IMG/VR virus record: IMGVR_UViG_3300031949_000018
Coordinates: 1-64,000 of that record
Origin: a virus
Taxonomy: Duplodnaviria; Caudoviricetes
Length of the DNA: 64,000 nt
Strand: one strand, 5' to 3'
The notes below the pieces were generated by a model. The model saw only the letters and a list, made by a program, of their open reading frames with translations. It ran no database searches and was not told the DNA's origin. The stretch's first letter is position 1, and every line of letters begins with the position of its first letter. The position numbers and the translations under genes were made by a program. Shown here piece by piece: positions 1 through 64,000 of the stretch.

Positions 1-2
1 GA

Positions 3-275
3 AAGCGGTGGAGATTCGAGGATGAGGTTCCAGTCGGATCCAAGAAACCTGTCTACGTTCCCTTCTCTAAGAACGCTCGGGTAAGAAAAGGTATCGCGGC
101 CTACTTCAATCTAAAGAGCACCGGAGAGATATCCCCAGACGGATATCGCCTAAAGGGCTACAGACAGAGGAAGTGGAGGCGACCTTTCGTCATCATGGAC
201 TCGAAGGGAAAGTTCAAGTTCTCAAGCGAGAACGGGATCAGGAACCACTGGAAGAAGCCTGACACAAAACAATAA
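3..275 (+). CDS. 5'-truncated hypothetical protein (basic C-terminus)
   Basis: Open frame from the window edge (KRWRFEDEVPVGSKKPVYVPF...HWKKPDTKQ) to TAA 273-275, followed by a terminator. Confidence 0.5.
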   Translation, partial: KRWRFEDEVPVGSKKPVYVPFSKNARVRKGIAAYFNLKSTGEISPDGYRLKGYRQRKWRRPFVIMDSKGKFKFSSENGIRNHWKKPDTKQ

Positions 276-289
276 TATAAAAATCCTCA

Positions 290-316
290 GGGGAGGCTAC
301 TACGCCTCCCCTTTTT
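290..316 (+). terminator. Rho-independent terminator between convergent genes
   Basis: GGGGAGGC-TACTAC-GCCTCCCC followed by TTTTT. Confidence 0.75.
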
Positions 317-821
317 ATATTTGATTGGGCGGCCACCCTAGCAACTTCACCAGCTTCATATGATCGCACCGATCGACGGCGTCGAATAGCTTCCCTCCTG
401 CGCCGAGTAGCTCATCCGCGTATTTGATGATGAGCGGATTCGGACATGCCTGAGGCCTCTGCTCCAACAACCTGGTTATGCACTCGTCGATCTTGTCGAT
501 CCCCTCCCTCTGGATCATGATGGCCAAGGTCGCGGCGGTCGATCGACTGATGCCGGCGAAGCAGTGCACGAGGACGTTAGCGTCCTCCGGGAGTCTCTCC
601 CCCCAGGCCAGGATCATCCTGACGTGGTCCATGGTCGGCGCCGACGGATCATTGGAGTCCACCGTGTCGGGGAAGTTCAACATCATGCAGTTGGCTTTGT
701 TGGTGCGAAGCGGGTGTAGGAACGGGTGATCACCGTGGTCGAGGAGACTGAGCACGTGCGTGATGCCGTGCCGTGACTGCATCTTCGGCACCTTCGTCTT
801 GTCGCATACCCAGATCTTCAT
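315..821 (-). CDS. Cys-based protein tyrosine/dual-specificity phosphatase
   Basis: VHCFAGISRS = HCxxGxxRS P-loop. Confidence 0.85.
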   Translation of the reverse strand: MKIWVCDKTKVPKMQSRHGITHVLSLLDHGDHPFLHPLRTNKANCMMLNFPDTVDSNDPSAPTMDHVRMILAWGERLPEDANVLVHCFAGISRSTAATLAIMIQREGIDKIDECITRLLEQRPQACPNPLIIKYADELLGAGGKLFDAVDRCDHMKLVKLLGWPPNQI

Positions 822-832
822 ATTACATTCCC

Positions 833-859
833 AAAAAAATGGTGGGCACCGAGCCCACC
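833..859 (-). terminator. Terminator downstream of tRNA cluster 1
   Basis: GGTGGGC-TCGGT-GCCCACC followed by a T7 run on the minus strand. Confidence 0.7.
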
Positions 860-957
860 TGAATTTCCTGCCCTGGCCCCGCCGATGAGGGTTGTTCCAA
901 GGCGCTCTGTTATTTCAATCGGCTCGAACTAATGACTAGCGAATTCATCGTCCGTGT

Positions 958-1041
958 TGGTGGGAGGCGGAGGTTACGATCCACTCGCCTAAGGCACAGG
1001 TTTTACAGACCCGATCCAAGAACCACCTGGTTTCGCCTCCC
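958..1041 (-). tRNA. tRNA-Tyr(GTA)
   Basis: Cloverleaf with long variable arm, loop CT-GTA-AA, encoded CCA. Confidence 0.85.
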
Positions 1042-1046
1042 GTTGT

Positions 1047-1122
1047 TGGTTGCGTGGGAGGGACTTGCACCCCCGACCTTCGGGGTATGAGCCCGACGAG
1101 CTGCTTCTGCTCCACCGCCGCG
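1047..1122 (-). tRNA. Initiator-type tRNA-Met(CAT)
   Basis: C1:A72 mismatch, GGG/CCC anticodon stem, CAT anticodon, CCA; acceptor stem irregular. Confidence 0.8.
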
Positions 1123-1130
1123 TTAAACTC

Positions 1131-1208
1131 TGGTGGCAAGTGTCAGATTCGAACCGACGTCATCCCGCTTATGAGACGGGCGCTGGAACCACTCCAGCTC
1201 AACTTGCC
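1131..1208 (-). tRNA. tRNA(CAT), elongator Met or Ile2
   Basis: Cloverleaf, loop CT-CAT-AA, GGTTCGAATC T-loop, CCA. Confidence 0.85.
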
Positions 1209-1215
1209 ATACTTT

Positions 1216-1434
1216 CTATATATACGGTTCGGGATATCGTGTCAACCGTTCCAACGTGCCTTCGGAAAAATATAGCGGGTTGCGCAGTAGTGATCCCGGA
1301 GAAACCCTATCGTCGAGATAGATCCATCCCATCTTGAGCAGATATTCCCATTCCCCATCGGTGATGTTTTCTCTGTAGATCTTATTGCTGAGTATATCTA
1401 TGACGCGCGATTCACTTATCATCAAGGCCTCCAA
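1216..1434 (-). CDS. Small wHTH-like family protein
   Basis: EWEYLLKMGW...FSEG motif shared with neighbours. Confidence 0.6.
   Translation of the reverse strand: MEALMISESRVIDILSNKIYRENITDGEWEYLLKMGWIYLDDRVSPGSLLRNPLYFSEGTLERLTRYPEPYI
1217..1245 (-). promoter_or_regulatory. Sigma70-type promoter for tRNA cluster 1
   Basis: TTGACA-N17-TATATA. Confidence 0.6.
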
Positions 1435-1652
1435 CCGTACTTGGCCCGACGATACTTCTTCTTGAGGTACTTCATCTGTGCCACACCTTCCTCGGTCATA
1501 GAAAACGGATAGTTACCGGCCAGGTGAAGTTCGCCAGGTTTATAGAACCTGTAGCAGAGCCATCCCTCATTCAGGAAGTACTTCCACTCGTCGAAGGTGA
1601 TGACGTCGGTGCCCTTAAACGAGAAGACTAGCAGCTGCTCGACCTCAGTCAA
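1422..1652 (-). CDS. Small wHTH-like family protein
   Basis: EWKYFLNEGW...SMTEEG. Confidence 0.65.
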   Translation of the reverse strand: MTEVEQLLVFSFKGTDVITFDEWKYFLNEGWLCYRFYKPGELHLAGNYPFSMTEEGVAQMKYLKKKYRRAKYGWRP

Positions 1653-1854
1653 CGGCGAGGGCTCCCTTCAACTCGTTTATTTTTTTCTTGCCGGTCACGC
1701 TTATCTTGAAGCTGTCAGCGGCCCTGAATCTCAGCCCCGGCTGCTGCCAAATATACGAGACGAACTCCTCCTGGAGAATGTATTCGAACTCCTCCTTGGT
1801 TATCTTATAGCGATCTCTGTTAGTCAAGAGATGCAGTAAGTGTTCATCGCGCAT
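1645..1854 (-). CDS. Small wHTH-like family protein (start refined to ATG 1854)
   Basis: EEFEYILQEEF...ISVTGKKKINEL; TGATG coupling to the upstream gene. Confidence 0.6.
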   Translation of the reverse strand: MRDEHLLHLLTNRDRYKITKEEFEYILQEEFVSYIWQQPGLRFRAADSFKISVTGKKKINELKGALAVD

Positions 1855-2387
1855 CAGTCTTTCTTCTTCATGTACCCGACCATGTACTCTTTCGGAATGT
1901 TCTTGAAGCGGAGCTCGGTCTTGGCGTAGTGCTCGTGGTCGAATCCGCCGGCCTTCTTGTGCGCCTCGTACTTGGCCTTGTCGGTTAGGTTGCTCCTGAC
2001 GTCCTCGGTATTCCCACGGAGGTGCTTGCTCATGTTGTCGTCGACCCACTTCTTTGGCACCCTGTGGACTATCACCACCCGATGCTCATGGGGAACGTGC
2101 TGGGCCTTGTAGCCGGCCCTGCGGAAATTGGTCTCTCCTCCGTGCATGGACGCATAGGCGTGGGCCGTGTGGGGGTCGTGGGTCACTGAGATCCAGCTCT
2201 TCTCCGGCCCGTGATCAAAGGACTTGAGGCCCGCCTTGGCTATGTGATGGAGGTTGGAATGGTGGGTCCCGTGATAGAGGGTGACGTGGTCGTGGTCGCG
2301 CCACCATCCAATCTTAGGATCCTTGTCCCAGGGAAGTCGGGTCATCTCGCGGTCCTCCGCGAGAAATTGGGAGAAGCTCTTCATCAT
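1854..2387 (-). CDS. ADP-ribosyltransferase-fold protein with a capsid-targeting-like N-terminus
   Basis: TLYHGT..NL..I..AGL...S.T.D...A..YA; N-terminus MKSFSQFLAE resembles the T4 CTS MKTYQEFIAE. Confidence 0.7.
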   Translation of the reverse strand: MMKSFSQFLAEDREMTRLPWDKDPKIGWWRDHDHVTLYHGTHHSNLHHIAKAGLKSFDHGPEKSWISVTHDPHTAHAYASMHGGETNFRRAGYKAQHVPHEHRVVIVHRVPKKWVDDNMSKHLRGNTEDVRSNLTDKAKYEAHKKAGGFDHEHYAKTELRFKNIPKEYMVGYMKKKD

Positions 2388-2391
2388 CTAT

Positions 2392-2637
2392 TTATTTCCC
2401 AAGCAACTCTTTCCTTCTGTTTCTTCCTTCCTCGGTTATGACGAAGATCCTCCCCAAACTCCATGGGAAATAATTCATCCCCACAATGATTTCCATCGGG
2501 CTTGGGGCGGGAATCTCACACGTAAAGTAACCGGCGGCCACGGCGTCCTTCAACACGTCGCCGGCAATGTCCCACGTGACCCCGATATAGGCGAAGTTCA
2601 CGTTGATGAGTGTCCGCTCAGATAATGGATCTTGCAT
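2392..2637 (-). CDS. Small wHTH-like family protein
   Basis: DAVAAGYF...FVITEEGRNRRKEL. Confidence 0.6.
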   Translation of the reverse strand: MQDPLSERTLINVNFAYIGVTWDIAGDVLKDAVAAGYFTCEIPAPSPMEIIVGMNYFPWSLGRIFVITEEGRNRRKELLGK

Positions 2638-3028
2638 CCTTGGCCATCTTCTTTCTGGTCCTCTTTCCCGCCCTGACCCCCGGCAGCGTCTTATTTCCAA
2701 AGATGGTGAACGGACCCGGAACGTTGGGAATTTGTAGTCCCCTGCTACTGACGTTGGCGCTGGTATCCGCCCAAAAGGCACAGCCGGTCTGACTGAGTGG
2801 ATTTTTATTCAAGTTCAAGATGCGATAGAGTTCATTCCGGCGAGCAGTCCCTTCTGGAGTGATGAGAAATATCCACCGAGGCGAGTGCGCCGGGCAAATA
2901 TCATAGAAGGCCAGCAAACCGTCTCGCAGCAACGTAGCTACGATCTCACGATCATACGCGTACCCGCGCAGGATCTCTAGCTCGTCGCGGATCTCAGCAG
3001 TATCCAAAGAGTATGCAGTTGAGTTCAT
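2618..3028 (-). CDS. wHTH-like family protein with C-terminal extension
   Basis: TLLRDGLL...FLITPEGTARRNEL. Confidence 0.6.
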   Translation of the reverse strand: MNSTAYSLDTAEIRDELEILRGYAYDREIVATLLRDGLLAFYDICPAHSPRWIFLITPEGTARRNELYRILNLNKNPLSQTGCAFWADTSANVSSRGLQIPNVPGPFTIFGNKTLPGVRAGKRTRKKMAKDARSII

Positions 3029-3200
3029 CGATCCTCCGCCTCCCTTCAACGGTCCTTACCAAATGACGCATCGCGTGTGCAGTGGACGTTCATCTAGCAA
3101 CTCGTACCATCCGCTCTGGAGGCAGTGGCGAACGCGAGGCCCACAGCCACTCCCACAGGCAAAGTGAAAGGCGTCGGAGAGAAGGACTTGCCTCTCCTCT
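2994..3200 (-). pseudogene. Frameshifted member of the wHTH-like family
   Basis: HCLQSGWYELLDE in one frame and LVRTVEGRRRIDEL in the adjacent frame; no clear start. Confidence 0.4.
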
Positions 3201-3510
3201 AGAAGCTCATTTCTTTGAGCTGGTTCCACTTGACCCTCCGGAAATGTTTCCCCTTCTCGATCACGACCTCGTTCGGGTCGAGCGCCTCGCACTTGATGGT
3301 CCAGTCATCGCTGCCGAGGGAGTGGGCGATCTGCTGTTCCCTCTGGGTCAATGGGTTTAACTTGAACTTACGAGGCAGCGGGGAGACGTCCTTCATCTCA
3401 GGGACCGGCGCCGTATTACTGGCGTCGACCCTGATTGCCTTGCCATTCACGAATGCAAAAATCACGAGATCCTCCTCCACTCTTTGCCGGTGTTCAGGGT
3501 AACCGAGCAC
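3199..3510 (-). CDS. Hypothetical protein
   Basis: ORF coupled to neighbours. Confidence 0.55.
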   Translation of the reverse strand: MLGYPEHRQRVEEDLVIFAFVNGKAIRVDASNTAPVPEMKDVSPLPRKFKLNPLTQREQQIAHSLGSDDWTIKCEALDPNEVVIEKGKHFRRVKWNQLKEMSF

Positions 3511-3746
3511 CGATCACCCTCGATCTCGGCGACTATGAGATCCTCACCCAGGATGTGCTCCCAGGCATTCTTCGCGGACATCGCGGCCAACCTGGCCCGC
3601 GCGCGGGCGTTGGTGGCGGCCTCGATCCTGAGCTCCACCCCCACCTCGTAGTGAATGAGGGGAAAGACCTGGATGACGCCCGTCAGCTGGGCGCCAACGG
3701 CGGACGCCACCGCATAGGACTTTCCATAGAGAGACTCGGTCTTCAT
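3462..3746 (-). CDS. Hypothetical protein
   Basis: AGGAGG RBS and upstream promoter. Confidence 0.65.
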   Translation of the reverse strand: MKTESLYGKSYAVASAVGAQLTGVIQVFPLIHYEVGVELRIEAATNARARARLAAMSAKNAWEHILGEDLIVAEIEGDRCSVTLNTGKEWRRIS

Positions 3747-3785
3747 TAACTCCTCCTTAACTACACACTACTCTAGCAAGATTTC

Positions 3786-3814
3786 AATATACACCAGAAT
3801 CCATCAGATGTCAA
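3786..3814 (-). promoter_or_regulatory. Sigma70-type early promoter
   Basis: TTGACA-N17-TATATT. Confidence 0.7.
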
Positions 3815-4173
3815 ACGCTGGGAAATTCGATCTTAAAACGCCCTTCTTGGGTGATGGCGAGTAGGCGACTATATCTACCGATCCCATAGATCCACGTAGG
3901 ATTCTCGTCGATAAGAGTGGCCCATCCTTCTTCTAAGAAAGTTCTTATTCGTTCACGCTTATATGATGAAGAATAGAATATCCCACCGGCATATTTATCT
4001 ACCATCTCTACCATCTCTACCATCTCTACCATCTCTAAATCATACACCAAACCAAGGCTCGTGTCAAATATCCAGGTAGAGTGGGGCATAACCCTTGAAG
4101 TTAGTCTCTCCAGGATAGCCCCTGGGATGACACACCACGCGGGTCTCACCGACAACGTAGTTGCACGCATCAT
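3811..4173 (-). CDS. wHTH-like family protein with an internal EMV repeat
   Basis: RTFLEEGW...LAITQEGR; start uncertain. Confidence 0.55.
   Translation of the reverse strand: MMRATTLSVRPAWCVIPGAILERLTSRVMPHSTWIFDTSLGLVYDLEMVEMVEMVEMVDKYAGGIFYSSSYKRERIRTFLEEGWATLIDENPTWIYGIGRYSRLLAITQEGRFKIEFPSV
4001..4036. repeat. 9-bp tandem repeat x4 (ACCATCTCT)
   Basis: Four exact copies, in frame (EMV x4) in the 3811-4173 ORF. Confidence 0.9.
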
Positions 4174-4717
4174 GGGTGTGTCCGTGGATCCAGAGGCGAG
4201 GAGGCTTCTTCATGTCCATGATGAACCAATCGAGTTCGTTGTGGAAGCACTTGTTCATGACATGGTTCCCCCAGCGAGGATGACACCCCCGCATCGTCGG
4301 GGAGTGATGGGTCACCACGACGTCGGCATTTGATTCCTTGATGAACTGCAGGTCTGATCGATAGCAGGCGTCGTACGCCTCCCTCGTCAGTCCTCTTATT
4401 CTTCGCGAGTCGATTAATCCGTCGACGTAGAAAGTCCAGGCCTCGGCGTCGAGAGACGTCCACAGCGTCGCCGCGGCTATAACAAGATCTCCGATCTTCG
4501 TCAGCGTCTGACCGTCCCCGGGTCTCGGGAACTCAGATCCATAGTAGTCGTGATTGCCCATGACGTGTACGCCGGGGTAGATCTCTTGGGCGTAGTCACG
4601 CATTATCTTCTGGGGGTGGGTGTCACCGGCGTTGATGAAGATCTTCGCCTCGGGCTCGGCCCCAGTGAGCCACAGCTCAAACTCGAGGTGCAGGTCGCTG
4701 AAGATTCCGAACTTCAT
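4064..4717 (-). CDS. Calcineurin-like metallophosphoesterase
   Basis: SDLH, AGD, GNHD, THH, HGHTH motifs. Confidence 0.9.
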   Translation of the reverse strand: MKFGIFSDLHLEFELWLTGAEPEAKIFINAGDTHPQKIMRDYAQEIYPGVHVMGNHDYYGSEFPRPGDGQTLTKIGDLVIAAATLWTSLDAEAWTFYVDGLIDSRRIRGLTREAYDACYRSDLQFIKESNADVVVTHHSPTMRGCHPRWGNHVMNKCFHNELDWFIMDMKKPPRLWIHGHTHDACNYVVGETRVVCHPRGYPGETNFKGYAPLYLDI

Positions 4718-4735
4718 GGCATGATCCTAGTAAAG

Positions 4736-4814
4736 TGGTACGGACGAAGGGACTCGAACCCTCAGGACCTTAGTTCTGAGCCAAGGATGTCTACCGTGAT
4801 TGCATCACGTCCGT
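4736..4814 (-). tRNA. tRNA-Leu(CAG), short variable arm
   Basis: Leu-type D-arm (GGTAGAC), loop CT-CAG-AA, A73, CCA; variable region of 5 nt. Confidence 0.7.
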
Positions 4815-4815
4815 A

Positions 4816-4899
4816 TGGAGCAGAACCCCCGTTTTAACGGGCCGAGAGAGGAGTATGTACACTTACCTCTAACTGACAGAGACACCTGCCGTGTTCCGC
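4816..4899 (-). ncRNA. tRNA-like RNA with acceptor stem and CCA
   Basis: GCGGAAC/GTTCTGC stem, T-CCA end, three internal hairpins, no canonical T-loop or anticodon loop. Confidence 0.55.
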
Positions 4900-4906
4900 A
4901 TGGTAT

Positions 4907-4980
4907 TGGAGCGGGTAGCGGGAATCGAACCCGCATCTTTAGCTTGGAAGGCTATAACTCTACCATTGAGCTATACCCGC
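4907..4980 (-). tRNA. tRNA-Gly(TCC)
   Basis: Canonical cloverleaf, U73, CCA. Confidence 0.92.
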
Positions 4981-5034
4981 ATTCCCTAGGACCGGAATCC
5001 TAGGGGTGCTAGCGCCGTAGCGTTTCGCGTTGAA

Positions 5035-5113
5035 TGGTACGGACGATGGGACTCGAACCCACAGGACTCTGGCTCTCGACCAAAGATGTCTACCGTGATT
5101 GCATCACGTCCGT
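5035..5113 (-). tRNA. tRNA-Leu(GAG), short variable arm
   Basis: Near-identical body to 4736-4814; loop TC-GAG-AG (C33 non-canonical). Confidence 0.6.
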
Positions 5114-5122
5114 GTAGAAAAT

Positions 5123-5198
5123 TGGCTCCCGCACTAGGTTTCGAACCTAGCTAAACCGGTTAACAGCCGGTCACCCTCACCGAGATGGTTCTACGGGA
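5123..5198 (-). tRNA. tRNA-Asn(GTT)
   Basis: Cloverleaf, CT-GTT-AA, G73, CCA. Confidence 0.88.
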
Positions 5199-5201
5199 AT
5201 A

Positions 5202-5411
5202 CTACTTATTCTTCTTCCTCGTGCGATAGTTGGCGGCCATCTCCGCCATCGCCCGTGCCAGCACCTTTGCCGGCTTTAGTTTCCAACCTGACGGGCCGGA
5301 GCCGGACTTACCGGGTCCGCCGCGGCGCCTCCAGTACTCCTGCCCTTCCGTCCCCCATACGCTCTGAGGTGCGTACACCGGAGCCCTGGTCTTCATGACA
5401 ACCTCCAACAA
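5202..5411 (-). CDS. Small basic hypothetical protein
   Basis: ORF between tRNAs. Confidence 0.45.
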   Translation of the reverse strand: MLEVVMKTRAPVYAPQSVWGTEGQEYWRRRGGPGKSGSGPSGWKLKPAKVLARAMAEMAANYRTRKKNK

Positions 5412-5412
5412 A

Positions 5413-5504
5413 TGGTCCCGGCGCTCGGATTCGAACCGAGACCCAACACCAGTCCGGTGCGGAAGAGTCTATAAATCTCTGGGCCTACGCCTGTGGACGC
5501 CGGG
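5413..5504 (-). tRNA. Atypical class-II-like tRNA, anticodon TAT (Ile?)
   Basis: CCCGGCG/CGCCGGG acceptor, perfect T-arm, CCA, long variable hairpin, loop TT-TAT-AG with A31:A39 mismatch. Confidence 0.6.
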
Positions 5505-5533
5505 TCTTGCAAACTCGTAATCTATCTATACAG

Positions 5534-5809
5534 TTACGGGGCCGGCGTCAACCCTTCTCTTAATTTTTCTAGCCATCCTTTCTGCCTGAGCTCACGCGTC
5601 TTGATGGCACCTTTCTCAGTCGTTGGAAACTGGTGATTTATGGTCAGGACACCATTATCCCACTCTAGTAAGTCGATGACGTCGAAATACCCTTCGTCTA
5701 CGAATCTCGCCATGGCCACGTACCAGTCTGTGCCAGACTCGAGTTGGACGTCCTGAGGATATACCACCAGGACCTCGTCGATGGTGGTGTCCTTATTTAC
5801 CCTGAGCAT
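5534..5809 (-). CDS. wHTH-like family protein
   Basis: RFVDEGYF...FPTTEKGAIKTREL. Confidence 0.65.
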   Translation of the reverse strand: MLRVNKDTTIDEVLVVYPQDVQLESGTDWYVAMARFVDEGYFDVIDLLEWDNGVLTINHQFPTTEKGAIKTRELRQKGWLEKLREGLTPAP

Positions 5810-6170
5810 CTGTCTTCCCGAACTTATTGACCGCGCGCCTGACGATGATCCTGGCGTGCTCTGGAAGAATGAACGGTGCCCCGGCCGTCATCTTCTCCGG
5901 ATAGATGAGTATCGGCGTTATTTCTTTTTCCATCCAGTCCTCGAGGGATATTCCTTTTGCGGCCTGGTCAGGCAGGCGATACTGCCACTGCCACGACTCA
6001 CCCGAAAATTTGACGCCCTTGCGTTCGATCCACTCGAAACACCGCTTATCTTGGGTCTTCACGAGTCTGGGCCACCATGGCCAGAACGGGTGCCAGGCCG
6101 TGAGCACGGCGAGCCTCATGGCGGCCTTAGCACGGGCGTCTTCTGGAGTTATCCCTAGCCTCAGTCTCAT
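5793..6170 (-). CDS. Trp-rich hypothetical protein (paralog A)
   Basis: WHPFWPWWPR..FEWIER..WQYRLP. Confidence 0.75.
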   Translation of the reverse strand: MRLRLGITPEDARAKAAMRLAVLTAWHPFWPWWPRLVKTQDKRCFEWIERKGVKFSGESWQWQYRLPDQAAKGISLEDWMEKEITPILIYPEKMTAGAPFILPEHARIIVRRAVNKFGKTDAQGK

Positions 6171-6523
6171 CGTTTTCTCCCGTATAACTGCATCGCCTTG
6201 ATGACTATCCCCTTGGCTGTGTGTATCGATATGAATGGCTCTCCCCTGATCATGCTGTTTGGGTCCACAGGCCGATCGTCGTTTCTACTGAACTCATCGT
6301 CCATCCACTCGTAGAGGCTCTGGTCGTGTTTCTTCGGATGGGGAAGACGATATTGCCATGCCCTGTCTGAACCACGGAACTCACCGTGGTATCTTCTCTC
6401 GATCCACTCGAATGTCCTACTGTCGTTGGAACCCACCTTGCGCGGCCACCAAGGAAAGAATGGGTGCCACTGGGATTTTAGGAAGGCCTTCTCCTCTCTG
6501 GTCGGTCCGGTATCGATCCTCAT
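6167..6523 (-). CDS. Trp-rich hypothetical protein (paralog B)
   Basis: WHPFFPWWPR..FEWIER..WQYRLP. Confidence 0.75.
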   Translation of the reverse strand: MRIDTGPTREEKAFLKSQWHPFFPWWPRKVGSNDSRTFEWIERRYHGEFRGSDRAWQYRLPHPKKHDQSLYEWMDDEFSRNDDRPVDPNSMIRGEPFISIHTAKGIVIKAMQLYGRKR

Positions 6524-6656
6524 CTACATACTCCCTCTGTGAAAGAAATCCCTGCCCGACGTTGGGGGACGGGCAGGGAATAGGTGCACAGGTATCTTAG
6601 GTGGGACAGCAAAACCTGTGCACCCACCCAGGCGAATGGATACACCCGGGTTGTTC

Positions 6657-8177
6657 TTAGATGTTGGCCCCCATCGCCTTCGCTAACTTCACGATCTTCT
6701 CATCGAGAGGAGTCGTGTGGACCTCGACCTCCGGGTTGGTGTGGGTCTTGATGATTTCACCGAAGGCGCTCCAAAGCTTGTCCTGAGGTGTCTCGACACC
6801 GACCTTATCGGCGAGGAGCTCGAGGTGCTTCTTCATCCCGAATGCCTGGACGGTGAGGTCCTGCGCGTCGATCGTCTCTGTACCCCTCTGGAGCATGGCC
6901 AACTTTGCCCGCTCGACGACCTCTCGGATGCTTGCCGGCACCTGTCCAGCGAGCATCTTGCCTGCCTCGGCCAGGTTCTCCTTGTGGGAGAGTAGGATCC
7001 CGGCGTACTTTCGTACGAGGGACTCAGCCGTCGCGGCATCTGGGCGCTCAAGGCTGATGATCGCGTCGAAGCGACCCGGCCGCAAGAGTGCCCTGTCGAT
7101 CTTGTCGACGTGGTTGGTGGTTACCACCACCATGATCTCGTTGGTCTTGGTATCCACGCCGTCGAGGGTGTTGATCAGCTGGTTGACCTCCTCGTTCTCG
7201 CGGTCGGCGTTCCTGTCGATGTCCTCGGTGAAGATCACCATCGGCTGGATCGTCTTGGAATACCTGAGGGCCGCGTCGAGGCCGCTCGCCCGGTTCAGCA
7301 TGATGAACCCCCAGCCGTTGTCGACTGCCACCTTAGCGGTAACCCTGGCGGTCAGGGACTTGCCAGTTCCGTAGGGACCCTCCATGAGGATACCGCGCTT
7401 GAGGGGAATCTTGTTGAGCCGGCACTTCTCAGTGTTCTCGAGTGGGCTGAAGATGTTAACGTTGATCAGCTCGGCCACCAGGGCTGGGTGGATCATGTCG
7501 GTCTTCAACACACGCTCGACGTCGAGGAACTCCGGCTGGTCGGCCACGCTGAGCTGGCCCGTCTTCTCGTCGACGTTGATCTTGATGGCCTTGCCCTTGT
7601 AGATCGACTCCTCGGCGAGGATCTCCCTTGCCCTGGACGCTATCTCCACGAGACGGGCGCGGTCGGCCTTGTTGACCTTGCCGACGATGTAGGCGAAGTC
7701 GTGGTGAATGCCGAGCTCGAACTTAGCCACCGTGTTTGGCAGCTCGAGTTGGCCGATGGGAACCTGGATGACGTCGGTCTTCCTGATTCCAGTCTTGACG
7801 GTGAGGTACTGTGGGTTGCGCGGGCCGAACCACGTCATCTTCGTCGACGCCGTGACGATACCGTAGAGCTCCTGCATCGCCTTGTATATGGCGACGGCCG
7901 AGTCCCAGGGAAGGCCATGAACGATCTCGTTGACGTCGAATACCTGGGCATCCTCAGCCTTCTTACGGGTGAGGGCCGCGATGGCCGCGTCGTAACTCAT
8001 GTCGGTGGGATCACTCGGGAGAACGATCTTCTTACCGAATCTCTCGATGTCAGTGTCTATCGAGGTCCAGGCCTTGTCACGCTCCTTGTCGGTGACGCTC
8101 CCGAGTAGCTTCCTGAGGGCGTTGACTGTATCCATAGTCGTGTCTACTTCCACGACCTTTTGCTTCACTGCTGCCAT
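6657..8177 (-). CDS. Classical AAA+ ATPase with a novel N-terminal region
   Basis: Walker A GPYGTGKS, Walker B IFTEDID, SRH TTN..D.ALLRPGRFD. Confidence 0.9.
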   Translation of the reverse strand: MAAVKQKVVEVDTTMDTVNALRKLLGSVTDKERDKAWTSIDTDIERFGKKIVLPSDPTDMSYDAAIAALTRKKAEDAQVFDVNEIVHGLPWDSAVAIYKAMQELYGIVTASTKMTWFGPRNPQYLTVKTGIRKTDVIQVPIGQLELPNTVAKFELGIHHDFAYIVGKVNKADRARLVEIASRAREILAEESIYKGKAIKINVDEKTGQLSVADQPEFLDVERVLKTDMIHPALVAELINVNIFSPLENTEKCRLNKIPLKRGILMEGPYGTGKSLTARVTAKVAVDNGWGFIMLNRASGLDAALRYSKTIQPMVIFTEDIDRNADRENEEVNQLINTLDGVDTKTNEIMVVVTTNHVDKIDRALLRPGRFDAIISLERPDAATAESLVRKYAGILLSHKENLAEAGKMLAGQVPASIREVVERAKLAMLQRGTETIDAQDLTVQAFGMKKHLELLADKVGVETPQDKLWSAFGEIIKTHTNPEVEVHTTPLDEKIVKLAKAMGANI

Positions 8178-8257
8178 GAGTGGTCTCCATTAAAATTAGC
8201 GACTGGAACATTCCAGTCGCCAGACCCTGTATACCCAAAGCCGGTGGTTGTAAATAG

Positions 8258-8683
8258 CTAATTTTTTGTAGTGCGGGAGACGTACTGCCTGACGCGCATG
8301 ATTATCTTGCCGAGGTTGTTCTCACCCTCACCCTTGCAGACACCCCAGAACTGGTCGCCCCAGTAGTTCCCCTCGACGATCTCCTGGCCATCCGTGGCCA
8401 GGAGGAGGTTCTGCAGGTCAGGGTGCTGGGTGAATTTCTGGAGGACGAGATCCTCCATGATCCCGATGCGGGCGTCGATCCACCACGGGGCGGGCCTCAT
8501 GGTTTTCCCGTATTTCTTGGCATCCGACGCCGAGCACTTGGTGAAGGGCGTCCTCGACTCCTTGGGCCACTTGGAGGCCTGGTACGCGTTTTCTACGGAG
8601 GGATACTTGACTCCCTCGTAGGTCACTTCCGCCAGGTGAAAGTTTGACAGCCAGCGGTATTCGCCAAAGAAACCATCTATCAT
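8258..8683 (-). CDS. NADAR (YbiA-like) family protein
   Basis: LSNF, SVENAYQASK, KF.QHPDL..LL.T, D.FWG, GENNLG.I.M.VR. Confidence 0.9.
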   Translation of the reverse strand: MIDGFFGEYRWLSNFHLAEVTYEGVKYPSVENAYQASKWPKESRTPFTKCSASDAKKYGKTMRPAPWWIDARIGIMEDLVLQKFTQHPDLQNLLLATDGQEIVEGNYWGDQFWGVCKGEGENNLGKIIMRVRQYVSRTTKN

Positions 8684-9100
8684 TTTAACTCCTCTACTTT
8701 CTTGATGATGATAAAACCGCCCTTGGCCAGCTCAGAGTGAAGCCAAGTACCAACTTCTTTAGATTGAAGCTTCTTAACGGCGGGAACGAAGCCGGCAACT
8801 ATGGTGTATTCATATGTGATCTTGAGTTTCATTTCCACTCCTCTCAATTTCTGATGTGTACTTCACCCACGCTTCCCATCTCATGCGTTCATATTCTGGT
8901 GATAGGGCGTGGCGCTGGGCCAGGACGCACTGGGCTCGATATTCGACCAGTGCTGGAGGCAGAGGTGTCATTTCCATTCTCCTGAAAATTTTATCCAGAC
9001 GACGCGCTTCTCCTCCCGGACGTTGCCCTCCTTCTTGAAGCCCATCGACTCGTAGACCTTGATGAGCTCGAGGGCGCCTCTCTTGGAGAAGCACGATATC

Positions 9101-9388
9101 TCAAAGGTGTTTGCCATTATCGACCCAATTTTGAGCTTCTGAAGCAGTCTTAATGTCGGGTGAAACGCCGACGACTACAAATTCCTTTTCATTGAATAAG
9201 AATTTGTAGAATTTTAATTCAGCGCCTAGAAGATCAACCGCGATGAGGGTACCATTCTCATTTTTATCGATCACCTTGACGTCAAGATCTTTGAGAATTT
9301 TGTTCCAACCGACACGCTCAACAAATTCGCGCCGTTGTTCAAGATCACCGCAAGCTAAAAATTCTTTCGTCGTCAAAATGTTAGCCAT
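9101..9388 (-). CDS. Hypothetical protein (AT-richer)
   Basis: ORF track; composition differs from flanks. Confidence 0.55.
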   Translation of the reverse strand: MANILTTKEFLACGDLEQRREFVERVGWNKILKDLDVKVIDKNENGTLIAVDLLGAELKFYKFLFNEKEFVVVGVSPDIKTASEAQNWVDNGKHL

Positions 9389-9742
9389 GTTCCCATCCCG
9401 TGTAAGTTAATTTGGGTCCAATGTGAAAGCGCCGGCCGAAAAACCACAGGGTCGCGTAGACGTAGGTCCAGCGAACAATGAAGTGCAATCGACCGGGCCA
9501 GGTGTAGTTCACTTAACACTCCTCTCATACACAGACAGGATTGAGATTGTGCCTCGCAGTTCAATCTGCTGCCTTACCCATGTGAGAAACATATTGGGTC
9601 TCACATCGTTGTTGGTGTAGACAACTCGATCTTCGCCTATCATAAAAATTATTCGTAAGGTCTTCGTCATGTCTTCCTCCTCTCAAAGAGGTGCCGGCCT
9701 TGATAGCCCCTCAGGGTCGAAGGCCAACACCCATCTACGATG

Positions 9743-10666
9743 TTAAGCCGAAGCGAATTCCACCGCGCGGTTGAGTGCGATGTTCTTCTGCTTGGCACCG
9801 TATCCGTACCAGTTGGACTCCAGGCGATTGTCCTGGGTCTTCCCGTGTTCGTGGTCGAGGATGTAGGTGACCGCGTTGAAGGGCTGCCACCAGGAACCCT
9901 TGGCGAAGTTCGCCCCGGGTTGGGTCTCGACTACTTCCAGTGCTCGGGCGAAGTTCTTTGACTTCTCACCCTTGCCCTTGGCGTCTGACGTCCGTGGGAA
10001 CATCTCGTTGAAGTACTCCTGCATGGCCTCGACCGTGTAGGACTTGGAGGCTAGGAACTTCGCGGACTCCTTGTACTTTTCGAGTTGAACCCGGGCGATA
10101 CCCAGGGCTTCCTTCACCCGGTCGGGGTCGAACTTGACCCGGTGATCGAAGTTTACGATCTTCGTAGTCATCGGCATTACAAGTCCGTTGAGACAGACCA
10201 GGCGAAGTGCGATCTGAGCGACCGAGCAGCGCTGTCCGTACCGATGTGGGTTGGTGAAGAGAAGATAGTTTCCGATCACATCACCCTTGACAGCCTCGAA
10301 GCTGTCTTCCTTGATCCGGGCGAGGGCCCAGACCAATTCGCCATTCTTGAGGGAGCCCGCCGTCTGCATTTCCATGTCGCCGGCGGCTACGAAGTCGTTG
10401 AAGAATGCAAAGGCCTCGGCGTTCTGGACTGGGTTCCAGCCGGGAGATACGACTGACAAGACGTATCCATCGGACTCGCGAACCAGGCCCTTGCGTGGGA
10501 TCTGGACGCGCTTTTCCTTGATCACGATGTGGGCCTGCTTGATGACCACCTTCCAGTTGAGACCAGACTTCACGAGCATCTGCTCAGGGGTCAGGTCGTT
10601 GCTGATCGATGTTGAAATCCCTTTCCAGGGGATTGATACTGCTAGGGTCATGATATTCTCCTCCAT
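9743..10666 (-). CDS. DUF932 (phage/plasmid TIGR03299-like) protein
   Basis: SGLNWKV, PVQN.EAF.FF, TAGSL.NG..VW.LA, R.VC.NG, SWW..FNAVT. Confidence 0.85.
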   Translation of the reverse strand: MEENIMTLAVSIPWKGISTSISNDLTPEQMLVKSGLNWKVVIKQAHIVIKEKRVQIPRKGLVRESDGYVLSVVSPGWNPVQNAEAFAFFNDFVAAGDMEMQTAGSLKNGELVWALARIKEDSFEAVKGDVIGNYLLFTNPHRYGQRCSVAQIALRLVCLNGLVMPMTTKIVNFDHRVKFDPDRVKEALGIARVQLEKYKESAKFLASKSYTVEAMQEYFNEMFPRTSDAKGKGEKSKNFARALEVVETQPGANFAKGSWWQPFNAVTYILDHEHGKTQDNRLESNWYGYGAKQKNIALNRAVEFASA

Positions 10667-10724
10667 GAGAATTAAGTGGAGGGTGGCTTGATTGCCCCGT
10701 GGGGTCGAAGCCTCCCGGGGTTCT

Positions 10725-10931
10725 TTAGGCGTCTACGTGGATGGTCGCCGTGACCATCGTCGGCAACTTGCCACCGCTGCGCTGCAGCGACCGCTTCTTG
10801 ATGTAGAGCGTTCCAATCTCAGCTTCTGGGATGCTGAGTTGTTCACCCTTGTCGTTGACCTCCGCGAAGCGAACCGTGTTCTTGGTCTCGCGATCGAAGG
10901 CAAATCTTACGGTAAAGGTATTAAAGCTCAT
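10725..10931 (-). CDS. Small hypothetical protein
   Basis: GAGGAG RBS and upstream promoter. Confidence 0.65.
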   Translation of the reverse strand: MSFNTFTVRFAFDRETKNTVRFAEVNDKGEQLSIPEAEIGTLYIKKRSLQRSGGKLPTMVTATIHVDA

Positions 10932-10974
10932 TTCTCACTCCTCTGAGAAATCGGGAACATCCCGATTCTGTTCT

Positions 10975-11003
10975 TTTATATCATAAAGATGAACAGATGT
11001 CAA
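10975..11003 (-). promoter_or_regulatory. Sigma70-type early promoter
   Basis: TTGACA-N17-TATAAA. Confidence 0.7.
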
Positions 11004-11012
11004 TGGCTATTT

Positions 11013-11552
11013 TTAGCCATACAGGGTGGTCTTGCGACCGAACCCGAAGCTCACGAACGGGCCGTCCCGGCTCTCCGACACCTCGCGTTCTGGGGCCTGA
11101 CCCATCCACTGGGGCCTGGGGAACCTAGCGCTGAATACGTAGTCTGCCATCTCCTGTTGCCCGATCTCGACGGCACTCGGCCAGCGCGCCTTAACGTACG
11201 TAAAGTCGTTGGCGTACGAGACCAGGGTGTTGTACGTCCCGTCCTTGTCCTCTCCGTAGCCGGAGTACCAATAGGGATGGGCCACCTTGCCGACCGGGTT
11301 CCAGTCCCTGGCGTACACCTTGAACACGATGCGCAGGAGCTTTACCTTTTCCTTCTCTTTATAATCGAGGATCTGGCGGACCCTGGCCCTGGTCAACTCA
11401 AACTTGTCGGCGATCTCCTGGATCGACGCATCTTCGTCGAACATCTCGAGGATCTTCACGTTGCGATCAGGGCCGCCCTTAATTGGTCTACCCACCATCA
11501 CACATACTCCAGCAACATCATGGCAGCGAAGTCGTTGGCGTCTCGCTCCCAA
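11013..11552 (-). CDS. HTH (sigma70 region 4-like) domain protein
   Basis: SIQEIADKFELTRARVRQIL; start probably near 11500. Confidence 0.6.
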   Translation of the reverse strand: MGARRQRLRCHDVAGVCVMVGRPIKGGPDRNVKILEMFDEDASIQEIADKFELTRARVRQILDYKEKEKVKLLRIVFKVYARDWNPVGKVAHPYWYSGYGEDKDGTYNTLVSYANDFTYVKARWPSAVEIGQQEMADYVFSARFPRPQWMGQAPEREVSESRDGPFVSFGFGRKTTLYG

Positions 11553-12022
11553 GGGAGGTTGTAGTAGTCCTCATCGGTAAAGACGTCGCACTGGACTGCC
11601 TTACCAAGATGGAACCCAATATATTTTCCGTAGAAACCTAGGTGAACGAATGCGTGCACGTTGCCAAATCCACTGCGCCTCTGCCAAGCGTGTCTCATCT
11701 CATGAAAGAAGAGAAACAATGGATTCCTCTCTCCGTGGAGGTTCTTGTTCTTTAAGTTGATCTCCAATATGTACCCACCACCGTTGAGATGGTTGCACAC
11801 CGACTCGCCGTCGCAATACACGACGCGAGGGAAATACGTGAAGCGATTGTCGAGCGCCTGATTAAGATCACCCCAGACGGCCTCGAATCGTTGCTGCGCC
11901 TTGACCGCGGTCTTGTTCCAAGGGAACCATCGGGCCTCGTCGTACTCCTTGGCACTCTTCCTAGAGAATAGGAAACCGTCTTCTTCACTTACGCCTAGCG
12001 CTACTATAACAGCCTTGTCCAT
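11498..12022 (-). CDS. Zincin-like metallopeptidase
   Basis: HEMRH plus downstream LPWE.DA. Confidence 0.7.
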   Translation of the reverse strand: MDKAVIVALGVSEEDGFLFSRKSAKEYDEARWFPWNKTAVKAQQRFEAVWGDLNQALDNRFTYFPRVVYCDGESVCNHLNGGGYILEINLKNKNLHGERNPLFLFFHEMRHAWQRRSGFGNVHAFVHLGFYGKYIGFHLGKAVQCDVFTDEDYYNLPWERDANDFAAMMLLEYV

Positions 12023-12085
12023 GACAATCTCCGTGAAAAAGTTGGGTGGTTTAGGGACATACCCAGGTCCTACTCACTACGCTTA

Positions 12086-12487
12086 CTAACTAAGTGACAC
12101 GTCGCGGGATGTCAACTCCAACTGCCCTTCCTTGCGCAAATGGTAGAGCAAGGCAGGTACACCGGACTTACTGTATCCGACGCGCCCGATCTCCTCGATA
12201 AGGCGCTTCTTTGCCATGCTGCCGCCGTTTGAACGGATGGCGGCCATGACGTGCTCAGTCATCGTCTTGCCAGACGGATCATGGAAATGCTTTCCAATCT
12301 TCGTCTTCTTCGTCTTTGGTGGTTGGTCGTCGGTGGCCAAGGTTTCAACCGAGCGCTTGGTGGTCGGTGCAGCCGGCCCCCCTTCGATCTGCTGGGTCAC
12401 GCTGTAACCGGCGGCCAGAAGCTTATCCACGTGCGATAAGATATCTTTGTCTGAAAGTTCACACGTGATTGAGATGATTCGCTTCAT
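12086..12487 (-). CDS. Putative wHTH DNA-binding protein (paralog of 32945-33334)
   Basis: Shared architecture and HF.(D/H)P.G motif. Confidence 0.65.
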   Translation of the reverse strand: MKRIISITCELSDKDILSHVDKLLAAGYSVTQQIEGGPAAPTTKRSVETLATDDQPPKTKKTKIGKHFHDPSGKTMTEHVMAAIRSNGGSMAKKRLIEEIGRVGYSKSGVPALLYHLRKEGQLELTSRDVSLS

Positions 12488-12566
12488 GTAGTCCTCCTAT
12501 TATATGACACATCATGTGCCACAGCAATACTATACTACAAGGAGGCAGTATTGTATATAGCCAGTA

Positions 12567-13073
12567 CTAGTAGGTTATTTTTTTCCGGGCCCAGTGTTCA
12601 CCTTTGTGAAGGGCGTCGATCCACCGTATGACGAGACCCATCGCCCGCCCGTGGGCCTCTATCTCCCATGGCAGGTCCCAATAGCTCATGGTCTTGGCAT
12701 CGAACTTTTCGTTCATAAAGAAGTAAATGTCGTCGCCGCGCATGTCCGGGTGGTATTCTCCCAGCGTCCACTGCTTGACGTGAACCAATTCATGGGCTAT
12801 CGTATGTATGATGGAGAGGAATGGAAATGAAGTATCGACGTCCATGGTGAATTCCCGCCCCATGTAGTGCTTGTCCTCCCAAATCGCGAGTCCGTAGGAA
12901 CCATCCCTCTCGTATAGCTTGGAATCAAACCTGATCGTAAGCTCGAGGTTCTTCATGACCCGCTTAGAGATGAAGCGCGCCATGACCCAGCGGGAAAACT
13001 CCTTCACGAGCTTGAGCTCTTCCCCACTTAGTGCCCGCTTACCGTCGTTCCTGCTCCTGAGATGAACCTTCAT
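12567..13073 (-). CDS. Zincin-like metallopeptidase
   Basis: AHELVHVKQ plus LPWEIEA. Confidence 0.8.
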   Translation of the reverse strand: MKVHLRSRNDGKRALSGEELKLVKEFSRWVMARFISKRVMKNLELTIRFDSKLYERDGSYGLAIWEDKHYMGREFTMDVDTSFPFLSIIHTIAHELVHVKQWTLGEYHPDMRGDDIYFFMNEKFDAKTMSYWDLPWEIEAHGRAMGLVIRWIDALHKGEHWARKKITY

Positions 13074-13101
13074 GTCGCGACCCCATGATCTATTTATGGC
13101 A

Positions 13102-14493
13102 TCACCTGAGATTCTTGAGTCGGTTCTTCATCTCCTCCGATGCCTTGTTCCTCACCTGCGACTCGGGGGTCTTCTCGCCGGGCTCCCTGGCCAGATCCCT
13201 CTGGGCGGACTCCTCCAGATTATAGAGGCGCATCCGGCTCTTATCCACTCCAACTACAAACCTCCGATACTTGGCCGGGTCGTCGAACCTGTTCTTGAGC
13301 TGCTTGAAGAGGAGCTGGCCCAGCTTCTCCAGTTCCTCGGAGCTCATGGCCGCGTACATGAAGTCCGCGGTGAACGGGAGTCCGATCGACTCGCTGGTGT
13401 CTGTCATCTCCACGTCGGAGGCGGACATCCCGCTTCTGGTCGTCTGGGTGGCGGTGACCACCGGGACCTTGTGTTCCACGGCCAGGCCCCTGAGTTCCTC
13501 GGCGATCGCCTTGATGATCGTGTAGCTGTTGGCACCCATGGCGGCCTTGATCCTCGAGCTGGCGCAGATGTTGATGTAGTCCACGTAGATGATGTCGGGC
13601 CGAAAGTTCTTCTTGATCTTGAGTTCCTTGATGAGGGCCCGAAAGTGACCGACGTGCGCCCCGGCCGTGGGGTACTCCTTGATGATGAGCTTTCCCGCCG
13701 TGCGCTCCCTGACCTTGGCCACCTTCCTGTCGTAGACGTCCTTTGGCAGTTGGATAAGTTCCTCGAGCTTGGTATCGAGAAGGTTGGCGTCGATTCTTTC
13801 GGCGATCTTCTCCTCCGCCATCTCCATCGTGATGTAGAGGACGTTCTTCCCGTCCATCATGTTGTGGGCGGCCTGGTGGCCCATGATGAGCGTCTTGCCC
13901 ACACCGGTCCCCGCCAGGATGACAGTCAAGGTCTTCTTCGGGATACCGCCCTTGGTTATGATGTTGAAGAATTCGATGTCGAACGGGACGCGCTCTTCCT
14001 TCGAGTGATAGAAGTCGAACCGACGGTCGGAGTCGTTGAGGTAGTCGTGTCCGACATGCTCGTCGAAACCGACCGACAGGGCGTCGGCAAGCATGTCCGG
14101 GATCGAGTCTGGGAGTTGATTCTTGTCCCCGTTCTCGATTATCATCGACGCGGCGATCAGTGCGATGTATATCGCCTTGTCCTTACAGAACTTCTCGGTC
14201 CGTTCGAGCAGGTATGTGTAGTCGGTGGTCTCCGGCGTCATCTCGTCGATGATGACCTTGGCCGACCGGAACGTGGGTTCCTTCAACCCGTTCTTCTGCT
14301 TAAGGTCGATATGGAGGGCCTCCTTCGTCGGAGGCGCCCCGTACTTCTGGAAATAGTCGTTGATGATCTCGAACACACTCTTTTCCGGTTCGTCAGAGAA
14401 GTATTCCGCCTTGATGTGCGGCAGCACCTTCCTGGCGTACGGCTCGTTGAACACGAGGTGGGACAGTATCGTCTTCTGTATCGTGAAGTCCAT
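13102..14493 (-). CDS. 41: Replicative DNA helicase (T4 gp41)
   Basis: AGTGVGKT, YITMEMAE, DYINI, KQLKNR. Confidence 0.95.
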   Translation of the reverse strand: MDFTIQKTILSHLVFNEPYARKVLPHIKAEYFSDEPEKSVFEIINDYFQKYGAPPTKEALHIDLKQKNGLKEPTFRSAKVIIDEMTPETTDYTYLLERTEKFCKDKAIYIALIAASMIIENGDKNQLPDSIPDMLADALSVGFDEHVGHDYLNDSDRRFDFYHSKEERVPFDIEFFNIITKGGIPKKTLTVILAGTGVGKTLIMGHQAAHNMMDGKNVLYITMEMAEEKIAERIDANLLDTKLEELIQLPKDVYDRKVAKVRERTAGKLIIKEYPTAGAHVGHFRALIKELKIKKNFRPDIIYVDYINICASSRIKAAMGANSYTIIKAIAEELRGLAVEHKVPVVTATQTTRSGMSASDVEMTDTSESIGLPFTADFMYAAMSSEELEKLGQLLFKQLKNRFDDPAKYRRFVVGVDKSRMRLYNLEESAQRDLAREPGEKTPESQVRNKASEEMKNRLKNLR

Positions 14494-14509
14494 CCGGATC
14501 TCCGTTGTG

Positions 14510-14746
14510 TTACTTGGCTGACGGCCAGAGTACTACTGCCCGCTTGGTGCTGATTAGACTCTCGTCATCGCGCATCTCATCCTCGGAGAACACTTCTCCG
14601 ATCTCGTCGCGGTACATTAATGTTATCTCATCCGAGGCGTCGTAGATGAGTGGGGTATCGTCGACCGATGCCAGCATGACCACAGCATCGTCATCATACT
14701 TATTCAGTATAGTCTTGAGGCGGGCTACAGTTAAGAACCATCCCAT
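14510..14746 (-). CDS. Hypothetical protein
   Basis: ORF between 41 and uvsX. Confidence 0.6.
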   Translation of the reverse strand: MGWFLTVARLKTILNKYDDDAVVMLASVDDTPLIYDASDEITLMYRDEIGEVFSEDEMRDDESLISTKRAVVLWPSAK

Positions 14747-14921
14747 TACTATTCACCGTCCAGATATTTTTGGGCATCCCTGAGGACCCAAATAAGCCAT
14801 ACCCCAACCACTATGATCATGATTAAGATGAACCTGATGTCCTCAGGGTGTGTGTAGAGATTGAGTGCTAGGACAATTAGACCTGGTAGTCCGGTGATCA
14901 TCGAGACCACGTCTCTCCAGG

Positions 14922-15974
14922 TCACAGGGCCTCCACTTCCTGCCTAGAGGTGTCCTCTGGGGTGCCGTAGCTGTATTCAGCCTTGACTCCCTCGTTGATC
15001 TGGTCGAGCACCTCCTTAGTGAAGAAGCGCTCTGGGTCGTCATAGATCGTCTTGCCAAACTGCTTAGATCCGTCCGGCAACTCGTATCTAGTGCTCACCT
15101 TCTTAAAAACCCCGTAGCGCTCTGCCAGATCCAGCAGGCCATAGTACCTATCCAACCCGCCGGAATACGTCAACAGCACGTCCACTTGTTTATTTTCGCG
15201 AGAGAGTCGGCTTTTCCACATCTTGACGTGGATCACGTTGCCGATCACCTCATCGCCGACTTTCTCCTTGCGCTTGGACAGCATGGCGATCTGGTCAGCA
15301 GAGAACTTCAGGCCTCCACCTCCGGAGATTTCTTGGGTAGGGTACATCGACCCGATGGCGGCGTAGGTGTGGTTGGTGACCAGGATGGGAACCTTGGCCC
15401 TGGCTAATTTGAGACGGAGAACTCGGAACGCTGCACGGATGATCCCCGCCCGAGTCATGTCCTTCGTTTCCTTGCCCTCCGCCGTGTCCTCCATCTCCTT
15501 TGAGGTGGAGAGCATTCCCAGGGAATCGAGTGCCATCATGAGTTTGGGGCGCTCGTTCACCGGGGTCTCGATGTACTTGTCAAGAAAGGTGATCGCCTTG
15601 AACCTGAACTCCTGAACCGTGGAAGGCTCGCCGATGATGACCCTGTCGATGTCGATGCCTCGGCCCAACATCATCTTCTTGGTCACCGCTGACTCGGTGT
15701 CATAGTAGAGAACGCCGCCTTCGGGATTGGCGTCGAGAAACGACTTGACGATCCCAAGGATGAAGAACGTCTTGCCGGTGCTCGTTTCACCCGCGAAGGC
15801 AATGGCCTTGTTGTCAGGGATCCCCCCGAACAGATCGGCGCTGAATACCGCGTTGAGGACATACGAGCCGGTGTCGATAAAGCCGCCGAACTCGGCGGCG
15901 GCCGTACCGTCTGATGCCATGGAGAGGTCCTCGTCCTTGAGGGCCTCCACCATGTTCTTGAAGAACTTAGACAA
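14922..15974 (-). CDS. uvsX: RecA-like recombinase UvsX (probable TTG start)
   Basis: AGETSTGKT, DSLGML, GGGGLKF, KSRLSREN. Confidence 0.95.
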   Translation of the reverse strand: MSKFFKNMVEALKDEDLSMASDGTAAAEFGGFIDTGSYVLNAVFSADLFGGIPDNKAIAFAGETSTGKTFFILGIVKSFLDANPEGGVLYYDTESAVTKKMMLGRGIDIDRVIIGEPSTVQEFRFKAITFLDKYIETPVNERPKLMMALDSLGMLSTSKEMEDTAEGKETKDMTRAGIIRAAFRVLRLKLARAKVPILVTNHTYAAIGSMYPTQEISGGGGLKFSADQIAMLSKRKEKVGDEVIGNVIHVKMWKSRLSRENKQVDVLLTYSGGLDRYYGLLDLAERYGVFKKVSTRYELPDGSKQFGKTIYDDPERFFTKEVLDQINEGVKAEYSYGTPEDTSRQEVEAL

Positions 15975-16293
15975 ACGGGAACTCCTTGCCCACGTCAAAC
16001 GTGTCTCTTTTCCAAGCATTTGAAGTTCTCAACATCACCACTTTCTTACGCCTATCTCCATAGCTCAGGCGCTTCGCGACATAGGATTCCGCGAACTTAT
16101 CATTAAGTGTCTTCGTTGTGAAGCGAAAGTGTGGTACGCCATTCACTTCTACCAAGGTACCCTTGTACAAACGCTGTTTGTTTCCTGACTGGAAATTGCC
16201 ATAGCCCTTCCACCAAACGCTGGCGCCTCTGTCATGCACCCATCTCTTTACTTGGCCGCCGGGCATAACTGCGTGTATTTTTTCATATTTCAT
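15967..16293 (-). CDS. Hypothetical protein
   Basis: ORF track; coupled to neighbours. Confidence 0.6.
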   Translation of the reverse strand: MKYEKIHAVMPGGQVKRWVHDRGASVWWKGYGNFQSGNKQRLYKGTLVEVNGVPHFRFTTKTLNDKFAESYVAKRLSYGDRRKKVVMLRTSNAWKRDTFDVGKEFPFV

Positions 16294-16298
16294 GATAA

Positions 16299-16760
16299 CT
16301 ATCTCGCATTCAATAACAATAGAGTAAGGTCTACGGCCTCGCCCACATCGTCGACGACGTATGTCGACATCTCATGAATGAAGGCATGGTCGTGAGCATT
16401 ACCAGTCTTCTCCATCAGGGTGACGATAGGCTTTCGCCAGGCATCCGCCCATCCGAACTCTACGCAGCTTCCTATAGATGCCTTGGTGGCGCCCCTGAAG
16501 TCTGCAAATATGACGTCGGAAGACAGGACGTCGTTCCGGTCGCGCCCAACGATTCCCTTTCCACTCGTCATTACGTTATCGTAACCCTTGGCCTTGAGTA
16601 GTTCACCCCTTGCCTCGAGCAGGAATATCTTTCCTCGCATCGGACTCAGCGCCTCGACACCCCTGTCCTTGAACAAGGTGACCATTCGCTCTCGCTCGTC
16701 AGTCGCCTGCTCGTATGTTAGTCCTGTGATCGGCCCGCACAGATATACTATTTTTGTCAT
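16299..16760 (-). CDS. Nucleoside 2-deoxyribosyltransferase/DNPH1-like N-glycosidase
   Basis: VYLCGPI, DRNDV.SSD.IFA, GSCVEFGWA..WRKPI. Confidence 0.8.
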   Translation of the reverse strand: MTKIVYLCGPITGLTYEQATDERERMVTLFKDRGVEALSPMRGKIFLLEARGELLKAKGYDNVMTSGKGIVGRDRNDVLSSDVIFADFRGATKASIGSCVEFGWADAWRKPIVTLMEKTGNAHDHAFIHEMSTYVVDDVGEAVDLTLLLLNAR

Positions 16761-16808
16761 GATGATCCTACCTTAATGTGTCCGGTGCCTGAAGTAAACG
16801 GCGCGGGC

Positions 16809-19304
16809 CTAGAAAAATGATGCCAAGGTCGCCTTTTTTGTATGACTCCACCCGATGACCGAGAGGATGATGTCGAGTGGCTGAAGGAAAGACTTCTCGA
16901 ACTGAAGATCGTAGTTGATATACTTCTCCATCCCAAACTCGGCTGGGAGGACGTTGATGCAGGCTAGGACGTTCTCACCCAGGTGGTTGGGCACCCTCAC
17001 GTAACAGAATTTGATCTTGTCCCCGTCAGTGATCGAATCATATAACGTGTCTACCTTGTAGTCCTTCAGTGCCTTGTTATAGACGATGGCCGCCCTGGTG
17101 TGCTGAGGGGTCCCGAGCTTGTAGACGTCCCTGGCCGATGTGTAATCGGTGATACCGTTTACCCCCCTGGGAAATGCTATCTCCTCGAACCTCATCCCCA
17201 TGAACTCAACTCGGAACTCATTGACGAATTTTTGAAGTGAGGCCTCGTCTTCGTTCATTATTATCTCGAGGGCCCGCTTCAGCTTCTTCCGACAGGGCTC
17301 GGGTGTCGACGACTTGACCATCTCGAGGCCAGTGGCCTTGATCTCAGGCTTGGCGAGTCGGACGTCCTCGATGTCGTAGGCGTTGAGGGCATACTTCTTC
17401 TTGGCGGTCCAGATGCCCGCTGATGCTATGGTCTCCCTCTTCATCCTCAGTTTTGTATGGTCGTAGGCGTTCACGTAGCGGGCCCAGCGCTTGGTGATGT
17501 CGTCGATCTCCGGCAGGATCTTCGACTTACAGACTTTGTCGATGAAATCTACCACCTCCTGTACGTTTGGCTCACTGTCCTCGTATACCTGATCGACGAG
17601 TGTGGCCAGGGTGACATAGACAGAATCGGTGTCCACGGCTATGACGTAGTCCACCTCCTCGGTCTTCATTATCCGATTGAGGTAGGCGTTGAGATTATTC
17701 TCCATGTATCGTATGGCGAGCTGGCCAGACATCGTTATCGACTCCGCCAGGCGCATGTCGAACCAAAGAAACCACTCGTTGGCCATGGCACCATACCCGC
17801 TATTGAGGGCGTACTTCAGGGCCTTCTGAAGGGCTTCTAGGCTGGCTATGGCGGCATCTATCCTCTTCTTGTGTTCCTCATCGATGGTCGCCTCCTTGTT
17901 CTTCTTCTCGACGATCATCTCCTTCTTATAGATCGTCCTCTCAGAATACATTTTATTCATGAGCTGTGGAAAGAACCCTTGTTTGTCCTTGGAGAAGAGA
18001 TGGCACGATCCAGAGATCGAGTTCTTTTCCAGGGTGAGAGCCAAGGCCCCGTCGAGGAGCTCATCTATCGTCAGCGTCCGTGGCAACCTGCCGACGACGG
18101 TCTCGTTAGATATGTTGAGGGCCATGATGAGGTGTGGGTAAAGCGAATCGAAGTCGAATGATACGACCCACCTGTGCCTGCCGAGCTGGGGAGTCTTTAC
18201 GTATCCTCCCTCGAATGGCACCCTGTTCGACGACGTCTTCATCGGCACGACGATCTTCTGTTCCATCAGGTGGTTGTGGACCAGCGTTTCCCATGCCTTC
18301 ACCGTCCCGAACGTGTCCTCGTACGAGACCTTGAAGTAGTAGGCGACCGTGAAGATGAGTTCGAGCAGCTGGAGCTTGTCGTTGAGTTTCTCTACGAGCA
18401 CGATGTCGCGAACGTTGTAGTCGATGAACTTCTGGGGGTCGTTCTCGTAGAGCTTGGCTAGTGTTCCGAACTCGGAGTAATCGAGTTTTTTCCCCACCTT
18501 CTCGGCGTCGCAGACGAAGTCTAGCCGATAGGATTCCCTCTCCTTGTAGGTGAATTTTTTGTACGCCCTCATGTAGTCGATCGTTGAGATGCCGGCTATG
18601 TTGTAGGTGTTGTTGATCCGGCCCATGAGGAATACCTCGCGCGCCTCGACCATGTTCCATGGGGACAACACCTTGCTGGTGCCGGATCCGAAAACCCTGT
18701 CGATGCGGTTGACGATGTATGGAATGTCAAACATATCGATGAACCATCCTGTGACCACGTCGATAGGCGAGGAGCACCAGAGCTCGAGGAAACGGTTGAG
18801 TAGGTCGCCCTCGTCTGAGCATTTGACGTAGCGGATGTCAGACTTAGAGGCATCGTAATTAATGCATGAAAATACATATGTGGTTCCTTGGATCTTGATG
18901 GCTATGGACAGTATCTCCTGGTCGGCGGCAGCGACGTTCGGCTTGCCGCCGACCATGGCGACCTCGATGTCGAGATACGCTACGCATACCTTAGTTACGT
19001 CGTAGTCTGGCTTGCCTGGATACCTGTCGTTGATGAATGGATAGGTGAAGTTTGTCGCCCCGTAGATCTCCAGCCCGTGGGTGTCCTTGTACTTTTCTAG
19101 AAACTTCCTGGCGTCGGTGACACCGTTGAAGTCCCTGCGCGATACGGGTTTACCGTCGAACGAGGTATAATCCCCATCCTCGTCGGACATGAACAGATAC
19201 GGGCGGCAGCGAATCTTTGAGTTCACGTGGATCCCATCCACGATCTCTCTCAGGTGCACCTCTCCGTGGGTCATGAAAAAGTTGGTGTAGAAGCGGCCCA
19301 TCAC
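16809..19304 (-). CDS. 43: Family B DNA polymerase (T4 gp43)
   Basis: Exo DIE, DFDSLYP, K.ALNSGYG, DTDS. Confidence 0.97.
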   Translation of the reverse strand: MMGRFYTNFFMTHGEVHLREIVDGIHVNSKIRCRPYLFMSDEDGDYTSFDGKPVSRRDFNGVTDARKFLEKYKDTHGLEIYGATNFTYPFINDRYPGKPDYDVTKVCVAYLDIEVAMVGGKPNVAAADQEILSIAIKIQGTTYVFSCINYDASKSDIRYVKCSDEGDLLNRFLELWCSSPIDVVTGWFIDMFDIPYIVNRIDRVFGSGTSKVLSPWNMVEAREVFLMGRINNTYNIAGISTIDYMRAYKKFTYKERESYRLDFVCDAEKVGKKLDYSEFGTLAKLYENDPQKFIDYNVRDIVLVEKLNDKLQLLELIFTVAYYFKVSYEDTFGTVKAWETLVHNHLMEQKIVVPMKTSSNRVPFEGGYVKTPQLGRHRWVVSFDFDSLYPHLIMALNISNETVVGRLPRTLTIDELLDGALALTLEKNSISGSCHLFSKDKQGFFPQLMNKMYSERTIYKKEMIVEKKNKEATIDEEHKKRIDAAIASLEALQKALKYALNSGYGAMANEWFLWFDMRLAESITMSGQLAIRYMENNLNAYLNRIMKTEEVDYVIAVDTDSVYVTLATLVDQVYEDSEPNVQEVVDFIDKVCKSKILPEIDDITKRWARYVNAYDHTKLRMKRETIASAGIWTAKKKYALNAYDIEDVRLAKPEIKATGLEMVKSSTPEPCRKKLKRALEIIMNEDEASLQKFVNEFRVEFMGMRFEEIAFPRGVNGITDYTSARDVYKLGTPQHTRAAIVYNKALKDYKVDTLYDSITDGDKIKFCYVRVPNHLGENVLACINVLPAEFGMEKYINYDLQFEKSFLQPLDIILSVIGWSHTKKATLASFF

Positions 19305-19351
19305 TACTCAGCATAAGGAAATGGCAATACAACGTCAACGGCACGGGGAGT

Positions 19352-19900
19352 TTATTTTTGGAGCTCTTCGACTGGATTGATTATGTCGAATTCGACTCTG
19401 GAGTCATCCTGATATAGGTAGCCGCCTTTGCCCTTGCCCTCGACGTCACCTGGGTTGCCGGACGGTTCTTCATTGTTACCTATGGACACCAGCTGTCCTT
19501 CTTCTAGTGCCTTCTTCATGGCGGCGGCCATGTTCGCGTTGTTCTCATTGTATTCGATGCGGTAGGATCTTGGGGCCCGCTCACCGGCATACGTGAACGA
19601 CGTGAGGGGATTTATCTTGTCAAGCAATGACGAACCATCCAACTTTCTGGGATTTACCATCCAAAGGAATATGCCGCCCTCGTCAGTCTCAGTCGGCTCA
19701 GCCATCGCCACCCATAAGACGATGCCTGGTTGCAGGATGTCTCGCGTAGGCCATCCCTTGAATGAATCGGTGGAAAACCAGACGGCGGCGGCGATGTAGA
19801 AGAACAGCGCGATCGACACGGTCTTTATCGCCCATTTCCCGTCGACCCAGTAGAACAGGATCGACATCATGACGGCGTATGCTATGAAGTAGAATATCAT
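19352..19900 (-). CDS. Membrane protein (2 N-terminal TMs), third gene of the MotA/B-like trio
   Basis: Hydrophobic N-terminus followed by a soluble domain. Confidence 0.7.
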   Translation of the reverse strand: MIFYFIAYAVMMSILFYWVDGKWAIKTVSIALFFYIAAAVWFSTDSFKGWPTRDILQPGIVLWVAMAEPTETDEGGIFLWMVNPRKLDGSSLLDKINPLTSFTYAGERAPRSYRIEYNENNANMAAAMKKALEEGQLVSIGNNEEPSGNPGDVEGKGKGGYLYQDDSRVEFDIINPVEELQK

Positions 19901-20544
19901 CAGTGTTGGCTTTCACCCTGTGAGAGGTTGGTCTTCACGAGCTCGATCGCCTCTTCCCAGATCCTGACCGGGTTGCCTGACTGATCTATCGAGAACCTAA
20001 ATGCGTGGGTCTCCTCCCAGGGTTTCTCCATCACTATCTCCTTGAGGTGAACGTCGTTGAACAGAGGGTTTATCTTCGACAGGACGAGCCTCACCGGAAG
20101 ACCGGTCTTCGCGACCATTTGGACACAAGTCGCCCCGACCCTATAGAGGTGGGCGTTGACCACGTATTCACCGGGGACCAGGCTCCTGAGGACCCAGCGC
20201 TCGGTGTTGCTGCGGGTGATGTACGTCTTTCCGTTTATGACTCTAGAGTCGTTGCTCGTTCCGGTATCGTCCCTCTCGAGATGCATGTTGTCGGCGTCCC
20301 TCTGGCGAAACCAAACTATTGTTCCGCTCGGGCCTCTGACCCAGATGTCGACGTCGCAATCTACGTCGTCCGGCCACGTCATCGTTATGATGTACTCAGC
20401 CTTGGTCTCCACTCCGTCTTTCTTGGCGGTGATGGGGTTTATGAGGACGAGGGCCATCATGAATATCACGAACAGGTTCATCTGTCCACTTATCAACATG
20501 TCGATGAAGCTTGTCCGGGTGTCCCCTCGGTCGAATTGCTTCAT
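19900..20544 (-). CDS. MotB/ExbD-like single-TM protein with a YfaP-like periplasmic domain
   Basis: SFIDML...TM carrying Asp; W....D.DVDIWV..P.G..VWF, LERDD.G, PGEY.VN.HLY. Confidence 0.65.
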   Translation of the reverse strand: MKQFDRGDTRTSFIDMLISGQMNLFVIFMMALVLINPITAKKDGVETKAEYIITMTWPDDVDCDVDIWVRGPSGTIVWFRQRDADNMHLERDDTGTSNDSRVINGKTYITRSNTERWVLRSLVPGEYVVNAHLYRVGATCVQMVAKTGLPVRLVLSKINPLFNDVHLKEIVMEKPWEETHAFRFSIDQSGNPVRIWEEAIELVKTNLSQGESQH

Positions 20545-20545
20545 C

Positions 20546-21118
20546 TCAGTCTTGTTCTCTCATGTCTATCGCGTAGTCGGCGATGTAGGTCTCGAGTGAG
20601 AGGATGATCGTCCCGGTGATTCCCGACGCCGTTGCGTAGAGTGCTGCCGCCCAATTCTCACCGACCACCGGGATGAGGGTCGCAAGGATCGAGGCGTTGG
20701 AGAAGTCTTTTCCGACGAAGGCCGCCGCCAACATCGCGATGAACCCGTACGTGGTGCCGGCGAGGCCGAGGTTCAGGAGCTGTGAGGAAGAGAACCAACC
20801 GAACGTCAGCCGCCGCCGAGACACGGTCAGGAGTCTTTGCGATAGACCCATTCGGATCTCGCTGGAGTTTTTCTCGATGTCTAAACATACGTAGGCGACA
20901 GAGATAGAGGCGATAGAAAACCATCCGAGAATGGTCAGGACGACGTAGAACTTATCGTTTACGTATACGTCGTGGGCGATGCCGTTTTGCCAGAGCCAGA
21001 AAGCCGCGGTGGCCACTAGGGCTTTTATGATCAACCACGATACAAAAGGGCGTCGTCCTACGAGATCCATGAAATGCACTTGTTTATTCCTAGTTAAGAG
21101 AATTAGAAACGAGTGCAT
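20546..21118 (-). CDS. MotA/TolQ/ExbB proton-channel family protein
   Basis: LGLAGTTYGFIAML and ALYATASG signature TMs; start probably near 21070. Confidence 0.8.
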   Translation of the reverse strand: MHSFLILLTRNKQVHFMDLVGRRPFVSWLIIKALVATAAFWLWQNGIAHDVYVNDKFYVVLTILGWFSIASISVAYVCLDIEKNSSEIRMGLSQRLLTVSRRRLTFGWFSSSQLLNLGLAGTTYGFIAMLAAAFVGKDFSNASILATLIPVVGENWAAALYATASGITGTIILSLETYIADYAIDMREQD

Positions 21119-21365
21119 TAACTTTTTGGTTAAACACCTTGTGGACCGTCTCGGCCATGTGGAACGCGGCCTCGGCGGTTATCATTAGCCCTTCGTCGGG
21201 CTTGTTACGGTCAGAGATATTGACGTAGATGATCCCAGACGCCTTGTCCCTATAGATCGACAGCGACAGGTCGGAGTTCTCGATGAAGCGCTCGTCCTCG
21301 GCGCCTATCACCATCTCCCTCACCGATCCTACTCCGGTGGTGCTCTTCTTGTTCGTCATCAGCAT
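21090..21365 (-). CDS. Hypothetical protein
   Basis: Likely start MLMTNKK within the longer ORF. Confidence 0.5.
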   Translation of the reverse strand: MLMTNKKSTTGVGSVREMVIGAEDERFIENSDLSLSIYRDKASGIIYVNISDRNKPDEGLMITAEAAFHMAETVHKVFNQKVNALVSNSLN

Positions 21366-21408
21366 CTTGTGAACCCCCTCGATGATGTTTTTGATCTTAC
21401 CACCCAAT

Positions 21409-21828
21409 CTACACTCCTGTAAACGGCGTCGGAACTTTTTTCTTTCCGATCTCATATTTAGATCGCAGCGCCCAACTATTTTTTTCCTTAAACGGCACGA
21501 CCTTGAATTGATTTGCTGACACCCGCTCCTCTATCTTAGAGGAGTCAACGATCTCACACAGCCCCCATCTATCGAGAAGATAGGCGATCGTGTTGCGGCG
21601 GGCGATGTCTTCCTGGGAAATGTCTGATTCCTTGCCATCTAACATGAACATCTCCTTGAAGTGGGTGATGTAATAGTGTCCGCGCTTGTGCAGTATGTGG
21701 CAAGTCTGGGTTAGTATCTTCACCCCGTCCTTCTCAGAAGGGATGCCGATTCTTGTAAGCGTTTCCTTGACGACTAGGAAGTCATCGGGATTAAGTAGTT
21801 TCACCTCCACTAAGTCGGTCACGCTCAT
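21409..21828 (-). CDS. regA: Translational repressor RegA
   Basis: DFL.VKETLTRIGI, CHILHKRG.YYI.HFKE.F.LDG. Confidence 0.95.
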   Translation of the reverse strand: MSVTDLVEVKLLNPDDFLVVKETLTRIGIPSEKDGVKILTQTCHILHKRGHYYITHFKEMFMLDGKESDISQEDIARRNTIAYLLDRWGLCEIVDSSKIEERVSANQFKVVPFKEKNSWALRSKYEIGKKKVPTPFTGV

Positions 21829-22198
21829 CGTCTTGCATTCTTTTTATTATGTCATCGATGTCAGACCGAGGAAGGATTCGTAGAACCTCCCTCGACCTGC
21901 TACTATTTATCCCGTACCATCTACTAATGGCGCTCACCGCCTCCCTCTCGTCTGGCTTGTGCCACTTAGAGAATCTTTTTTTCGGCCGCAGCGAATAGAG
22001 ATAATAGTCATGCTGGAGCTGCTTGTCGAGCCTGTGCATGCCGTTGACCTCGTTGGCGTACAGGACCGTGTCCACGAACATACCAAACGCCTTGTTGGTC
22101 AACCATGGGTTGTAGCCGGAGATTCCCTCCTCAGAATTCCTGGACAGGTCTCGCTTCTTCTCACCGACGTCGGCTATGTAGTCGAACGGTTTACTCAC
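21791..22198 (-). CDS. 62: Clamp loader small subunit (gp62)
   Basis: YNPW..N....F.DT...ANE.N, LRPKKRFSKW; synteny. Confidence 0.9.
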   Translation of the reverse strand: MSKPFDYIADVGEKKRDLSRNSEEGISGYNPWLTNKAFGMFVDTVLYANEVNGMHRLDKQLQHDYYLYSLRPKKRFSKWHKPDEREAVSAISRWYGINSSRSREVLRILPRSDIDDIIKRMQDDERDRLSGGETT

Positions 22199-23130
22199 TT
22201 GAACTCACAGTCCGACATGACCTCGGTGAGGAACGCCGCGAGGTTTATCTCCTGGTCGGCGACCACCGTGGCCCTTTCCTGGTAGCGGCTGATCGTCACC
22301 ACGAGAAGTGGGATGGTGTTCTGGACCATGACCTCCATGGCCTGGTCGTAGAAGGACCGCATGATCATCAGCGAGTCGTGGTCTGAGTGCTCGGCCACCC
22401 ACTTGATCATCTCTGCGTGGGCCTTGCTCTTTAGGATCTTGATGAGATCGGTGATGTCTGTATTGAACTTGGCGAGGATGCCTGAATCGATCCTACCGCT
22501 CCTGGAATAATACTGGAGCTCATTGATCACCTTCCGCCAGTCGGGGTAGTACCTGATGATCACCTCGCTAACAACGTCCTTGTCGTACTCGATCTTCTCC
22601 TCGTCGAGGATCCACCTCATCCTCTTAGAGAACTGCATCATCATCGAGGGTTTCTCGTCAGCAACGCAGTCGAAGGATACCTCGACCAGCCGAGACTTGA
22701 GTGGGGAGATGATCCTGTTCGGATAGTTGCAGGTGAGGATAAAGCCACAGTTCCCTGAATAGGTCTCCATGAAGTTGCGGAGTGAGGGCTGGGTCGAGTT
22801 GGCGTTGAGATAGTCGGCCTCGTCAAGGATGACGTACTTTCGTCCTCCCGACATCGAGACAGTCGAGGCGAACTGGGTGATGTCGTTCCTCAGGGTGTCG
22901 ATGTTGCCACTCAGCGACGCGTTGATGACGATGGAGTCGAGCCCCATCTCTGAGAGCATGGCCAGTGCCACGGTCGTCTTGCCGACACCCGGTCCTCCTG
23001 ATAACAGGAGGTTAGGAGGCGTCTTCTCGATGACGAATCTCTTGAAGACATCCTTTAACTTGGCCGGAAGTACGCAGTCATCGATCGCCTGTGGACGATA
23101 CTTTTCTGTCCAGAGTGTTTCTTTTCTCAT
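22195..23130 (-). CDS. 44: Clamp loader ATPase subunit (gp44)
   Basis: LWTEKYRP, GPGVGKT, LDEAD, LKSR. Confidence 0.95.
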   Translation of the reverse strand: MRKETLWTEKYRPQAIDDCVLPAKLKDVFKRFVIEKTPPNLLLSGGPGVGKTTVALAMLSEMGLDSIVINASLSGNIDTLRNDITQFASTVSMSGGRKYVILDEADYLNANSTQPSLRNFMETYSGNCGFILTCNYPNRIISPLKSRLVEVSFDCVADEKPSMMMQFSKRMRWILDEEKIEYDKDVVSEVIIRYYPDWRKVINELQYYSRSGRIDSGILAKFNTDITDLIKILKSKAHAEMIKWVAEHSDHDSLMIMRSFYDQAMEVMVQNTIPLLVVTISRYQERATVVADQEINLAAFLTEVMSDCEFK

Positions 23131-23138
23131 GGCTCACC

Positions 23139-23795
23139 TTAGTCGGCGAGCGCCGGGATCCAGTAGGAGACGTCCGGGTTTTCTAACTTGACGTATGACG
23201 GATGAACGCTGACCACGTAGTCCCGCTCGAGCATCTTGAAAGAGTTCTTAGGAATACGGACGTCTACGTCTGCCACACCTTCCGGGGCGTCGGAAATCCT
23301 GAACGAGTACTTATCCTTGGACGTATTCTTTATGTTTGCCGCCTTGATGAACACCCCCTCGGAGCTCACTGAGAATATGAGCTCAGGAAGTTCTAGGACA
23401 CTCAGCGCCTTGGTGGCGTTGTCCAATTCCTCGGCGTTGACCGGGAAGGTCGTGACGGGTTCAGGTACGGCTGGATCTTTGGATGGGGCGCCCTTGATGA
23501 GAGTCTGATCGCTCAGCGTATACTGAATGTTGCGCTTCCCGGTGCTGATCACTGCGTGGGTCGGTGTGAACTCCACGTCTGGGTCGGAACCTTTGAACAG
23601 GGAGAGGATGCTGAGGAACTTCTTGAGATTGTAGATCCCCACCTCGTTCTCGACACTCTCGGTGATCGTCGCCGAGGCAAAGAGATCTAGGTTGGGCGTA
23701 CCCGTCCTGACCACGTTTCCTGGGCGAAGGATGATGGACTGATAGATGCTAGAGAAGTTGTTGAGGATCTCTAGGGTCTTGGGACTAATCTTCAT
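23139..23795 (-). CDS. 45: Sliding clamp (gp45)
   Basis: MKIS..TL.IL.NFS.I..SI, IY.L..FL; synteny. Confidence 0.92.
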   Translation of the reverse strand: MKISPKTLEILNNFSSIYQSIILRPGNVVRTGTPNLDLFASATITESVENEVGIYNLKKFLSILSLFKGSDPDVEFTPTHAVISTGKRNIQYTLSDQTLIKGAPSKDPAVPEPVTTFPVNAEELDNATKALSVLELPELIFSVSSEGVFIKAANIKNTSKDKYSFRISDAPEGVADVDVRIPKNSFKMLERDYVVSVHPSYVKLENPDVSYWIPALAD

Positions 23796-23809
23796 GATGA
23801 ACTCCGTTT

Positions 23810-24676
23810 CTATTCTCTTTTCTTAAGCTTAGATGGATCGGCGGTAGGGGCGGCACCGATCGAAGCCAGTGCCGGCAGGTGCCCGCCGAATATATAGGAA
23901 CCTACGTGCTGCAACCGCATCCACGGGCAGAGCCCCACCTTCGCACCGAACTTCTTGAGGTTCTGACAAAACCAGTAGTCCTCAGAAAGGTAGCGCTTCG
24001 AAGCCGGGTCGATGGCCGCTTGGAAATACATGCCGATCTCCCTGGTACCGTCGAACTCGGCCGACCGAACGTGATCCGGCCGATACATGATGCTGTCGTT
24101 GACCGACTCAAAATACTCGCGATATCTCTCGAAGACTACCCGCTTTATCATCATGAAACCGGTACCGATCTCTAAGACGTGTGCGGGTTCTCCGAGTGGG
24201 ATGCTGCTGGGTGCGCCGGGTTCAATAATGGGGTTGAACACGAAGTCACCGACGAAGTCGTCGAGCTTATTCGGGTCCTCGTCGGCGACCCCCTTGTCGA
24301 CCGCCATCTTGATCTTTTCCCAGCTAATGTTCTTCTTAGGATAGGCGCCGCCGAGTACGTCGAACTCCGAGTCGTCCCCCATCATGGCTAGGAGGGCCAC
24401 CACGTCTTGGGGGTTGAAGCCGATATCCGAGTCGATGAACATGAGGTGCGTCATCCCGCTCCTCAGGAACTCATCGACACAGTAGTTCCGGGCACGGGTA
24501 ATAAGGCTCTCGTTGAAGAGAAAGTAACTCTTCAGCTCTAGGCCCATCTTAACGAACTCGGCGGTTAGGTCGGCGACGGATCTGGTGTACATACCCGCAC
24601 ACTGACCGCCGTACATAGGTGTTGCCAGGAAGAGTTTGCGCTTGCGCATCTCCTCTAGGGAAATCTTGATCTCCAT
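23810..24676 (-). CDS. GT-A-fold glycosyltransferase-like protein
   Basis: LATPMYGG.C, ESLITRARN, THLMFIDSDI (DxD), YLSEDY.FC. Confidence 0.75.
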   Translation of the reverse strand: MEIKISLEEMRKRKLFLATPMYGGQCAGMYTRSVADLTAEFVKMGLELKSYFLFNESLITRARNYCVDEFLRSGMTHLMFIDSDIGFNPQDVVALLAMMGDDSEFDVLGGAYPKKNISWEKIKMAVDKGVADEDPNKLDDFVGDFVFNPIIEPGAPSSIPLGEPAHVLEIGTGFMMIKRVVFERYREYFESVNDSIMYRPDHVRSAEFDGTREIGMYFQAAIDPASKRYLSEDYWFCQNLKKFGAKVGLCPWMRLQHVGSYIFGGHLPALASIGAAPTADPSKLKKRE

Positions 24677-24698
24677 CCGGATGATCCTTTTTTTCTTG

Positions 24699-24917
24699 TT
24701 ATTGTTCTTCTATCGACTTCATGATCTCTTCAACGGTTTCGAACGCGTATCGGTAATCTCTGCTCCCGATTTGAACTCTGGTATGATACCCGTCTTCGTA
24801 ATTTATATCCAACCTGTCCACTGTCTCAATGATCGTTATCATATTTGGGTTTACGTAGACCAACCGAGTTGGGTCGGGTGGGCCCATCTCAAGTTGGGTT
24901 AGTTTGATGAACCTCAC
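24699..24917 (-). CDS. Hypothetical protein
   Basis: ORF track. Confidence 0.55.
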   Translation of the reverse strand: MRFIKLTQLEMGPPDPTRLVYVNPNMITIIETVDRLDINYEDGYHTRVQIGSRDYRYAFETVEEIMKSIEEQ

Positions 24918-25189
24918 TTGTTCTTGTCCATCTGCCAGAGCATGAACATGGCATAGTGAATGATCTTGAGTAGGTCCTTCCGATTGAGTCCGTCCTTCTT
25001 CCCAAACCTGAAAGCGTATTTGATGATCGAGCTCGCGGCAAATTGCATTAGCATCCCACCCGCGGCGACCAGGTCGATCGCCTGGAGGTTGTCCTCCCCG
25101 ACGTAGTGGGCGCCGTATGTTCCCGCTAGATAGGTCTCCAGTTCTGCGAGGAGTCTGGGCTCGTCATATTTCCACTCGATCTCTGCCAT
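24914..25189 (-). CDS. DUF3310-like protein
   Basis: HY, QAID, IIKYA.R.GKK, DLLKIIHY. Confidence 0.75.
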   Translation of the reverse strand: MAEIEWKYDEPRLLAELETYLAGTYGAHYVGEDNLQAIDLVAAGGMLMQFAASSIIKYAFRFGKKDGLNRKDLLKIIHYAMFMLWQMDKNK

Positions 25190-25198
25190 GTGTTACAA

Positions 25199-26455
25199 CT
25201 AAACTCCGGCCGGCCCGGCGTCAACCGCGTCAAGAAAAAAAGATGACAGCGACGCATTATTTTTCTGTTCTGGCTTCCTAACCTCGAACTTTTTCGACGT
25301 GTTATACGAGAATACCGTCCCCCCAGTCACCCATTCTCGCTCCTCCGGGGTCTCTAGGCAGGTCTTCACCTCGGACGCCATGTCGGCCGCCGTCTGGACG
25401 GGGACATTCTGACAGATGTGGTTGGCGGACCTCTTGGGGTCGAGAAGTTCGAAGTCGTCGGGGAGACCCATGATCGTCATCGCCTCCCGATACGTGATGT
25501 AGCGATCCTCTACTGGGTGGGTGAGCATGCTCGGGTAGTGACCCACGAAGGCACCAATATAGTTCTTTGGTAAGACCGTACCTCTCCGCATGACGGAGCC
25601 TCCCGCGGCGAGCTTCGCCTCCATCGCCAGGCACCTGTCGGCCTCCTTGATGAAGCCCTTCTTCCTGAGCCAGTCGGACACCTGGCCATAGGTGTGTCCG
25701 GCGTCTTCGATGATGCAGATCACGTCGTTGTTCCTAACGGGCATCCCCTCGTACATGGTGGATACATATTCGCGATGACTTTTACCTCCGGCGATGTTCT
25801 CGAGTACGTAGGCATACCAGGGATCCTTGGTCGGCGTCTTGGGATTGATCGGTTCCATCTGGAAGTTCGACTTGACCCCGGTGATGAGGTCCTCTATCGG
25901 TTGGTAAGGGCGATCAAAATAGTTGAACACTGGCGCCCTGTCGCCCTTCCAGAAAAAGAAGAAGGCGCGGTTGCGAACCTGAGGAATTCCGTGAAGGAGC
26001 GACCGTGTGCGATAGAAGGACGCAGTATAACCGTTCTTCTCCGCGATCTCGTGAAGCCTCTTCCTGACCCCGTCGCCGAGGCCGCTCATGAGTCCGGGGG
26101 CGTTCTCTCCCCAGTATACACGAGGCTTGACTGCCTCCATGGCGTACTCAGAGGTGGTGAACAGCCACTCGTTAGCGGCCTGGTCAGAACCGGCGTTGAC
26201 GTTGAGCTGGGACAGACCTGCACAGGGACAAACGCTAGAAAGTGAGTCGATGTGCGTCGAGAAGGGAGGTGCACCCGTCATGAGGTCGTGATAGGGAACG
26301 TCGAGGCCCCTCTGCCTGTAGTAGTTGACGAGGTGGCTATCGTTCTTGGCGAACGGGGTGTAGGACAGGATGAATTTCGGTGGGGCACCCCACGCTCTCT
26401 CGGCGCCGATGGCCTCCCCGCCAATGAGTGGGATTATTGATGCGTGGTTCGTCAT
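25199..26455 (-). CDS. C5-cytosine DNA methyltransferase-like protein
   Basis: CPCAGLS (motif IV), GENAP (VI), PQ.R.R.FF (VIII), R.IT.REA...MG.P.DF (IX), QNVP (X). Confidence 0.85.
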   Translation of the reverse strand: MTNHASIIPLIGGEAIGAERAWGAPPKFILSYTPFAKNDSHLVNYYRQRGLDVPYHDLMTGAPPFSTHIDSLSSVCPCAGLSQLNVNAGSDQAANEWLFTTSEYAMEAVKPRVYWGENAPGLMSGLGDGVRKRLHEIAEKNGYTASFYRTRSLLHGIPQVRNRAFFFFWKGDRAPVFNYFDRPYQPIEDLITGVKSNFQMEPINPKTPTKDPWYAYVLENIAGGKSHREYVSTMYEGMPVRNNDVICIIEDAGHTYGQVSDWLRKKGFIKEADRCLAMEAKLAAGGSVMRRGTVLPKNYIGAFVGHYPSMLTHPVEDRYITYREAMTIMGLPDDFELLDPKRSANHICQNVPVQTAADMASEVKTCLETPEEREWVTGGTVFSYNTSKKFEVRKPEQKNNASLSSFFLDAVDAGPAGV

Positions 26456-26620
26456 TTACACCCCGTTACATAGGTTGATGTCGAGCTCATTGTCCCAGGA
26501 CCAGACGCCGCCACCACCATCTTCGCACCACATCTTGAAGCGGTTGGGTGGTAGATCGATGTGAACGAAGAGTAGGTAACCCAGGAAGACACCTAGGATA
26601 AAGCCGACGCTGAAGTTCAT
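26456..26620 (-). CDS. Small membrane protein (absent from the ORF track)
   Basis: MNFSVGFILGVFLGYLLF...; ATGA overlap with the upstream stop. Confidence 0.55.
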   Translation of the reverse strand: MNFSVGFILGVFLGYLLFVHIDLPPNRFKMWCEDGGGGVWSWDNELDINLCNGV

Positions 26621-27855
26621 GAGAAAAACGCCTCTAGTGAAGACGCCTTCTGAGGTGGGGCGTGGGCCTGCTTCTTCGCCTCCGAGTACGTCTTGATGAG
26701 TCCGTCGACCACAGCCTTGTTGTTGATCTGCCTCTTCCAGAACTCGAAAGACATCTCCCTCCAGTCCATCCTCATCCCTGGGTCTCCGTTTATCTTGTCC
26801 ATGAGCTCAGCGGTTTCCTTCTGGGTGTCTGCCGATAGCCAGACCGTGCCGTTGTTCTCCGTTTCTACCAGGGGCTTACCGGTGACCCGGTCCAGTACGT
26901 GCTGACCGAAGTGCCGGTGAAAGAGGGGGATGGAGCCAACCGAGGCACACTCGGCGTGGCAGTACTCGACGTTCTGGCCATAGAGTTCTGGCTTGAGGTG
27001 ATAAAGGTTGCTGGCGAAACCCGAGCGGCTGAGGCGCTCGAGCATCTCGGCGTTGACGTAGGGGGGATAGCAGAATGGTGCTAGCCCGTATCCCTCCTTG
27101 CCTGCGTCGACGTTGCCCTTGAACTTCCTGAAGAAGTCCTGTAGGTCTCGGGGTTGGGTTTTGCCGTGGCCATCGTGATAGAGGACGATGGCGTACTGGA
27201 TCGACGCCTCGAGTCCCTCAAGGATGGTGCGGTATCCTCGTGACCTGAGCTCGTCGTTGTGGAAGTCGATCATGTCGGTTGGGCCCTTCCATTGGGCCGT
27301 GCGACCGATCCACCTCACCGTCTTCCTGTCGATCTCGTCCAGTGGGCGCCAGTACTTTGCCCGAGTCTCATCGAACGCGAACCCCGTCACACACATCTCT
27401 ATGAAGGGGGTGGTGATCCCGCTCTTCTGCATCCAGTTGAACAGGGCACCCTTCTTCGAGTGTGCGATGACGAGGTCGACGCTGCGAAAGTAGCGATCGA
27501 TGTTGGCGTTGTCGTGAAGGGTCTTATAGGAGTGGTCATGATGAACCGCGATCTTCTTGGTCTGGAGCATCTCCACCATCTTGATGAAGTTGTCCTGGCA
27601 CTCCTTGGGGTGCTTGCGGTTGGGCATGGAGTAGAAGACAACGGCGTCGAAGGTGTCCAGCTTGTAGACCAGGGCGTCCAACGCCGAATCGTCGCCCATC
27701 ATCACCGGCGTGTAGACGAGATCGTTGGGCCGGTGCCACGTCTTGTCGATCGTGGCGAAGACCTCGCAATTCTTGTAGTAGCGGGAAAATTCTATGGCGT
27801 TCTTGGTGACGCCGCAACCCTCAACACCCTTGCCCAGAAACAGCGCTATCTTCAT
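26617..27855 (-). CDS. agt: DNA alpha-glucosyltransferase-like GT-B enzyme
   Basis: MKIALFLGKGVEGCGVTK matches the T4 Agt N-terminus (MRICIFMARGLEGCGVTK); VRWIGR, EY...E. Confidence 0.8.
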   Translation of the reverse strand: MKIALFLGKGVEGCGVTKNAIEFSRYYKNCEVFATIDKTWHRPNDLVYTPVMMGDDSALDALVYKLDTFDAVVFYSMPNRKHPKECQDNFIKMVEMLQTKKIAVHHDHSYKTLHDNANIDRYFRSVDLVIAHSKKGALFNWMQKSGITTPFIEMCVTGFAFDETRAKYWRPLDEIDRKTVRWIGRTAQWKGPTDMIDFHNDELRSRGYRTILEGLEASIQYAIVLYHDGHGKTQPRDLQDFFRKFKGNVDAGKEGYGLAPFCYPPYVNAEMLERLSRSGFASNLYHLKPELYGQNVEYCHAECASVGSIPLFHRHFGQHVLDRVTGKPLVETENNGTVWLSADTQKETAELMDKINGDPGMRMDWREMSFEFWKRQINNKAVVDGLIKTYSEAKKQAHAPPQKASSLEAFFS

Positions 27856-28291
27856 ACTGAACCTTCTTCTTGCCTGGGGGTCTACCTTTCCTACGAAAGG
27901 GGACACTTCCATCATGAACTTCTGGGTTATTTATATAGCCCGCGAGATCGGCCAGGAACTTTTCTACGAAGGGCGCGCTGTTGAGTTTCCGGTTCAATCC
28001 GGAAGGGTGTGGGGCCTTGAAGTAGTTGTGGGTATAGCGACTCACGATGGCGTGGGTAACCGACCCCATGACCACTATCTTGCCCTTGTGGAGGGCCAGA
28101 ACCGACTGCAGGAAGTCCACCTCCTCATCGGTCGGGGAGAACCTCCCAGGGCGGTGCTGGATATTCACGAATGAGTAGTGGCCCACGCCGACGACGTTCA
28201 TCCATCCCACGACTACCCTCTGGAATTTATTCTTGAACAGAGAGAGCCCCGGCGCCTTAGCCGGATTCATTCCTATGACAAGGACATTCAT
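27821..28291 (-). CDS. UDG-superfamily fold protein
   Basis: VLVIGMNP and PHPSGLNR motifs. Confidence 0.65.
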   Translation of the reverse strand: MNVLVIGMNPAKAPGLSLFKNKFQRVVVGWMNVVGVGHYSFVNIQHRPGRFSPTDEEVDFLQSVLALHKGKIVVMGSVTHAIVSRYTHNYFKAPHPSGLNRKLNSAPFVEKFLADLAGYINNPEVHDGSVPFRRKGRPPGKKKVQYEDSAVSGQGC

Positions 28292-28461
28292 TTGTGTTCA
28301 CACCACCACAGAGGAGCTGGGGCAAACAAATAAGGTGAGACCGGGCCATGGGCCTTAACCAATGCCATCATAACCGTCTTGCACTTTTCTTCTGTCGCAA
28401 ATTGCCCTTCTTCTGTGCTACTACAGAATTGGCATAAGACGGCCATCAACACCCAGTTCAC
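28288..28461 (-). CDS. Small Cys-containing, possibly secreted protein
   Basis: GTG start overlapping the gp42 stop; hydrophobic N-terminus. Confidence 0.45.
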   Translation of the reverse strand: MNWVLMAVLCQFCSSTEEGQFATEEKCKTVMMALVKAHGPVSPYLFAPAPLWWCEHK

Positions 28462-29114
28462 TAGTCTTCCTTCACGAACTTGAAAGCCGATTCGTAGAAG
28501 TGGAGACTCCCGGCAAACCACCAGATGTCGCCGGGTTCGACCTGGAGATCCTCGGCGAGCTGCACAAGGACGTGCCTCTGCCAGGCCCAGTCGTTTCGAT
28601 ACCCGTGATAGGCGTCGTTCGACCTCATGCTGACGTAGGCGCTGAGCACCCCGTAGCGGACGACGTACTGGACCGAGTTGGTGCACATGAAGTCCTGCAT
28701 CCCCTCAAAGTTCTGGTCGACGTGCATCGTCGGTCGGGTGTAGATCATGACACCTCGCCTCGATGAGGGGTCCTTGGCGAGCTCGGCCCTGACCTTCTCG
28801 TACTGGTGTCCGTTGCCCTCTGAGTAGATCGCCCAGCCGTAGTTGGAGTTGATCACACCGTCGGGTGTGGCGACCTTCTTCCAGATCGCCGGGACCTCTC
28901 CCTCGATATCGTTGACGTTGAGGGACATCGACTCGTACCACTTGAGCTCCCTGGCTATGTAGTCGTGATTGATCTCGCCGAATATCGTTGGCTGGTCGGC
29001 CAGGAAGAACGCAGGCGAGATCTCGATCGTCTTGATCCCGCCTGGGAGCACGACGAACGACTTATCCCTCAAGATCGTGGAGAACTTATCACGAATGTCT
29101 TGAACTCGATTCAT
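28461..29114 (-). CDS. 42: dCMP hydroxymethylase (T4 gp42-like, thymidylate synthase fold)
   Basis: NSNYG, SRR, DFMCTN, MRSND..G.RND.AW (Asp at the cytosine-specificity position). Confidence 0.85.
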   Translation of the reverse strand: MNRVQDIRDKFSTILRDKSFVVLPGGIKTIEISPAFFLADQPTIFGEINHDYIARELKWYESMSLNVNDIEGEVPAIWKKVATPDGVINSNYGWAIYSEGNGHQYEKVRAELAKDPSSRRGVMIYTRPTMHVDQNFEGMQDFMCTNSVQYVVRYGVLSAYVSMRSNDAYHGYRNDWAWQRHVLVQLAEDLQVEPGDIWWFAGSLHFYESAFKFVKED

Positions 29115-29476
29115 TACCAGTTCACCGGAATTCCCTTGCCGCACTTCACGGAGATCTCACTGTAGTCGTGGTACATGACTTTCACTATGAGTTGTTTATT
29201 GGGAATCCCCGACAAGCTGTCGGACATCGCAAACTTTACGTCTATCCACTTGAGCCCGACGGTCTCCTTGTCCTGACGAGATTTCTTGTTGAATATCTGT
29301 ACCGCGTCCATCAAGTCGCGAAGCTCGTCGCTGTTGATCGTCGGCAGTCGAGAGCACATGGAAAGGGTCGCGGCGGTTATAGACTCTGGGGTGTCATACG
29401 TCGACTGTGCCAGGGTCGGCACAGGTACGAGGCCTAGGGCCACGATAAACGCCAGCGCTGATATCTGTATCTTCAT
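29114..29476 (-). CDS. Signal-peptide hypothetical protein
   Basis: Hydrophobic N-terminus ending TLA-Q. Confidence 0.6.
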   Translation of the reverse strand: MKIQISALAFIVALGLVPVPTLAQSTYDTPESITAATLSMCSRLPTINSDELRDLMDAVQIFNKKSRQDKETVGLKWIDVKFAMSDSLSGIPNKQLIVKVMYHDYSEISVKCGKGIPVNW

Positions 29477-29889
29477 TTGTCTGATTCCTCTGTTAAGATT
29501 ATGGTCTCGTCAGCGGGTGACTTGGCCGCCTGCTGTGCCCGCGGGATCTTGTTGAAGATGTCACGGTTATCACTCTGGCCGTCCATCCTCCCCCTGAGAT
29601 ACGATACGGCGAAGCTGAGGTAGTTGATGGCGTCCTTGAGTGAGTCCTCGATCGCCTCGAACTTCGGCTCTTCCCCGAACTCAAACGCCTCTATCAGGGA
29701 TTTATACCTCACCAGCTTCTGGTGGGCCATGTCCATGATCGTCTGGATGCCGTGGGGGTAGTGGTCAGCCTGTTTCACCGAGGACAGTGGATTCTGATAG
29801 TCCCGGCTCTTCGCCGCCTGGATTTCTATGCACTCCAGCAGCACCTTTATCGACTCCCTCGCTGGGACGGTCATCTTTAATTCTGACAT
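29473..29889 (-). CDS. Nucleotide-modification-associated alpha-helical protein (Nmad1/DUF1599-like)
   Basis: K..DY, K..R...L, E...DSL.D.INY. Confidence 0.7.
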   Translation of the reverse strand: MSELKMTVPARESIKVLLECIEIQAAKSRDYQNPLSSVKQADHYPHGIQTIMDMAHQKLVRYKSLIEAFEFGEEPKFEAIEDSLKDAINYLSFAVSYLRGRMDGQSDNRDIFNKIPRAQQAAKSPADETIILTEESDK

Positions 29890-30517
29890 GTTTACTCCGG
29901 TCTAGAAAACGTGGATTAGTGATAGAATTCCAAGGCTGTGCCGCTTCATTGTGTCTCGAATCATGTGCTTGGAGATGAGGGTAAACCATTTCCTGTCTAA
30001 GTTTGCCCGTCCTTCTATCCGTGAGGGTAGAAGGATACGAGTGATTTAGGAATGAATTTACTTCCACCAGCATAGTAAAGTCAACGACGTAGTGGTCTTC
30101 ATGTCTAACAAATTTTCCGTAGAGGAGATAGTTCACTAGAAGTCTGTTCTTAATGATCTGGACGAACTGCGGGATCTTCATGGTGACCCAGTTGTTCACG
30201 ATGTCGCCGTGGTATTTGCAGTCGAACGCGGCACCACCCGGGTCCTTTGCATCGATCGCAAAAGTCTCTCGCCTATACGGATCGATGTTGATCTTATAGT
30301 CGAACTCGACCCCGAGGGCGTTACACGCAGCGACATCTAAGATCATACATTCTACGTTGAACCAGACCTGTTCCTTAGTGCGTTCCTGTCTTTGACGCGA
30401 ATTGCTACCGATGTTGTGGGCGACTTGAGACATCCAATTTTTAAGCCGAGAGTCGCAAGGAACTATCCATGGCTGAGAAAAAAAAAGGTCGGCGTATTGT
30501 TGCTGGGTCTTTGGCAT
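29765..30517 (-). CDS. Putative PD-(D/E)xK nuclease-like protein
   Basis: FAID...FDCK candidate core; AT-richer; own promoter; 125-nt overlap with the next gene. Confidence 0.45.
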   Translation of the reverse strand: MPKTQQQYADLFFSQPWIVPCDSRLKNWMSQVAHNIGSNSRQRQERTKEQVWFNVECMILDVAACNALGVEFDYKINIDPYRRETFAIDAKDPGGAAFDCKYHGDIVNNWVTMKIPQFVQIIKNRLLVNYLLYGKFVRHEDHYVVDFTMLVEVNSFLNHSYPSTLTDRRTGKLRQEMVYPHLQAHDSRHNEAAQPWNSITNPRFLDRSKHVRIKDDRPSEGVDKGAAGVHRNPGGEEPGLSESTVLGETG

Positions 30518-30560
30518 GGTGCAAAACTACACCAGCCGCGATCAAGGTGTCAACTACGCC

Positions 30561-30698
30561 TCAGGATAAAATGCGCTCGGTTATCAGCCAACACAGGAAG
30601 AGGGACAGAAGCATCACGCCCCATCCTGGGAGAGTCGACGCGGCGACCAGGATCAACACCACGGGAACCGCTAGGACCCAAAGTTTTGAGGGCATCAT
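30561..30698 (-). CDS. Small two-TM membrane protein (absent from the ORF track)
   Basis: MMPSKLWVLAVPVVLILVAASTLPGWGVMLLSLFLCWLITERILS. Confidence 0.55.
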   Translation of the reverse strand: MMPSKLWVLAVPVVLILVAASTLPGWGVMLLSLFLCWLITERILS

Positions 30699-31171
30699 AA
30701 CCCCACCAAGAGTTCGGCCATGCGCCCTGAGAACGTGCCCGGTTTCACCTCATCATTAACACCGAGCCTCGGTGGGCTTCCATCATACGGGCGCTCGATG
30801 GGGCGCATGGAAGCCATTTTACATCCTTCGAAATCGCAGCCGAGAACTAGCATGGACTCAGTTTTATCGTCGTAGGAGTTCACCTGGCGATGGGGATCGC
30901 GACTCTTTAGTTCACTGGAATCAAAGGCCCTGGTCCACACCTCAGAGATTTGAACGTAGAAGTCGACACTTTTAGTCTTGAACATCTGCCTCACCAAGGT
31001 GAGTATAATTTGCTTCTCATTCTCATTGCCCCAAGGAGTAACTGTCATTATAATTTCATTATTAGCCGTATGGGCCATGAACATAGAAGTCGTGCTGCCG
31101 TCCTCCTCAAATTGCTTCTTGGCCGTATCAACGGCATAATCAAAAAGTTCTTTCAACGTAGCTTTGGCCAT
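30695..31171 (-). CDS. Hypothetical protein
   Basis: ORF track. Confidence 0.65.
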   Translation of the reverse strand: MAKATLKELFDYAVDTAKKQFEEDGSTTSMFMAHTANNEIIMTVTPWGNENEKQIILTLVRQMFKTKSVDFYVQISEVWTRAFDSSELKSRDPHRQVNSYDDKTESMLVLGCDFEGCKMASMRPIERPYDGSPPRLGVNDEVKPGTFSGRMAELLVGL

Positions 31172-31186
31172 GATAACAATTTCCTT

Positions 31187-31813
31187 TCAAAACCCGAAGT
31201 TCTTTGTGGGGCGCCTGCATTTTACCTGCCATCCTGAGTTGGTGCCCTCCCGCCCGCAAAACTCGAGAGTGGCCTCTGGGTTCTTAAGCACGATTCCCTC
31301 GTCGAGGACAGACCCGACGTGTTCCAGACTATCGTAGAGCCCGGTGAGATCCTGGGTATGGCACTTGGCCATCGACACCTTGTCGGTCCACGCCCCGATC
31401 TTCGATAGGGCGTCCTGACGGGCGCCGAACGTGGTTCCAACCAGGTCGTCACCGGTCAGACGGAGTACGTCGAACACATAGGCGGTGTCGCGAACGTCGC
31501 CACCCTTGGAGTGGAGGAGCTCAAAGACAAAGTACGAATCCGGGAACGACGAGAAGAATCCAGATACTTCTGGGTGCGGGGTCCAAGCCTTGTGTGCCTC
31601 CCCCTGACGGTTCCAGTACTCCACTTTCCGGTCCGCGTCGATGGCGACGACCGAGCACGTTCCATTCTTCTTGATCTGGGCAATCCACTCGCGGCGCTCG
31701 TAGAACTTTATTAGGTCCCGGGCGATCGCCTTCTCTGGTCGAGGTGGATATACGAAGTTCATGGCCGAAGCGCCAGCTCGAACAGGCCGACGTTGCAGTC
31801 GTGGCGCCGACAC
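31187..31813 (-). CDS. ATP-dependent ligase adenylation-domain-only protein
   Basis: QIKKNG (motif I), FEL, VFDVL, EGIVLK, VKCR; no OB domain. Confidence 0.75.
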   Translation of the reverse strand: MSAPRLQRRPVRAGASAMNFVYPPRPEKAIARDLIKFYERREWIAQIKKNGTCSVVAIDADRKVEYWNRQGEAHKAWTPHPEVSGFFSSFPDSYFVFELLHSKGGDVRDTAYVFDVLRLTGDDLVGTTFGARQDALSKIGAWTDKVSMAKCHTQDLTGLYDSLEHVGSVLDEGIVLKNPEATLEFCGREGTNSGWQVKCRRPTKNFGF

Positions 31814-32070
31814 CAGACTTGGAGTCCCTTCTCGGTGGCGCCGACCTCATTCATTCCCCACTCCTGGGGAGACTTGTCGGGTGGCTTTTCCTTGAGACAC
31901 TTCCCACAGTGGAAGTACATCACGATCTCAAGCGCCGCTCTCATATCTGAGTCGAGTGTGAGGATCGGAGTCGGCTTTGGCACGTCGTCGTTAGACGCAG
32001 ACTCCGGAGAAGACTTGGCGCCGTTATTGGATGAGACCAGCTTTAGCTTGGGAGGTTCATTCTTGTCCAT
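31759..32070 (-). CDS. Cys/His-containing hypothetical protein
   Basis: HCGKC ... WCRRH. Confidence 0.6.
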   Translation of the reverse strand: MDKNEPPKLKLVSSNNGAKSSPESASNDDVPKPTPILTLDSDMRAALEIVMYFHCGKCLKEKPPDKSPQEWGMNEVGATEKGLQVWCRRHDCNVGLFELALRP

Positions 32071-32743
32071 CGATGATCTCCTTCACGACCTTGATCGATG
32101 CCTTGACGTCGGTCTTCTCGAGCTTCGCCTTGATGGCGAGGACGGAGACCATGGTGAAGAATCTGTCGGTCAGCTTCTTCTCATACACCGTGTTGATCGA
32201 CTCCTCGGTCACGACGTATTTCTTGCTGCCCTCCTGGAGCTGGATGAAGTCATCGGGCATCCCAGGTATCTTGGCCAGGGCCGCCGATATCTTCTCGAGC
32301 AACTTCTCGTCGCCGGCCCACTTTGGGTTGACGATATAGCGCTGGGGGACCACGTCCAGTGTCTCGTAGGGAATCTCGGCGGCGTCGAACGCCGCCCGCT
32401 CCTCGGTCGTGAGTGGGCTCGAAGACGCCCGCCTGCGCATCTCGCAGGAGGCAGACGCCGTCCCGTCGATGCCGCGGAAGTTGTCCGGGCGCTTTTCGCC
32501 CGTCTTGAATATCTTCTTCATCTTGGTGTTGATGTCCTCCCCGAGCGTCTCCCGGAGGGTCGTGAGGTTCTTTATGACCGCGTCTACGTGGGCGTAGTCA
32601 CTGAGGCCCTTGATGGCGTGCTCGATCTTGTCACTCTTGGGGTCTTTTTTCTCGGGGGCCTTTATGACCTCGGCGGTCTTGAAGAAGTTCACGGGGGCCG
32701 ACCGGGGCTCGGGGGCCGCGTGGTTCACTACTAGCTTTAGCAT
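32057..32743 (-). CDS. Hypothetical protein
   Basis: AGGAGA RBS and upstream promoter. Confidence 0.75.
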   Translation of the reverse strand: MLKLVVNHAAPEPRSAPVNFFKTAEVIKAPEKKDPKSDKIEHAIKGLSDYAHVDAVIKNLTTLRETLGEDINTKMKKIFKTGEKRPDNFRGIDGTASASCEMRRRASSSPLTTEERAAFDAAEIPYETLDVVPQRYIVNPKWAGDEKLLEKISAALAKIPGMPDDFIQLQEGSKKYVVTEESINTVYEKKLTDRFFTMVSVLAIKAKLEKTDVKASIKVVKEIIDGQE

Positions 32744-32772
32744 AGGTCTCCTCCTATCACAACTATTTGACT

Positions 32773-32801
32773 AGTATAACACACTCATAACCAGGTGTCA
32801 A
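32773..32801 (-). promoter_or_regulatory. Sigma70-type early promoter
   Basis: TTGACA-N17-TATACT. Confidence 0.75.
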
Positions 32802-32820
32802 TGGCCGTCTACAAACAAAG

Positions 32821-32853
32821 AAAGAGGCCCTGGGTGTAGTCCCCAGGGCCCTC
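32821..32853 (-). terminator. Terminator
   Basis: GAGGGCCCTGGG...CCCAGGGCCTC followed by TTT. Confidence 0.6.
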
Positions 32854-32944
32854 GATGAGACCAGGCGATTTAATGGTAAACGTCTGAACCTCCTAGGAAC
32901 CACATCACCTGTTTCTTCCGTTAGTACCCTATGAAAGGCTCCCC

Positions 32945-33334
32945 CTAGGAGGTGGCTAAAGTGATAGAACCGCGCCCATCTTCGACGATGCGCTTGTGTT
33001 GCCGCATCTTTCCGATGGCGGCGTTTCCAGTGTTCCAGGCAAAACCTTCCTTCTTGAGGTAGGACTTGATCTGTTGACTGGTCGCCACGGAGTGTTTCTT
33101 CAGGTATTCCGTGATGAGGTGCTCTGAGGACCCATCAGGATGATAGAAGTGCCTCGTGCCCTTGGCCCTGGTAAGTTTCGGTTTTTGGGTCGTAGATGGC
33201 ACGGCGACTTCCTTGTCTTCGTTGGCCATGGGTCTCATCGTGACGACGAATCCCTCGGCTATAAGTTGGTTCATCTGACCCATCAACTTCGGATCAGTGA
33301 GACTTCCTTTGACGATAAATGCAACTTTGGTCAT
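32945..33334 (-). CDS. Putative wHTH DNA-binding protein (paralog of 12086-12487)
   Basis: Shared motif and architecture. Confidence 0.65.
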   Translation of the reverse strand: MTKVAFIVKGSLTDPKLMGQMNQLIAEGFVVTMRPMANEDKEVAVPSTTQKPKLTRAKGTRHFYHPDGSSEHLITEYLKKHSVATSQQIKSYLKKEGFAWNTGNAAIGKMRQHKRIVEDGRGSITLATS

Positions 33335-33488
33335 GTATTTCCTTTCTGTTCTAGTTCTTCGATCCTCGCTATGAGGCGGCGAACGTCGCCCGCCGTGGCG
33401 TACTGATAGCCGTTGCCTTTCAGCTTGGCTATAGTCTGATTGACGTCGGGGAGCTTAAGTTCTTCCCCGACGTCTGATTCGCTCTTGG

Positions 33489-33752
33489 TCACAGACGACC
33501 TAGGAAGTCGTCGGCGAAGGCCGAGGCAAATGACTCGGGGACGCCGATCATACTGCAGAAGGCCCTGGCATCCTTCTCGATCGCCTGGCGGACATCCACG
33601 TCGGAGAGGTTGTCCTCCACGGCGGTCTGATACTCGTCACAGACGGAGTTGAAGAATACGTCGGAAAGTTGGATGGCATTGAGGGTAACCTCCCCAGGCA
33701 GGTTGGCCGAGGTGAGTTCTTCTAGGTTCTGCGTCTTGGCAGCGGTGCCCAT
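33489..33752 (-). CDS. Hypothetical protein
   Basis: GGAGG RBS. Confidence 0.65.
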   Translation of the reverse strand: MGTAAKTQNLEELTSANLPGEVTLNAIQLSDVFFNSVCDEYQTAVEDNLSDVDVRQAIEKDARAFCSMIGVPESFASAFADDFLGRL

Positions 33753-33801
33753 GGTGTCCTCCTATGGTTGCCAGACACCGTAACACACCCAGGTGTCGAT
33801 G

Positions 33802-34008
33802 TCAATTGGGTCTTTTATCTTCTCGCTCGTTGGGATTGGTTCGGAGTCGCTTCACCTCGTCGATCACCTGGTCCCATTCCTTCTCGTTCATGGCCGCGCT
33901 AAGGACCCACTTGAGGCCGTCGTGCGTCTGTTCCAGGTGAATGTCGTCGCAGTGCTGGCAGCGAAACACGCGGACGTGTTGCGACGTGCCTGAGATATGC
34001 ATCTTCAT
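33802..34008 (-). CDS. Small Cys/His hypothetical protein
   Basis: GAGGAGG RBS; CQHC..IH. Confidence 0.6.
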   Translation of the reverse strand: MKMHISGTSQHVRVFRCQHCDDIHLEQTHDGLKWVLSAAMNEKEWDQVIDEVKRLRTNPNEREDKRPN

Positions 34009-34018
34009 TTAGTCCTCC

Positions 34019-34672
34019 TCATAGTGACGGGTGTGGTTCACTAGGGCAGCGCCTCAACATACCCCTCTCGACGGCTTCCTCATACTCGAGAACGAGGAAC
34101 ACCTGATAATATGACGGGGCGCGATCGTCACGACCCCAGGTGTCGCGCATCCGATACTCCGGGAGAGACTCGCCGTAGTTATCCAGGTAAGTCTTCAGGG
34201 TTGAGGCCATGCCGTCGAGCATCATCTTGGTGGCCAACTCATTGGTGCCCTGGTGGAACTTGAATTGGGCGGTTGGCTCGATGCAGACGTTCTTCATTTT
34301 TGTGTATAAGACACAGGCGCTGGCGCACCCTGCGGTGATGTGCACCGAGATGTTCTCCATCTCTAGCGCTTCGCGAATGGTAAGGAAATACTCGATGCTG
34401 CCGCCGCCGCTGTCTGGTACCTTGACGACCAGGCGAGACTTTCTCTCGCGGGCCAGATCGGCTTCCACGGAGAGCTTCTCAATGAAATCACCGGCCCTGA
34501 TCTGATACTCGTCCTCGTCGTCGGGAGAGTAATCCTTTCCGTCGACAGCAGAATTGGCGACGTAGTCGCCGAGTGATGAATACATGACTGGCTCAGCGGC
34601 TAGGGCCGAGCCAGACAACAAAAGTGCGATGGTGAGGTACTTAAGCGATTCACGTAGGGTTAATGTAGACAT
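34019..34672 (-). CDS. Secreted ClpP/crotonase-like protein
   Basis: Signal peptide; GGGS, CASAC, FKFHQ. Confidence 0.6.
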   Translation of the reverse strand: MSTLTLRESLKYLTIALLLSGSALAAEPVMYSSLGDYVANSAVDGKDYSPDDEDEYQIRAGDFIEKLSVEADLARERKSRLVVKVPDSGGGSIEYFLTIREALEMENISVHITAGCASACVLYTKMKNVCIEPTAQFKFHQGTNELATKMMLDGMASTLKTYLDNYGESLPEYRMRDTWGRDDRAPSYYQVFLVLEYEEAVERGMLRRCPSEPHPSL

Positions 34673-34697
34673 GGAATCCTCCTCTATCTCAAGAAGA

Positions 34698-34726
34698 ACT
34701 ATATCACAATCCTGGCCAGATGTAAA
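34698..34726 (-). promoter_or_regulatory. Sigma70-type promoter
   Basis: TTTACA-N17-TATAGT. Confidence 0.65.
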
Positions 34727-34762
34727 TAGCCTAGTTTTATTCTTTTAGGTCAATGGCTTGCA

Positions 34763-35431
34763 TTACCAGAGGAGATCGAAATAGCCCTGCATTACCTTAG
34801 AAGCCCTGGCGCGACGGCCATTCCGGTGATCCTCTACGGCGTCGTCGCGAAACCGGTATGTCCTGACCTTGTCGCCCCTCATCCCAGATCCGACCTGGGC
34901 ACTCCTCACCTCATTGGACGCGGTGTTCGCCTCCCTCGACGCCATGTCGTGAAGACGGCGGCGCAGCTCGGTCGTGGCCTCGGCGACGTTCGCCTCCTTG
35001 CTGCGTGACTGAACGGTGACGACTATGTTGGTGGGGGTGTGCGTCATTCTAACCGAGCACTGCTTCTTGTTGCGGTGCTGGCCTCCGGCGCCCGTCCCAG
35101 AGAAGAACTCGACGCGGACATCCTCGGGTCGATACTGAAACTGGACAGACGACGCCTTGACCACCGCCACGGTAACGGTGGAGGTATGGGCCCTTCCAGA
35201 TCTCTCGCTGTCTGGGATCCTCTGGATGCGATGGCCGCCAGCCTCGAACTCTATGCGGGGATCTGCGTCTATGATGGTGGACCAATAACCTGGACGGCGC
35301 TCGGAGCGCTGGCACTCTCAGCCGAATCGGGTGAACATCCTCGAGTAGGCGTCGGCCAACTCAGCCACGAACGCCTTGCTGTCGTCGCCACCCTCGGCGG
35401 CTCGTATCTCGATGGAATATCTCGTCCTCAT
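34763..35431 (-). CDS. RF1-like peptide release factor lacking domain 1, with an in-frame TGA at codon 38 (35318-35320)
   Basis: AGGAG RBS + ATG 35431; IEIRAAEGG..., then TGA, then in frame FEAGGHRIQRIP.SE..GR.HTS, GAGGQH.NK, R..K.RTY.F. Confidence 0.85.
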
Positions 35432-35447
35432 GGCCACTCCTAGAAAT

Positions 35448-35521
35448 TGGCAGGTGATGGGGGAATCGAACCCGCATATTCCGTTTTGGAGACGGACGCT
35501 CTACCATTGAGCTAAACACCT
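35448..35521 (-). tRNA. tRNA-Trp(CCA)
   Basis: Cloverleaf, CT-CCA-AA, G73, CCA; U6:U67 and C50:C64 mismatches. Confidence 0.9.
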
Positions 35522-35522
35522 A

Positions 35523-35614
35523 TGGCGGAAGAGTGAGGCCTTGATCCCCAGACGTGGTATCAGCACGTCCCAATCGCTTTCGAGGCGATGCCCACCCGAG
35601 TGAGTTACTCTTCC
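35523..35614 (-). tRNA. tRNA-Ser(CGA)
   Basis: Long variable arm, CT-CGA-AA, G73, CCA. Confidence 0.85.
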
Positions 35615-35669
35615 AATAATAACCCCGTTGGGGGCCTCTCGGCCAAGTCCAACGGGGAGTAAATCTACG

Positions 35670-35748
35670 TGGCTCCCGGGCCTGGAGTCGAACCAAGATC
35701 TTCCCTCCTTTCAAGGGGAGGGATGCTCTGGCATTGAGCTACCCAGGA
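35670..35748 (-). tRNA. Atypical tRNA with an extended anticodon arm (loop CCTTGAAA)
   Basis: TCCTGGG/CCCGGGA acceptor, T-arm, CCA; 7-bp anticodon stem; D-loop lacks GG. Confidence 0.55.
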
Positions 35749-35782
35749 ACACCATTCATATTTATCACGCCTCCCGCATGTG

Positions 35783-36010
35783 TCAATGGCCGACCCACTG
35801 TTTTTTCCTGCGGGAGACGTCTTTCCAGCTGCGGACGTACCAACCTCTGGATCTGTTACGGTGGTCGACGTTCATCTTTTCACCCTCGAACCACTTGACG
35901 TGGCGATAGTAGTTGCCCCACCCGTGCTCGTAGGCGATCCCGCCTCGCTTGCCCCAGAGCCAGTGCCAGACGCCACCTACGTCCCTGTACTGGCGCTTTA
36001 TCTTCTTCAT
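35783..36010 (-). CDS. Small basic Trp-rich hypothetical protein
   Basis: ORF track. Confidence 0.55.
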   Translation of the reverse strand: MKKIKRQYRDVGGVWHWLWGKRGGIAYEHGWGNYYRHVKWFEGEKMNVDHRNRSRGWYVRSWKDVSRRKKQWVGH

Positions 36011-36049
36011 CAGTCACTCCATAAGTTGTTAGCTTACGTCATGACTGCC

Positions 36050-36259
36050 TCACCAGATGTCTGCACATGCTATTCTCCTCCTCATTCCTCCGTGCGCGGT
36101 CTTCATCATGATCACCGCGTATGACTGAGTGCGCGGCAGGTATATGATCTTTCGGTGCCACGACGCATGCCGGATTGGATTCGGGTCGTGCGCCTCATCC
36201 ACTTCCCATCCGTCCCCTCCGGGCGAATAGGTTTCATTTTTTAAAGTGAACCCGTACAT
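36050..36259 (-). CDS. Hypothetical protein
   Basis: ORF track. Confidence 0.5.
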   Translation of the reverse strand: MYGFTLKNETYSPGGDGWEVDEAHDPNPIRHASWHRKIIYLPRTQSYAVIMMKTAHGGMRRRIACADIW

Positions 36260-36551
36260 GGGTGGTCCCGTCCTGCTGTGTCTTCGTCATCGTCGTCACG
36301 TCCTTAATCCACTTTGCCTGAGGGTGATACTTGCAGAAGAAGGTGTTCGGAAACTTACTCTTTCCAAAGACGGCGATCACCGGATTCTTCTTATCGATGA
36401 CCGTATGGAAGTACAGAGAACCCGGGTTTCTCAGCCCTTTCTCCAGTAATTCGAAGCACTCATTCTCTGTGTTCATGATGAGTTCATCCCTGGGCTTTTT
36501 GGTTTCCCAAATGAAATTCACCCTGGCTCGGTCGTATGGGTTGTTCCACAT
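36234..36551 (-). CDS. MWNNPYDRAR-family protein A
   Basis: Shared N-terminus with 36551-36793. Confidence 0.7.
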   Translation of the reverse strand: MWNNPYDRARVNFIWETKKPRDELIMNTENECFELLEKGLRNPGSLYFHTVIDKKNPVIAVFGKSKFPNTFFCKYHPQAKWIKDVTTMTKTQQDGTTHVRVHFKK

Positions 36552-36793
36552 TACGGATGGTACTCACAGATGAAGATTTGTTCTCCTGATCGTACATGTC
36601 GTTCTCGGGGAAACGACATGCGCATCGTTATGCGTCTGTCATACATGGTCACGCTGACGACTACGCCGGTGGTGTCGGCTATCTTCTGCATCATCTTATC
36701 TTCGGCTCCCATTTTAAGTTCATACGGAGGTTGCATAGTCCTCCATAGGAAGGTCACCCTGGCTCGGTCGTATGGGTTGTTCCACATGTTCAT
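36551..36793 (-). CDS. MWNNPYDRAR-family protein B
   Basis: Shared N-terminus with 36234-36551. Confidence 0.7.
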   Translation of the reverse strand: MNMWNNPYDRARVTFLWRTMQPPYELKMGAEDKMMQKIADTTGVVVSVTMYDRRITMRMSFPRERHVRSGEQIFICEYHP

Positions 36794-36795
36794 CC

Positions 36796-36889
36796 TGGCG
36801 GAGGAGTGAGGTCTCGATCCCCAGACGTGGTCTTAGCACGTCCCAAACGCTTTCCAGGCGTTGCCGACACCCCGGTCGGTTACTACTCC
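36796..36889 (-). tRNA. tRNA-Ser(GGA)
   Basis: Long variable arm, CT-GGA-AA, CCA. Confidence 0.85.
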
Positions 36890-37028
36890 AATTAGCTCTA
36901 GGTGGCCGGACGCTGCCCCGGCACTTGCTATGTCTCCTATCGAAGACGTTGCTACTGAATTCTCAATATCTGGATGCGTTCCAATCACCAGTGCACCAGT
37001 GATCAGTTTACCAGCATACACCTATCTC

Positions 37029-37577
37029 TTACGCGTACTTCCTACGCCTCTTTAGCTTGGCGGCACTGAGGTGCCGTATCTTCCTGTCCTGAGACTCAGA
37101 CCGCTGACGGATCTCCGCGAAGCGATCGGCGCAGAACGTCGCGGCCGGGCTATTCGGCTTGACCATCGGGATCACGTTGCAAGTCCCGGTGATGTAGCCG
37201 ATGGCCTCCTTGATGACGATGTTCGAACCCGCTGACTTGTCGGAGTTGATGTCGAGGTGAACCTCGCTGTGTCGATCCCCGAGTGCGTCGGCGATGCGCA
37301 GGTACATGTCCGCGATCTTGTAGACCTCGTTCATGAGTCGCATCGTCGGCCTGTTCTTGACCTGGTCGAAGTCCCTCTCGCGAGTGACCTCACCGAATAT
37401 CTTGCATCCGCGGCAGCCGTCGTAGTGAACGACGACGCAGATGGCGTAGTCAGCGACCCACTGGCCCCCGACCTTGTGGCGCTCGCTGTCGCCGCCGACG
37501 TAGATCTTCGTCTCGGCGCTCTGGGCGCTAATGAAGGCCTTCACGGCCTCTATGTCCATCTTCCGTCTAAAGTCCAT
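37029..37577 (-). CDS. RNase H-like YkuK/DUF458 family protein
   Basis: IYVGGDS, RLMNEV, EVHLDIN, KP...AA..CAD. Confidence 0.8.
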   Translation of the reverse strand: MDFRRKMDIEAVKAFISAQSAETKIYVGGDSERHKVGGQWVADYAICVVVHYDGCRGCKIFGEVTRERDFDQVKNRPTMRLMNEVYKIADMYLRIADALGDRHSEVHLDINSDKSAGSNIVIKEAIGYITGTCNVIPMVKPNSPAATFCADRFAEIRQRSESQDRKIRHLSAAKLKRRRKYA

Positions 37578-37892
37578 GACTCACCTCGGTACTTTCATAT
37601 CATAGTCTACCCTATGTGACTCGAGCTTCCGCCGATCCGACTGGGTGTATCTCTCCTTCTGGGGAGTGAGTTTACCTTTCCAGGGCTTGCACATCAGGCA
37701 CCCTGATCTTCGTCTTTTCGGTCGGCCTCTCTTGTGGTTCACACAGAGTCCTTCTTAAAAAAATAGCGCCCGGGCTCACGTACGCTTAACTTCTTGCCCG
37801 GGAGGCGTAAGGTGGGACCGCGTTACGGGATGGTCGATCACCGATACCTGCATCTTGCATCCCACTCGACGTGGGGTAGCTCAGCCACTAAC

Positions 37893-37984
37893 TGGCGGAG
37901 AGCTGAGGTCTCGATCCCCAGGCGGGTTTTAACCGCCCCAAGGGTTTAGCAAACCCCGGTCGCACCCCGGCGACTTAACTCTCC
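37893..37984 (-). tRNA. tRNA-Ser(GCT)
   Basis: Long variable arm, GCT anticodon, CCA. Confidence 0.85.
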
Positions 37985-37997
37985 GTATCTGTGTGGA

Positions 37998-38026
37998 TAT
38001 TTATACAGTCTGGTGACGGATGTCAA
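37998..38026 (-). promoter_or_regulatory. Hybrid promoter: TTGACA plus T4-late TATAAATA
   Basis: TTGACA-N15-TATAAATA. Confidence 0.6.
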
Positions 38027-38032
38027 ATGGAA

Positions 38033-38113
38033 TGGCGCGCACGACAGGACTCGAACCTGCATCTGCCTCCAATTACCTCACTCAGGCTTCGCAAGCCTGG
38101 GGGTTACGTGCGC
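38033..38113 (-). tRNA. D-arm-less tRNA-Arg-like RNA (GCG)
   Basis: Acceptor GCGCACG/CGTGCGC, T-arm, CCA; CAGGC-TTGCGAA-GCCTG begins 7 nt after the acceptor. Confidence 0.65.
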
Positions 38114-38115
38114 AT

Positions 38116-38198
38116 TGGACCTCCCGACAGGATTCGAACCCGCGTTTTCAGCTCCGTCTACGTATGATGCGTTCGAAGCGCACCTCGGCTACGGGAGG
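38116..38198 (-). tRNA. D-arm-less tRNA-Arg-like RNA (TCG)
   Basis: Acceptor CCTCCCG/CGGGAGG, T-arm, CCA; GTGCG-CTTCGAA-CGCAT begins 8 nt after the acceptor. Confidence 0.65.
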
Positions 38199-38202
38199 AT
38201 CT

Positions 38203-38277
38203 TGGTGGAGACGAGGGGAGTCGAACCCCTGACTTACCCGTGCGAGGGGTGAGTTTTCCCGGTTAAACTACGTCCCC
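38203..38277 (-). tRNA. tRNA-Ala(CGC)
   Basis: G3:U70, CGC anticodon, CCA. Confidence 0.88.
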
Positions 38278-38457
38278 GGAATTCGTGTTCATTTCATCTA
38301 GTATCTTTTGGATACGCTTAAGATCTTTCATAACGCACCAGCCGATGGCGAAAAATGCACCGCTAAGAAATGATAATGCGTTTGAGGCGATCCAAAGAAG
38401 CATCATCGTGTAATCTATGTTTGCCTGTATCTCACTAATCGCTTCGTTCATTGCCAT
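38263..38457 (-). CDS. Small single-TM membrane protein
   Basis: Hydrophobic central segment; start approximate. Confidence 0.5.
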   Translation of the reverse strand: MAMNEAISEIQANIDYTMMLLWIASNALSFLSGAFFAIGWCVMKDLKRIQKILDEMNTNSGDVV

Positions 38458-38465
38458 ACCTAGTT

Positions 38466-38540
38466 TGGTGGAGAAGCCGGGTGTCGAACCCGGGTCCTTG
38501 CACTGCCAGCGCAAAGCTTTCCCAGTTAAGCTACTTCCCC
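38466..38540 (-). tRNA. tRNA-Ala(GGC)
   Basis: G3:U70, GGC anticodon, CCA. Confidence 0.9.
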
Positions 38541-38789
38541 TTTGTCTTCTTCGCCGCCCTCTTCAAGATTGCCATGAGGCCCTCCTTCACGAGAACATTC
38601 CTGGCCTCCTCGTCGATCTCAAAATTTATAGTAGCCCCGCCATCCGGCTCATCTACTATCGATATGACTTCTATCTTCATAACTAATTGTCTCCCATGGA
38701 CCTTCGGACCTTAGAATCGAACCGTGCCGTGCCCTACCGGAGTCGAACCGGATTCCCGGGAGACACCCCACGCCAGTGAGGCCTTGACT

Positions 38790-38865
38790 TGGAGTGCTGG
38801 GAGGGAATCGAACCCCCGTAAACCGAGTTGCAGTCGGGTGCGTCGAACCATTCCGCCACCAGCAC
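38790..38865 (-). tRNA. tRNA-Cys(GCA)
   Basis: CT-GCA-AC, U73, CCA. Confidence 0.88.
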
Positions 38866-38970
38866 GAATATTGTGGCCTAGAGAACCTTTAGGGTCCTAG
38901 CACCGGTTGGTTTCCTTACCGCCACACACCCCAGGCTGAGATCTCAGCAAAGAGACTAGGTCATAAACTT

Positions 38971-39046
38971 TGGCGCCCACGACAGGACTCGAACCTGCAT
39001 ATAATCGCTTAGAAGGCGACAGCTCATCCGATTGAACCACGTGGGC
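38971..39046 (-). tRNA. tRNA-Arg(TCT)
   Basis: CT-TCT-AA, canonical cloverleaf, CCA. Confidence 0.9.
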
Positions 39047-39057
39047 AATTCATACCT

Positions 39058-39086
39058 TCTATATATGGTGTTGCCGGTCGTGTCAA
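39058..39086 (-). promoter_or_regulatory. Sigma70-type promoter for tRNA cluster 3
   Basis: TTGACA-N17-TATAGA. Confidence 0.6.
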
Positions 39087-39329
39087 CTATTTTATTATGT
39101 CTGTCGGTAGCTTGACGTACGGCCCCGTGACCTTGACCGCGTTGCGACGGGCCATCTCTATGAGGATCCTGATGTCAGACCCCACTATGTGGTAGTGCCA
39201 GTCGTCCCTAACCGCGTGGTTCCACATCCACTCTAGCCACTCCGACGAACCCGGCGTTGGTGGTTCAGCGTTATATTCGCGATCGACTTTTTTCGCCTTC
39301 ACGAGTTCGTATCCAAAATCCTCAGCCAT
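39087..39329 (-). CDS. Hypothetical protein
   Basis: ORF track. Confidence 0.6.
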   Translation of the reverse strand: MAEDFGYELVKAKKVDREYNAEPPTPGSSEWLEWMWNHAVRDDWHYHIVGSDIRILIEMARRNAVKVTGPYVKLPTDIIK

Positions 39330-39738
39330 CTATTTTCCTTCCTGGCAGGGTGCCGTGATTTCCCGTGTGACTAGGCGCCTGCCAGTCGGCAGGTTTAACG
39401 AGATCGGGCAGCCCTAGTGGGTTAGGTCTCGATTCCTTAACGCCGAGCTGCTTATTCATATTCGCTGCATGAACCCGATCCCAGGCCTTCTCCGAATCGA
39501 TACCGAAGAGATCTAGTGTCCCGATCGCGACTACACAGATATCGATGAGTGCGTCTACCACCTCCTCGGCGTCTTTGTCCTCGACGGCGTCGCCCATTTC
39601 ATTCAACTCCTCGAATATGAAGTTGAGTCGAAACTCAAGGAGCATTTGCTTCTTCTCGTCGTCAAAGTCTGCAACCTTCTCGTGAAAGCCGTAGTGGACG
39701 TGCATGTCGTGAATGTCTTTTACCCAGTCCGTCGTCAT
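39322..39738 (-). CDS. MazG/HisE-like dNTP pyrophosphatase (functional gp56 analogue candidate)
   Basis: EELNE, DALID...V..G, AW..VH.ANM.K, D..KP..W..P. Confidence 0.8.
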   Translation of the reverse strand: MTTDWVKDIHDMHVHYGFHEKVADFDDEKKQMLLEFRLNFIFEELNEMGDAVEDKDAEEVVDALIDICVVAIGTLDLFGIDSEKAWDRVHAANMNKQLGVKESRPNPLGLPDLVKPADWQAPSHTGNHGTLPGRKIDG

Positions 39739-40364
39739 CTCTTCGCTATTCCTTTCATTTTCTCGCCGGCCTTGTCGTTGGCCTCGCGCACCTTGTTCTC
39801 GATGCTCAGCTGGGCCTCCGCCGCGGAGATCATGTCCACCATCTCTGGTTGAAACTTTATCCTAACGCCTCCGTCGAGCGCCACGATCTTCGCCCACTTC
39901 TTCTTGGCGAAGCTCCTTTTCAATCCCTCTTGTTTCCCGATGATGGTTATTCCATCGAGGTGGTCTATTTCGTGCTGCATAACTCGAGAGGTGAAATCGC
40001 TGAACTGCTTCGTCATCGTCGACCCGTTAGGAAGGGTATACCTGAGCCTGATGATGCGGTGTCTCTTTATCTTCAGGAAGAGCCCTGGGAATGTTAGGCA
40101 TCCCTCGACGAGTTCAGTCGTGGCCTCGGACGACGATACGATCTTCGGGTTGTAGAACACCCCGCACGGGTCGGATGCCACCGAGAACACCCTGTATGGT
40201 ATTCCGACCTGCGGTCCCGAGAGGCCTAGGCCTCTCCTGGCCAGCATGGTCTCCACCAGGTTGTTGGCGAACTCTATCGGGTCAAACGGAGGATGGGCGA
40301 AGTCGAAGCCCTGGGCCGCCCGGTAGAGTACTGGATCCGAGTGCGTGACGAGGTCCAGGATCAC
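39735..40364 (-). CDS. def: Peptide deformylase
   Basis: GLGLSGPQVG, EGCLT, QHEIDHLDG. Confidence 0.92.
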   Translation of the reverse strand: MILDLVTHSDPVLYRAAQGFDFAHPPFDPIEFANNLVETMLARRGLGLSGPQVGIPYRVFSVASDPCGVFYNPKIVSSSEATTELVEGCLTFPGLFLKIKRHRIIRLRYTLPNGSTMTKQFSDFTSRVMQHEIDHLDGITIIGKQEGLKRSFAKKKWAKIVALDGGVRIKFQPEMVDMISAAEAQLSIENKVREANDKAGEKMKGIAKR

Positions 40365-40609
40365 CCGGCATTGCTTTCCGAACTTACAGGAACCGGAGAA
40401 AAGTCTATGTAATAGTATTTGCCGAGCTCGAACTGGGTGAGTGCCGCCTCGTTATCTACCTGCATGTCGATGTGCCCCGTCGGGGTCGCCTTCATGAAGC
40501 GCTGATCCTCAGGAATCGACGGATCGTACATCGCCGAGAACCGGAGGGTCTTGCCTCCCCACGCGGACTTGGTCTCTGAGGTTAGTTGCATCTTAGCTCT
40601 TACCGTCAT
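40361..40609 (-). CDS. Hypothetical protein
   Basis: VRAKM...F.KATP.G.I.M. Confidence 0.7.
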   Translation of the reverse strand: MTVRAKMQLTSETKSAWGGKTLRFSAMYDPSIPEDQRFMKATPTGHIDMQVDNEAALTQFELGKYYYIDFSPVPVSSESNAG

Positions 40610-40619
40610 GTCTGTCTCC

Positions 40620-40907
40620 TTAGTCTTGATATGAATCGTATAGAAGATCGTAGGTCATCTCGAAGACGTCTGGGCTACACGGATAGTACTCCGCCTTCAC
40701 CCCTCTTATTATCCAGTCGCCCTGGACGGCGGTCTGAGTGCCTGAGGACGTCTCGATCTCTAGGTCATTTATACCCGCCGTGGAGGGCATCTTTAGGTGG
40801 CCGTCGCTCATCATGGCCTCTGCTATGGTCGCGTAGGTCTCGTTCTCTCCGTCCCATAGGATGGCCTTGACGATGACGGGCTTCTTGACGTAGTTCAGGA
40901 ACATCAT
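40620..40907 (-). CDS. Conserved phage protein (GDWII.GV..E.YPC motif)
   Basis: Y.KKPV.V.A..W.G and GDWIIRGVKAEYYPCSPDVF..TY. Confidence 0.75.
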   Translation of the reverse strand: MMFLNYVKKPVIVKAILWDGENETYATIAEAMMSDGHLKMPSTAGINDLEIETSSGTQTAVQGDWIIRGVKAEYYPCSPDVFEMTYDLLYDSYQD

Positions 40908-41434
40908 TCTCTCCTTATCGCGGCGACCAGGCACCTGGCCTGGTGCTTAGAGTCGTCCAAGGCCGAGTGATACGTGCCCTGTCTCCCCACAGAGTCAGCG
41001 TCGAACCCAAGGACGTGGTACGCGGTTCGAGTGTCTCGGCACTCCCTAAAGTTCCACGGGGGTTTCTTCCCGAGGAATTCATAGGCCGTCGTTAGGATGG
41101 GAAAGTCGAACGCGGCGCCCTGGCACCATATCGTCTTGGCGCCCGTCTGGTGCCACCACCTGGATAGCTGATCGAGGGCATCTGGCAATGGTTTCTGGTC
41201 AACCTCGACGGCGTCTCTGGCGGCCTGTGACTGCTTCGTCCACCATTCCTCCACTCTCTTCTCGACGACTAGGCCCGCTTCCTCGCAGGAGGACCTGGTG
41301 ACGTTGGAATAGAACTCGTGCTTGAATTCTAGGGGACCGGAGGAGAAGGGATTGAACGACGCGGCCCCGATCGACCTTATGACCGACCAGGGCCTGACGC
41401 CAAGCGTCTCAATATCAATCATCACGTGAAGCAT
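40904..41434 (-). CDS. DEDDh 3'-5' exonuclease (RNase AS-like)
   Basis: MIDIETLG, FDF.IL, RDTRT, H.ALDD. Confidence 0.88.
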   Translation of the reverse strand: MLHVMIDIETLGVRPWSVIRSIGAASFNPFSSGPLEFKHEFYSNVTRSSCEEAGLVVEKRVEEWWTKQSQAARDAVEVDQKPLPDALDQLSRWWHQTGAKTIWCQGAAFDFPILTTAYEFLGKKPPWNFRECRDTRTAYHVLGFDADSVGRQGTYHSALDDSKHQARCLVAAIRRE

Positions 41435-41483
41435 AATAAAATTCCTATAACAGCGGGCCTGAAACTAACAGGCCGGCGTCGAT

Positions 41484-41696
41484 TTATTTTCCGGCGAGTT
41501 TAGTTATCGCGTCGCGGATGAACATCATGCCTACGCCGGTCGTGATGAGCACGTCCGGAGTGAGGTTAGGCCAGATCATCTTGGCAAAGTCGACAACGAA
41601 TGGGACCCCGATGGCTTCCGCCACACCGGCCGCGACCATCGCGACACCCATCCAGAACGTCTTAGAATTGAAGTTAAACATGGTAGTAAAATTCAT
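41484..41696 (-). CDS. Small two-TM protein, holin candidate
   Basis: Two hydrophobic helices; adjacent to endolysins; late promoter upstream. Confidence 0.55.
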   Translation of the reverse strand: MNFTTMFNFNSKTFWMGVAMVAAGVAEAIGVPFVVDFAKMIWPNLTPDVLITTGVGMMFIRDAITKLAGK

Positions 41697-41725
41697 CTTA
41701 TTGCTCCTATTGGTATACCTGGGGC

Positions 41726-41733
41726 TATTTATA
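41726..41733 (-). promoter_or_regulatory. T4-type late promoter
   Basis: TATAAATA. Confidence 0.6.
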
Positions 41734-42256
41734 CCGGCGGCAGCAGGAAGAGGCTGGCGTCGTCGATCCTGCGGAGCTGAAGGCCCAGATATACCCTCTG
41801 CTGCTGGGTGACTACGTCGGTCGAGGTATCCAACTTAGTGAACACTGGATATTCAGGCCCCTCGTAGTAGTGGACAAAGGCGTTGGCCGCCAGCTTCCGA
41901 TAGTTCTTGACCTCAGGCTGGTTGAGCCAGTAGATGATGGCAGAGTTCCTCAGGGTGCCAGGGCCCCTGTTGTAGGCCACGTCCCAGAGGGCACAAAACT
42001 CGTTGTCGTTGACCTCGACCTTGAGCATCTTCTCAATGATCGGGACCAGATACTGCAGGTCTGCCTCGAGGATGGCCAGGGCTTCCGCCTCGTCCTTGAG
42101 CACGGTGAATTCATCTACGAAGGGGAGGACCCCGGCGGCGTTGCCGTGGCCGAAACCTACGTGCCAGGAACCGTCCTTGTCCTTGTAGGCATTCTGCATG
42201 TAGAGTTCCCATCTCTTGATGAACTCCACCATGCGGGGAACCATAGCCCTAGCCAT
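41729..42256 (-). CDS. GH24-like phage lysozyme
   Basis: FIKRWE...AYKD..G.WHVGFGH, AL....YNRG. Confidence 0.8.
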   Translation of the reverse strand: MARAMVPRMVEFIKRWELYMQNAYKDKDGSWHVGFGHGNAAGVLPFVDEFTVLKDEAEALAILEADLQYLVPIIEKMLKVEVNDNEFCALWDVAYNRGPGTLRNSAIIYWLNQPEVKNYRKLAANAFVHYYEGPEYPVFTKLDTSTDVVTQQQRVYLGLQLRRIDDASLFLLPPV

Positions 42257-42412
42257 CTATCAGTTGTCCCTCGTCTGTGTAGCGCTTGATGACTGGATCG
42301 ATGACGCGCATCATTCCACTCTCGGCTTCGATCAAGGTGTCAAAGTCCCCCATCAAGACATCATCCTTGGTCAGGCGCCACTTGCTATTGGGTCTCTGCT
42401 GGATCTGGAACA

Positions 42413-42916
42413 TCAGAGCCTGACATACTTTCCGAAGGCGTACTTGGCACCAGGGAGCCCCACAGACTTGGCCCAAGGGCCCGCGTCGAAGCACGGGCAC
42501 TCCTTCATGTACTCATTTTTCTCGATGAGCCCATCGTGATCGAGGTCCGGTGATAGGTCCCGGTGGCCGAGGATGACCGCGTTCGGATACCTCTTCAGAA
42601 GTCTCTTCAACACAATGATCAACGACGCCGTCTGTTCCGGGGTTCGAGTATCCTCAGGCTTGGCGGTGACGCTGTTGAGTCCTCCGACATAGGATATGCC
42701 CATCGTGGTGTTGTTGAAGTCCTTGGCGTGGGCACCCACAGAGTCCAGCGGACGACGACCATCCCATATCTCACCTTTTATGCCGATGAGGTAGTGATAG
42801 CCGATGTCGCTGAACCCGCGGGCCTTGTGCATCTGACGAATGCTCGCGACGTTATACGCCTGCTTGGCCAAGGTGGCGGTGCAGTGCACTACGATCGCGT
42901 CTGTTCGAACCCTCAC
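42413..42916 (-). CDS. N-acetylmuramoyl-L-alanine amidase (T7-lysozyme-like)
   Basis: IVVHCTA, IGYHY, GAH, GHRD, K.CP.FD. Confidence 0.92.
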   Translation of the reverse strand: MRVRTDAIVVHCTATLAKQAYNVASIRQMHKARGFSDIGYHYLIGIKGEIWDGRRPLDSVGAHAKDFNNTTMGISYVGGLNSVTAKPEDTRTPEQTASLIIVLKRLLKRYPNAVILGHRDLSPDLDHDGLIEKNEYMKECPCFDAGPWAKSVGLPGAKYAFGKYVRL

Positions 42917-43197
42917 TTAATATCTTCCACGATTCCGGCGAGGCTTCCACCGACGTCTTCCGGGATGGCCAGATCAACCGCCGCCGAGACGTCTTCTACC
43001 GCCTTCTCAAAGTCAGCGAGTTGCTGCCCCAGATCTGCAACCTGGGCATTGAGGGTCACGATCATCTCTCCCCTCTTGTTGTACGCCGGAATGAGGCGGC
43101 TGATGATTGATTCGATAAGGCTAACTGTCTTCGGTGTCACTGGTTTTGTCTCCTTCTTGGGTTCAACTTTATGCTTATTCTTTCGCTTTAACCACAT
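42913..43197 (-). CDS. Coiled-coil hypothetical protein
   Basis: ORF track. Confidence 0.55.
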   Translation of the reverse strand: MWLKRKNKHKVEPKKETKPVTPKTVSLIESIISRLIPAYNKRGEMIVTLNAQVADLGQQLADFEKAVEDVSAAVDLAIPEDVGGSLAGIVEDIK

Positions 43198-43657
43198 CGG
43201 CTATGTTTCCTTCCTTTATCCTCTCGGCCTTGGCTACCCGCTGCCTGAGGTTGGTGCTACTCCACGAGTGCTCCCGTGGGGTGTACATCAGTTTCCTGTC
43301 TGTCAGTAATTCGGGTCCTCCCGTCAGAGGATCATTGTAAAGATTCTTGCCAGTGAAGTATTTATCCACGTACTCATATCCAACGAAGCGAATATGAGGG
43401 ATCGGGAGGGTGACCAGCAAATTTATTAAGTCGTCCTCTGACTCGTAGGGAATAATCTTATGAACCCTCTTTAGGCATTCGAGCTGGATGTATCTCTCGT
43501 AGACGGTCTGGATCGGGGCGTTCTTCTCAGGGCGGTCCGGGACCTGCGTCTGGAGCCCGACCCAGAGTGAGTCGCAGTGTTGGGCCGCGTACTCGAGCAT
43601 CTTAACATGGCCGGCATGGAGTAGATCGAAGGTAGAGCAGGTGAATCCTATTAGCAT
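43175..43657 (-). CDS. Cytidylyltransferase (TagD/RfaE-II-like)
   Basis: TFDLLHAGH, P.Q...ER, R.H.WSST. Confidence 0.85.
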   Translation of the reverse strand: MLIGFTCSTFDLLHAGHVKMLEYAAQHCDSLWVGLQTQVPDRPEKNAPIQTVYERYIQLECLKRVHKIIPYESEDDLINLLVTLPIPHIRFVGYEYVDKYFTGKNLYNDPLTGGPELLTDRKLMYTPREHSWSSTNLRQRVAKAERIKEGNIADVVKAKE

Positions 43658-43670
43658 GATGAACTCTTTA

Positions 43671-43985
43671 CTAGCTGTTTCTCTTCTTCTTGGGAATAGC
43701 GGCGGTGAACTCCGACAGGTTCTTAGTCTTTACCCCGACCACCTCTGAGAGGAAGTTGTCCGTCACCGCGTCGGTAAACTCGGAAAGATTCTCCTTCTTG
43801 GCAGGCTTCTCGAGCACGGCCAGGATCTCATCGTGTGTGACTTCTTTCATGGAATTCCCTTCACATGGTAAGTGATTCTTGTTGAAGAATGTCTTGCTGC
43901 AGTAGTCGCAGAAGAAGGTGCCGTCTTCCCAACCCTTACTTATCCTGCAGGCAACTCGTCCATCGATCATAGCTGGCATCAGCAA
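43671..43985 (-). CDS. Hypothetical protein with a CxxC motif and a short internal repeat
   Basis: CDYC; NLSEFT twice. Confidence 0.55.
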   Translation of the reverse strand: MLMPAMIDGRVACRISKGWEDGTFFCDYCSKTFFNKNHLPCEGNSMKEVTHDEILAVLEKPAKKENLSEFTDAVTDNFLSEVVGVKTKNLSEFTAAIPKKKRNS

Positions 43986-44000
43986 TCTCCTTTGGGGTAT

Positions 44001-44666
44001 TTATGCAAAGAAGTTGCCCAAGGTCTGGGTCGGCGACTCCCGTTCCTTCCACTGGCGGAACATCTCCTTGCCGTCTATCCACTTAAGCTCGGTTGGGCCG
44101 ACGTGTTTCTTGTCCCAGACGTACCATGCATAGGGTATCATCCCGCCGGCCTCGGGCTCGGTGAGGAAGCGGTTTTCATCGGCGCTGAACCGGGTTGAGA
44201 GGACAAACACACGGGAAGGAGGTATCTCGGTAAACATCTTATATCTACCCTGGCTCTCCATGAACGCCAGGCGGCAGATGACTGCGACGTAGGGTTTCTG
44301 GTGAACCTGGACGGCGTGGCGGATGAAGGCCTCCGCCAGGTTCTTGGCGTATGGTGGATTAGTAATGATGGCCGTGGTTGGTTCTCCTTCCTGCTTCTCA
44401 GTCTGCAGGAAATCTATTCCGACGACGCAGCGATTGAAGTCGTACTTATAGAGGTCCGTGGCTATGACGTTCCTGTCGTGTTTCTCGAGTTCCTTAACCA
44501 TCCATCCGTTGCCGCAGGCGGGCTCCCAGATCGTCTTTGGGATGTTGTGGCCGTCAGTCTTCATCAGGGCATAGGTGACCCACGGCGCGGTGGCGTAGTG
44601 ATCGTTCTCATTACGCCCGTTGTCGTGGGAGCGATGATACATCGTGGCAAAGCCTTTGAGTGTCAT
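44001..44666 (-). CDS. Amino (N6-A/N4-C) DNA methyltransferase
   Basis: WEPACG.G and ITNPPY. Confidence 0.85.
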   Translation of the reverse strand: MTLKGFATMYHRSHDNGRNENDHYATAPWVTYALMKTDGHNIPKTIWEPACGNGWMVKELEKHDRNVIATDLYKYDFNRCVVGIDFLQTEKQEGEPTTAIITNPPYAKNLAEAFIRHAVQVHQKPYVAVICRLAFMESQGRYKMFTEIPPSRVFVLSTRFSADENRFLTEPEAGGMIPYAWYVWDKKHVGPTELKWIDGKEMFRQWKERESPTQTLGNFFA

Positions 44667-46357
44667 ATCATCCTACTGAAGTTCTTGTGCTTCTCGAAGT
44701 GTATGATCCGATCGAACTTGTCGCTGATCTGATCGTTCCTGTGGCTTATGATGATGGCATTGGTGTCCTCGGTCAGCTTCCCAAGGAGCTTGGTGAAATC
44801 CTCCGCCCCAGCGGTGTCGAGTGAGCTGTCAAAGATCTCGTCCATTATGACTATGTTGGTGGCGGCGGAGTTCCGCATCTTAGCTATCGCCCTCCAGGTG
44901 AACAGGATGGCGAGGTCGATTCTCTGCTTCTCCCCCTCGCTAAACGAGTGATAGGTGAAGTCGTCGCGGTGACGGGCAAGGATCCTCTCGTTGAACTCCT
45001 CGTCCAGCTCGAAAGACGTGAAGAAGTCCAGCGCGGCGAGGTACTTGTTGATGAGCTTGTTGATGATGGGGATATATTGCCTGACGATCATCGCCTTGAC
45101 CCCAGAGTCCTTCAAGAGGCCTGAGACCATGGCCTCTACCTCCCTTGACTTCATCAGCTCGCCCCTGTTCTTGTCGAGGAGCTCTAGGTTGGTCTTGAGC
45201 TCGGCGAGATCCGAGTTAGCCCTGTTGGTGACCTTGGACGCGGCGGCCATCTCTTTCCTGGCGTATGCTATGTCCGAGTCGATACCCGTCATCATCCTCT
45301 TCGCCATCGCCACGTCGGACACTATCTGCTGAAGCCTATGGGTCTTCTTGATGTTCTCGTCGACAAGGATCTTGAGCTCAGCAATCTTCTTGGTGAGTTC
45401 CGTGCCCTCGACGGTGAGCAGTTCGATCTCTAGCCGATAGCCCTCGAGCGAGGTATGCTTATGGTCAGCGGTGATGTCCTGCTCACACGTAGGACACGAG
45501 TTGTTCTTCTCGAAGAACCCGAGTCGATCCGTGGCGTGGGACTTAGATGAGCGTACCCCAGCTAGTTTATCCTTAGCCGCCTCGTACTCCTTGGCGTAGG
45601 CGTCTGTGACGAGCAGCTTAAGACTCGCCGATTCCTCCATCAGCTTCAACCCGTCGGCCGCGGTCTTCGTCTTCTTATCCTCAAGCTCGGCGATGCGATC
45701 CTCTATCTGCTTTATCCTCTCCTTGCGATCCTCCTCCATCACCCGATCAAACCCCTCCTGCATGGTGATCATCTCCACGAGGGGAACCCTCTTGCTGTCT
45801 GCCTCCCTGAGCTCCCTGGTGGTTGCCTCGGCACGGCCCTTGAGGAGGTTGTTCATGGCGCTGATGAACTTGATGTCTAGGATGTCCTCGAGTATCTCCC
45901 GGCGGTGGCCCGCCGGCAGGTCCATGAACTGAACGAACGTTGCCCCGAGGACGACGACCTGCATGCAGGCACGGTGGTTGATCTTGAGGATGTTCCTCTC
46001 TAGGTATTCCTGAAGATCCGTCATGGAGCCGTGTTGGTCGAGCATCAATCCATCCTGCCACACCTCGAACACATTAGGCTTCATTCCCCTCCTGACGAGA
46101 TAGGCGACGTCGCCGATGGTGAATTCACACTCGACGAGCATGTCTTTCTTGTTGATGGAGTTGGGGAGCTGGGGCTTCGTCACCTTGCGGAACGGCTTGC
46201 CGTAGAGGACAAACGATAGGGCATCGAGGAGGGTCGATTTTCCTCCTCCGTTGTAGCCGATGATGAGGGTGGTACCCCTCGCGGCCAGGTCGATCTCTGT
46301 GAAGACGTTTCCTGTCGATAACAAATTTTTCCATCTAATCAGCCCAAACTTAAGCAC
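44663..46357 (-). CDS. 46: Recombination ATPase gp46 (SbcC/Rad50-like)
   Basis: G.NGGGKS, CPTC hook, FS.GE..R, MDEIFD. Confidence 0.95.
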   Translation of the reverse strand: MLKFGLIRWKNLLSTGNVFTEIDLAARGTTLIIGYNGGGKSTLLDALSFVLYGKPFRKVTKPQLPNSINKKDMLVECEFTIGDVAYLVRRGMKPNVFEVWQDGLMLDQHGSMTDLQEYLERNILKINHRACMQVVVLGATFVQFMDLPAGHRREILEDILDIKFISAMNNLLKGRAEATTRELREADSKRVPLVEMITMQEGFDRVMEEDRKERIKQIEDRIAELEDKKTKTAADGLKLMEESASLKLLVTDAYAKEYEAAKDKLAGVRSSKSHATDRLGFFEKNNSCPTCEQDITADHKHTSLEGYRLEIELLTVEGTELTKKIAELKILVDENIKKTHRLQQIVSDVAMAKRMMTGIDSDIAYARKEMAAASKVTNRANSDLAELKTNLELLDKNRGELMKSREVEAMVSGLLKDSGVKAMIVRQYIPIINKLINKYLAALDFFTSFELDEEFNERILARHRDDFTYHSFSEGEKQRIDLAILFTWRAIAKMRNSAATNIVIMDEIFDSSLDTAGAEDFTKLLGKLTEDTNAIIISHRNDQISDKFDRIIHFEKHKNFSRMI

Positions 46358-46827
46358 TTCTTGCCCTTCCTAACATTATCAACCCAAGGGATCACTTGAA
46401 GGTTTTCCTTTTTCGCAAGTTCAGATGGGGCTATCTTGTTATCAAAACCATATCGTATAGAAATTTTATGATCTAAGTGATAGGCATTAAGCGTTCCGGC
46501 CACAGCTCTTGTATATCTATTAGGATTGATCTCATTTTCATAAAGTGCATACGTTTTTTTCGTTAGCCGATGCACTTTTCCAGCATAAACCCTAAGCTCT
46601 GGCATATCATCTTTTCTTAGAGACTTACTATAAGCCTCTGTTTTCATATAAGATTTGTCGATAGCTTTCAATTTTTTGATATAAGCCGGATTCTTATACA
46701 TACACTTTCTTGAACACGTTTGTCTACAAGAAGGAGAGGCTGGAACCAACCAGAAGGGTTTGCCACACACTAAACACGCCACATATCTTCCAGTTTTTAT
46801 TCCTGGTATGCCTTTAGGTCTAGCCAC
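46339..46827 (-). mobile_element. HNH homing-endonuclease-like ORF, AT-rich insertion
   Basis: N-terminal C..C...CS..C finger; HLDHKI...NLQVI...N..K; AT-rich relative to flanks. Confidence 0.7.
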
Positions 46828-47180
46828 TATTCCGTCTTAACTGTCACCGTGAATATGTCGTCGATGGAGACTCCGAGCAAGGTCGCCATCTTCCTCATGA
46901 ACTCTACCTTGTCATCCATCTCGCAGTGGGGCTCGTTGTTCTGCTCATCGTAGATCTTAGCCCTCTTCAACAGAGCCTTCATGTCGATGAACTCCTTCTT
47001 GAGCTGTTCCATCAGCTCCTTGTTCGCCTCGATCTGCTTCTTGAGCTCATCAAACTCGTAGCGATTAATCGTCGCGTTGGGATAATAATACGGTAACGTA
47101 TAACCCCCGGCGGCGCCGGGGCCTGGCAGCGTCGTCCACTTATCTTTGTAGTGATCGGTTATCATAGATACTGTGCACAT
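46827..47180 (-). CDS. Hypothetical protein
   Basis: MCTVSMI.D.Y...; coiled coil. Confidence 0.7.
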   Translation of the reverse strand: MCTVSMITDHYKDKWTTLPGPGAAGGYTLPYYYPNATINRYEFDELKKQIEANKELMEQLKKEFIDMKALLKRAKIYDEQNNEPHCEMDDKVEFMRKMATLLGVSIDDIFTVTVKTE

Positions 47181-47188
47181 TGTATTTC

Positions 47189-48259
47189 CTATTCTAGAGA
47201 CATCGCCTCTGCATATAAATTACGGGCCAGGACCTTTGCCGCATCCGCGAGGTCAGGCCTACCTTCTCTATCTATCAGGTTTTCTATGAGGGCCATCGTA
47301 TCACCTAGGTCGACCGTGAGGTCCGCATCGGCGACGTCGTCGGCGTGGTAGTGATCATCCACCACCTGTAGATCCTTTATCCCCGCCGACTCGAGCCTAT
47401 CAACGACGCGGTCGAACAATAGCGCGTCTGTTTTCTCCCGCACTATCAGCTTGACGAACTTGCCCGAGGCATCCACCTCCTCTATGGCCCTCATGATCTT
47501 GTCGGCAGAGTCGACCTTGTCGTCGTAGTGAATCTTGCAGTGGGTCTCAAAGGGGTTACGGATGAATTCCAGGTCTAGGCTCTCGGTGTCGAATATACTG
47601 AAGCCGCGATCATCGTCAAAGTCGCTCCAGGTATATTGGCCCGTGGCACCGACGTAGGTAATGTTGCCTTTCTGGGACCTCGTGTGATAGTGCCCGCTGA
47701 GCACGGTATCGAACTTGTCGAAATCCCTTGGGTCGAGGCCGCCGTGGCCGACCACCCCACGGTACATATTAAAGCCGGTGAACTCGAGGTGGCCCATGCA
47801 TATCTTGGACTTCGAGGCGGCTGTGATCGCCATGGCCGAGGTCTTCTTGTTCTTGTCGTCGGGGATCCATGGCATCATAAGCACCCTGAGCCCGTAGAGC
47901 TCGATCTCCCTGGGTTCGGGATAGATGTGGAATCCATCGACGGAACCGTAGAACGTCTCGACCGAGTTAAGGGCGTTGGTATTCTTGTGATACGAGTCGT
48001 GGTTGCCGACTAGGGTATGAACATCGAGCTTCCTGTCGATGAGTGGTTGGGTCATCTCCTCCCAGGCGACGTTGACCGTGTTGATGTTGGCGTACTTCTT
48101 TCGGTCGAATACATCCCCGAGGTGGACCACCGTCTTGATCCCTCTCGCGTCGATCTCTGGAAAAAACACCTTCCTGAAGAACATCACCTGGGACTCTAGC
48201 ATCGCCGGGTGATCGTTGCGACTTCCCCAGTGGGTGTCGGCGATAATCGCTACCTTCAT
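47189..48259 (-). CDS. 47: Recombination nuclease gp47 (Mre11-like)
   Basis: ADTHWG, GDVFD, VGNHD, GH.E, SGHYH. Confidence 0.95.
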   Translation of the reverse strand: MKVAIIADTHWGSRNDHPAMLESQVMFFRKVFFPEIDARGIKTVVHLGDVFDRKKYANINTVNVAWEEMTQPLIDRKLDVHTLVGNHDSYHKNTNALNSVETFYGSVDGFHIYPEPREIELYGLRVLMMPWIPDDKNKKTSAMAITAASKSKICMGHLEFTGFNMYRGVVGHGGLDPRDFDKFDTVLSGHYHTRSQKGNITYVGATGQYTWSDFDDDRGFSIFDTESLDLEFIRNPFETHCKIHYDDKVDSADKIMRAIEEVDASGKFVKLIVREKTDALLFDRVVDRLESAGIKDLQVVDDHYHADDVADADLTVDLGDTMALIENLIDREGRPDLADAAKVLARNLYAEAMSLE

Positions 48260-48816
48260 AGTGCCTCGTCTCCCCAGACATCCCATCCATCAATGGCGCC
48301 TCTTGCAAACATCTCTAATCGCGGTACGTTACCAAATAGAATCTCAATTCTCTTTCTGACTTCTTCTGGTTTGCGGCTATGCTCAATGCGTTTATCTATA
48401 ACCAGTTGACGAACATTTTTGGCTAATCGCTTTGGTGAACCCCTCGTTCCCAAGAGGCAAAGTTCTACGTTACCCATCGTCCATTGGCCCAAATTAGCAA
48501 CTTCTTTTCCAGTAACGGTAATCTTGGACCAACAAAACGCAACGGTCTTAAATCTAAATCCCCATGATTTCATAACATCTAAAGCATCAGGCAAAAACGG
48601 TGAAGTCGCCCACATCAACAATACACAATCCTTAGAAGAAATTTGTTTAACGGGAAGCAACTTTATTGCTTCCAGCGTCATAGTCTCATATCTACCTGCC
48701 TCAGGGGCAAACGATCCCTTGATAGAGATCTTATTTGGGTTTTTGCCAAATCCTTTATCAGAATATGACCAAGGAGGATCTGCATAGATGACGTTATATT
48801 TTTTATCGCTAATCAT
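48256..48816 (-). CDS. MT-A70-family adenine methyltransferase, AT-rich insertion
   Basis: YADPPW, GF.FKT..F.W.K, E.CL...RG, HSRKP, LEMFAR, GW..WG.E. Confidence 0.9.
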   Translation of the reverse strand: MISDKKYNVIYADPPWSYSDKGFGKNPNKISIKGSFAPEAGRYETMTLEAIKLLPVKQISSKDCVLLMWATSPFLPDALDVMKSWGFRFKTVAFCWSKITVTGKEVANLGQWTMGNVELCLLGTRGSPKRLAKNVRQLVIDKRIEHSRKPEEVRKRIEILFGNVPRLEMFARGAIDGWDVWGDEAL

Positions 48817-49247
48817 GCCCCGCTCTTGAACTTGCACCAGTCAATCATGGACTTGATGATGAAGTTGCGATTGCTCACCGCCCTCACTATGTTATCTAGG
48901 ACGTCCACCTTCTCTTGCTGGATGGCTATGCGGAGCTTCATCTCGATGATGTCTTTATCCGCCTTCAGTGCCTGGAAGATCTGTTCCTTCATATACTTCC
49001 TCGGCTCTGGTTGCCAACCCCACTTGGCGAGATCCTCCTGGGTCATCTTCCCGGAGAGTCGATCAATCTTGGCGTTCTCCAGTTCGTCGTGTTCGTGCTG
49101 AATCTTCTTCAGCTGCATCCGCTCGTCACTCATGTAGCGAAGATACTTGGCATGGAGAAGTGGGATGTTCCTGGCGACCGTGTCGAGTTCCGTCTGGTCG
49201 ATCACGGCATCCGCCGCCCATTCCCGATGGATGTCTTCCAGCTTCAC
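48813..49247 (-). CDS. uvsY: Recombination mediator UvsY (GTG start)
   Basis: W..D..ID..EL......P.LHAKY; R.F.IK..I.W.KF..G. Confidence 0.85.
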   Translation of the reverse strand: MKLEDIHREWAADAVIDQTELDTVARNIPLLHAKYLRYMSDERMQLKKIQHEHDELENAKIDRLSGKMTQEDLAKWGWQPEPRKYMKEQIFQALKADKDIIEMKLRIAIQQEKVDVLDNIVRAVSNRNFIIKSMIDWCKFKSGA

Positions 49248-49810
49248 TTCTGCACCCCAGCCTTGACCCTGGCCTTCTTGGTTCGCCACGTCCCGATGGG
49301 TTTCTTTCCGGCTTCAACAGGGTTCTCGATGGAGTTAACGAGACTCATCATGTATGGGTTGGTGAGTATGTCGTCGAGGGGCATCGTCTCCTCCCCACCC
49401 TGCATCTGGAACTCGATCGATGGCTTCATCATCTCGGCCAGCTTGTACTTGATGTAGAGGCCCTTCTTTTCCTTCTGGATGCGGCGGATGAAGGCATAGT
49501 ATATGACTATGGAAAAGTAGCCGAAGGGGTTGGAGGTCTTCTCTGTGTTGAAGCTGTAGACCGCCGCCGTGGCGTTCTCCAGGGCGTCCGCCACCATCTC
49601 GTCATTATATGAATAGTGGGCGAAGTTATACTTCGTGGCCATCCGGGTGGCTATGTAGAAGAGGCATTCCCCGATATACTCTGGGATCCGGGGCTTCTCC
49701 TTGCCCGCCACCTCGGCATCTTCACACTCGGTTCGCCACTTCACCAGGGCGGTGTACATGGCCTTGTTATCAATATAATAGTTCTTCTGTGGCTTGGTCA
49801 TCCGACTCAC
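49244..49810 (-). CDS. 55: Late-transcription sigma factor gp55
   Basis: Y.DNK, YIGEC...IA, Y.Y.DEM..D, NPF.YF, AF.RRI.KEK. Confidence 0.92.
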   Translation of the reverse strand: MSRMTKPQKNYYIDNKAMYTALVKWRTECEDAEVAGKEKPRIPEYIGECLFYIATRMATKYNFAHYSYNDEMVADALENATAAVYSFNTEKTSNPFGYFSIVIYYAFIRRIQKEKKGLYIKYKLAEMMKPSIEFQMQGGEETMPLDDILTNPYMMSLVNSIENPVEAGKKPIGTWRTKKARVKAGVQK

Positions 49811-49861
49811 GCTATCCGACCAATCCTGGTCTCACTACCATTTAGGCACTAGGGCGATACA

Positions 49862-50107
49862 ATGTCAAAGCCACCGGAAGATTTATTTTTCAAGAAGGAG
49901 ATAGGTAGGTGGGTCTGCGGCTACTATTCTGTTTGCACCCAATTCAGCCCAAGCCACTGGCAAGATTATTGGTTGGTGAAGATCCTTCCAGACGCACCTG
50001 GAAAGTCAGGGATGGGGATGGTCGTTCTTCTATATGAACTGACGGATCGGCGAGACGTCGAATATCGTCAAATCCCGTGTAGCACTTTTTTCTCGCGCTG
50101 GCCTTGA
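49862..50107 (+). CDS. Plus-strand SP...PC family protein 1
   Basis: FFKK...W...FSPSHW...IPCSTFF; paralogous to the two downstream ORFs. Confidence 0.6.
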   Translation: MSKPPEDLFFKKEIGRWVCGYYSVCTQFSPSHWQDYWLVKILPDAPGKSGMGMVVLLYELTDRRDVEYRQIPCSTFFSRWP

Positions 50108-50132
50108 CACCTGCCTAAAACTGTGGTACTAA
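50104..50132 (+). promoter_or_regulatory. Plus-strand sigma70-like promoter
   Basis: TTGACA-N17-TACTAA upstream of a GGAGG RBS at about 50191. Confidence 0.5.
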
Positions 50133-50200
50133 GAAAAGAGTCCTTCGGGCATATAGATATACCCTCCGGGCCGGTCAGTGTATTCTAGAGGGAGGAGACA

Positions 50201-50461
50201 GTGGGCCAGAAGCGGTACCAACTGGGTCAGCGCAGCATAGACAAAGATATCTTCATGATAGAGCGATGACAAGTCCTGATCGAGAGGGAGGATTGGCATG
50301 GCATCTATGGGGACATCAACTACGAGTATAGTCCTGAACACTATCTGGAGCTCTGTAAATTTTGGCACCAGACCTTCCATGAGGGGAGAATCGTCCACGT
50401 GCGCCGCAATGCCACCTTAGATAGTGAGGTTCGGCGCTTGCCGTGTGAGGACTTCCTATGA
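50201..50461 (+). CDS. Plus-strand SP...PC family protein 2, interrupted by in-frame TGA (50267-50269) or a 1-nt frameshift
   Basis: GGAGG + GTG 50201; after the TGA: VLIEREDWHGIYG..YSPEHYL...LPCEDFL; stop overlaps the ATG of the next ORF. Confidence 0.55.
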
Positions 50462-50709
50462 TGTTTCGTAAGAAGTGCCAAGAATGGGAACTCCACGACA
50501 TGGCCTTCGGTTGCCGGTTGAGTCCTCAGGAGTGGCTCGAGATGATTGAAGATTTTGAGATCTTTCACATCAACCTCGAGCACGCCGTCTTCGGCAACCT
50601 GGTGAAGAGTGAACTGGTGATTCTCCTCCACCTCCCGTGTGAAAACTTCATATCTCAATTTCCCGCCATGAATATTCGAACCCCTCTGCATCGTAGATCT
50701 GGCACCTGA
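50458..50709 (+). CDS. Plus-strand SP...PC family protein 3
   Basis: FRKKCQEW...LSPQEWL...LPCENF. Confidence 0.65.
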   Translation: MMFRKKCQEWELHDMAFGCRLSPQEWLEMIEDFEIFHINLEHAVFGNLVKSELVILLHLPCENFISQFPAMNIRTPLHRRSGT

Positions 50710-52153
50710 TCATGGCGTGTTTCCAGAGATGATTGTCACGCCGCTTCCATCGAAGGTCATCGACTATGTCGTAAAAGCGACACGTCTCTTTTCCAACCAT
50801 CTTTCTCAGCCCGCGCCCTATAGATTGAAGGAGTCGAACCTGGCCCTTCATGGGCCACGTAAAGATGACGTTGCGGATGTTATCGACGCTCATTCCCTCC
50901 GAGAAAGTGCCGAGCGATGCCTGTGCGATGACGTTGTCTTTTTCCTCCATGAGACGCTGGACCGCGATCCGATCCTCGACGTCGGTGGCCCCATAGACCA
51001 ACCTGCACTCGCGATCAGCTGCCTTACGCTTGAGCTCCTCGAAGAGAGGGATCCCGTATTTCTCGTTACGGTTGAACAGGACCAGGGTGTTGCCCTTCAG
51101 GCTGGCACAGAGCTCGACGACGACATCCCTCCTAGCCTTGGAGGCAATGATGTGCTCTATCTCCTGGCCGTACCGCATCGGGACCCGTTTCCCCTGTTCA
51201 TTGGTTCCGAACTTCGCCGCCAGCTTCTTTTCCTCACTAGGGTAAATCAGGCGGATGCACGTTATCCGCGGTTTTGCGACGTCCCCAGCGTCGACTCGTT
51301 CCTTGTTTGTGGACACTGTTATGACAGGACCAAAGAGCCCCGTAAGTACCATCCGATTTACCTTGGAACCATCCAGGGTTCCGGTAAAGCCAAATCTATA
51401 CTTGACGGTGTTGGCCCTTTCGGCGATCTTGACGAACGCACCTGAATCCCACGAGTGAGCCTCGTCGGCAATGATCGCCCCAAACTTGGCGAACCACTTC
51501 TTCTCTGCCCTGAGCGCTGATTGCCAGGTGCACACTACGAGGTCGTTGGAGTCTGCGACCGCGTCTCTTATGGAACCCTCGACCACCTTTCCGACTCGCA
51601 CCTCGACCTTCCCAGCCGAGTACTTGGCGAAGTCAAGTGCGGCCTGGGCCACCAGGTTGGTCCTCGTCGTCAGCATCAAGGATGGCTTCTCGAGTTCCTC
51701 AGAATAGAACAGCATTAGCCGATAGATCATCAGGGTCTTACCCGACGAGGTACTGGAGAGGAACACGCCGCGATCCATCTGGAGCGCCTCGGTGAAGGCG
51801 TTGAGTTGGTATTCCCTGTCCTCGAATACGTCCGCGGTGATCTCCGAGGCCCACGACTTCTCGACCTCGTGGCTCTTTGGTGCCACCCCCGGCGCCACGG
51901 AAAGCCGATACCCGTTCTTGACACAGAATTTATAGAGCTCCGTGACCAAGCCCTTGTAGAAGACCGGGCGATAGATGCTGAAGAGGGCGATCTTTCCGTC
52001 CCAGAGGCCGGCCTGGAAGCGGGGCGTGAACCTCGCGCCCGGCACCTCGTAGGTGAAGGCGTCTGCTATCTCTTGTGCTATGGAGGGTTCGGCGGCGACC
52101 CGGACGTAGACCTCGTCTACGGGCTCCACCCTCACTACGTCGCTCATTACCAT
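50648..52153 (-). CDS. uvsW: UvsW helicase
   Basis: REYQ, TSSGKT, DEAH, GFTGT, QSIGRGLR. Confidence 0.93.
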   Translation of the reverse strand: MVMSDVVRVEPVDEVYVRVAAEPSIAQEIADAFTYEVPGARFTPRFQAGLWDGKIALFSIYRPVFYKGLVTELYKFCVKNGYRLSVAPGVAPKSHEVEKSWASEITADVFEDREYQLNAFTEALQMDRGVFLSSTSSGKTLMIYRLMLFYSEELEKPSLMLTTRTNLVAQAALDFAKYSAGKVEVRVGKVVEGSIRDAVADSNDLVVCTWQSALRAEKKWFAKFGAIIADEAHSWDSGAFVKIAERANTVKYRFGFTGTLDGSKVNRMVLTGLFGPVITVSTNKERVDAGDVAKPRITCIRLIYPSEEKKLAAKFGTNEQGKRVPMRYGQEIEHIIASKARRDVVVELCASLKGNTLVLFNRNEKYGIPLFEELKRKAADRECRLVYGATDVEDRIAVQRLMEEKDNVIAQASLGTFSEGMSVDNIRNVIFTWPMKGQVRLLQSIGRGLRKMVGKETCRFYDIVDDLRWKRRDNHLWKHAMIRCQIYDAEGFEYSWREIEI

Positions 52154-52160
52154 GAGCTAT

Positions 52161-52535
52161 TTAGTGTTTGATGACGAGGCCCTCGTAGATCATCGTCGCA
52201 ACGGCCCGCATCTTCTGCCTGGCGGTGTCGGGTTCTACCTCCTGGATCATCTTAGGGATGTAGACCGCCAGCCCGACCAAGAGCCCCTTCAGTGACTTGT
52301 AGCGTATCGTCTTCTTTCCATCCTCACTGATCTCATTGAGCATTTCGACCATGATGGCTATCGGCCCGAGCACGTCGGCGACCCCGTCCTTGAAGAACTG
52401 AAGTGAATCCTCCGGCATCTCCCCTTCTACGTCGTCTGCAAATATCGTCGCTAGCTCGAGGATCTTAACGCGCGCCCACTTGATGTACGCGTCGTCCCGC
52501 TCGTCTGCCAGCATTTGCCTCAGATTGTTTAACAT
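52161..52535 (-). CDS. Helical hypothetical protein
   Basis: ORF track. Confidence 0.6.
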   Translation of the reverse strand: MLNNLRQMLADERDDAYIKWARVKILELATIFADDVEGEMPEDSLQFFKDGVADVLGPIAIMVEMLNEISEDGKKTIRYKSLKGLLVGLAVYIPKMIQEVEPDTARQKMRAVATMIYEGLVIKH

Positions 52536-52758
52536 CGCCGTCTCCCCTATGCACTCCTATGGTTTCACAGCCGACCGGAACGTAGTCGTTGGCTATAATC
52601 TTCGGGCCGCCCAAGATCAAGAGCCGTCCGGTGTTATTCATGTAGATCAAAGCTCTCCTCTTCTTCCAGAAGATAAAATCGTCCGGACTTAGCTCGTCAT
52701 GATCGAAGACGAACCCTTGCCACTCATGGCACTCCTTCCAGTAGAATATGCCCATCAA
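52465..52758 (-). CDS. SP...C family protein 4 (minus strand)
   Basis: FYWKECHEW...LSPDDF...VGCETI resembles the 50458 ORF. Confidence 0.6.
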   Translation of the reverse strand: MMGIFYWKECHEWQGFVFDHDELSPDDFIFWKKRRALIYMNNTGRLLILGGPKIIANDYVPVGCETIGVHRGDGDVKQSEANAGRRAGRRVHQVGAR

Positions 52759-53156
52759 TGAAGCACCTTTTCTGGGGGTGTCCTCGGGTCTGAGTTGTGA
52801 AGGTTCTCGTAGTAATCGAGCGAAGCCCGCACGATGTAGTCGATGACGTTCAGATCAGGGATCTTTATCGCTTCGTCGAGGACCACCAGGAAGTCATCGA
52901 GGTCGTGAAGCATCTTGACGTAGGTCTCGTCGGTTTTCTCTTGGGCGTTGACACCATCGAGCGCCGGGATGAGGCTGTTGATCAGGACATCTCGGATGAT
53001 CAACACGAGTTGCTTCATCCTGTTGCCCTGATCGGCTACCTTTGGTGCCTGGGACAACATGTAGGATAGGTTGCCCAGGTGCAGGGTGAACACCCTTGCC
53101 ATTTCTCTGGCGTCTTTTATCCCGGTGACCCTTGGCGGCATCTTTGGTACGTCCAT
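52755..53156 (-). CDS. Helical hypothetical protein
   Basis: ORF track. Confidence 0.7.
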   Translation of the reverse strand: MDVPKMPPRVTGIKDAREMARVFTLHLGNLSYMLSQAPKVADQGNRMKQLVLIIRDVLINSLIPALDGVNAQEKTDETYVKMLHDLDDFLVVLDEAIKIPDLNVIDYIVRASLDYYENLHNSDPRTPPEKVLH

Positions 53157-53530
53157 CAGTGTATCGTCCTCTTCATGAAGTCGAGCGATTCGACGAGTTT
53201 CTTACCGATATCGGCTATGACCGGGAGAACCTCCTTGCCCTCTATCTTCTGGGCCGTCTCGAGATCAGTGGCCAGTTCCCTTATGACCTTTACGTACTCG
53301 TCGGCCTCCTCGCGCTCGTCAAGTTCGATCTCATCTGGGCCGTCGGTGAACAATTCGATCATCACCTCCATGGCCACCCTGGTCTCGCGGATGGTCCTGG
53401 ATATGAACTCATAGCCATCGGGCGCGTTCTTTATATCCTCATCGTCGGGCACCCTAGTAAATAGATCACCCAGGGTGTGCAGGTTCTGGTGCACCATCGA
53501 CAGCAGGTGTGTGATCTCTTTGTTCATCAC
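53156..53530 (-). CDS. Helical hypothetical protein
   Basis: ORF track. Confidence 0.7.
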   Translation of the reverse strand: MMNKEITHLLSMVHQNLHTLGDLFTRVPDDEDIKNAPDGYEFISRTIRETRVAMEVMIELFTDGPDEIELDEREEADEYVKVIRELATDLETAQKIEGKEVLPVIADIGKKLVESLDFMKRTIH

Positions 53531-53799
53531 AACATCCCGTACGCAGACATCCTGACCGCCGCGGACACAGGCCGATTGGCGTCCCGGAGTATCTCCCTGG
53601 CCACCTTGACGTCGTTGAGGGACGCCGCCAGGATGACGCCGGAAGGGCTGGTCTTCTCCCTCCTGTACACGTAGACGACGATGTCGCTATCGTCGTAGAC
53701 ATGGCCGCTGAGGCGCCAGGAGCGCTCTCGCGAATGGCTGAAGTCCGGTGATCTCGCCGCGTCGTCGAACTTAAGAAGTTGTTCCTTCAAGGCTCCCAT
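53527..53799 (-). CDS. Hypothetical protein
   Basis: GAGGAG RBS. Confidence 0.65.
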   Translation of the reverse strand: MGALKEQLLKFDDAARSPDFSHSRERSWRLSGHVYDDSDIVVYVYRREKTSPSGVILAASLNDVKVAREILRDANRPVSAAVRMSAYGML

Positions 53800-54766
53800 G
53801 GCGCTTTCTCCTCAGTTCAGGTTGATATAACTTGTTGTTGATGGCCCAAGTGCGCATCGCGTTTGGGCGAATCTGATAACCCTCCACCTTGGCGACGAGC
53901 TCGGCTATGTTCTTCCAGCTCTCGCCGACGGGCAGCATCTTCTTTATGATCTTGGTCCTGGGTGAGCGGACGTCGCCCCAGCGCCCGTGTGTGGTCTTGA
54001 CGTGGGGGTGGTGCCTCTTGATCCACCGCCCGAAGATCGACTCGTCGTTTCTGTCCCCGCCGCACAGGATCGTGGCGTTTCTAAATGATTCCCCGGCCTC
54101 GACCTTCTCGAGGATATTGTTCATGAGTTCTTCCTTGCCGAACCCGATACCCTGTAACCTAGTGGCGAAGCCGAGGATACCTTTGGCTACGATGACGGCG
54201 GTGGCGTTGACCCCGGCCTTCTTGGCGGTCTCCTTCACTGTGAGACTACCGTCGCCGGCCGCCTCCTGTATCCTGAGTTCTCGCTCGTGCTTGCGCTTTC
54301 CCATGGTGATTCTCCGCGGGATCACGCCTCTGCGCTCGACTATCTGGCGGCAGCGCTCCCGGGTTATGCCGAAAGTCTTGCCGATCTCCTCCAGGGTCTT
54401 GTTGTCGTTGAACATGGCAACTATCCGATCGTTTCGATCGGGATACGTCTCGGTATATTTCTTATTGAATTTTACCTTCATCGCCTTGGCGATCTGATAC
54501 ATTCGTGAGAGCTTTAAATCAAAGAATATTGCGACCGCTTCCGGAGAGTCGTTCCCTTCCTTGACCATGGCGGCGAGCTTGGCGTCTCGATCCGGGTCGG
54601 CGCTGCGTCTTTGGTCGTTGAGTCGGATGCCCCGGGCCCTGGCTATCTGTTGGATGCGTATCCTGCTAAGGAAGAAGCGTCCCATGATTTCTTCCATGGG
54701 TGTCCTACCCTCGTTGATCATGGCAATCACCGCGTCGTCGCGGTCGGTCATCTTTCTTCGGCCCAT
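53771..54766 (-). CDS. Tandem multi-HTH DNA-binding protein
   Basis: About 6 repeats; the third is a sigma70-r4-like TLEEIGKTFGITRERCRQI. Confidence 0.75.
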   Translation of the reverse strand: MGRRKMTDRDDAVIAMINEGRTPMEEIMGRFFLSRIRIQQIARARGIRLNDQRRSADPDRDAKLAAMVKEGNDSPEAVAIFFDLKLSRMYQIAKAMKVKFNKKYTETYPDRNDRIVAMFNDNKTLEEIGKTFGITRERCRQIVERRGVIPRRITMGKRKHERELRIQEAAGDGSLTVKETAKKAGVNATAVIVAKGILGFATRLQGIGFGKEELMNNILEKVEAGESFRNATILCGGDRNDESIFGRWIKRHHPHVKTTHGRWGDVRSPRTKIIKKMLPVGESWKNIAELVAKVEGYQIRPNAMRTWAINNKLYQPELRRKRHGSLEGTTS

Positions 54767-54822
54767 GTGGGTCCTCCATATCAATCTATACACTTTAACA
54801 CATCATTGTTCTAGTGTCAAAC

Positions 54823-54848
54823 AAAAAGGGGGAACCGAAGTTCCCCCT
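54823..54848 (-). terminator. UUCG-loop terminator
   Basis: GGGGGAAC-TTCG-GTTCCCCC followed by TTTTT. Confidence 0.85.
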
Positions 54849-54858
54849 CTTATAGACC

Positions 54859-55197
54859 TTATTCGCCAGGCCCGGTGTAGTCACCACCGTACTGGTCGTA
54901 GTCTTGCTTGTCCATCTCCTTTTCGATCTCGTTCTGGAGGTCGTTGGCCTTGTCGATTATCTTCTTGGTGATTAAGAAGTCTTTCAGCTTCCTCATCTTC
55001 GTGGCGTGGAGGGTGCCGAATTCATCTACGTAGGCATCCTTTGTCACGTATCTGACGTACACCTTCACCTCTGACAGGAGGTGTCCCTCCTTGCAGGCAC
55101 CGACTATCGTCTCCACGAAGGTGGGGCGCTTGGCCCAGGCGTTGCCGGCAACCACCAGCCACTGGGTAGGGGACGCGGGGGTTTTCTCGTCGCTCAT
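54859..55197 (-). CDS. Early hypothetical protein
   Basis: GAGGAG RBS, own promoter and terminator. Confidence 0.7.
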   Translation of the reverse strand: MSDEKTPASPTQWLVVAGNAWAKRPTFVETIVGACKEGHLLSEVKVYVRYVTKDAYVDEFGTLHATKMRKLKDFLITKKIIDKANDLQNEIEKEMDKQDYDQYGGDYTGPGE

Positions 55198-55252
55198 GTT
55201 TTCTCCTCACATTTTCAATTAGCGTCGCAGACATGGATATGCCTACTATGCT

Positions 55253-55281
55253 ATTATATCACACTTTGAGGTAGATGTCAA
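55253..55281 (-). promoter_or_regulatory. Consensus sigma70 promoter
   Basis: TTGACA-N17-TATAAT. Confidence 0.85.
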
Positions 55282-55818
55282 CTACTCTTCTGAGTTGGCG
55301 TCGTGCACCGTGAAGTGCCGGAAGCGAAAGTTCACCTCTACGTCGAGAGGCGTGGCCTCCCCGTCCCGGGTCGTGAACCGTAGTCCGGATATCGCCACGG
55401 GAAATGCGTCCTGGAACCGGAATTCCATGTTAGGGCGCTGGGCGCTGTTGGAGAGCATGACCATGACGTCGGAGAACACGCCCTCCCCCGCCATCTTTAC
55501 CGTTCTGGGAGTGAGGCTGGCGTACTGGGAGTAGTTGTCTGGCGACGCAAGCTTTACCATCCAGTTCCAGATCTCCATGTAGTTGGTCAGGTCCTCATCG
55601 ACCTTGAACATCACGTCGAGTGTTCCCCGCGCCAGGGAGTCGCCTGGCCATGGGATCAGGTCGAGCTGGGTGTGGAAATTGGCCACCCCGAGCTGCATCG
55701 GCGGAATGGACACGTCCTGGATGAAGAAATTCGTCGTCGGCGCCCGTTTGAGCACGAGCCGACCGACGTGCTGGTTAAGCATGTTGATGTTGTCGGGCTG
55801 ACGCTGGAGGATAGCCAT
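55282..55818 (-). CDS. 3: Tail completion/sheath stabiliser gp3
   Basis: P..NFF.Q.V.IP, PGD.L, F.VDEDL.NY.EI.NW, F.DAFP. Confidence 0.88.
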   Translation of the reverse strand: MAILQRQPDNINMLNQHVGRLVLKRAPTTNFFIQDVSIPPMQLGVANFHTQLDLIPWPGDSLARGTLDVMFKVDEDLTNYMEIWNWMVKLASPDNYSQYASLTPRTVKMAGEGVFSDVMVMLSNSAQRPNMEFRFQDAFPVAISGLRFTTRDGEATPLDVEVNFRFRHFTVHDANSEE

Positions 55819-55822
55819 TAAC

Positions 55823-56044
55823 TTACTCTCCCTCGTACGGGATAGTTGCAGTAGCGTCTGACTCAGTCATTTTCTTGAGAATCATCACGCCCGGCGGTCT
55901 TATCTCTGTCTCTATCTGTTTCTTGACGTTGGCCTGTTCTTCTATAATCTTTACCCTATGAAATAGACCATTCCACACGAAGGCTACGACGATTAGCACA
56001 AGGAAGATTATCAAGTAATCAATCAGAGAAGATTTGATCATCAT
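55823..56044 (-). CDS. Small single-TM membrane protein
   Basis: N-terminal TM. Confidence 0.6.
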   Translation of the reverse strand: MMIKSSLIDYLIIFLVLIVVAFVWNGLFHRVKIIEEQANVKKQIETEIRPPGVMILKKMTESDATATIPYEGE

Positions 56045-56050
56045 CTTCTA

Positions 56051-56326
56051 TTATCCTCTAAACCAGAACACGGTATTTTTGAGAAAGTCAATGTTGGATG
56101 CTATCCATCCGACGAAACCGCCGAATGTTAGGACGGTGATGAATCCACCGCGATAGCGGGTGGCCATGTCCTCGATCACCTTGATGCGGGTGCCGAGTGC
56201 GTCCACAGATCGACGGATCTCGTCGAGATCTTGGTTCTCTGCCCTGACGTTCTGGTCTATCGACACCTTGAGGGCACTGAGGCGCTCGTCGATCCTGGCC
56301 ACGATCACATCAATAGAATCTGCCAT
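56051..56326 (-). CDS. Coiled-coil plus C-terminal TM protein (XhlA-like holin candidate)
   Basis: Heptad region followed by a hydrophobic C-terminus. Confidence 0.55.
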   Translation of the reverse strand: MADSIDVIVARIDERLSALKVSIDQNVRAENQDLDEIRRSVDALGTRIKVIEDMATRYRGGFITVLTFGGFVGWIASNIDFLKNTVFWFRG

Positions 56327-56338
56327 CCATGCTCCACG

Positions 56339-56366
56339 AAAAAAGGGGAGGGATCGCTCCCTCCCC
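56339..56366 (-). terminator. Terminator after the major capsid gene
   Basis: GGGGAGGGA-GCGA-TCCCTCCCC followed by TTTTTT. Confidence 0.85.
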
Positions 56367-56391
56367 AATGGGTTTTAGTGTTCCTCCTTGC

Positions 56392-57756
56392 TTAGAGGAT
56401 ATTGTCGACCATTATGCGCCTGTAGTAGACGTTGCTGTCCTTGACCAGGGTGAGGGACATGCCGCCGACGGCGCCGTTGACGATTCCGCGGGAGAATGGG
56501 TTCTGCCCCATCGCGTAGCGGGTCTTGAAGGCGATGTTCGGCTGGTGGGTGTTAGGATCGACCACCCTGCTGAACTGCAGTGGAACGTATGGGCAGTAGT
56601 AGACGCCCGCGTCCATCGGTCCAGTTCCCTTGAAACCAAGGGTGAGGTAGTTGCCCGTGGTGTATGGGTCGATGTAGACCCTGTAGCGCTTCATCGCGAT
56701 TCCTGCGAAGGTGTTGCCGGTGTCGTCTACCGCCAGCCCCTCGTTGTTGAGGGCCGGTGTGTAGTCGAGGACACCTGCCATCTGGAGTGCAGATGCTACG
56801 TTCGAGGAGCAGATGATGATGTTTGCCTTGCCGCGCCTGGTCTCCTTGGCTACCTGGTTCGCCTCGAGGTCGAGGAAGAAGCAGAGACCCTTGAGCTTTT
56901 CACCAAGCCACCTGCCGTTCGCATCGGTGTCGAGATCGAAGCGTCCGACGGTCGTGGTACCGGAAGCGGCGCCCCTGACTGCGGTGATGTTGATGGTGCG
57001 GATGAGTTCCCTGTTGATGTCCGCCACGATTTCCGTCGAGAGGATCTCGGAGAGGAGCTTCTCGGCGTCCATTCCGTGGGTCTTCTGAAGGTCGTGTGCG
57101 AGTTCCACAGAGTACTGGGCCTTCAGTGCTCGGCCGCCTGGGCTGATGCTGAGGCGATCGATGGTGAATGCCATCTCTGGGAATGCGTTGTTGCCAGACG
57201 AACCGAGAGACTCGAGCTGGGTGGTGGTCATCGCGTCACCGTAGTTGTAGATGCCGGTTTCTGCGAGGTTGGCGGTGCCGGTGGTCGAGTTACCTGGGAA
57301 GGTACCTACTGACTTGTCACCGAGTGTGTTGGCACCGGCCACGATGGTGGAGAATGCGGTGTTCGGCTCGTTATAGAAGGCCTCGTTGCCCGCGTTGTTG
57401 GAGTACAGGGCCCTGAGTGCGAAGACGAGGCCCGTAGGTCCCGACATCGGCTGGACGCCTGCGACTTCGTAGGCCATGAGGTTAGGCATGGAACGACGAA
57501 GCATGGAGATGAGGATCGGATCCTGGAACTGGACCTGGCCACTGCCGAAGTTGTTGGAGGGAGAATCCTCGAACAGGGAGTGGGGAGCGAAGCCGCGCTG
57601 CGTCTTCATCTCGTCTACCGTGTTCTCGATCATCTGGGCTAGGCCGCCGCGGATCCACTCGTCGCGAATCGGTGGGAGACCCTTGGCATCGATGATGTCC
57701 TTCCACTTCTCAACGAGCTTGCCGTTGATCCCATACTTCATTTGCTCTTCGCCCAT
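56392..57756 (-). CDS. 23: Major capsid protein gp23
   Basis: DPILIS..RR.MPNL.A....GVQPM.GPTG, RALKA.YS.ELA.DL, YCPYVPL, KTRY. Confidence 0.96.
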   Translation of the reverse strand: MGEEQMKYGINGKLVEKWKDIIDAKGLPPIRDEWIRGGLAQMIENTVDEMKTQRGFAPHSLFEDSPSNNFGSGQVQFQDPILISMLRRSMPNLMAYEVAGVQPMSGPTGLVFALRALYSNNAGNEAFYNEPNTAFSTIVAGANTLGDKSVGTFPGNSTTGTANLAETGIYNYGDAMTTTQLESLGSSGNNAFPEMAFTIDRLSISPGGRALKAQYSVELAHDLQKTHGMDAEKLLSEILSTEIVADINRELIRTINITAVRGAASGTTTVGRFDLDTDANGRWLGEKLKGLCFFLDLEANQVAKETRRGKANIIICSSNVASALQMAGVLDYTPALNNEGLAVDDTGNTFAGIAMKRYRVYIDPYTTGNYLTLGFKGTGPMDAGVYYCPYVPLQFSRVVDPNTHQPNIAFKTRYAMGQNPFSRGIVNGAVGGMSLTLVKDSNVYYRRIMVDNIL

Positions 57757-57794
57757 CGTCTTCTCCCTTAGGGTAGTATTCTTCTTGTTAATGT

Positions 57795-57802
57795 TATTTA
57801 TA
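57795..57802 (-). promoter_or_regulatory. T4-type late promoter for gp23
   Basis: TATAAATA. Confidence 0.75.
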
Positions 57803-57814
57803 GTAGCGTTATTC

Positions 57815-58588
57815 TTAGAGGAACCTGTTGAATCCCTCTAGGACGTGCTGGACCATCGGATCCGGATTTACCGGCTTCGTGTCCTTGCCCTTGGTGTCCT
57901 CGTCGAGTGGTCCGCCGTCGACAGGATCTTTGTTCTGGTCGACTACGGGCTCCTTGAAGAGTGTCTGCTTGAGGCCGTCGAGTTTCTTCGAGAAGTCCGC
58001 GGCATCTGAATACTTGACGTTCTCGGCGAGCTCCTTGAGCTTGGATGCCTTGGTGTCTGGCAGACCCTTGGATGCGCTGGCGAGGATGTCTTGGACTTCC
58101 CTGAGCTCATCCTTCTCCTGGAGGAGGATGACCGTCTGGGTCTGCTCGTTGAGCTGTTCCTTGAGTTCCTCGTTGCGGGCCATGAGGCCCTCGAGGACTC
58201 CCTCGGCGTCGTCAGGAAGGTCGATGTTGTGGGTAGACACCAGGTCTACCAGGCCCTCCATGAGGGACTCAGCGATCTCTACCTTCATCGAAGACTCGAC
58301 CGCGATCTCGTTGTCCTCGAGCCACTTCTCGGCCACGTAGGATACGTAGCGGTCGAAGGACTCTTCTAGCTCCTCGACGGCTTCCGCGAGTTGCTCGGCC
58401 ACCATCTCGTCGATCTGCTCCTGTCGAGCCTCATCGAGTTTCTGAGCCTTAACCTCAACGGCAGCGTCGAAGATGGTCTTGATGCGCTCCTTGACGTCGT
58501 CGGTGGTCTCCTCCGTGAAGAGGATTGAGATGTCGGCTTCCACCGCCTCTTCGACCTTCTTGACCTTTGTCTTCTTTTCGTCAGCCAT
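57815..58588 (-). CDS. 22: Prohead core scaffold gp22
   Basis: IFDAAV, Y..YV...W...N..A.E...K.E; acidic; synteny. Confidence 0.9.
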   Translation of the reverse strand: MADEKKTKVKKVEEAVEADISILFTEETTDDVKERIKTIFDAAVEVKAQKLDEARQEQIDEMVAEQLAEAVEELEESFDRYVSYVAEKWLEDNEIAVESSMKVEIAESLMEGLVDLVSTHNIDLPDDAEGVLEGLMARNEELKEQLNEQTQTVILLQEKDELREVQDILASASKGLPDTKASKLKELAENVKYSDAADFSKKLDGLKQTLFKEPVVDQNKDPVDGGPLDEDTKGKDTKPVNPDPMVQHVLEGFNRFL

Positions 58589-58642
58589 TGTTAGAATCTC
58601 CTTGAGTATGTTGTTATTTATCTGGTGGTGATCTTCGAGATC

Positions 58643-58966
58643 TTACTTCTTTAGGCTATCCCGGGATGCTCGGTATTTAGCCATGGTCTTCTTCATGTAC
58701 TCGAGACGACCGGCTGGGCGGTCGTCAGGATCAAATCTATCGACGTGGCCTCTCCTCTCCGATGTCTTAGAGAGTGCCTTGGCAACCCCTGATTTGAGGG
58801 CGAAATGTTCACGCCTCTTGTGGGCTGCTATGACACCAGGTTTCTTACTTTTCTTACCCGGCATACCGTGGGTGGCAAACGCGGCCTCCCTAGCGTTGTC
58901 TCTCTCGATGTCATAGAGCTTACCCTTGCCGGTTATCTCGGTTATGAACTCTGCGAAGGTCTTCAT
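58643..58966 (-). CDS. Basic internal head protein with a CTS-like N-terminus
   Basis: MKTFAEFITE. Confidence 0.7.
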   Translation of the reverse strand: MKTFAEFITEITGKGKLYDIERDNAREAAFATHGMPGKKSKKPGVIAAHKRREHFALKSGVAKALSKTSERRGHVDRFDPDDRPAGRLEYMKKTMAKYRASRDSLKK

Positions 58967-59625
58967 GTCATCTTCCTCATGTACTTCTGGAACATCTCGA
59001 TCGCCCGTTCCTGTAGTTCGTTCTTGTTCATCTTCTTAACTTCCTCGACGATCTCGCCGACCAGCTGCCAGTTACCAGATGGATTCATCACCCACTCAGC
59101 ACCCTCCATGATGCCGTTAACGAAGGCGTCGGGGGCAGACGGATCCGCCACGATGTCCGCCGCCGCGGCTAGCCTGAAGTCCTTCTGGACCTCCATGATT
59201 CCGGCCTGGTTGGGCTTCAGCGAGCCGAGCCCCCTCGAGGATACTCCGAGGCGCGCCCCCGATTCCATGAGTCCCTTGGCGATGTTTCCATACGGGGTGT
59301 CCGCGATGCGGGCCTTTCCGATGAAGTTATTGCCGTCCTGCTTGATCGATTGGGTGATGTGGCTGACCCGCTCGAGGTTGATCATCGGGCCGGACGGGTG
59401 TCCGAGCTCCCCGTAGCCCTGGCCCTTGCCGATGCGCTCCTTGACGTAGCGATTGACTTCTCCGGCTAGGATCTCGGTCGGATAGATGCGCTGGTTGCGG
59501 TTGACGACGCCGGCTTGCAGGAAGACACCCTCGATGAAGAGATTCTTCTTCTTGGTGCCATCTTCGAGCACGACTTCTTCTGTCGTGTACTTGACGTCTT
59601 CCTGGAGTTCCGTGATGAGTAGCAT
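58963..59625 (-). CDS. 21: Prohead protease gp21
   Basis: MLLITE, GELGHP, GVSSRG.GSL, D.VADPSAPDAFV.G. Confidence 0.95.
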   Translation of the reverse strand: MLLITELQEDVKYTTEEVVLEDGTKKKNLFIEGVFLQAGVVNRNQRIYPTEILAGEVNRYVKERIGKGQGYGELGHPSGPMINLERVSHITQSIKQDGNNFIGKARIADTPYGNIAKGLMESGARLGVSSRGLGSLKPNQAGIMEVQKDFRLAAAADIVADPSAPDAFVNGIMEGAEWVMNPSGNWQLVGEIVEEVKKMNKNELQERAIEMFQKYMRKMT

Positions 59626-59627
59626 TT

Positions 59628-60542
59628 CTATCCCCTAAACTTATCTCGGTCGTCAGACTTGACGTATCCGAGCTTTTTCTTGCCACCGGCGGCTTTGTAG
59701 ATCTTTCCTGCTGCTTTTGATAACTGGGTGTGGCGCTTCACAGAGTGTTCAGCTTTTTCTCTATATCGTGGATCATTTCGATCTAACCCAGTAGAATATC
59801 CTCCGGCATCACGACCAAGATCGGTCTTTATCTCTCTAGCGCGTAGTTTGGCGGCTTCCCTATTATTTAGAGTGTGTTTTAATTTTCTCGTTGTCGTGGT
59901 GTTATTTGGATTCGACTTTCCCTTGTACTTAGCACCACCTAGGGTAGCCTCTTCGACGCTCTCTCTATAATCTTTTCTCTTGTACATTACATTGTCACGC
60001 ATTGTACCGGCTACATATTCTGCGTCATACCGTCGATTTGATCGGCTGATTTCTTTGTTATAAGCCTTGCCGTGTAACTCAAGACTTCTATCGTCATCTG
60101 CCTTGCGAAGGATGCGATCACCGGCCGCCCTGTGCTTACGCTTGGCGTTGTTCAGCTCGTCCCTAGTGTGCCTCTTATTCGGATTCTCTTTGCCAGCATA
60201 CTTAGCACCACCGAGGCGTGCCTCATCGACGCTCTCTCCAGTGACTATCTTCCGATGATTGTAGTAGTTGAGCGCGTGCTTCTTATGCTTCCCAACAAAT
60301 ACTTCGTCACGAGCGTCGGTGTCCATGTTGTAGAAGTGCTTCTCGGCGGAGCGCTTATCGTTCTTTTGGATCTTCTGGGCGATGGCGATGTGATCGTCGG
60401 CGTCCTTGTTGAACATCCGCTTCATACCGTTGTCGTGGGCCCATCGCGGGTGCTTTGCCATGGCGCGCCGCCTCTTGGCCGCGGCCATGTGGGCCTGGAT
60501 CATGTCCATGTCTTCGTTGATGAACTGACTAAGCGTCTTCAT
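59628..60542 (-). CDS. Modular basic internal head protein
   Basis: MKTLSQFINE; ESV(D/E)EA.LGGAKY twice. Confidence 0.75.
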   Translation of the reverse strand: MKTLSQFINEDMDMIQAHMAAAKRRRAMAKHPRWAHDNGMKRMFNKDADDHIAIAQKIQKNDKRSAEKHFYNMDTDARDEVFVGKHKKHALNYYNHRKIVTGESVDEARLGGAKYAGKENPNKRHTRDELNNAKRKHRAAGDRILRKADDDRSLELHGKAYNKEISRSNRRYDAEYVAGTMRDNVMYKRKDYRESVEEATLGGAKYKGKSNPNNTTTTRKLKHTLNNREAAKLRAREIKTDLGRDAGGYSTGLDRNDPRYREKAEHSVKRHTQLSKAAGKIYKAAGGKKKLGYVKSDDRDKFRG

Positions 60543-60543
60543 G

Positions 60544-61107
60544 TTACACCTGGTTCAGGTTGTTGGATGTGCGGGACTTCTTCGAGAACTCGACGACCAG
60601 GGTGCCCGTGGCCGCGGCCGAGTGGGTGATGACAACCGATCCGGTATGATCGTCGGTGATCGACTGACCGTCGTGGGCAAAGTTGAACTTGTCGGTGCCG
60701 TGGAGCACCAGGACAGTATTGGACCCCCTGGCGATCGTCCAGCTTCCGTTGGAGGTGAAGGTGACCCCCGGGATGTCGATGAAGTCGATGGTCTCCGACT
60801 TGGTATAGGTCGTAGCCGAGTTTGCTGCGGTGAAGGTGGCAGTGACGTTGAGGAACGTAGTGTTGACTACCTGGTTGATGACCCTGGCCTCGGAGAGTGA
60901 CGAGTTGACCACTGCATAGACGAAGTCCCCGTTGGCAAACGCCGTGGTGAAAGTGGTGCTGGTTCCTATCAGGTTTGAACCTTGGATCTGAACCGTGCCT
61001 GTCTGGTTCCCATCGTAGCTGATCGAGAAGTCAGTGATCGCCAGGGTCACGTTGGCCGTGGTCCTATACGTGGCGTTTCGCCCAAACTTATTTGATGTGA
61101 ATGGCAT
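60544..61107 (-). CDS. gp68-like prohead core protein with an inserted beta-rich module
   Basis: W.IARG..TVL.L.G ... GTL..E.SK at the C-terminus; position upstream of gp21. Confidence 0.55.
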   Translation of the reverse strand: MPFTSNKFGRNATYRTTANVTLAITDFSISYDGNQTGTVQIQGSNLIGTSTTFTTAFANGDFVYAVVNSSLSEARVINQVVNTTFLNVTATFTAANSATTYTKSETIDFIDIPGVTFTSNGSWTIARGSNTVLVLHGTDKFNFAHDGQSITDDHTGSVVITHSAAATGTLVVEFSKKSRTSNNLNQV

Positions 61108-61110
61108 TAC

Positions 61111-62052
61111 TTACCTTCCGTAGAATATCTTGCTGGCTTTCTTTTCGTGCTTCTTATGAACTGTGAACATCGTGTGGTTCTCAAAGTGAGATTGACCTTG
61201 TTCAAACGGGATCCCGGCATCTGTTAGGTTAGCCTTGTAGTCCTTAATGGTGCGATAATCATTATGGGCACCAGGACGATTTATCGGAACGTGAAAGATC
61301 CCAGAACCAGGCACTGCCCTTCGCAGAGCTTCTCCTATAAATTCTGCGAACGTCCTCATCTCTTCTTCCCTTATCCGGCTCATCTGGCGCCCGACGACCT
61401 CGCTCGACGCCGTGTTCTTCCTGCGCATAGAGGCGATCTGGGCGTTGAGCCGCGCAATCTTGGCCCGCTTGACTTCCTGCGGATCCCGGCTCTTCTCGAT
61501 TCGATCGATCTTCCCCTTGACGTCGCTGAGTGCCTTTCCGAGGCGGTGCGCGAGCCTCATGGATGAGGCTCCTGAGCGTCCTGCCCTGATTGCCGCGCCA
61601 CTCGATTCTTGCACCCGTTGTTCTTTAGCCGTCTTGGCGTTCAGGTACTTGCTGAGTGCCGGGAATGCCTTGAGATCAAACTTCTTTCCTGTCGCTTTTC
61701 CAGAGGTAGGCTTCTTCTCTTTTTCCGTGTCGTAGGGTGCCTCAGAGATTCGCCTATAGTTCTTTGGATCGCCTCCCGTCGAGTAAGTCGCCTCTCCCTG
61801 TCTCTTCCACCGCTCCTGTCCCTCTGGGGTTGACATATTGATGGTGCCGTGGATGGTGGATCGGTGACCCATCTTACTCCTGGCTTCACGGGCGTCCTTG
61901 GCTTCTACGTCGTGCCAGTTAGTCCTGGCATTGCGCTTCTGCCCGTAACTACCCCACCTCTTGGCGTGCACCTTGAACTTGTCCTCAGACAACGACTGAT
62001 CCTGCCGCGATTCGTGCAGCTGGGCCAGGAGGTTGTACTTGGACTCGTGCAT
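61111..62052 (-). CDS. Modular internal head protein
   Basis: Repeated (L/I/V)xE junctions; internal MRTFAEFIGE CTS-like segment. Confidence 0.7.
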   Translation of the reverse strand: MHESKYNLLAQLHESRQDQSLSEDKFKVHAKRWGSYGQKRNARTNWHDVEAKDAREARSKMGHRSTIHGTINMSTPEGQERWKRQGEATYSTGGDPKNYRRISEAPYDTEKEKKPTSGKATGKKFDLKAFPALSKYLNAKTAKEQRVQESSGAAIRAGRSGASSMRLAHRLGKALSDVKGKIDRIEKSRDPQEVKRAKIARLNAQIASMRRKNTASSEVVGRQMSRIREEEMRTFAEFIGEALRRAVPGSGIFHVPINRPGAHNDYRTIKDYKANLTDAGIPFEQGQSHFENHTMFTVHKKHEKKASKIFYGR

Positions 62053-62062
62053 CAGGCCTCTT

Positions 62063-63967
62063 CTACTTCCTCTTCATCATTCGATTAAGGTGTCTCTTGG
62101 CTTTTCGACGGTCATCAAAAGTGTGTGACGCCTGCTGTGGGCCTGGATTCTCGTTTCCAATGGTCATCCATTTTGTAGGCTTATCCTTCTTACCGAGTTT
62201 GTTATTTACGACCCAGAGACCTTTCTTTTTCATCGGTTGGCTAATATTGTTTCCCCACTTCTCATCGATCTCTTCGTCCTCGTCCTCGTCCTCAGGGAAC
62301 AGGACGGGCATGATCTTGGCCCTGATGGCCGCGTCGAACGTACGCTCGAGCTCCACCGCGTCGTCGTTGACTACCGCGGCTACCGGAGATACGAACTCTG
62401 GTTCATTGTCGTCGATCATCTCTTCTTCTCCTTCAACGTCTTCCTTGTACAATGGGTCCCACTTGCCATTCTTGATGGCGTCCATCTTGGGCTTGGTCTT
62501 GCCGAAGTATTTCATCGGGGAGACAGAGCTTCCGGCCGCTCCCTTGCCCTTCGGATCGGATAGGCCCGCCTTGGCTACTTTAGTCGCGTTGCCGTAGAGG
62601 GGGTTGTTCTTCTTCTTTAGGCCGGCGTCGATCGGCTCGTTCTTGCCGAAGTTCTTGTCTGTGTCTTCGTTCATCTCTGTCTCTTCTCTTACTCGCTTGT
62701 TTAGTAGTTGGGTTCCCGGCATCAGCTTGGCCGTTAATGCGTGCAGGAACGCCGGAGGGGCCTTGTCCCTCGCCATCTTCCTAGCGTCGCCGTGATTCCT
62801 GGCCCTGACGGACACCTCTACGTGCTCGCTCTTTTTATCTGGAGCCTTGTGCACCTTGACCTTCCAGTCGTGGTATGTCTCGTCCATCTCGGTTTCTTCC
62901 TTGGTAAGCTTCTTAGTAGCGTTGGCGATGCCGGTTATGCGCTTCCACGATGTGTGAGTGTTTTTCATAGATACGTCACGAATCGCGTCGTCATCGTCTT
63001 TAGACTTGTCACCGTATTTGCCGAGTTTGGAGGATGGCAGTCTGGCCCCGGTGTGGTGTTCAACGTCATTCTTGGCTCGGCGGAGACTGTCTAGGTGATA
63101 GTCTGCCATCACTCTCTTAGAGTGTGATCGGGCCGCACTATCAGCTGCCTTGTTGATATAGCTGCCGAGCGTCTTCTTTGAGAGCTCGTTGACTTCGGTC
63201 TCCTCCTTTGCAATTCTTTTACCAGCGAGCTTTAAACCTTTTTGGCGCCGCATTGCTTTGCTGAGAGAGGGCTTAATATCTGTATCGAAGTCCATATCTC
63301 TGGACGCCCACTTTTGACCTGCTTTAAAGCCATGATTGCTGAGATCGTCGGCTGCCTTGTTGATATAGCTGCCGAGCGTCTTCTTTGAGAGCTCGTTGAT
63401 CGTCTTGCCTGCCATTTTCGTCTCCTCGTTCCTGTCGTACCTGTCGTGTACGTATACGTCGTGATACGCGCCGTGTTGCCTCTTTATCGAGGCGGGGTTG
63501 TGAATCGCATTAGGCCCGTGATAGAGGACCGAGTAGGGGTTTTTCTTGCCCAGTCGAGACTGGACCGACACCCTCTTCTTGGTCTTGTTGTTCGGGTCCT
63601 TGTTGTGTGCCTTGATCTCTGCCTTCAGTGCCTCGAGTTTCTTATCGTCTTCCTCGGTGCCGCGGTGCCTGAATTTCCATGGACCCTCGTGATATCCGTC
63701 TTCCTTCTTGTGGGTCTTGAAATACTCGTCCTTCCTGGCCTTGTTGGCGTCCTTGTACTTCTTATCTTGTCTCTTGTCCTCGCGCTTGACTGACCTATCA
63801 GCCGCGTCCATCCCTTTGATTCGCTTGATGGCCTTGTGGGATGAGATGGTAGGACCGATGCCGCGATCTCCCCAGCTGTCGCCATCTGCGTATTGCTTAA
63901 CCTGATCCCTAGCCTTGCCCTTGTAATCCAGGGCGAGCTTATTAGAGATCTCGGTGATGGTCTTCAC
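62063..63967 (-). CDS. Large modular internal head polyprotein (GTG start)
   Basis: MKTITEIS; EETE(M/V)(N/D)E junctions; duplicated NELSKKTLGSYINKAAD. Confidence 0.8.
   Translation of the reverse strand: MKTITEISNKLALDYKGKARDQVKQYADGDSWGDRGIGPTISSHKAIKRIKGMDAADRSVKREDKRQDKKYKDANKARKDEYFKTHKKEDGYHEGPWKFRHRGTEEDDKKLEALKAEIKAHNKDPNNKTKKRVSVQSRLGKKNPYSVLYHGPNAIHNPASIKRQHGAYHDVYVHDRYDRNEETKMAGKTINELSKKTLGSYINKAADDLSNHGFKAGQKWASRDMDFDTDIKPSLSKAMRRQKGLKLAGKRIAKEETEVNELSKKTLGSYINKAADSAARSHSKRVMADYHLDSLRRAKNDVEHHTGARLPSSKLGKYGDKSKDDDDAIRDVSMKNTHTSWKRITGIANATKKLTKEETEMDETYHDWKVKVHKAPDKKSEHVEVSVRARNHGDARKMARDKAPPAFLHALTAKLMPGTQLLNKRVREETEMNEDTDKNFGKNEPIDAGLKKKNNPLYGNATKVAKAGLSDPKGKGAAGSSVSPMKYFGKTKPKMDAIKNGKWDPLYKEDVEGEEEMIDDNEPEFVSPVAAVVNDDAVELERTFDAAIRAKIMPVLFPEDEDEDEEIDEKWGNNISQPMKKKGLWVVNNKLGKKDKPTKWMTIGNENPGPQQASHTFDDRRKAKRHLNRMMKRK
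63144..63399. repeat. 49-bp exact direct repeat (63144-63192 and 63351-63399)
   Basis: GCTGCCTTGTTGATATAGCTGCCGAGCGTCTTCTTTGAGAGCTCGTTGA occurs twice. Confidence 0.9.
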
Positions 63968-64000
63968 GCCACCTTACTCCTCGGTTTCATCTTCGTTCTG

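Follow-up and report, generated by a model that had tools for sequence, protein, structure and literature searches.

Control of release-factor genes by recoding is, to our knowledge, known for prfB only. In Q-beta, the in-frame UGA of coat/A1 is read at low efficiency by the near-cognate tRNA-Trp, which yields an extended functional protein. The RF2 gene prfB is recoded by a +1 frameshift, and in a 2025 survey of 12,753 genomes no prfB-like recoding is known for prfA (PMC12421855). Two further described systems lie close to the gene analysed here: PrfH, which acts with RtcB2 in the rescue of damaged ribosomes (PMC1586002; 10.1101/2025.01.09.632186), and the TGA-recoded Jade phages, in which RF1 forms part of a 'code change module' (10.1101/2021.08.26.457843). 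Searches of the full-text literature, whose incomplete coverage leaves novelty unproven, turned up no account of an in-frame UGA in phage release-factor genes, and papers listing phage release factors leave an internal UGA unmentioned.

The gene lies on the minus strand of a 64,000-nt stretch of DNA (the window) taken from IMG/VR record IMGVR_UViG_3300031949_000018, an 80.5-kb contig that is approximately 49% complete and has a GC content of 54.5%. It opens at an ATG at 35431, 5 nt downstream of a Shine-Dalgarno sequence read from the sequence (AGGAG, 35441-35437, minus strand), and its first 37 codons (35321..35431) lead to an in-frame UGA at codon 38 (35318..35320; context GGC UGA G). The same frame continues for 184 codons (34766..35317) up to a TAA (34765-34763), giving a complete readthrough ORF (P0001, 34763..35431, minus strand) of 222 codons plus TAA that is supported by its translation, Pfam, NCBIfam and AlphaFold2. 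A tRNA-Trp(CCA) gene (35448..35521) is located on the same strand, its 3' end 16 nt upstream of the ATG. The Shine-Dalgarno sequence, the start codon, the 37 codons, the TGA, the 222-codon continuation and the tRNA gene had all been described from the sequence in a preliminary description, and their coordinates check out. In the mechanical ORF listing, the release-factor gene appears only as a 135-aa protein starting from a GTG at 35170 (P0002). A Logan contig, assembled independently from a soil-metagenome run that is probably the source sample, is identical to the window across 34700-35600 at a depth of 17. That DNA run was the sole matching run among public runs, with no RNA run carrying the window DNA.

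Viral and metagenome contigs were scanned by pattern, with confirmation by tblastn, and yielded 241 related loci comprising 172 distinct gene sequences, the proteins of which are 44-59% identical to that of the window and the loci of which range in GC content from 34% to 64%. It had been proposed that the gene is split at a conserved Trp of RF1 and that a tBLASTn comparison of TGA with TGG at this column would reveal whether the stop is conserved. The codon is TGA in 241 of 241 loci and 172 of 172 distinct genes, which makes it a real conserved recoding site; neither TGG, TAA nor TAG at the column, nor any other in-frame stop within the match, was found in the 241 loci. In the HMMER alignment the TGA falls on Trp144 of E. 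coli RF1, a column occupied by TGG in a bona fide bacterial prfA adjoining hemK (L162) and by TTT in an RF2. The occurrence of an in-frame TGA at one shared column is far beyond chance, and its presence in every distinct gene indicates a built-in expression gate, not damage; restriction to TGA at a single column argues for the same, since an interruption or attenuator pure and simple would be free to use other stops or other positions. Database proteins of approximately 222 aa show W at the Trp144 column and most likely result from the use of code 4 in calling genes on short contigs, because every DNA locus examined has TGA. Distant homologues (33-37% identity) were identified in three published huge-phage genomes (LR745206.1, LR756502.1 and LR756504.1; L164-L166). 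Phe or Leu occupies the Trp column in these, and an in-frame TGA occurs later in the aligned match, at codon indexes 38-53 (two such TGAs in the LR745206 homologue); the large genes next to them are unbroken when read in code 11.

Over 31 pre-UGA codons in 147 genes, entropy is 0.68, 0.47 and 1.49 at codon positions 1, 2 and 3, and identity to the window protein is 64.5% in the pre-UGA segment versus 49.5% for the whole protein, the pre-UGA segment being its best-conserved part. Such values point to a pre-UGA segment that is translated and under strong protein-level constraint. Both sides of the TGA are under purifying selection, and conserved coding potential flanks a conserved stop in one frame, the pattern expected of programmed readthrough. 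The relatives being kin, the counts of the stop context are not independent: among the 172 genes, the internal TGA is followed by A 135 times, by C 20 times, by G 17 times and never by T, and Leu at +1 after the TGA is encoded by CTN in 19 of 19 genes, whereas 35% of the other Leu codons there are TTR (TTA/TTG). The genes' own terminators (145 genes) are TAA in 135 cases (93%), TGA in eight and TAG in two, the eight terminal TGAs having T as their next base in every case (TGAT). This contrast between the internal stop and the genes' own terminators fits an internal stop that would be deliberately weak.

Pfam analysis of P0001 identified a PCRF domain (PF03462, residues 6-88, E = 2.8e-16), into which the pre-UGA segment falls as had been suggested, and an RF-1 domain (PF00472, residues 96-203, E = 1.3e-22). 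The best NCBIfam family is RF1 (NF001859, 188.1 bits over model positions 107-332 of 347; cut-off 400, set for the full-length protein including domain 1), with RF1, RF2 and PrfH scoring 188, 107 and 52 bits, respectively, all three under their cut-offs. P0001 is therefore assigned as an RF1-type release factor without domain 1, since its best match is RF1 and covers model positions 107-332 only. The absence of this domain, which had been noted before, is borne out, with approximately 105 N-terminal residues of RF1 missing, and an upstream exon for domain 1 is impossible because a tRNA gene lies directly upstream. Within the protein, the pre-UGA segment corresponds to a beta-strand and a helix with a GGDD tip (the equivalent of G120/E123), which is needed for decoding, while the post-UGA segment provides the remainder of domain 2, the GGQ domain 3 and domain 4. 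The GGQ catalytic motif (residues 116-118; 35078..35086, minus strand) is invariant in the family alignment A3.

An AlphaFold2 model, built from 53 family sequences, has a pLDDT of 91.7 and query-normalised TM scores of 0.84-0.87 to ribosome-bound RF1 and of approximately 0.54 to closed crystal forms. In this model the strand and helix formed by the pre-UGA segment are integral to domain 2, and the UGA position lies just past the first helix; termination there would leave a single strand and a single helix. Of six residues that contact the stop codon in RF1, the roles of which have been described and include the touching of stop-codon bases 1 and 2 by Thr190 of the PxT motif (PMC3974865), four are identical in the phage protein, namely G120, Q185, H197 and T198 (G14, Q70, H82 and T83). 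The remaining two are conservatively changed, E123 to D (D17; family-wide) and T190 to S. Once complete, the factor is likely to promote termination at UAA and UAG on host ribosomes and not to depend on domain 1 for this.

FastTree analysis placed the UGA-gated short phage RF1-like proteins in a clade apart from bacterial RF1 and RF2 (SH-like 95). The window gene shares with this family its length of approximately 220 residues, the lack of domain 1 and the TGA at the Trp144 column, family terminators being mostly TAA, and departs from it, as an outlier among its members, in the codon-reading tripeptide (35207..35215, minus strand), which reads PAT in E. coli RF1, PPT in 165 of the 172 related genes and, as the preliminary description had stated, PDS here. 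With the PxT threonine, RF1 discriminates between A and G at the second base of the stop codon. The window protein, L001/L082 and three database proteins were resolved as a five-member subclade (SH-like 96) in which Thr is lost from all five tripeptides (PDS in the window, and PAN, PSG, PKN and PRN in the four sister sequences). RF1-like codon reading is plausible for the window copy because Ser retains the hydroxyl of Thr190; such specificity is not assured, since the threonine itself is replaced. An altered stop-codon specificity in this subclade is conceivable from these tripeptides, and it could instead be that the loss of Thr marks a shift to codon-independent rescue. It is unlikely that the subclade factor has become omnipotent and would read its own internal UGA, which would create a prfB-like self-limiting loop by way of readthrough. 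A search of viral contigs with the sister protein P0030 returned nothing and one with the sister protein P0120 returned L001 as the sole close relative, a search of genome contigs with P0001 found only a 30%-identical bacterial release factor, and blastn against a phage collection matched the tRNA only, with no close homologue in cultured phages.

The phage bearing this gene is classified as a soil T4-like phage because its record encodes gp41, UvsX, gp44, UvsW and gp46 homologues, a family-B polymerase and an alpha-glucosyltransferase. Window positions 26617-27915 and 39322-40364 (both minus strand) hold the latter, a T4-type DNA alpha-glucosyltransferase, and, by the tRNA island, genes for a peptide deformylase and a MazG-like pyrophosphohydrolase; the glucosyltransferase suggests glucosyl-hydroxymethylcytosine DNA in a soil phage of 54.5% GC. 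The record employs the standard code, in that 41 of its 100 longest non-overlapping ORFs close with TGA, and reading TGA as sense brings a gain in coverage no greater than that obtained with TAG or TAA as sense. The genes for the gp41-like helicase (13102-14493) and UvsX (14922-16019) end in TGA, as had been pointed out, and so do those for gp44, UvsW and a gp46-like ATPase. In the flanks of 91 relatives, the median gain with TGA as sense is 0.067 versus 0.080 for the TAG control. Genome-wide recoding of TGA is thus rejected, in agreement with the preliminary description. Each of the 15 tRNAs in the record carries a sense anticodon, with no UCA-anticodon tRNA found in its 80.5 kb; because the record is only approximately 49% complete, a suppressor tRNA could sit in the missing half. 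One of the ARAGORN calls, a tRNA-Ile with anticodon UAU (window 5413-5504, minus strand), is unusually long at 92 nt and may contain an insert or be a miscall.

A single related locus, L077 (IMGVR_UViG_3300031957_002643, 335 kb), carries a tRNA with a UCA anticodon (5307-5378; called SeC by ARAGORN), and its flanks gain 27% in ORF coverage with TGA as sense against 2% with TAG. It may represent a genuinely TGA-recoded phage that also bears the gated release-factor gene. A signal similar to the gain with TGA as sense, only weaker, was seen for L033 and L154.

The release-factor gene belongs to a phage tRNA/translation island. The tRNA-Trp(CCA) scores 62.9 bits on the Rfam tRNA model, and its cloverleaf contains the U6:U67 and C50:C64 mismatches previously described. 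A Hirsh-type tRNA-Trp was rejected, the 11:24 pair being C11:G24 with A24 absent. Co-transcription of this tRNA with the release-factor gene is likely, because no promoter-like site was found between the two. It had been suggested that tRNA-Trp possibly acts as a helper and that its synteny could be checked across homologues. A conserved helper is not supported: tRNAs occur within approximately 3 kb in 97 of 147 distinct loci, and tRNA-Trp in 11 of the 147, not above other tRNA species, so adjacency to tRNA-Trp is not a family trait. Elsewhere in the island, two adjacent small ORFs located between tRNA genes (window 36234-36551 and 36551-36793, minus strand) have near-identical starts (MWNNPYDRARV...) and look like a tandem duplicate. 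A 182-aa protein of phrog_11311 (window 37029-37577, minus strand; L001 3669-4142) is 69% identical between the phage and its closest relative, and appears to travel with the release-factor and tRNA island, as it is encoded directly after the release-factor gene in L001. Directly after the release-factor gene of the window, a strong sigma-70-like promoter (34698-34726, minus strand; TTTACA, 17 nt, TG-TATAGT, 10/12 matches) precedes a 217-aa ORF with a hydrophobic N-terminal stretch and no family match.

Attention had also been drawn to a hairpin beginning 8 nt 3' of the UGA. The stem-loop itself (GCGCU-CCG-AGCGC, 5-bp stem, 35297..35309, minus strand) is present; as a signal it is indistinguishable from chance, with z = 0.03 and 91 of 200 shuffles folding at least as well. 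RNAalifold found no common structure in 137 contexts, and a sliding 36-nt fold across the family showed a moderate dip right after the TGA (z -0.7 to -0.8), with two other sites in the gene being stronger. For the majority clade, a helix 6 nt after the UGA has 69.7% of cells paired versus 64.5% in shuffles (0 of 500 shuffles reach this value) and 58 double-sided changes versus 36, figures that give moderate support at best because it was the consensus that supplied the structure. In L001, the closest relative, a 10-bp hairpin whose sequence is unrelated occupies the same place. A stimulatory hairpin is therefore possible for the family and unproven for the window. Selenocysteine recoding is not supported: no SECIS was identified, the only Rfam matches in 34600-35800 being tRNAs, the hairpin has z = 0.03, and the column is Trp in RF1.

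With moderate confidence, the arrangement is interpreted as programmed UGA readthrough, in which a near-cognate tRNA-Trp competing with host RF2 would gate an RF1-type factor. Translation would start at the ATG at 35431 and reach the UGA at codon 38, where host RF2 would normally terminate and the 37-residue peptide set free would be of no use. A minority of ribosomes would instead accept near-cognate tRNA-Trp(CCA), which would insert Trp, the ancestral residue of the column, and allow the full factor to be completed. Its output would be low, would be set by how often tRNA-Trp misreads UGA relative to termination by RF2, and would rise when RF2 is scarce, inhibited or overloaded. An RF2-dependent switch of this kind appears to be the most economical reading of the gene.

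The same UGA might act as a fixed attenuator that senses nothing and holds a potentially toxic factor at a constant level of roughly a per cent. Overproduced release factors are indeed harmful, with unregulated RF2 being toxic and the RF1 defect milder (PMC12421855), and the conserved weak stop context would suit a tuned leak equally well. Attenuation could, however, be achieved by a weak Shine-Dalgarno sequence or start codon, while the strict use of TGA at the Trp column (172/172) and the early TGAs elsewhere in distant relatives suggest selection for a property specific to UGA, so that a fixed attenuator seems unlikely. A different possibility concerns the product and leaves the UGA gate unchanged, namely that it rescues stalled or damaged ribosomes in the manner of PrfH or ArfB instead of terminating specifically at stop codons, a PrfH-type role having been suspected in the preliminary description. 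The protein lacks domain 1 as PrfH does, Thr of the tripeptide is lost in the five-member subclade, and a location in a tRNA island could serve counter-defence. The PrfH model TIGR03072, however, yields 51.6 bits, far short of its cut-off of 166.65, with a match confined to the GGQ domain (residues 95-193), and no RtcB (PF01139) was matched in the 80.5-kb, approximately 49% complete record, control genomes being positive. G120, Q185, H197 and T198 are kept, the serine retains the hydroxyl of Thr190, and most relatives have the canonical PPT (165 of 172). The suspected PrfH-type system is not supported by these results, and a rescue role is regarded as improbable.

It is slightly more improbable again that the gate is opened at a set time by a phage UGA suppressor tRNA or by an induced change in the host. 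The 'code change module' of the Jade phages offers a precedent for RF1 in such a setting (10.1101/2021.08.26.457843), L077 combines a UCA-anticodon tRNA with flanks that gain coverage when TGA is sense (+27%), and only about half (~49%) of the present genome was available; against this, a UCA anticodon is found in none of the 15 tRNAs of the record and nearby in only one of 147 loci, and the genes of the record contain no excess of in-frame TGA. The production of two polypeptides, or of a C-terminal GGQ protein by internal initiation, for example at the GTG at 35170, is the kind of arrangement that gene callers yield (P0002, 135 aa; P0030, P0112 and P0120, 174-182 aa). The GTG at 35170 has no Shine-Dalgarno sequence, though, no start codon after the TGA is conserved in relatives, a simple split would not need a TGA-only Trp column, and the pre-UGA segment is both the best conserved and, in the model, built into domain 2 as a strand and a helix; such a split or truncated protein is considered very improbable. 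One TGG-to-TGA change would suffice to create a pseudogene or to mimic one through sequencing error, an explanation that is effectively excluded by the TGA in 172 of 172 distinct genes, by purifying selection on both halves and by the identical Logan contig at a depth of 17.

Readthrough governed by RF2 remains the favoured reading. Bacterial RF1 (prfA; NF001859, TIGR00019) shares with the phage factor the PCRF and RF-1 domains, the GGQ motif, the fold of ribosome-bound RF1 and most stop-codon contacts; the phage factor differs in the lack of domain 1, PDS in place of PxT, a score under the family cut-off and a TGA in place of the Trp144 codon. PrfH, as part of the PrfH and RtcB2 system for rescue of damaged ribosomes (PMC1586002; 10.1101/2025.01.09.632186), is likewise short, without domain 1 and with a non-canonical tripeptide, whereas the phage factor matches the PrfH model in the GGQ domain only, has RF1-like decoding residues in domain 2 and was found without RtcB. 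In the Jade phages (10.1101/2021.08.26.457843), a phage-encoded RF1 is also linked to UGA decoding; there, TGA is recoded genome-wide in late genes, a suppressor tRNA and TrpRS are carried, and the RF1 gene is described as standard-coded, while in the window phage TGA serves as an ordinary stop and was found in frame in the release-factor gene only. Q-beta A1 resembles the proposed mechanism in the low-efficiency decoding of UGA by a normal near-cognate tRNA. In the phage release-factor gene, however, the stop replaces an ancestral Trp codon and the product is itself a termination factor, and, unlike the major protein of Q-beta, the terminated product would be a useless fragment because the stop lies near the N-terminus.

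The closest parallel is the prfB frameshift (PMC12421855), with which the phage gene shares an early in-frame UGA in a class-I release-factor gene, competition with RF2 termination (for the phage gene, as proposed) and an interruption conserved across a wide phylogenetic range. The phage gene differs in that homology continues past the TGA in the 0 frame with no change of frame, in the lack of a CUU slippery codon and of an SD-like (AGGGGG-like) stimulator (context ...CGA UUC GGC UGA G), and in being RF1-type, phage-borne and without domain 1. As an RF1-type product is not expected to read UGA, this would amount to cross-regulation by host RF2, not self-regulation. An RF1-type gene with a strictly conserved in-frame UGA is carried by hundreds of phages. 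If the proposed reading is correct, these phages would monitor or exploit host RF2 activity by means of a compact natural sensor of UGA termination efficiency, and a systematic annotation error would be explained, in which gene callers truncate the gene (135 aa here) or use code 4 on short contigs. Beside the frameshift of prfB, there would then be a second recoding switch in the termination machinery, one that operates by readthrough and is owned by a virus.

What the first reader, a model, noticed from the sequence alone, without database searches (positions are those of the whole stretch)
38033..38198. Tandem D-arm-less tRNA-Arg-like RNAs (GCG and TCG) with a displaced anticodon arm
Seen: both RNAs have perfect 7-bp acceptor stems, canonical T-arms and encoded CCA. 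A 5-bp stem with a 7-nt YT-NNN-AA loop begins only 7-8 nt after the acceptor, leaving no D-stem, and is followed by a 22-23 nt extra region. The sequences differ but the architecture is the same, and both anticodons are Arg CGN. The 3' half of the GCG RNA differs at one position from the canonical tRNA-Arg(TCT) at 38971. Known: bacteria normally read CGN with ICG and CCG tRNAs; ArgRS uses A20 (D-loop) plus C35; D-arm-less tRNAs are typical of animal mitochondria. Inference: either a new phage tRNA fold in which the extra region substitutes for the D-arm, or aminoacylatable decoys for anticodon nucleases or tRNA-sensing defences.
Basis: partly seen in the sequence, partly recalled or inferred. 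Interest (0 to 1): 0.82.

Follow-up and report, generated by a model that had tools for sequence, protein, structure and literature searches.

The report
Rewired-core arginine tRNAs in phage
Two neighbouring genes in a T4-like phage's tRNA array appear to be real arginine tRNAs whose D-arm is wired differently from the universal cloverleaf; they belong to a widespread phage family that gene finders miss and that I found described in no paper.

Summary
On the minus strand, RNA A (38198-38116, anticodon UCG) and RNA B (38113-38033, GCG) each have a perfect 7-bp acceptor stem, a TΨC arm, encoded CCA and an anticodon hairpin that starts 7-8 nt after the acceptor.

They are not decayed genes. I collected 51 distinct relatives from viral metagenomes and three Hyphomicrobiales genomes. 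I also confirmed unannotated members in six cultured phages: Mesorhizobium Cp1R7A-A1, Xanthomonas XacN1, Caulobacter Karma, Vibrio D260 and Salmonella Felix O1. All three classical stems covary heavily.

"D-arm-less" is not accurate. The 5' linker pairs with the bases just before a D-loop-like motif (UAA..GGA) that lies 3' of the anticodon arm. One of these pairs is C-G, G-C or A-U in 51 of 51 sequences. So the 5' D-strand and the D-loop have moved, while the 3' D-strand runs straight into the anticodon stem.

46 of 51 anticodons are arginine. The A20-equivalent, an ArgRS identity base, is A in 45 of those 46 and U in 3 of 4 members with isoleucine anticodons. With the canonical tRNA-Arg(UCU), the two RNAs cover all six Arg codons.

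Most likely they are functional tRNA-Arg. Expression and charging are untested.

Earlier notes of this scan reached the same reading on Felix O1-like phages.

The parts
38116..38198 (-). RNA A: rewired-core tRNA-Arg(UCG), 83 nt, of the subfamily with an 8-nt linker
   Evidence: Sequence. Model R1 gives 46.1 bits although A was not in the training set. It aligns without gaps to 22 relatives (A4), and the stems covary.
38192..38198 (-). A: acceptor 5' strand CCUCCCG. It pairs with 38120-38126.
   Evidence: 7 of 7 Watson-Crick pairs. All 7 acceptor pairs covary in A4.
38184..38191 (-). A: 5' linker UAGCCGAG. C12 and G13 (38187-38186) pair with G38 and C37. G15 (38184) pairs with C33.
   Evidence: In A4, pair 12-38 is CG in 23 of 23 sequences. 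Pair 13-37 is GC in 20 and AU in 3. Pair 15-33 is paired in 17 of 23.
38167..38183 (-). A: anticodon arm GUGCG-CUUCGAA-CGCAU. The anticodon UCG lies at 38176-38174.
   Evidence: All 5 stem pairs covary in A4.
38144..38166 (-). A: 23-nt extra region. It consists of a connector CAU, the D-stem-equivalent strand ACGU (38163-38160), the D-loop-like motif AGACGGAG (38159-38152) and then CUGAAAAC.
   Evidence: Parse of 51 family members. GGA is conserved. The A after GG correlates with Arg anticodons.
38127..38143 (-). A: T arm GCGGG-UUCGAAU-CCUGU
38116..38126 (-). A: acceptor 3' strand CGGGAGG, discriminator U, encoded CCA
38033..38113 (-). RNA B: rewired-core tRNA-Arg(GCG), 81 nt, of the subfamily with a 7-nt linker
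   Evidence: Sequence. Rfam tRNA scores 35.5 bits with the D-arm deleted. There are 13 or more close relatives, and the stems covary.
38100..38106 (-). B: 5' linker UAACCCC. A10, C11 and C12 (38104-38102) pair with U39, G38 and G37. C14 (38100) pairs with G33.
   Evidence: Across the family, the pair equivalent to 12-37 is CG in 24, GC in 22 and AU in 5 sequences, so 51 of 51 are paired.
38083..38099 (-). B: anticodon arm CAGGC-UUGCGAA-GCCUG. The anticodon GCG lies at 38092-38090.
38061..38082 (-). B: 22-nt extra region. It consists of a connector AGUG, the D-stem-equivalent strand AGGU (38078-38075), the D-loop-like motif AAUUGGAG (38074-38067) and then GCAGAU.
   Evidence: The motif resembles the D-loop AAUCGGAU of the neighbouring canonical tRNA-Arg(UCU) (alignment).
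38033..38060 (-). B: T arm, acceptor 3' strand, discriminator G and CCA. This stretch is nearly identical to the same part of the canonical tRNA-Arg(UCU).
   Evidence: 97% identity over 30 nt to 38971-39000.
38971..39046 (-). Canonical cloverleaf tRNA-Arg(UCU). It is the only canonical Arg tRNA in the 80-kb record and completes Arg codon coverage.

Best explanation
RNA A and RNA B are most likely functional phage tRNA-Arg isoacceptors. UCG would read CGA/CGG and GCG would read CGC/CGU. They belong to a conserved phage family whose D-domain is rewired rather than missing.

Proposed mechanism:
1. They are transcribed as part of the minus-strand tRNA array, with 2-4 nt spacers to their neighbours, and processed like those neighbours. 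CCA is encoded.
2. The acceptor and T arms are standard.
3. After U8-A9, the 5' linker plays the part of the 3' D-stem strand (canonical positions 22-25/26) and runs straight into the anticodon stem.
4. After the anticodon stem, a short connector leads to the partner strand (equivalent to positions 10-13). That strand pairs back with the linker and extends the anticodon helix, much as the stacked D-stem does in a normal tRNA.
5. It is followed by a D-loop-like single strand (A14, R15, Y16/17, G18 G19, A20 equivalents) and a short variable-like segment before the T arm.
6. G18 G19 would dock on the TΨC loop to form the elbow.
7. The A20 equivalent, C35 and G36/U36 would give ArgRS identity.

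Shown by computation: the stems, their covariation, the distribution of the family, the anticodon spectrum, the link between the A20 equivalent and the anticodon, and codon coverage.

Inferred: transcription and processing, an L-like shape, charging by host ArgRS, and decoding on the ribosome.
For: 1. Family. 51 distinct members were parsed from viral contigs and Hyphomicrobiales prophage-like arrays. Members in Mesorhizobium phage Cp1R7A-A1, Xanthomonas XacN1, Caulobacter Karma, Vibrio D260 and Felix O1 were confirmed separately. All of those are unannotated in GenBank.

2. Covariation.
- B subfamily: 97.8% of cells paired, 15 pairs changed on both sides, 0 of 500 shuffles reach this.
- A subfamily: 94.2% paired, 17 pairs changed on both sides, 0 of 500 shuffles.
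- All 51: 95.9% paired.

3. Rewired D-stem.
- The pair equivalent to canonical 24-11 is CG in 24, GC in 22 and AU in 5, so 51 of 51 are paired. Switches occur inside both subfamilies.
- The neighbouring pair is CG in 50 of 51.
- The four-pair block is paired in 67.6% of cells, against 49.5% (sd 2.1) in shuffles, with 0 of 2000 shuffles as high.
- Felix O1 adds a U-A at the same pair.

4. Identity.
- Anticodons: UCU 20, ACG 19, UCG 5, GCG 2, against GAU 2, UAU 2 and UGU 1.
- The base after GG is A in 45 of 46 Arg members and U in 3 of 4 members with Ile anticodons. A20 and C35 are the established E. coli ArgRS determinants (my own knowledge of the identity literature).

5. Decoding fit.
- In this phage Arg codons are CGY 33%, CGR 26% and AGR 40%. 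The only canonical Arg tRNA is UCU.
- In 15 of 20 loci that hold both kinds, the rewired and the canonical Arg anticodons differ.

6. Loop features. U33 is present in 50 of 51 and A37 in 51 of 51. The T-loop is UUCGA in 50 of 51.

7. Plausibility. The E. coli synthetase, EF-Tu and ribosome accept an engineered D-arm-less tRNA without adaptation (PMC11551756).
Against: - There is no expression, processing, aminoacylation or decoding data for any member.
- The D-stem equivalent is short: two solid pairs. The flanking pairs form in only 29-43% of sequences. RNAalifold alone does not predict this helix on the B subfamily, where those columns do not vary.
- No 3D model was made, so the docking of GG on the T-loop is an inference.
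- Five loci carry a canonical Arg tRNA with the same anticodon as the rewired one. Filling a gap in the tRNA set is therefore not the whole story.
- A few members carry Ile or Thr anticodons, so the scaffold is not strictly Arg-specific.
Confidence: 0.7

Rival explanations
1. The RNAs are functional tRNA-Arg, but the rewired core is kept because it lets the phage's Arg tRNAs escape host factors that recognise the canonical D-arm/anticodon-stem geometry. Such factors could be tRNA-Arg-directed anticodon nucleases of the colicin D type, other tRNA-cleaving defence effectors, or RNA quality control. This is a claim about why the fold is kept. It adds to the best explanation rather than excluding it.
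For: - Phage tRNAs are known to evade anticodon nucleases and retron effectors through sequence changes (PMC10264068 and PMC11555353, listed).
- Five loci carry both a canonical and a rewired tRNA with the same anticodon. That fits a back-up role.
- The related Mesorhizobium phage encodes an RtcB-type 'tRNA splicing ligase', which hints at tRNA damage during infection.
- The family is found only in phage or prophage tRNA arrays.
Against: - No nuclease, defence system or co-occurring gene was linked to the family here.
- The anticodon loops are ordinary (CU-NCG-AA), so loop-directed nucleases would still see their site.
- Neutral inheritance of one ancestral rearrangement, spread by exchange between tRNA arrays, explains the distribution equally well.
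Confidence: 0.2
2. The RNAs are non-decoding tRNA mimics: decoys or sponges for tRNA-targeting nucleases or tRNA-sensing defences, or regulators. They may be chargeable, but they are not used by the ribosome.
For: - The core is non-canonical, which might be incompatible with EF-Tu or the ribosome.
- Some genomes carry a canonical tRNA with the same anticodon.
- Other tRNA-like non-decoders in phages are recorded in this scan's notes. Those notes are unchecked.
Against: - The anticodon loops keep every decoding feature: a 7-nt loop, U33 in 50 of 51 and A37 in 51 of 51.
- The anticodons are restricted to sense Arg anticodons and mostly complement the canonical set (15 of 20 loci). In this phage they complete Arg coverage.
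- The ArgRS identity base tracks the anticodon.
- A decoy would not need covariation-maintained acceptor and T arms, CCA and identity elements all together.
Confidence: 0.1
3. The two elements are decayed tRNA pseudogenes or recombination debris. Alternatively, they are ordinary cloverleaf tRNAs that have been mis-parsed, for example ARAGORN's tRNA-Met(CAT) call for A, or a class II tRNA with a long variable arm.
For: - ARAGORN calls A as tRNA-Met.
- B shares its 3' 30 nt with the neighbouring tRNA-Arg(UCU), as a recombinant might.
Against: - More than 50 homologs in unrelated phage lineages keep every stem through compensatory changes.
- By my reading, the Met-CAT anticodon stem pairs at only 3 of 5 positions and lacks U33.
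- The extra regions of A and B cannot form a variable-arm hairpin.
- Rfam has to delete the D-arm to align B.
Confidence: 0.03

Closest known systems
Canonical bacterial and phage tRNA-Arg (Rfam RF00005), for example the tRNA-Arg(UCU) at window 38971-39046
   Same: - 7-bp acceptor stem, discriminator and CCA.
- 5-bp/7-nt anticodon arm with U33, A37 and Arg anticodons.
- 5-bp T stem with a UUCGA loop.
- U8, the G18G19-like GG, and the A20-like identity base.
- Position inside a phage tRNA array.
   Different: There is no D hairpin between position 9 and the anticodon arm. The 5' D-strand and the D-loop lie 3' of the anticodon arm, and the D-stem equivalent is continuous with the anticodon stem. 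ARAGORN overlaps only 4 of 51 members, two of them with the wrong amino acid. Rfam misses A.
Metazoan mitochondrial D-armless tRNAs, such as mt-tRNA-Ser(AGY) (PMC4013460; structure cited as PMC9427863 in PMC11551756)
   Same: The acceptor stem is joined to the anticodon arm by a short connector. Extension of the anticodon helix may compensate for the missing arm.
   Different: The mitochondrial tRNAs have lost the D-loop and the D/T-loop elbow contacts, have short variable regions and depend on co-evolved organellar factors. The phage RNAs keep the GG, the TΨC loop, U8/A14 equivalents and A20, carry a conserved 22-23 nt segment, and must work with ordinary bacterial machinery.
Engineered D-arm-less 'mini HisT' used by E. 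coli (PMC11551756)
   Same: It shows that a bacterial aaRS, EF-Tu and ribosome can use a tRNA without a D hairpin. That paper states that all known bacterial tRNAs are cloverleaf.
   Different: Mini HisT is artificial: positions 11-25 were simply deleted, and it needed a pnp mutation to be stable. The phage family is natural, conserved, and relocates the D elements instead of deleting them.
Phage tRNAs that evade tRNA-targeting defences (PMC10264068, PMC11555353)
   Same: Phage-encoded tRNAs in arrays whose sequence departs from the host's. This is a possible selective reason for the rewiring.
   Different: The published cases are cloverleaf tRNAs with changes in the anticodon loop or other sequence changes. 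Here the fold topology is changed, and no link to a defence system has been shown.

Membership tests
Canonical tRNA (Rfam RF00005 cloverleaf) | 7-bp acceptor stem with discriminator and a 3' CCA site | tested here: met
   A and B each have 7 of 7 Watson-Crick pairs and encoded CCA. The pairs covary.
Canonical tRNA (Rfam RF00005 cloverleaf) | Anticodon arm of 5 bp with a 7-nt loop, U33 and a purine at 37 | tested here: met
   Loop CUUCGAA in A and UUGCGAA in B. In the family, U33 is present in 50 of 51 and A37 in 51 of 51.
Canonical tRNA (Rfam RF00005 cloverleaf) | T arm with a GTTCRA loop | tested here: met
   (UUCGA in 50 of 51).
Canonical tRNA (Rfam RF00005 cloverleaf) | D hairpin (stem 10-13/22-25 enclosing the D-loop) between position 9 and the anticodon arm | tested here: not met
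   Only 7-8 nt lie between the acceptor and the anticodon stem. The Rfam alignment deletes the D-arm.
Canonical tRNA (Rfam RF00005 cloverleaf) | Score at or above the Rfam gathering threshold (29 bits) | tested here: inconclusive
   B scores 35.5 bits and passes. A has no RF00005 hit even at E up to 10.
Rewired-core phage tRNA-Arg family (defined here by model R1 and alignments A2-A4) | U8-A9 followed by a 7- or 8-nt linker whose bases pair with the 3-4 nt just before a UAA(N)NGG motif 3' of the anticodon arm | tested here: met
   B: ACC/GGU. A: CG/CG. Family-wide covariation is CG 24, GC 22, AU 5.
Rewired-core phage tRNA-Arg family (defined here by model R1 and alignments A2-A4) | D-loop-like motif A-R-(N)1-3-G-G-A, then 6-10 nt, before the T stem | tested here: met
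   AAUUGGAG in B and AGACGGAG in A.
Rewired-core phage tRNA-Arg family (defined here by model R1 and alignments A2-A4) | Covariance-model score clearly above that of ordinary tRNAs | tested here: met
   A scores 46.1 bits and was not in the training set. B scores 93.8 bits but was in the training set. Ordinary tRNAs score at most 36 bits.
Functional tRNA-Arg (substrate of ArgRS) | The identity set known for E. coli ArgRS: A20, C35, G36 or U36 | tested here: met
   C35 and G36 are present in both RNAs. The A after GG is present in both and in 45 of 46 Arg members. That this A occupies the spatial position of A20 is inferred.
Functional tRNA-Arg (substrate of ArgRS) | Expressed, processed, aminoacylated with Arg and used in decoding | not testable with these tools
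No tRNA-seq data were available.
Metazoan mitochondrial D-armless tRNA | Loss of the D-loop/T-loop elbow elements and a short variable region | tested here: not met
   The GG and the UUCGA loop are conserved. A 22-23 nt conserved segment is present.
Class II tRNA (long variable arm) | The extra region forms its own stem-loop | tested here: not met
   There is no self-complementary stem in the extra regions of A or B. One relative only (L011:3407-3496) has an added GGCC-GUGA-GGCU hairpin.

The most novel reading that the evidence does not exclude
These are fully functional elongator tRNAs with a topologically permuted D-domain. That would make them the first natural non-cloverleaf tRNAs to serve ordinary bacterial ribosomes. 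Phages would keep this fold because it preserves ArgRS identity and the L-shape while hiding the tRNA from host nucleases or quality-control factors that read the canonical D-arm geometry.
Probability: 0.2. Interest if true: 0.92.

Novelty: new variant of a known kind. Interest (0 to 1): 0.8.

Why it matters
A 2024 paper states that all known bacterial tRNAs are cloverleaf (PMC11551756), and a 2020 review of natural non-canonical tRNAs mentions no phage case (PMC7609411).

A natural, conserved tRNA family with a relocated D-strand and D-loop would show that the cloverleaf is not the only wiring that satisfies a bacterial aaRS, EF-Tu and ribosome. It would also provide a natural scaffold for orthogonal-tRNA engineering.

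It would further mean that phage tRNA repertoires are systematically under-counted. ARAGORN overlapped only 4 of 51 members. The genes are unannotated in Felix O1, phiCbK-like Caulobacter phages, Xanthomonas XacN1, the Vibrio phage hits listed and Mesorhizobium phage Cp1R7A-A1. Analyses of Arg codon and tRNA matching in phages would need revision.

Because members occur in cultured phages of laboratory hosts, the question can be tested directly.

Tried and rejected
1. ARAGORN's tRNA-Met(CAT) reading of A: rejected. Its anticodon stem pairs at only 3 of 5 positions and has no U33.

2. A hidden cloverleaf, with the hairpin as D-arm and the extra region as anticodon arm: rejected. The extra regions have no 5-bp stem.

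3. A base pair between linker position 10 and position 34: it looked promising in a few sequences, but L001 and others break it. Dropped.

4. Levitt-pair-like covariation between the R15 equivalent and the last base before the T stem: A-U in most sequences. In the three G15 cases the partner is C once (window RNA A) and G twice. Inconclusive.

5. Pair 14-33 in the B subfamily: CG 8, GC 2, 3 unpaired. Suggestive only.

6. General sharing of acceptor stems between rewired and canonical Arg tRNAs of one genome: not seen. Mean identity is 2.9 of 7, against 2.35 of 7 for other tRNAs. Near-identity occurs only in the window, L041 and L053, which points to occasional local recombination.

7. RNAalifold on the B subfamily does not predict the D-like helix, because those columns are invariant there. 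The evidence for the helix comes from the wider family.

8. Promoter and terminator scan around the array: nothing above shuffles.

10. Six literature searches and three paper look-ups found no description of this fold. Absence from the held library is not proof that it is unpublished.

Full report
**1. What is there**

The tRNA genes of this region lie on the minus strand.

RNA A is window 38198..38116, 83 nt:
- acceptor CCUCCCG/CGGGAGG, discriminator U, encoded CCA
- 8-nt linker UAGCCGAG
- hairpin GUGCG-CUUCGAA-CGCAU with anticodon UCG
- 23-nt extra region
- T arm GCGGG-UUCGAAU-CCUGU

RNA B is 38113..38033, 81 nt:
- acceptor GCGCACG/CGUGCGC, discriminator G, CCA
- 7-nt linker UAACCCC
- hairpin CAGGC-UUGCGAA-GCCUG with anticodon GCG
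- 22-nt extra region
- T arm GCAGG-UUCGAGU-CCUGU

A follows tRNA-Ala(CGC) after 4 nt, and B follows A after 2 nt.

The last 30 nt of B match the canonical tRNA-Arg(UCU) at 38971-39000 at 97%. The one difference is compensated in the 5' acceptor strand.

Rfam's tRNA model aligns B at 35.5 bits only by deleting the D-arm and inserting 19 nt. It does not report A at all. ARAGORN misses B and calls A tRNA-Met(CAT), in a frame where I find only 3 of 5 anticodon-stem pairs.

**2. It is a conserved family, not debris**

- A blastn search found an unannotated homolog of B directly after tRNA-Asp in Mesorhizobium phage Cp1R7A-A1. It has anticodon ACG and compensatory changes in all three stems.
- Pattern scans of IMG/VR gave 13 distinct close relatives of B.
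- One scan of GTDB genomes gave three more, inside dense tRNA arrays of Hoeflea, Rhizobium and Pseudaminobacter. These are probably prophages.
- On the 13-sequence alignment A2, 97.8% of cells are paired. All 7 acceptor pairs and all 5 anticodon-stem pairs change on both sides, and 0 of 500 shuffles reach the observed scores.
- A covariance model built from these sequences (R1) scored RNA A at 46.1 bits, although A was not in the training set. Ordinary tRNAs in the same loci scored at most 36 bits.
- A second group of scans found the subfamily of A, with an 8-nt linker UARCCGNN. The gap-free alignment A4 of 23 members gives 94.2% paired cells, 17 pairs changed on both sides and 0 of 500 shuffles.
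- In all, 51 distinct members were parsed.

**3. The D-arm is rewired, not absent**

The extra region begins with a 3-5 nt connector. A 4-nt strand follows, and then a conserved single-stranded motif: AAU(U)GGAG in the B type and ARAYGGAG in the A type. This motif resembles the D-loop AAUCGGAU of the neighbouring canonical tRNA-Arg.

The 4-nt strand pairs with the bases of the 5' linker that lie next to the anticodon stem. Anchoring on the motif and on the anticodon stem, the 51 sequences give:

| Pair (canonical equivalent) | Result |
|---|---|
| Second pair (24-11) | CG 24, GC 22, AU 5; 51 of 51 paired, with switches inside both subfamilies |
| Adjacent pair (23-12) | CG in 50 of 51 |
| Outer pair 25-10 | paired in 22 of 51, using five pair types |
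| Outer pair 22-13 | paired in 15 of 51 |
| Whole four-pair block | 67.6% paired against 49.5% (sd 2.1) in shuffles; 0 of 2000 shuffles as high |

The pair-counting tool gives the same picture: GC 20 and AU 3 at 13-37 in A4, and CG 29, GC 11, AU 2 on the model-fitted alignment A3. Felix O1 adds a U-A at this position.

The connectivity is therefore: acceptor, U8-A9, a strand equivalent to 22-25/26, the anticodon arm, a connector, a strand equivalent to 10-13, D-loop equivalents (A14, R15, Y, Y, G18, G19, A20), a variable-like segment, and the T arm. In a normal tRNA the D stem stacks on the anticodon stem. Here the two form one continuous interrupted helix.

This mapping onto canonical numbering, and the docking of GG on the T-loop, are my inference. 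No 3D model was made.

**4. Identity and use**

- Anticodons in the family are UCU 20, ACG 19, UCG 5, GCG 2, GAU 2, UAU 2 and UGU 1.
- The base after GG, which I equate with A20 (the main ArgRS determinant in E. coli together with C35, from my knowledge of the identity literature), is A in 45 of 46 Arg members. It is U in 3 of the 4 members with Ile anticodons. This is what one expects if ArgRS reads that base.
- The record is an 80.5-kb fragment of a T4-like phage. It encodes a Gp23 capsid protein, a UvsW helicase, a family B DNA polymerase, UvsX- and gp41-like proteins and an alpha-glucosyltransferase. GC content is 54.5%.
- Its Arg codons are CGU 9%, CGC 25%, CGA 12%, CGG 14%, AGA 13% and AGG 28%. 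Its only canonical Arg tRNA is UCU. GCG, UCG and UCU together cover all six codons.
- In 15 of 20 loci that hold both kinds, the rewired and the canonical Arg anticodons differ. In 5 loci they coincide (L008).
- The array sits among translation-related genes: peptide deformylase, an RF-1-domain protein and an Rv2179c-like exoribonuclease.

**5. Distribution**

Members confirmed with R1 in cultured phages, all unannotated:

| Phage | Accession and position | Score |
|---|---|---|
| Xanthomonas XacN1 | AP018399, 47790-47869 | 95.9 bits |
| Vibrio phage D260 | OZ195864, about 66332-66414 | 49.5 bits |
| Caulobacter Karma | JX100811, about 52459-52541 | 41.2 bits |
| Salmonella Felix O1 | AF320576, 25951-26032 (UCU) | 43.1 bits |
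| Mesorhizobium Cp1R7A-A1 | MT188704, 37602-37681 | 98.5 bits (in the training set of R1) |

Blastn with one A-type member hit 298 Vibrio and 24 Caulobacter phage records, none of the listed hits annotated at that place. ARAGORN calls overlap only 4 of the 51 genes, two of them with the wrong amino acid.

**6. Known or new**

Six full-text searches and three paper look-ups found no description. PMC11551756 states that all known bacterial tRNAs are cloverleaf. It also shows that E. coli HisRS, EF-Tu and the ribosome accept an engineered D-arm-less tRNA. The 2020 review of natural non-canonical tRNAs (PMC7609411) mentions no phage case.

Earlier notes of this scan describe the same rewired Arg tRNA in Felix O1-like phages. 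I had reached my reading before opening them. I then used them as a lead and confirmed the Felix O1 gene myself.

**7. Verdict**

- The reading 'new fold in which the extra region replaces the D-arm' is supported and refined.
- 'D-arm-less' and the mitochondrial analogy are inaccurate.
- That this is a real, selected RNA family I hold at about 0.95.
- That its members are charged with Arg and decode I hold at about 0.7.
- Why the fold is kept is open. Neutral inheritance and evasion of host factors both remain possible.

Noticed in passing
window 5413-5504 (-); also L005:10774-10865, L009:1891-1984, L010:41-132: A 92-nt tRNA-Ile(UAU) with a long variable arm, which is class II-like and unusual for Ile, recurs in several unrelated phage tRNA arrays. 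This phage uses AUA for 20% of its Ile codons.
   Followed up: partly
L006:190-271(-), L043:8598-8678(-), L047:923-1007(-), L058:9678-9757(+), L031:6330-6412(-): The same rewired scaffold carries Ile anticodons (GAU twice, UAU twice) and once UGU with C33. Three of the four Ile-type members have U in place of the A20-equivalent. This suggests identity switches away from Arg.
   Followed up: partly
window 38690-38790 (-): Just after tRNA-Cys lies a stretch with two T-loop-like motifs (GGUUCGACUCC and GGUUCGAUUCU). No tool calls a tRNA there. It may be a tRNA fragment or another tRNA-like RNA.
   Followed up: no
window 1051-1121 (-): Rfam tRNA hit of 43.2 bits next to tRNA-Met (1131-1208). ARAGORN does not report it.
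   Followed up: no
window 35670-35748 (-): ARAGORN calls a tRNA-Ser(UGA) of only 79 nt, short for a class II serine tRNA.
   Followed up: no
window 34763-35170, 37029-37577, 39322-39738, 39735-40364, 40904-41434 (all -): Genes related to translation and RNA are interleaved with the tRNA arrays: an RF-1-domain (ArfB-like) protein, an RNaseH-like protein (PF04308), a MazG-like PRA-PH protein, a peptide deformylase and an Rv2179c-like 3'-5' exoribonuclease.
   Followed up: partly
L008:757-832 (-): A cloverleaf tRNA-Arg(ACG) lies directly upstream of a rewired ACG member. It has a D-loop without GG and a T-loop UUAGAGU, which may be a 19-56 covariation. The phage thus carries two odd Arg tRNAs with the same anticodon.
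   Followed up: no
L061 (MT188704) 36158-37390; record 56157-57389: Mesorhizobium phage Cp1R7A-A1, which carries a B-type member, encodes an annotated 'tRNA splicing ligase' (RtcB type). Its 88-nt tRNA-Lys and tRNA-Asn genes are unusually long.
   Followed up: no
L011:3326-3496 and 478-558 (+): One viral contig has all three of its Arg tRNAs (GCG, UCG, UCU) in the rewired form. The UCG member carries an extra GGCC-GUGA-GGCU hairpin in the variable-like segment.
   Followed up: partly
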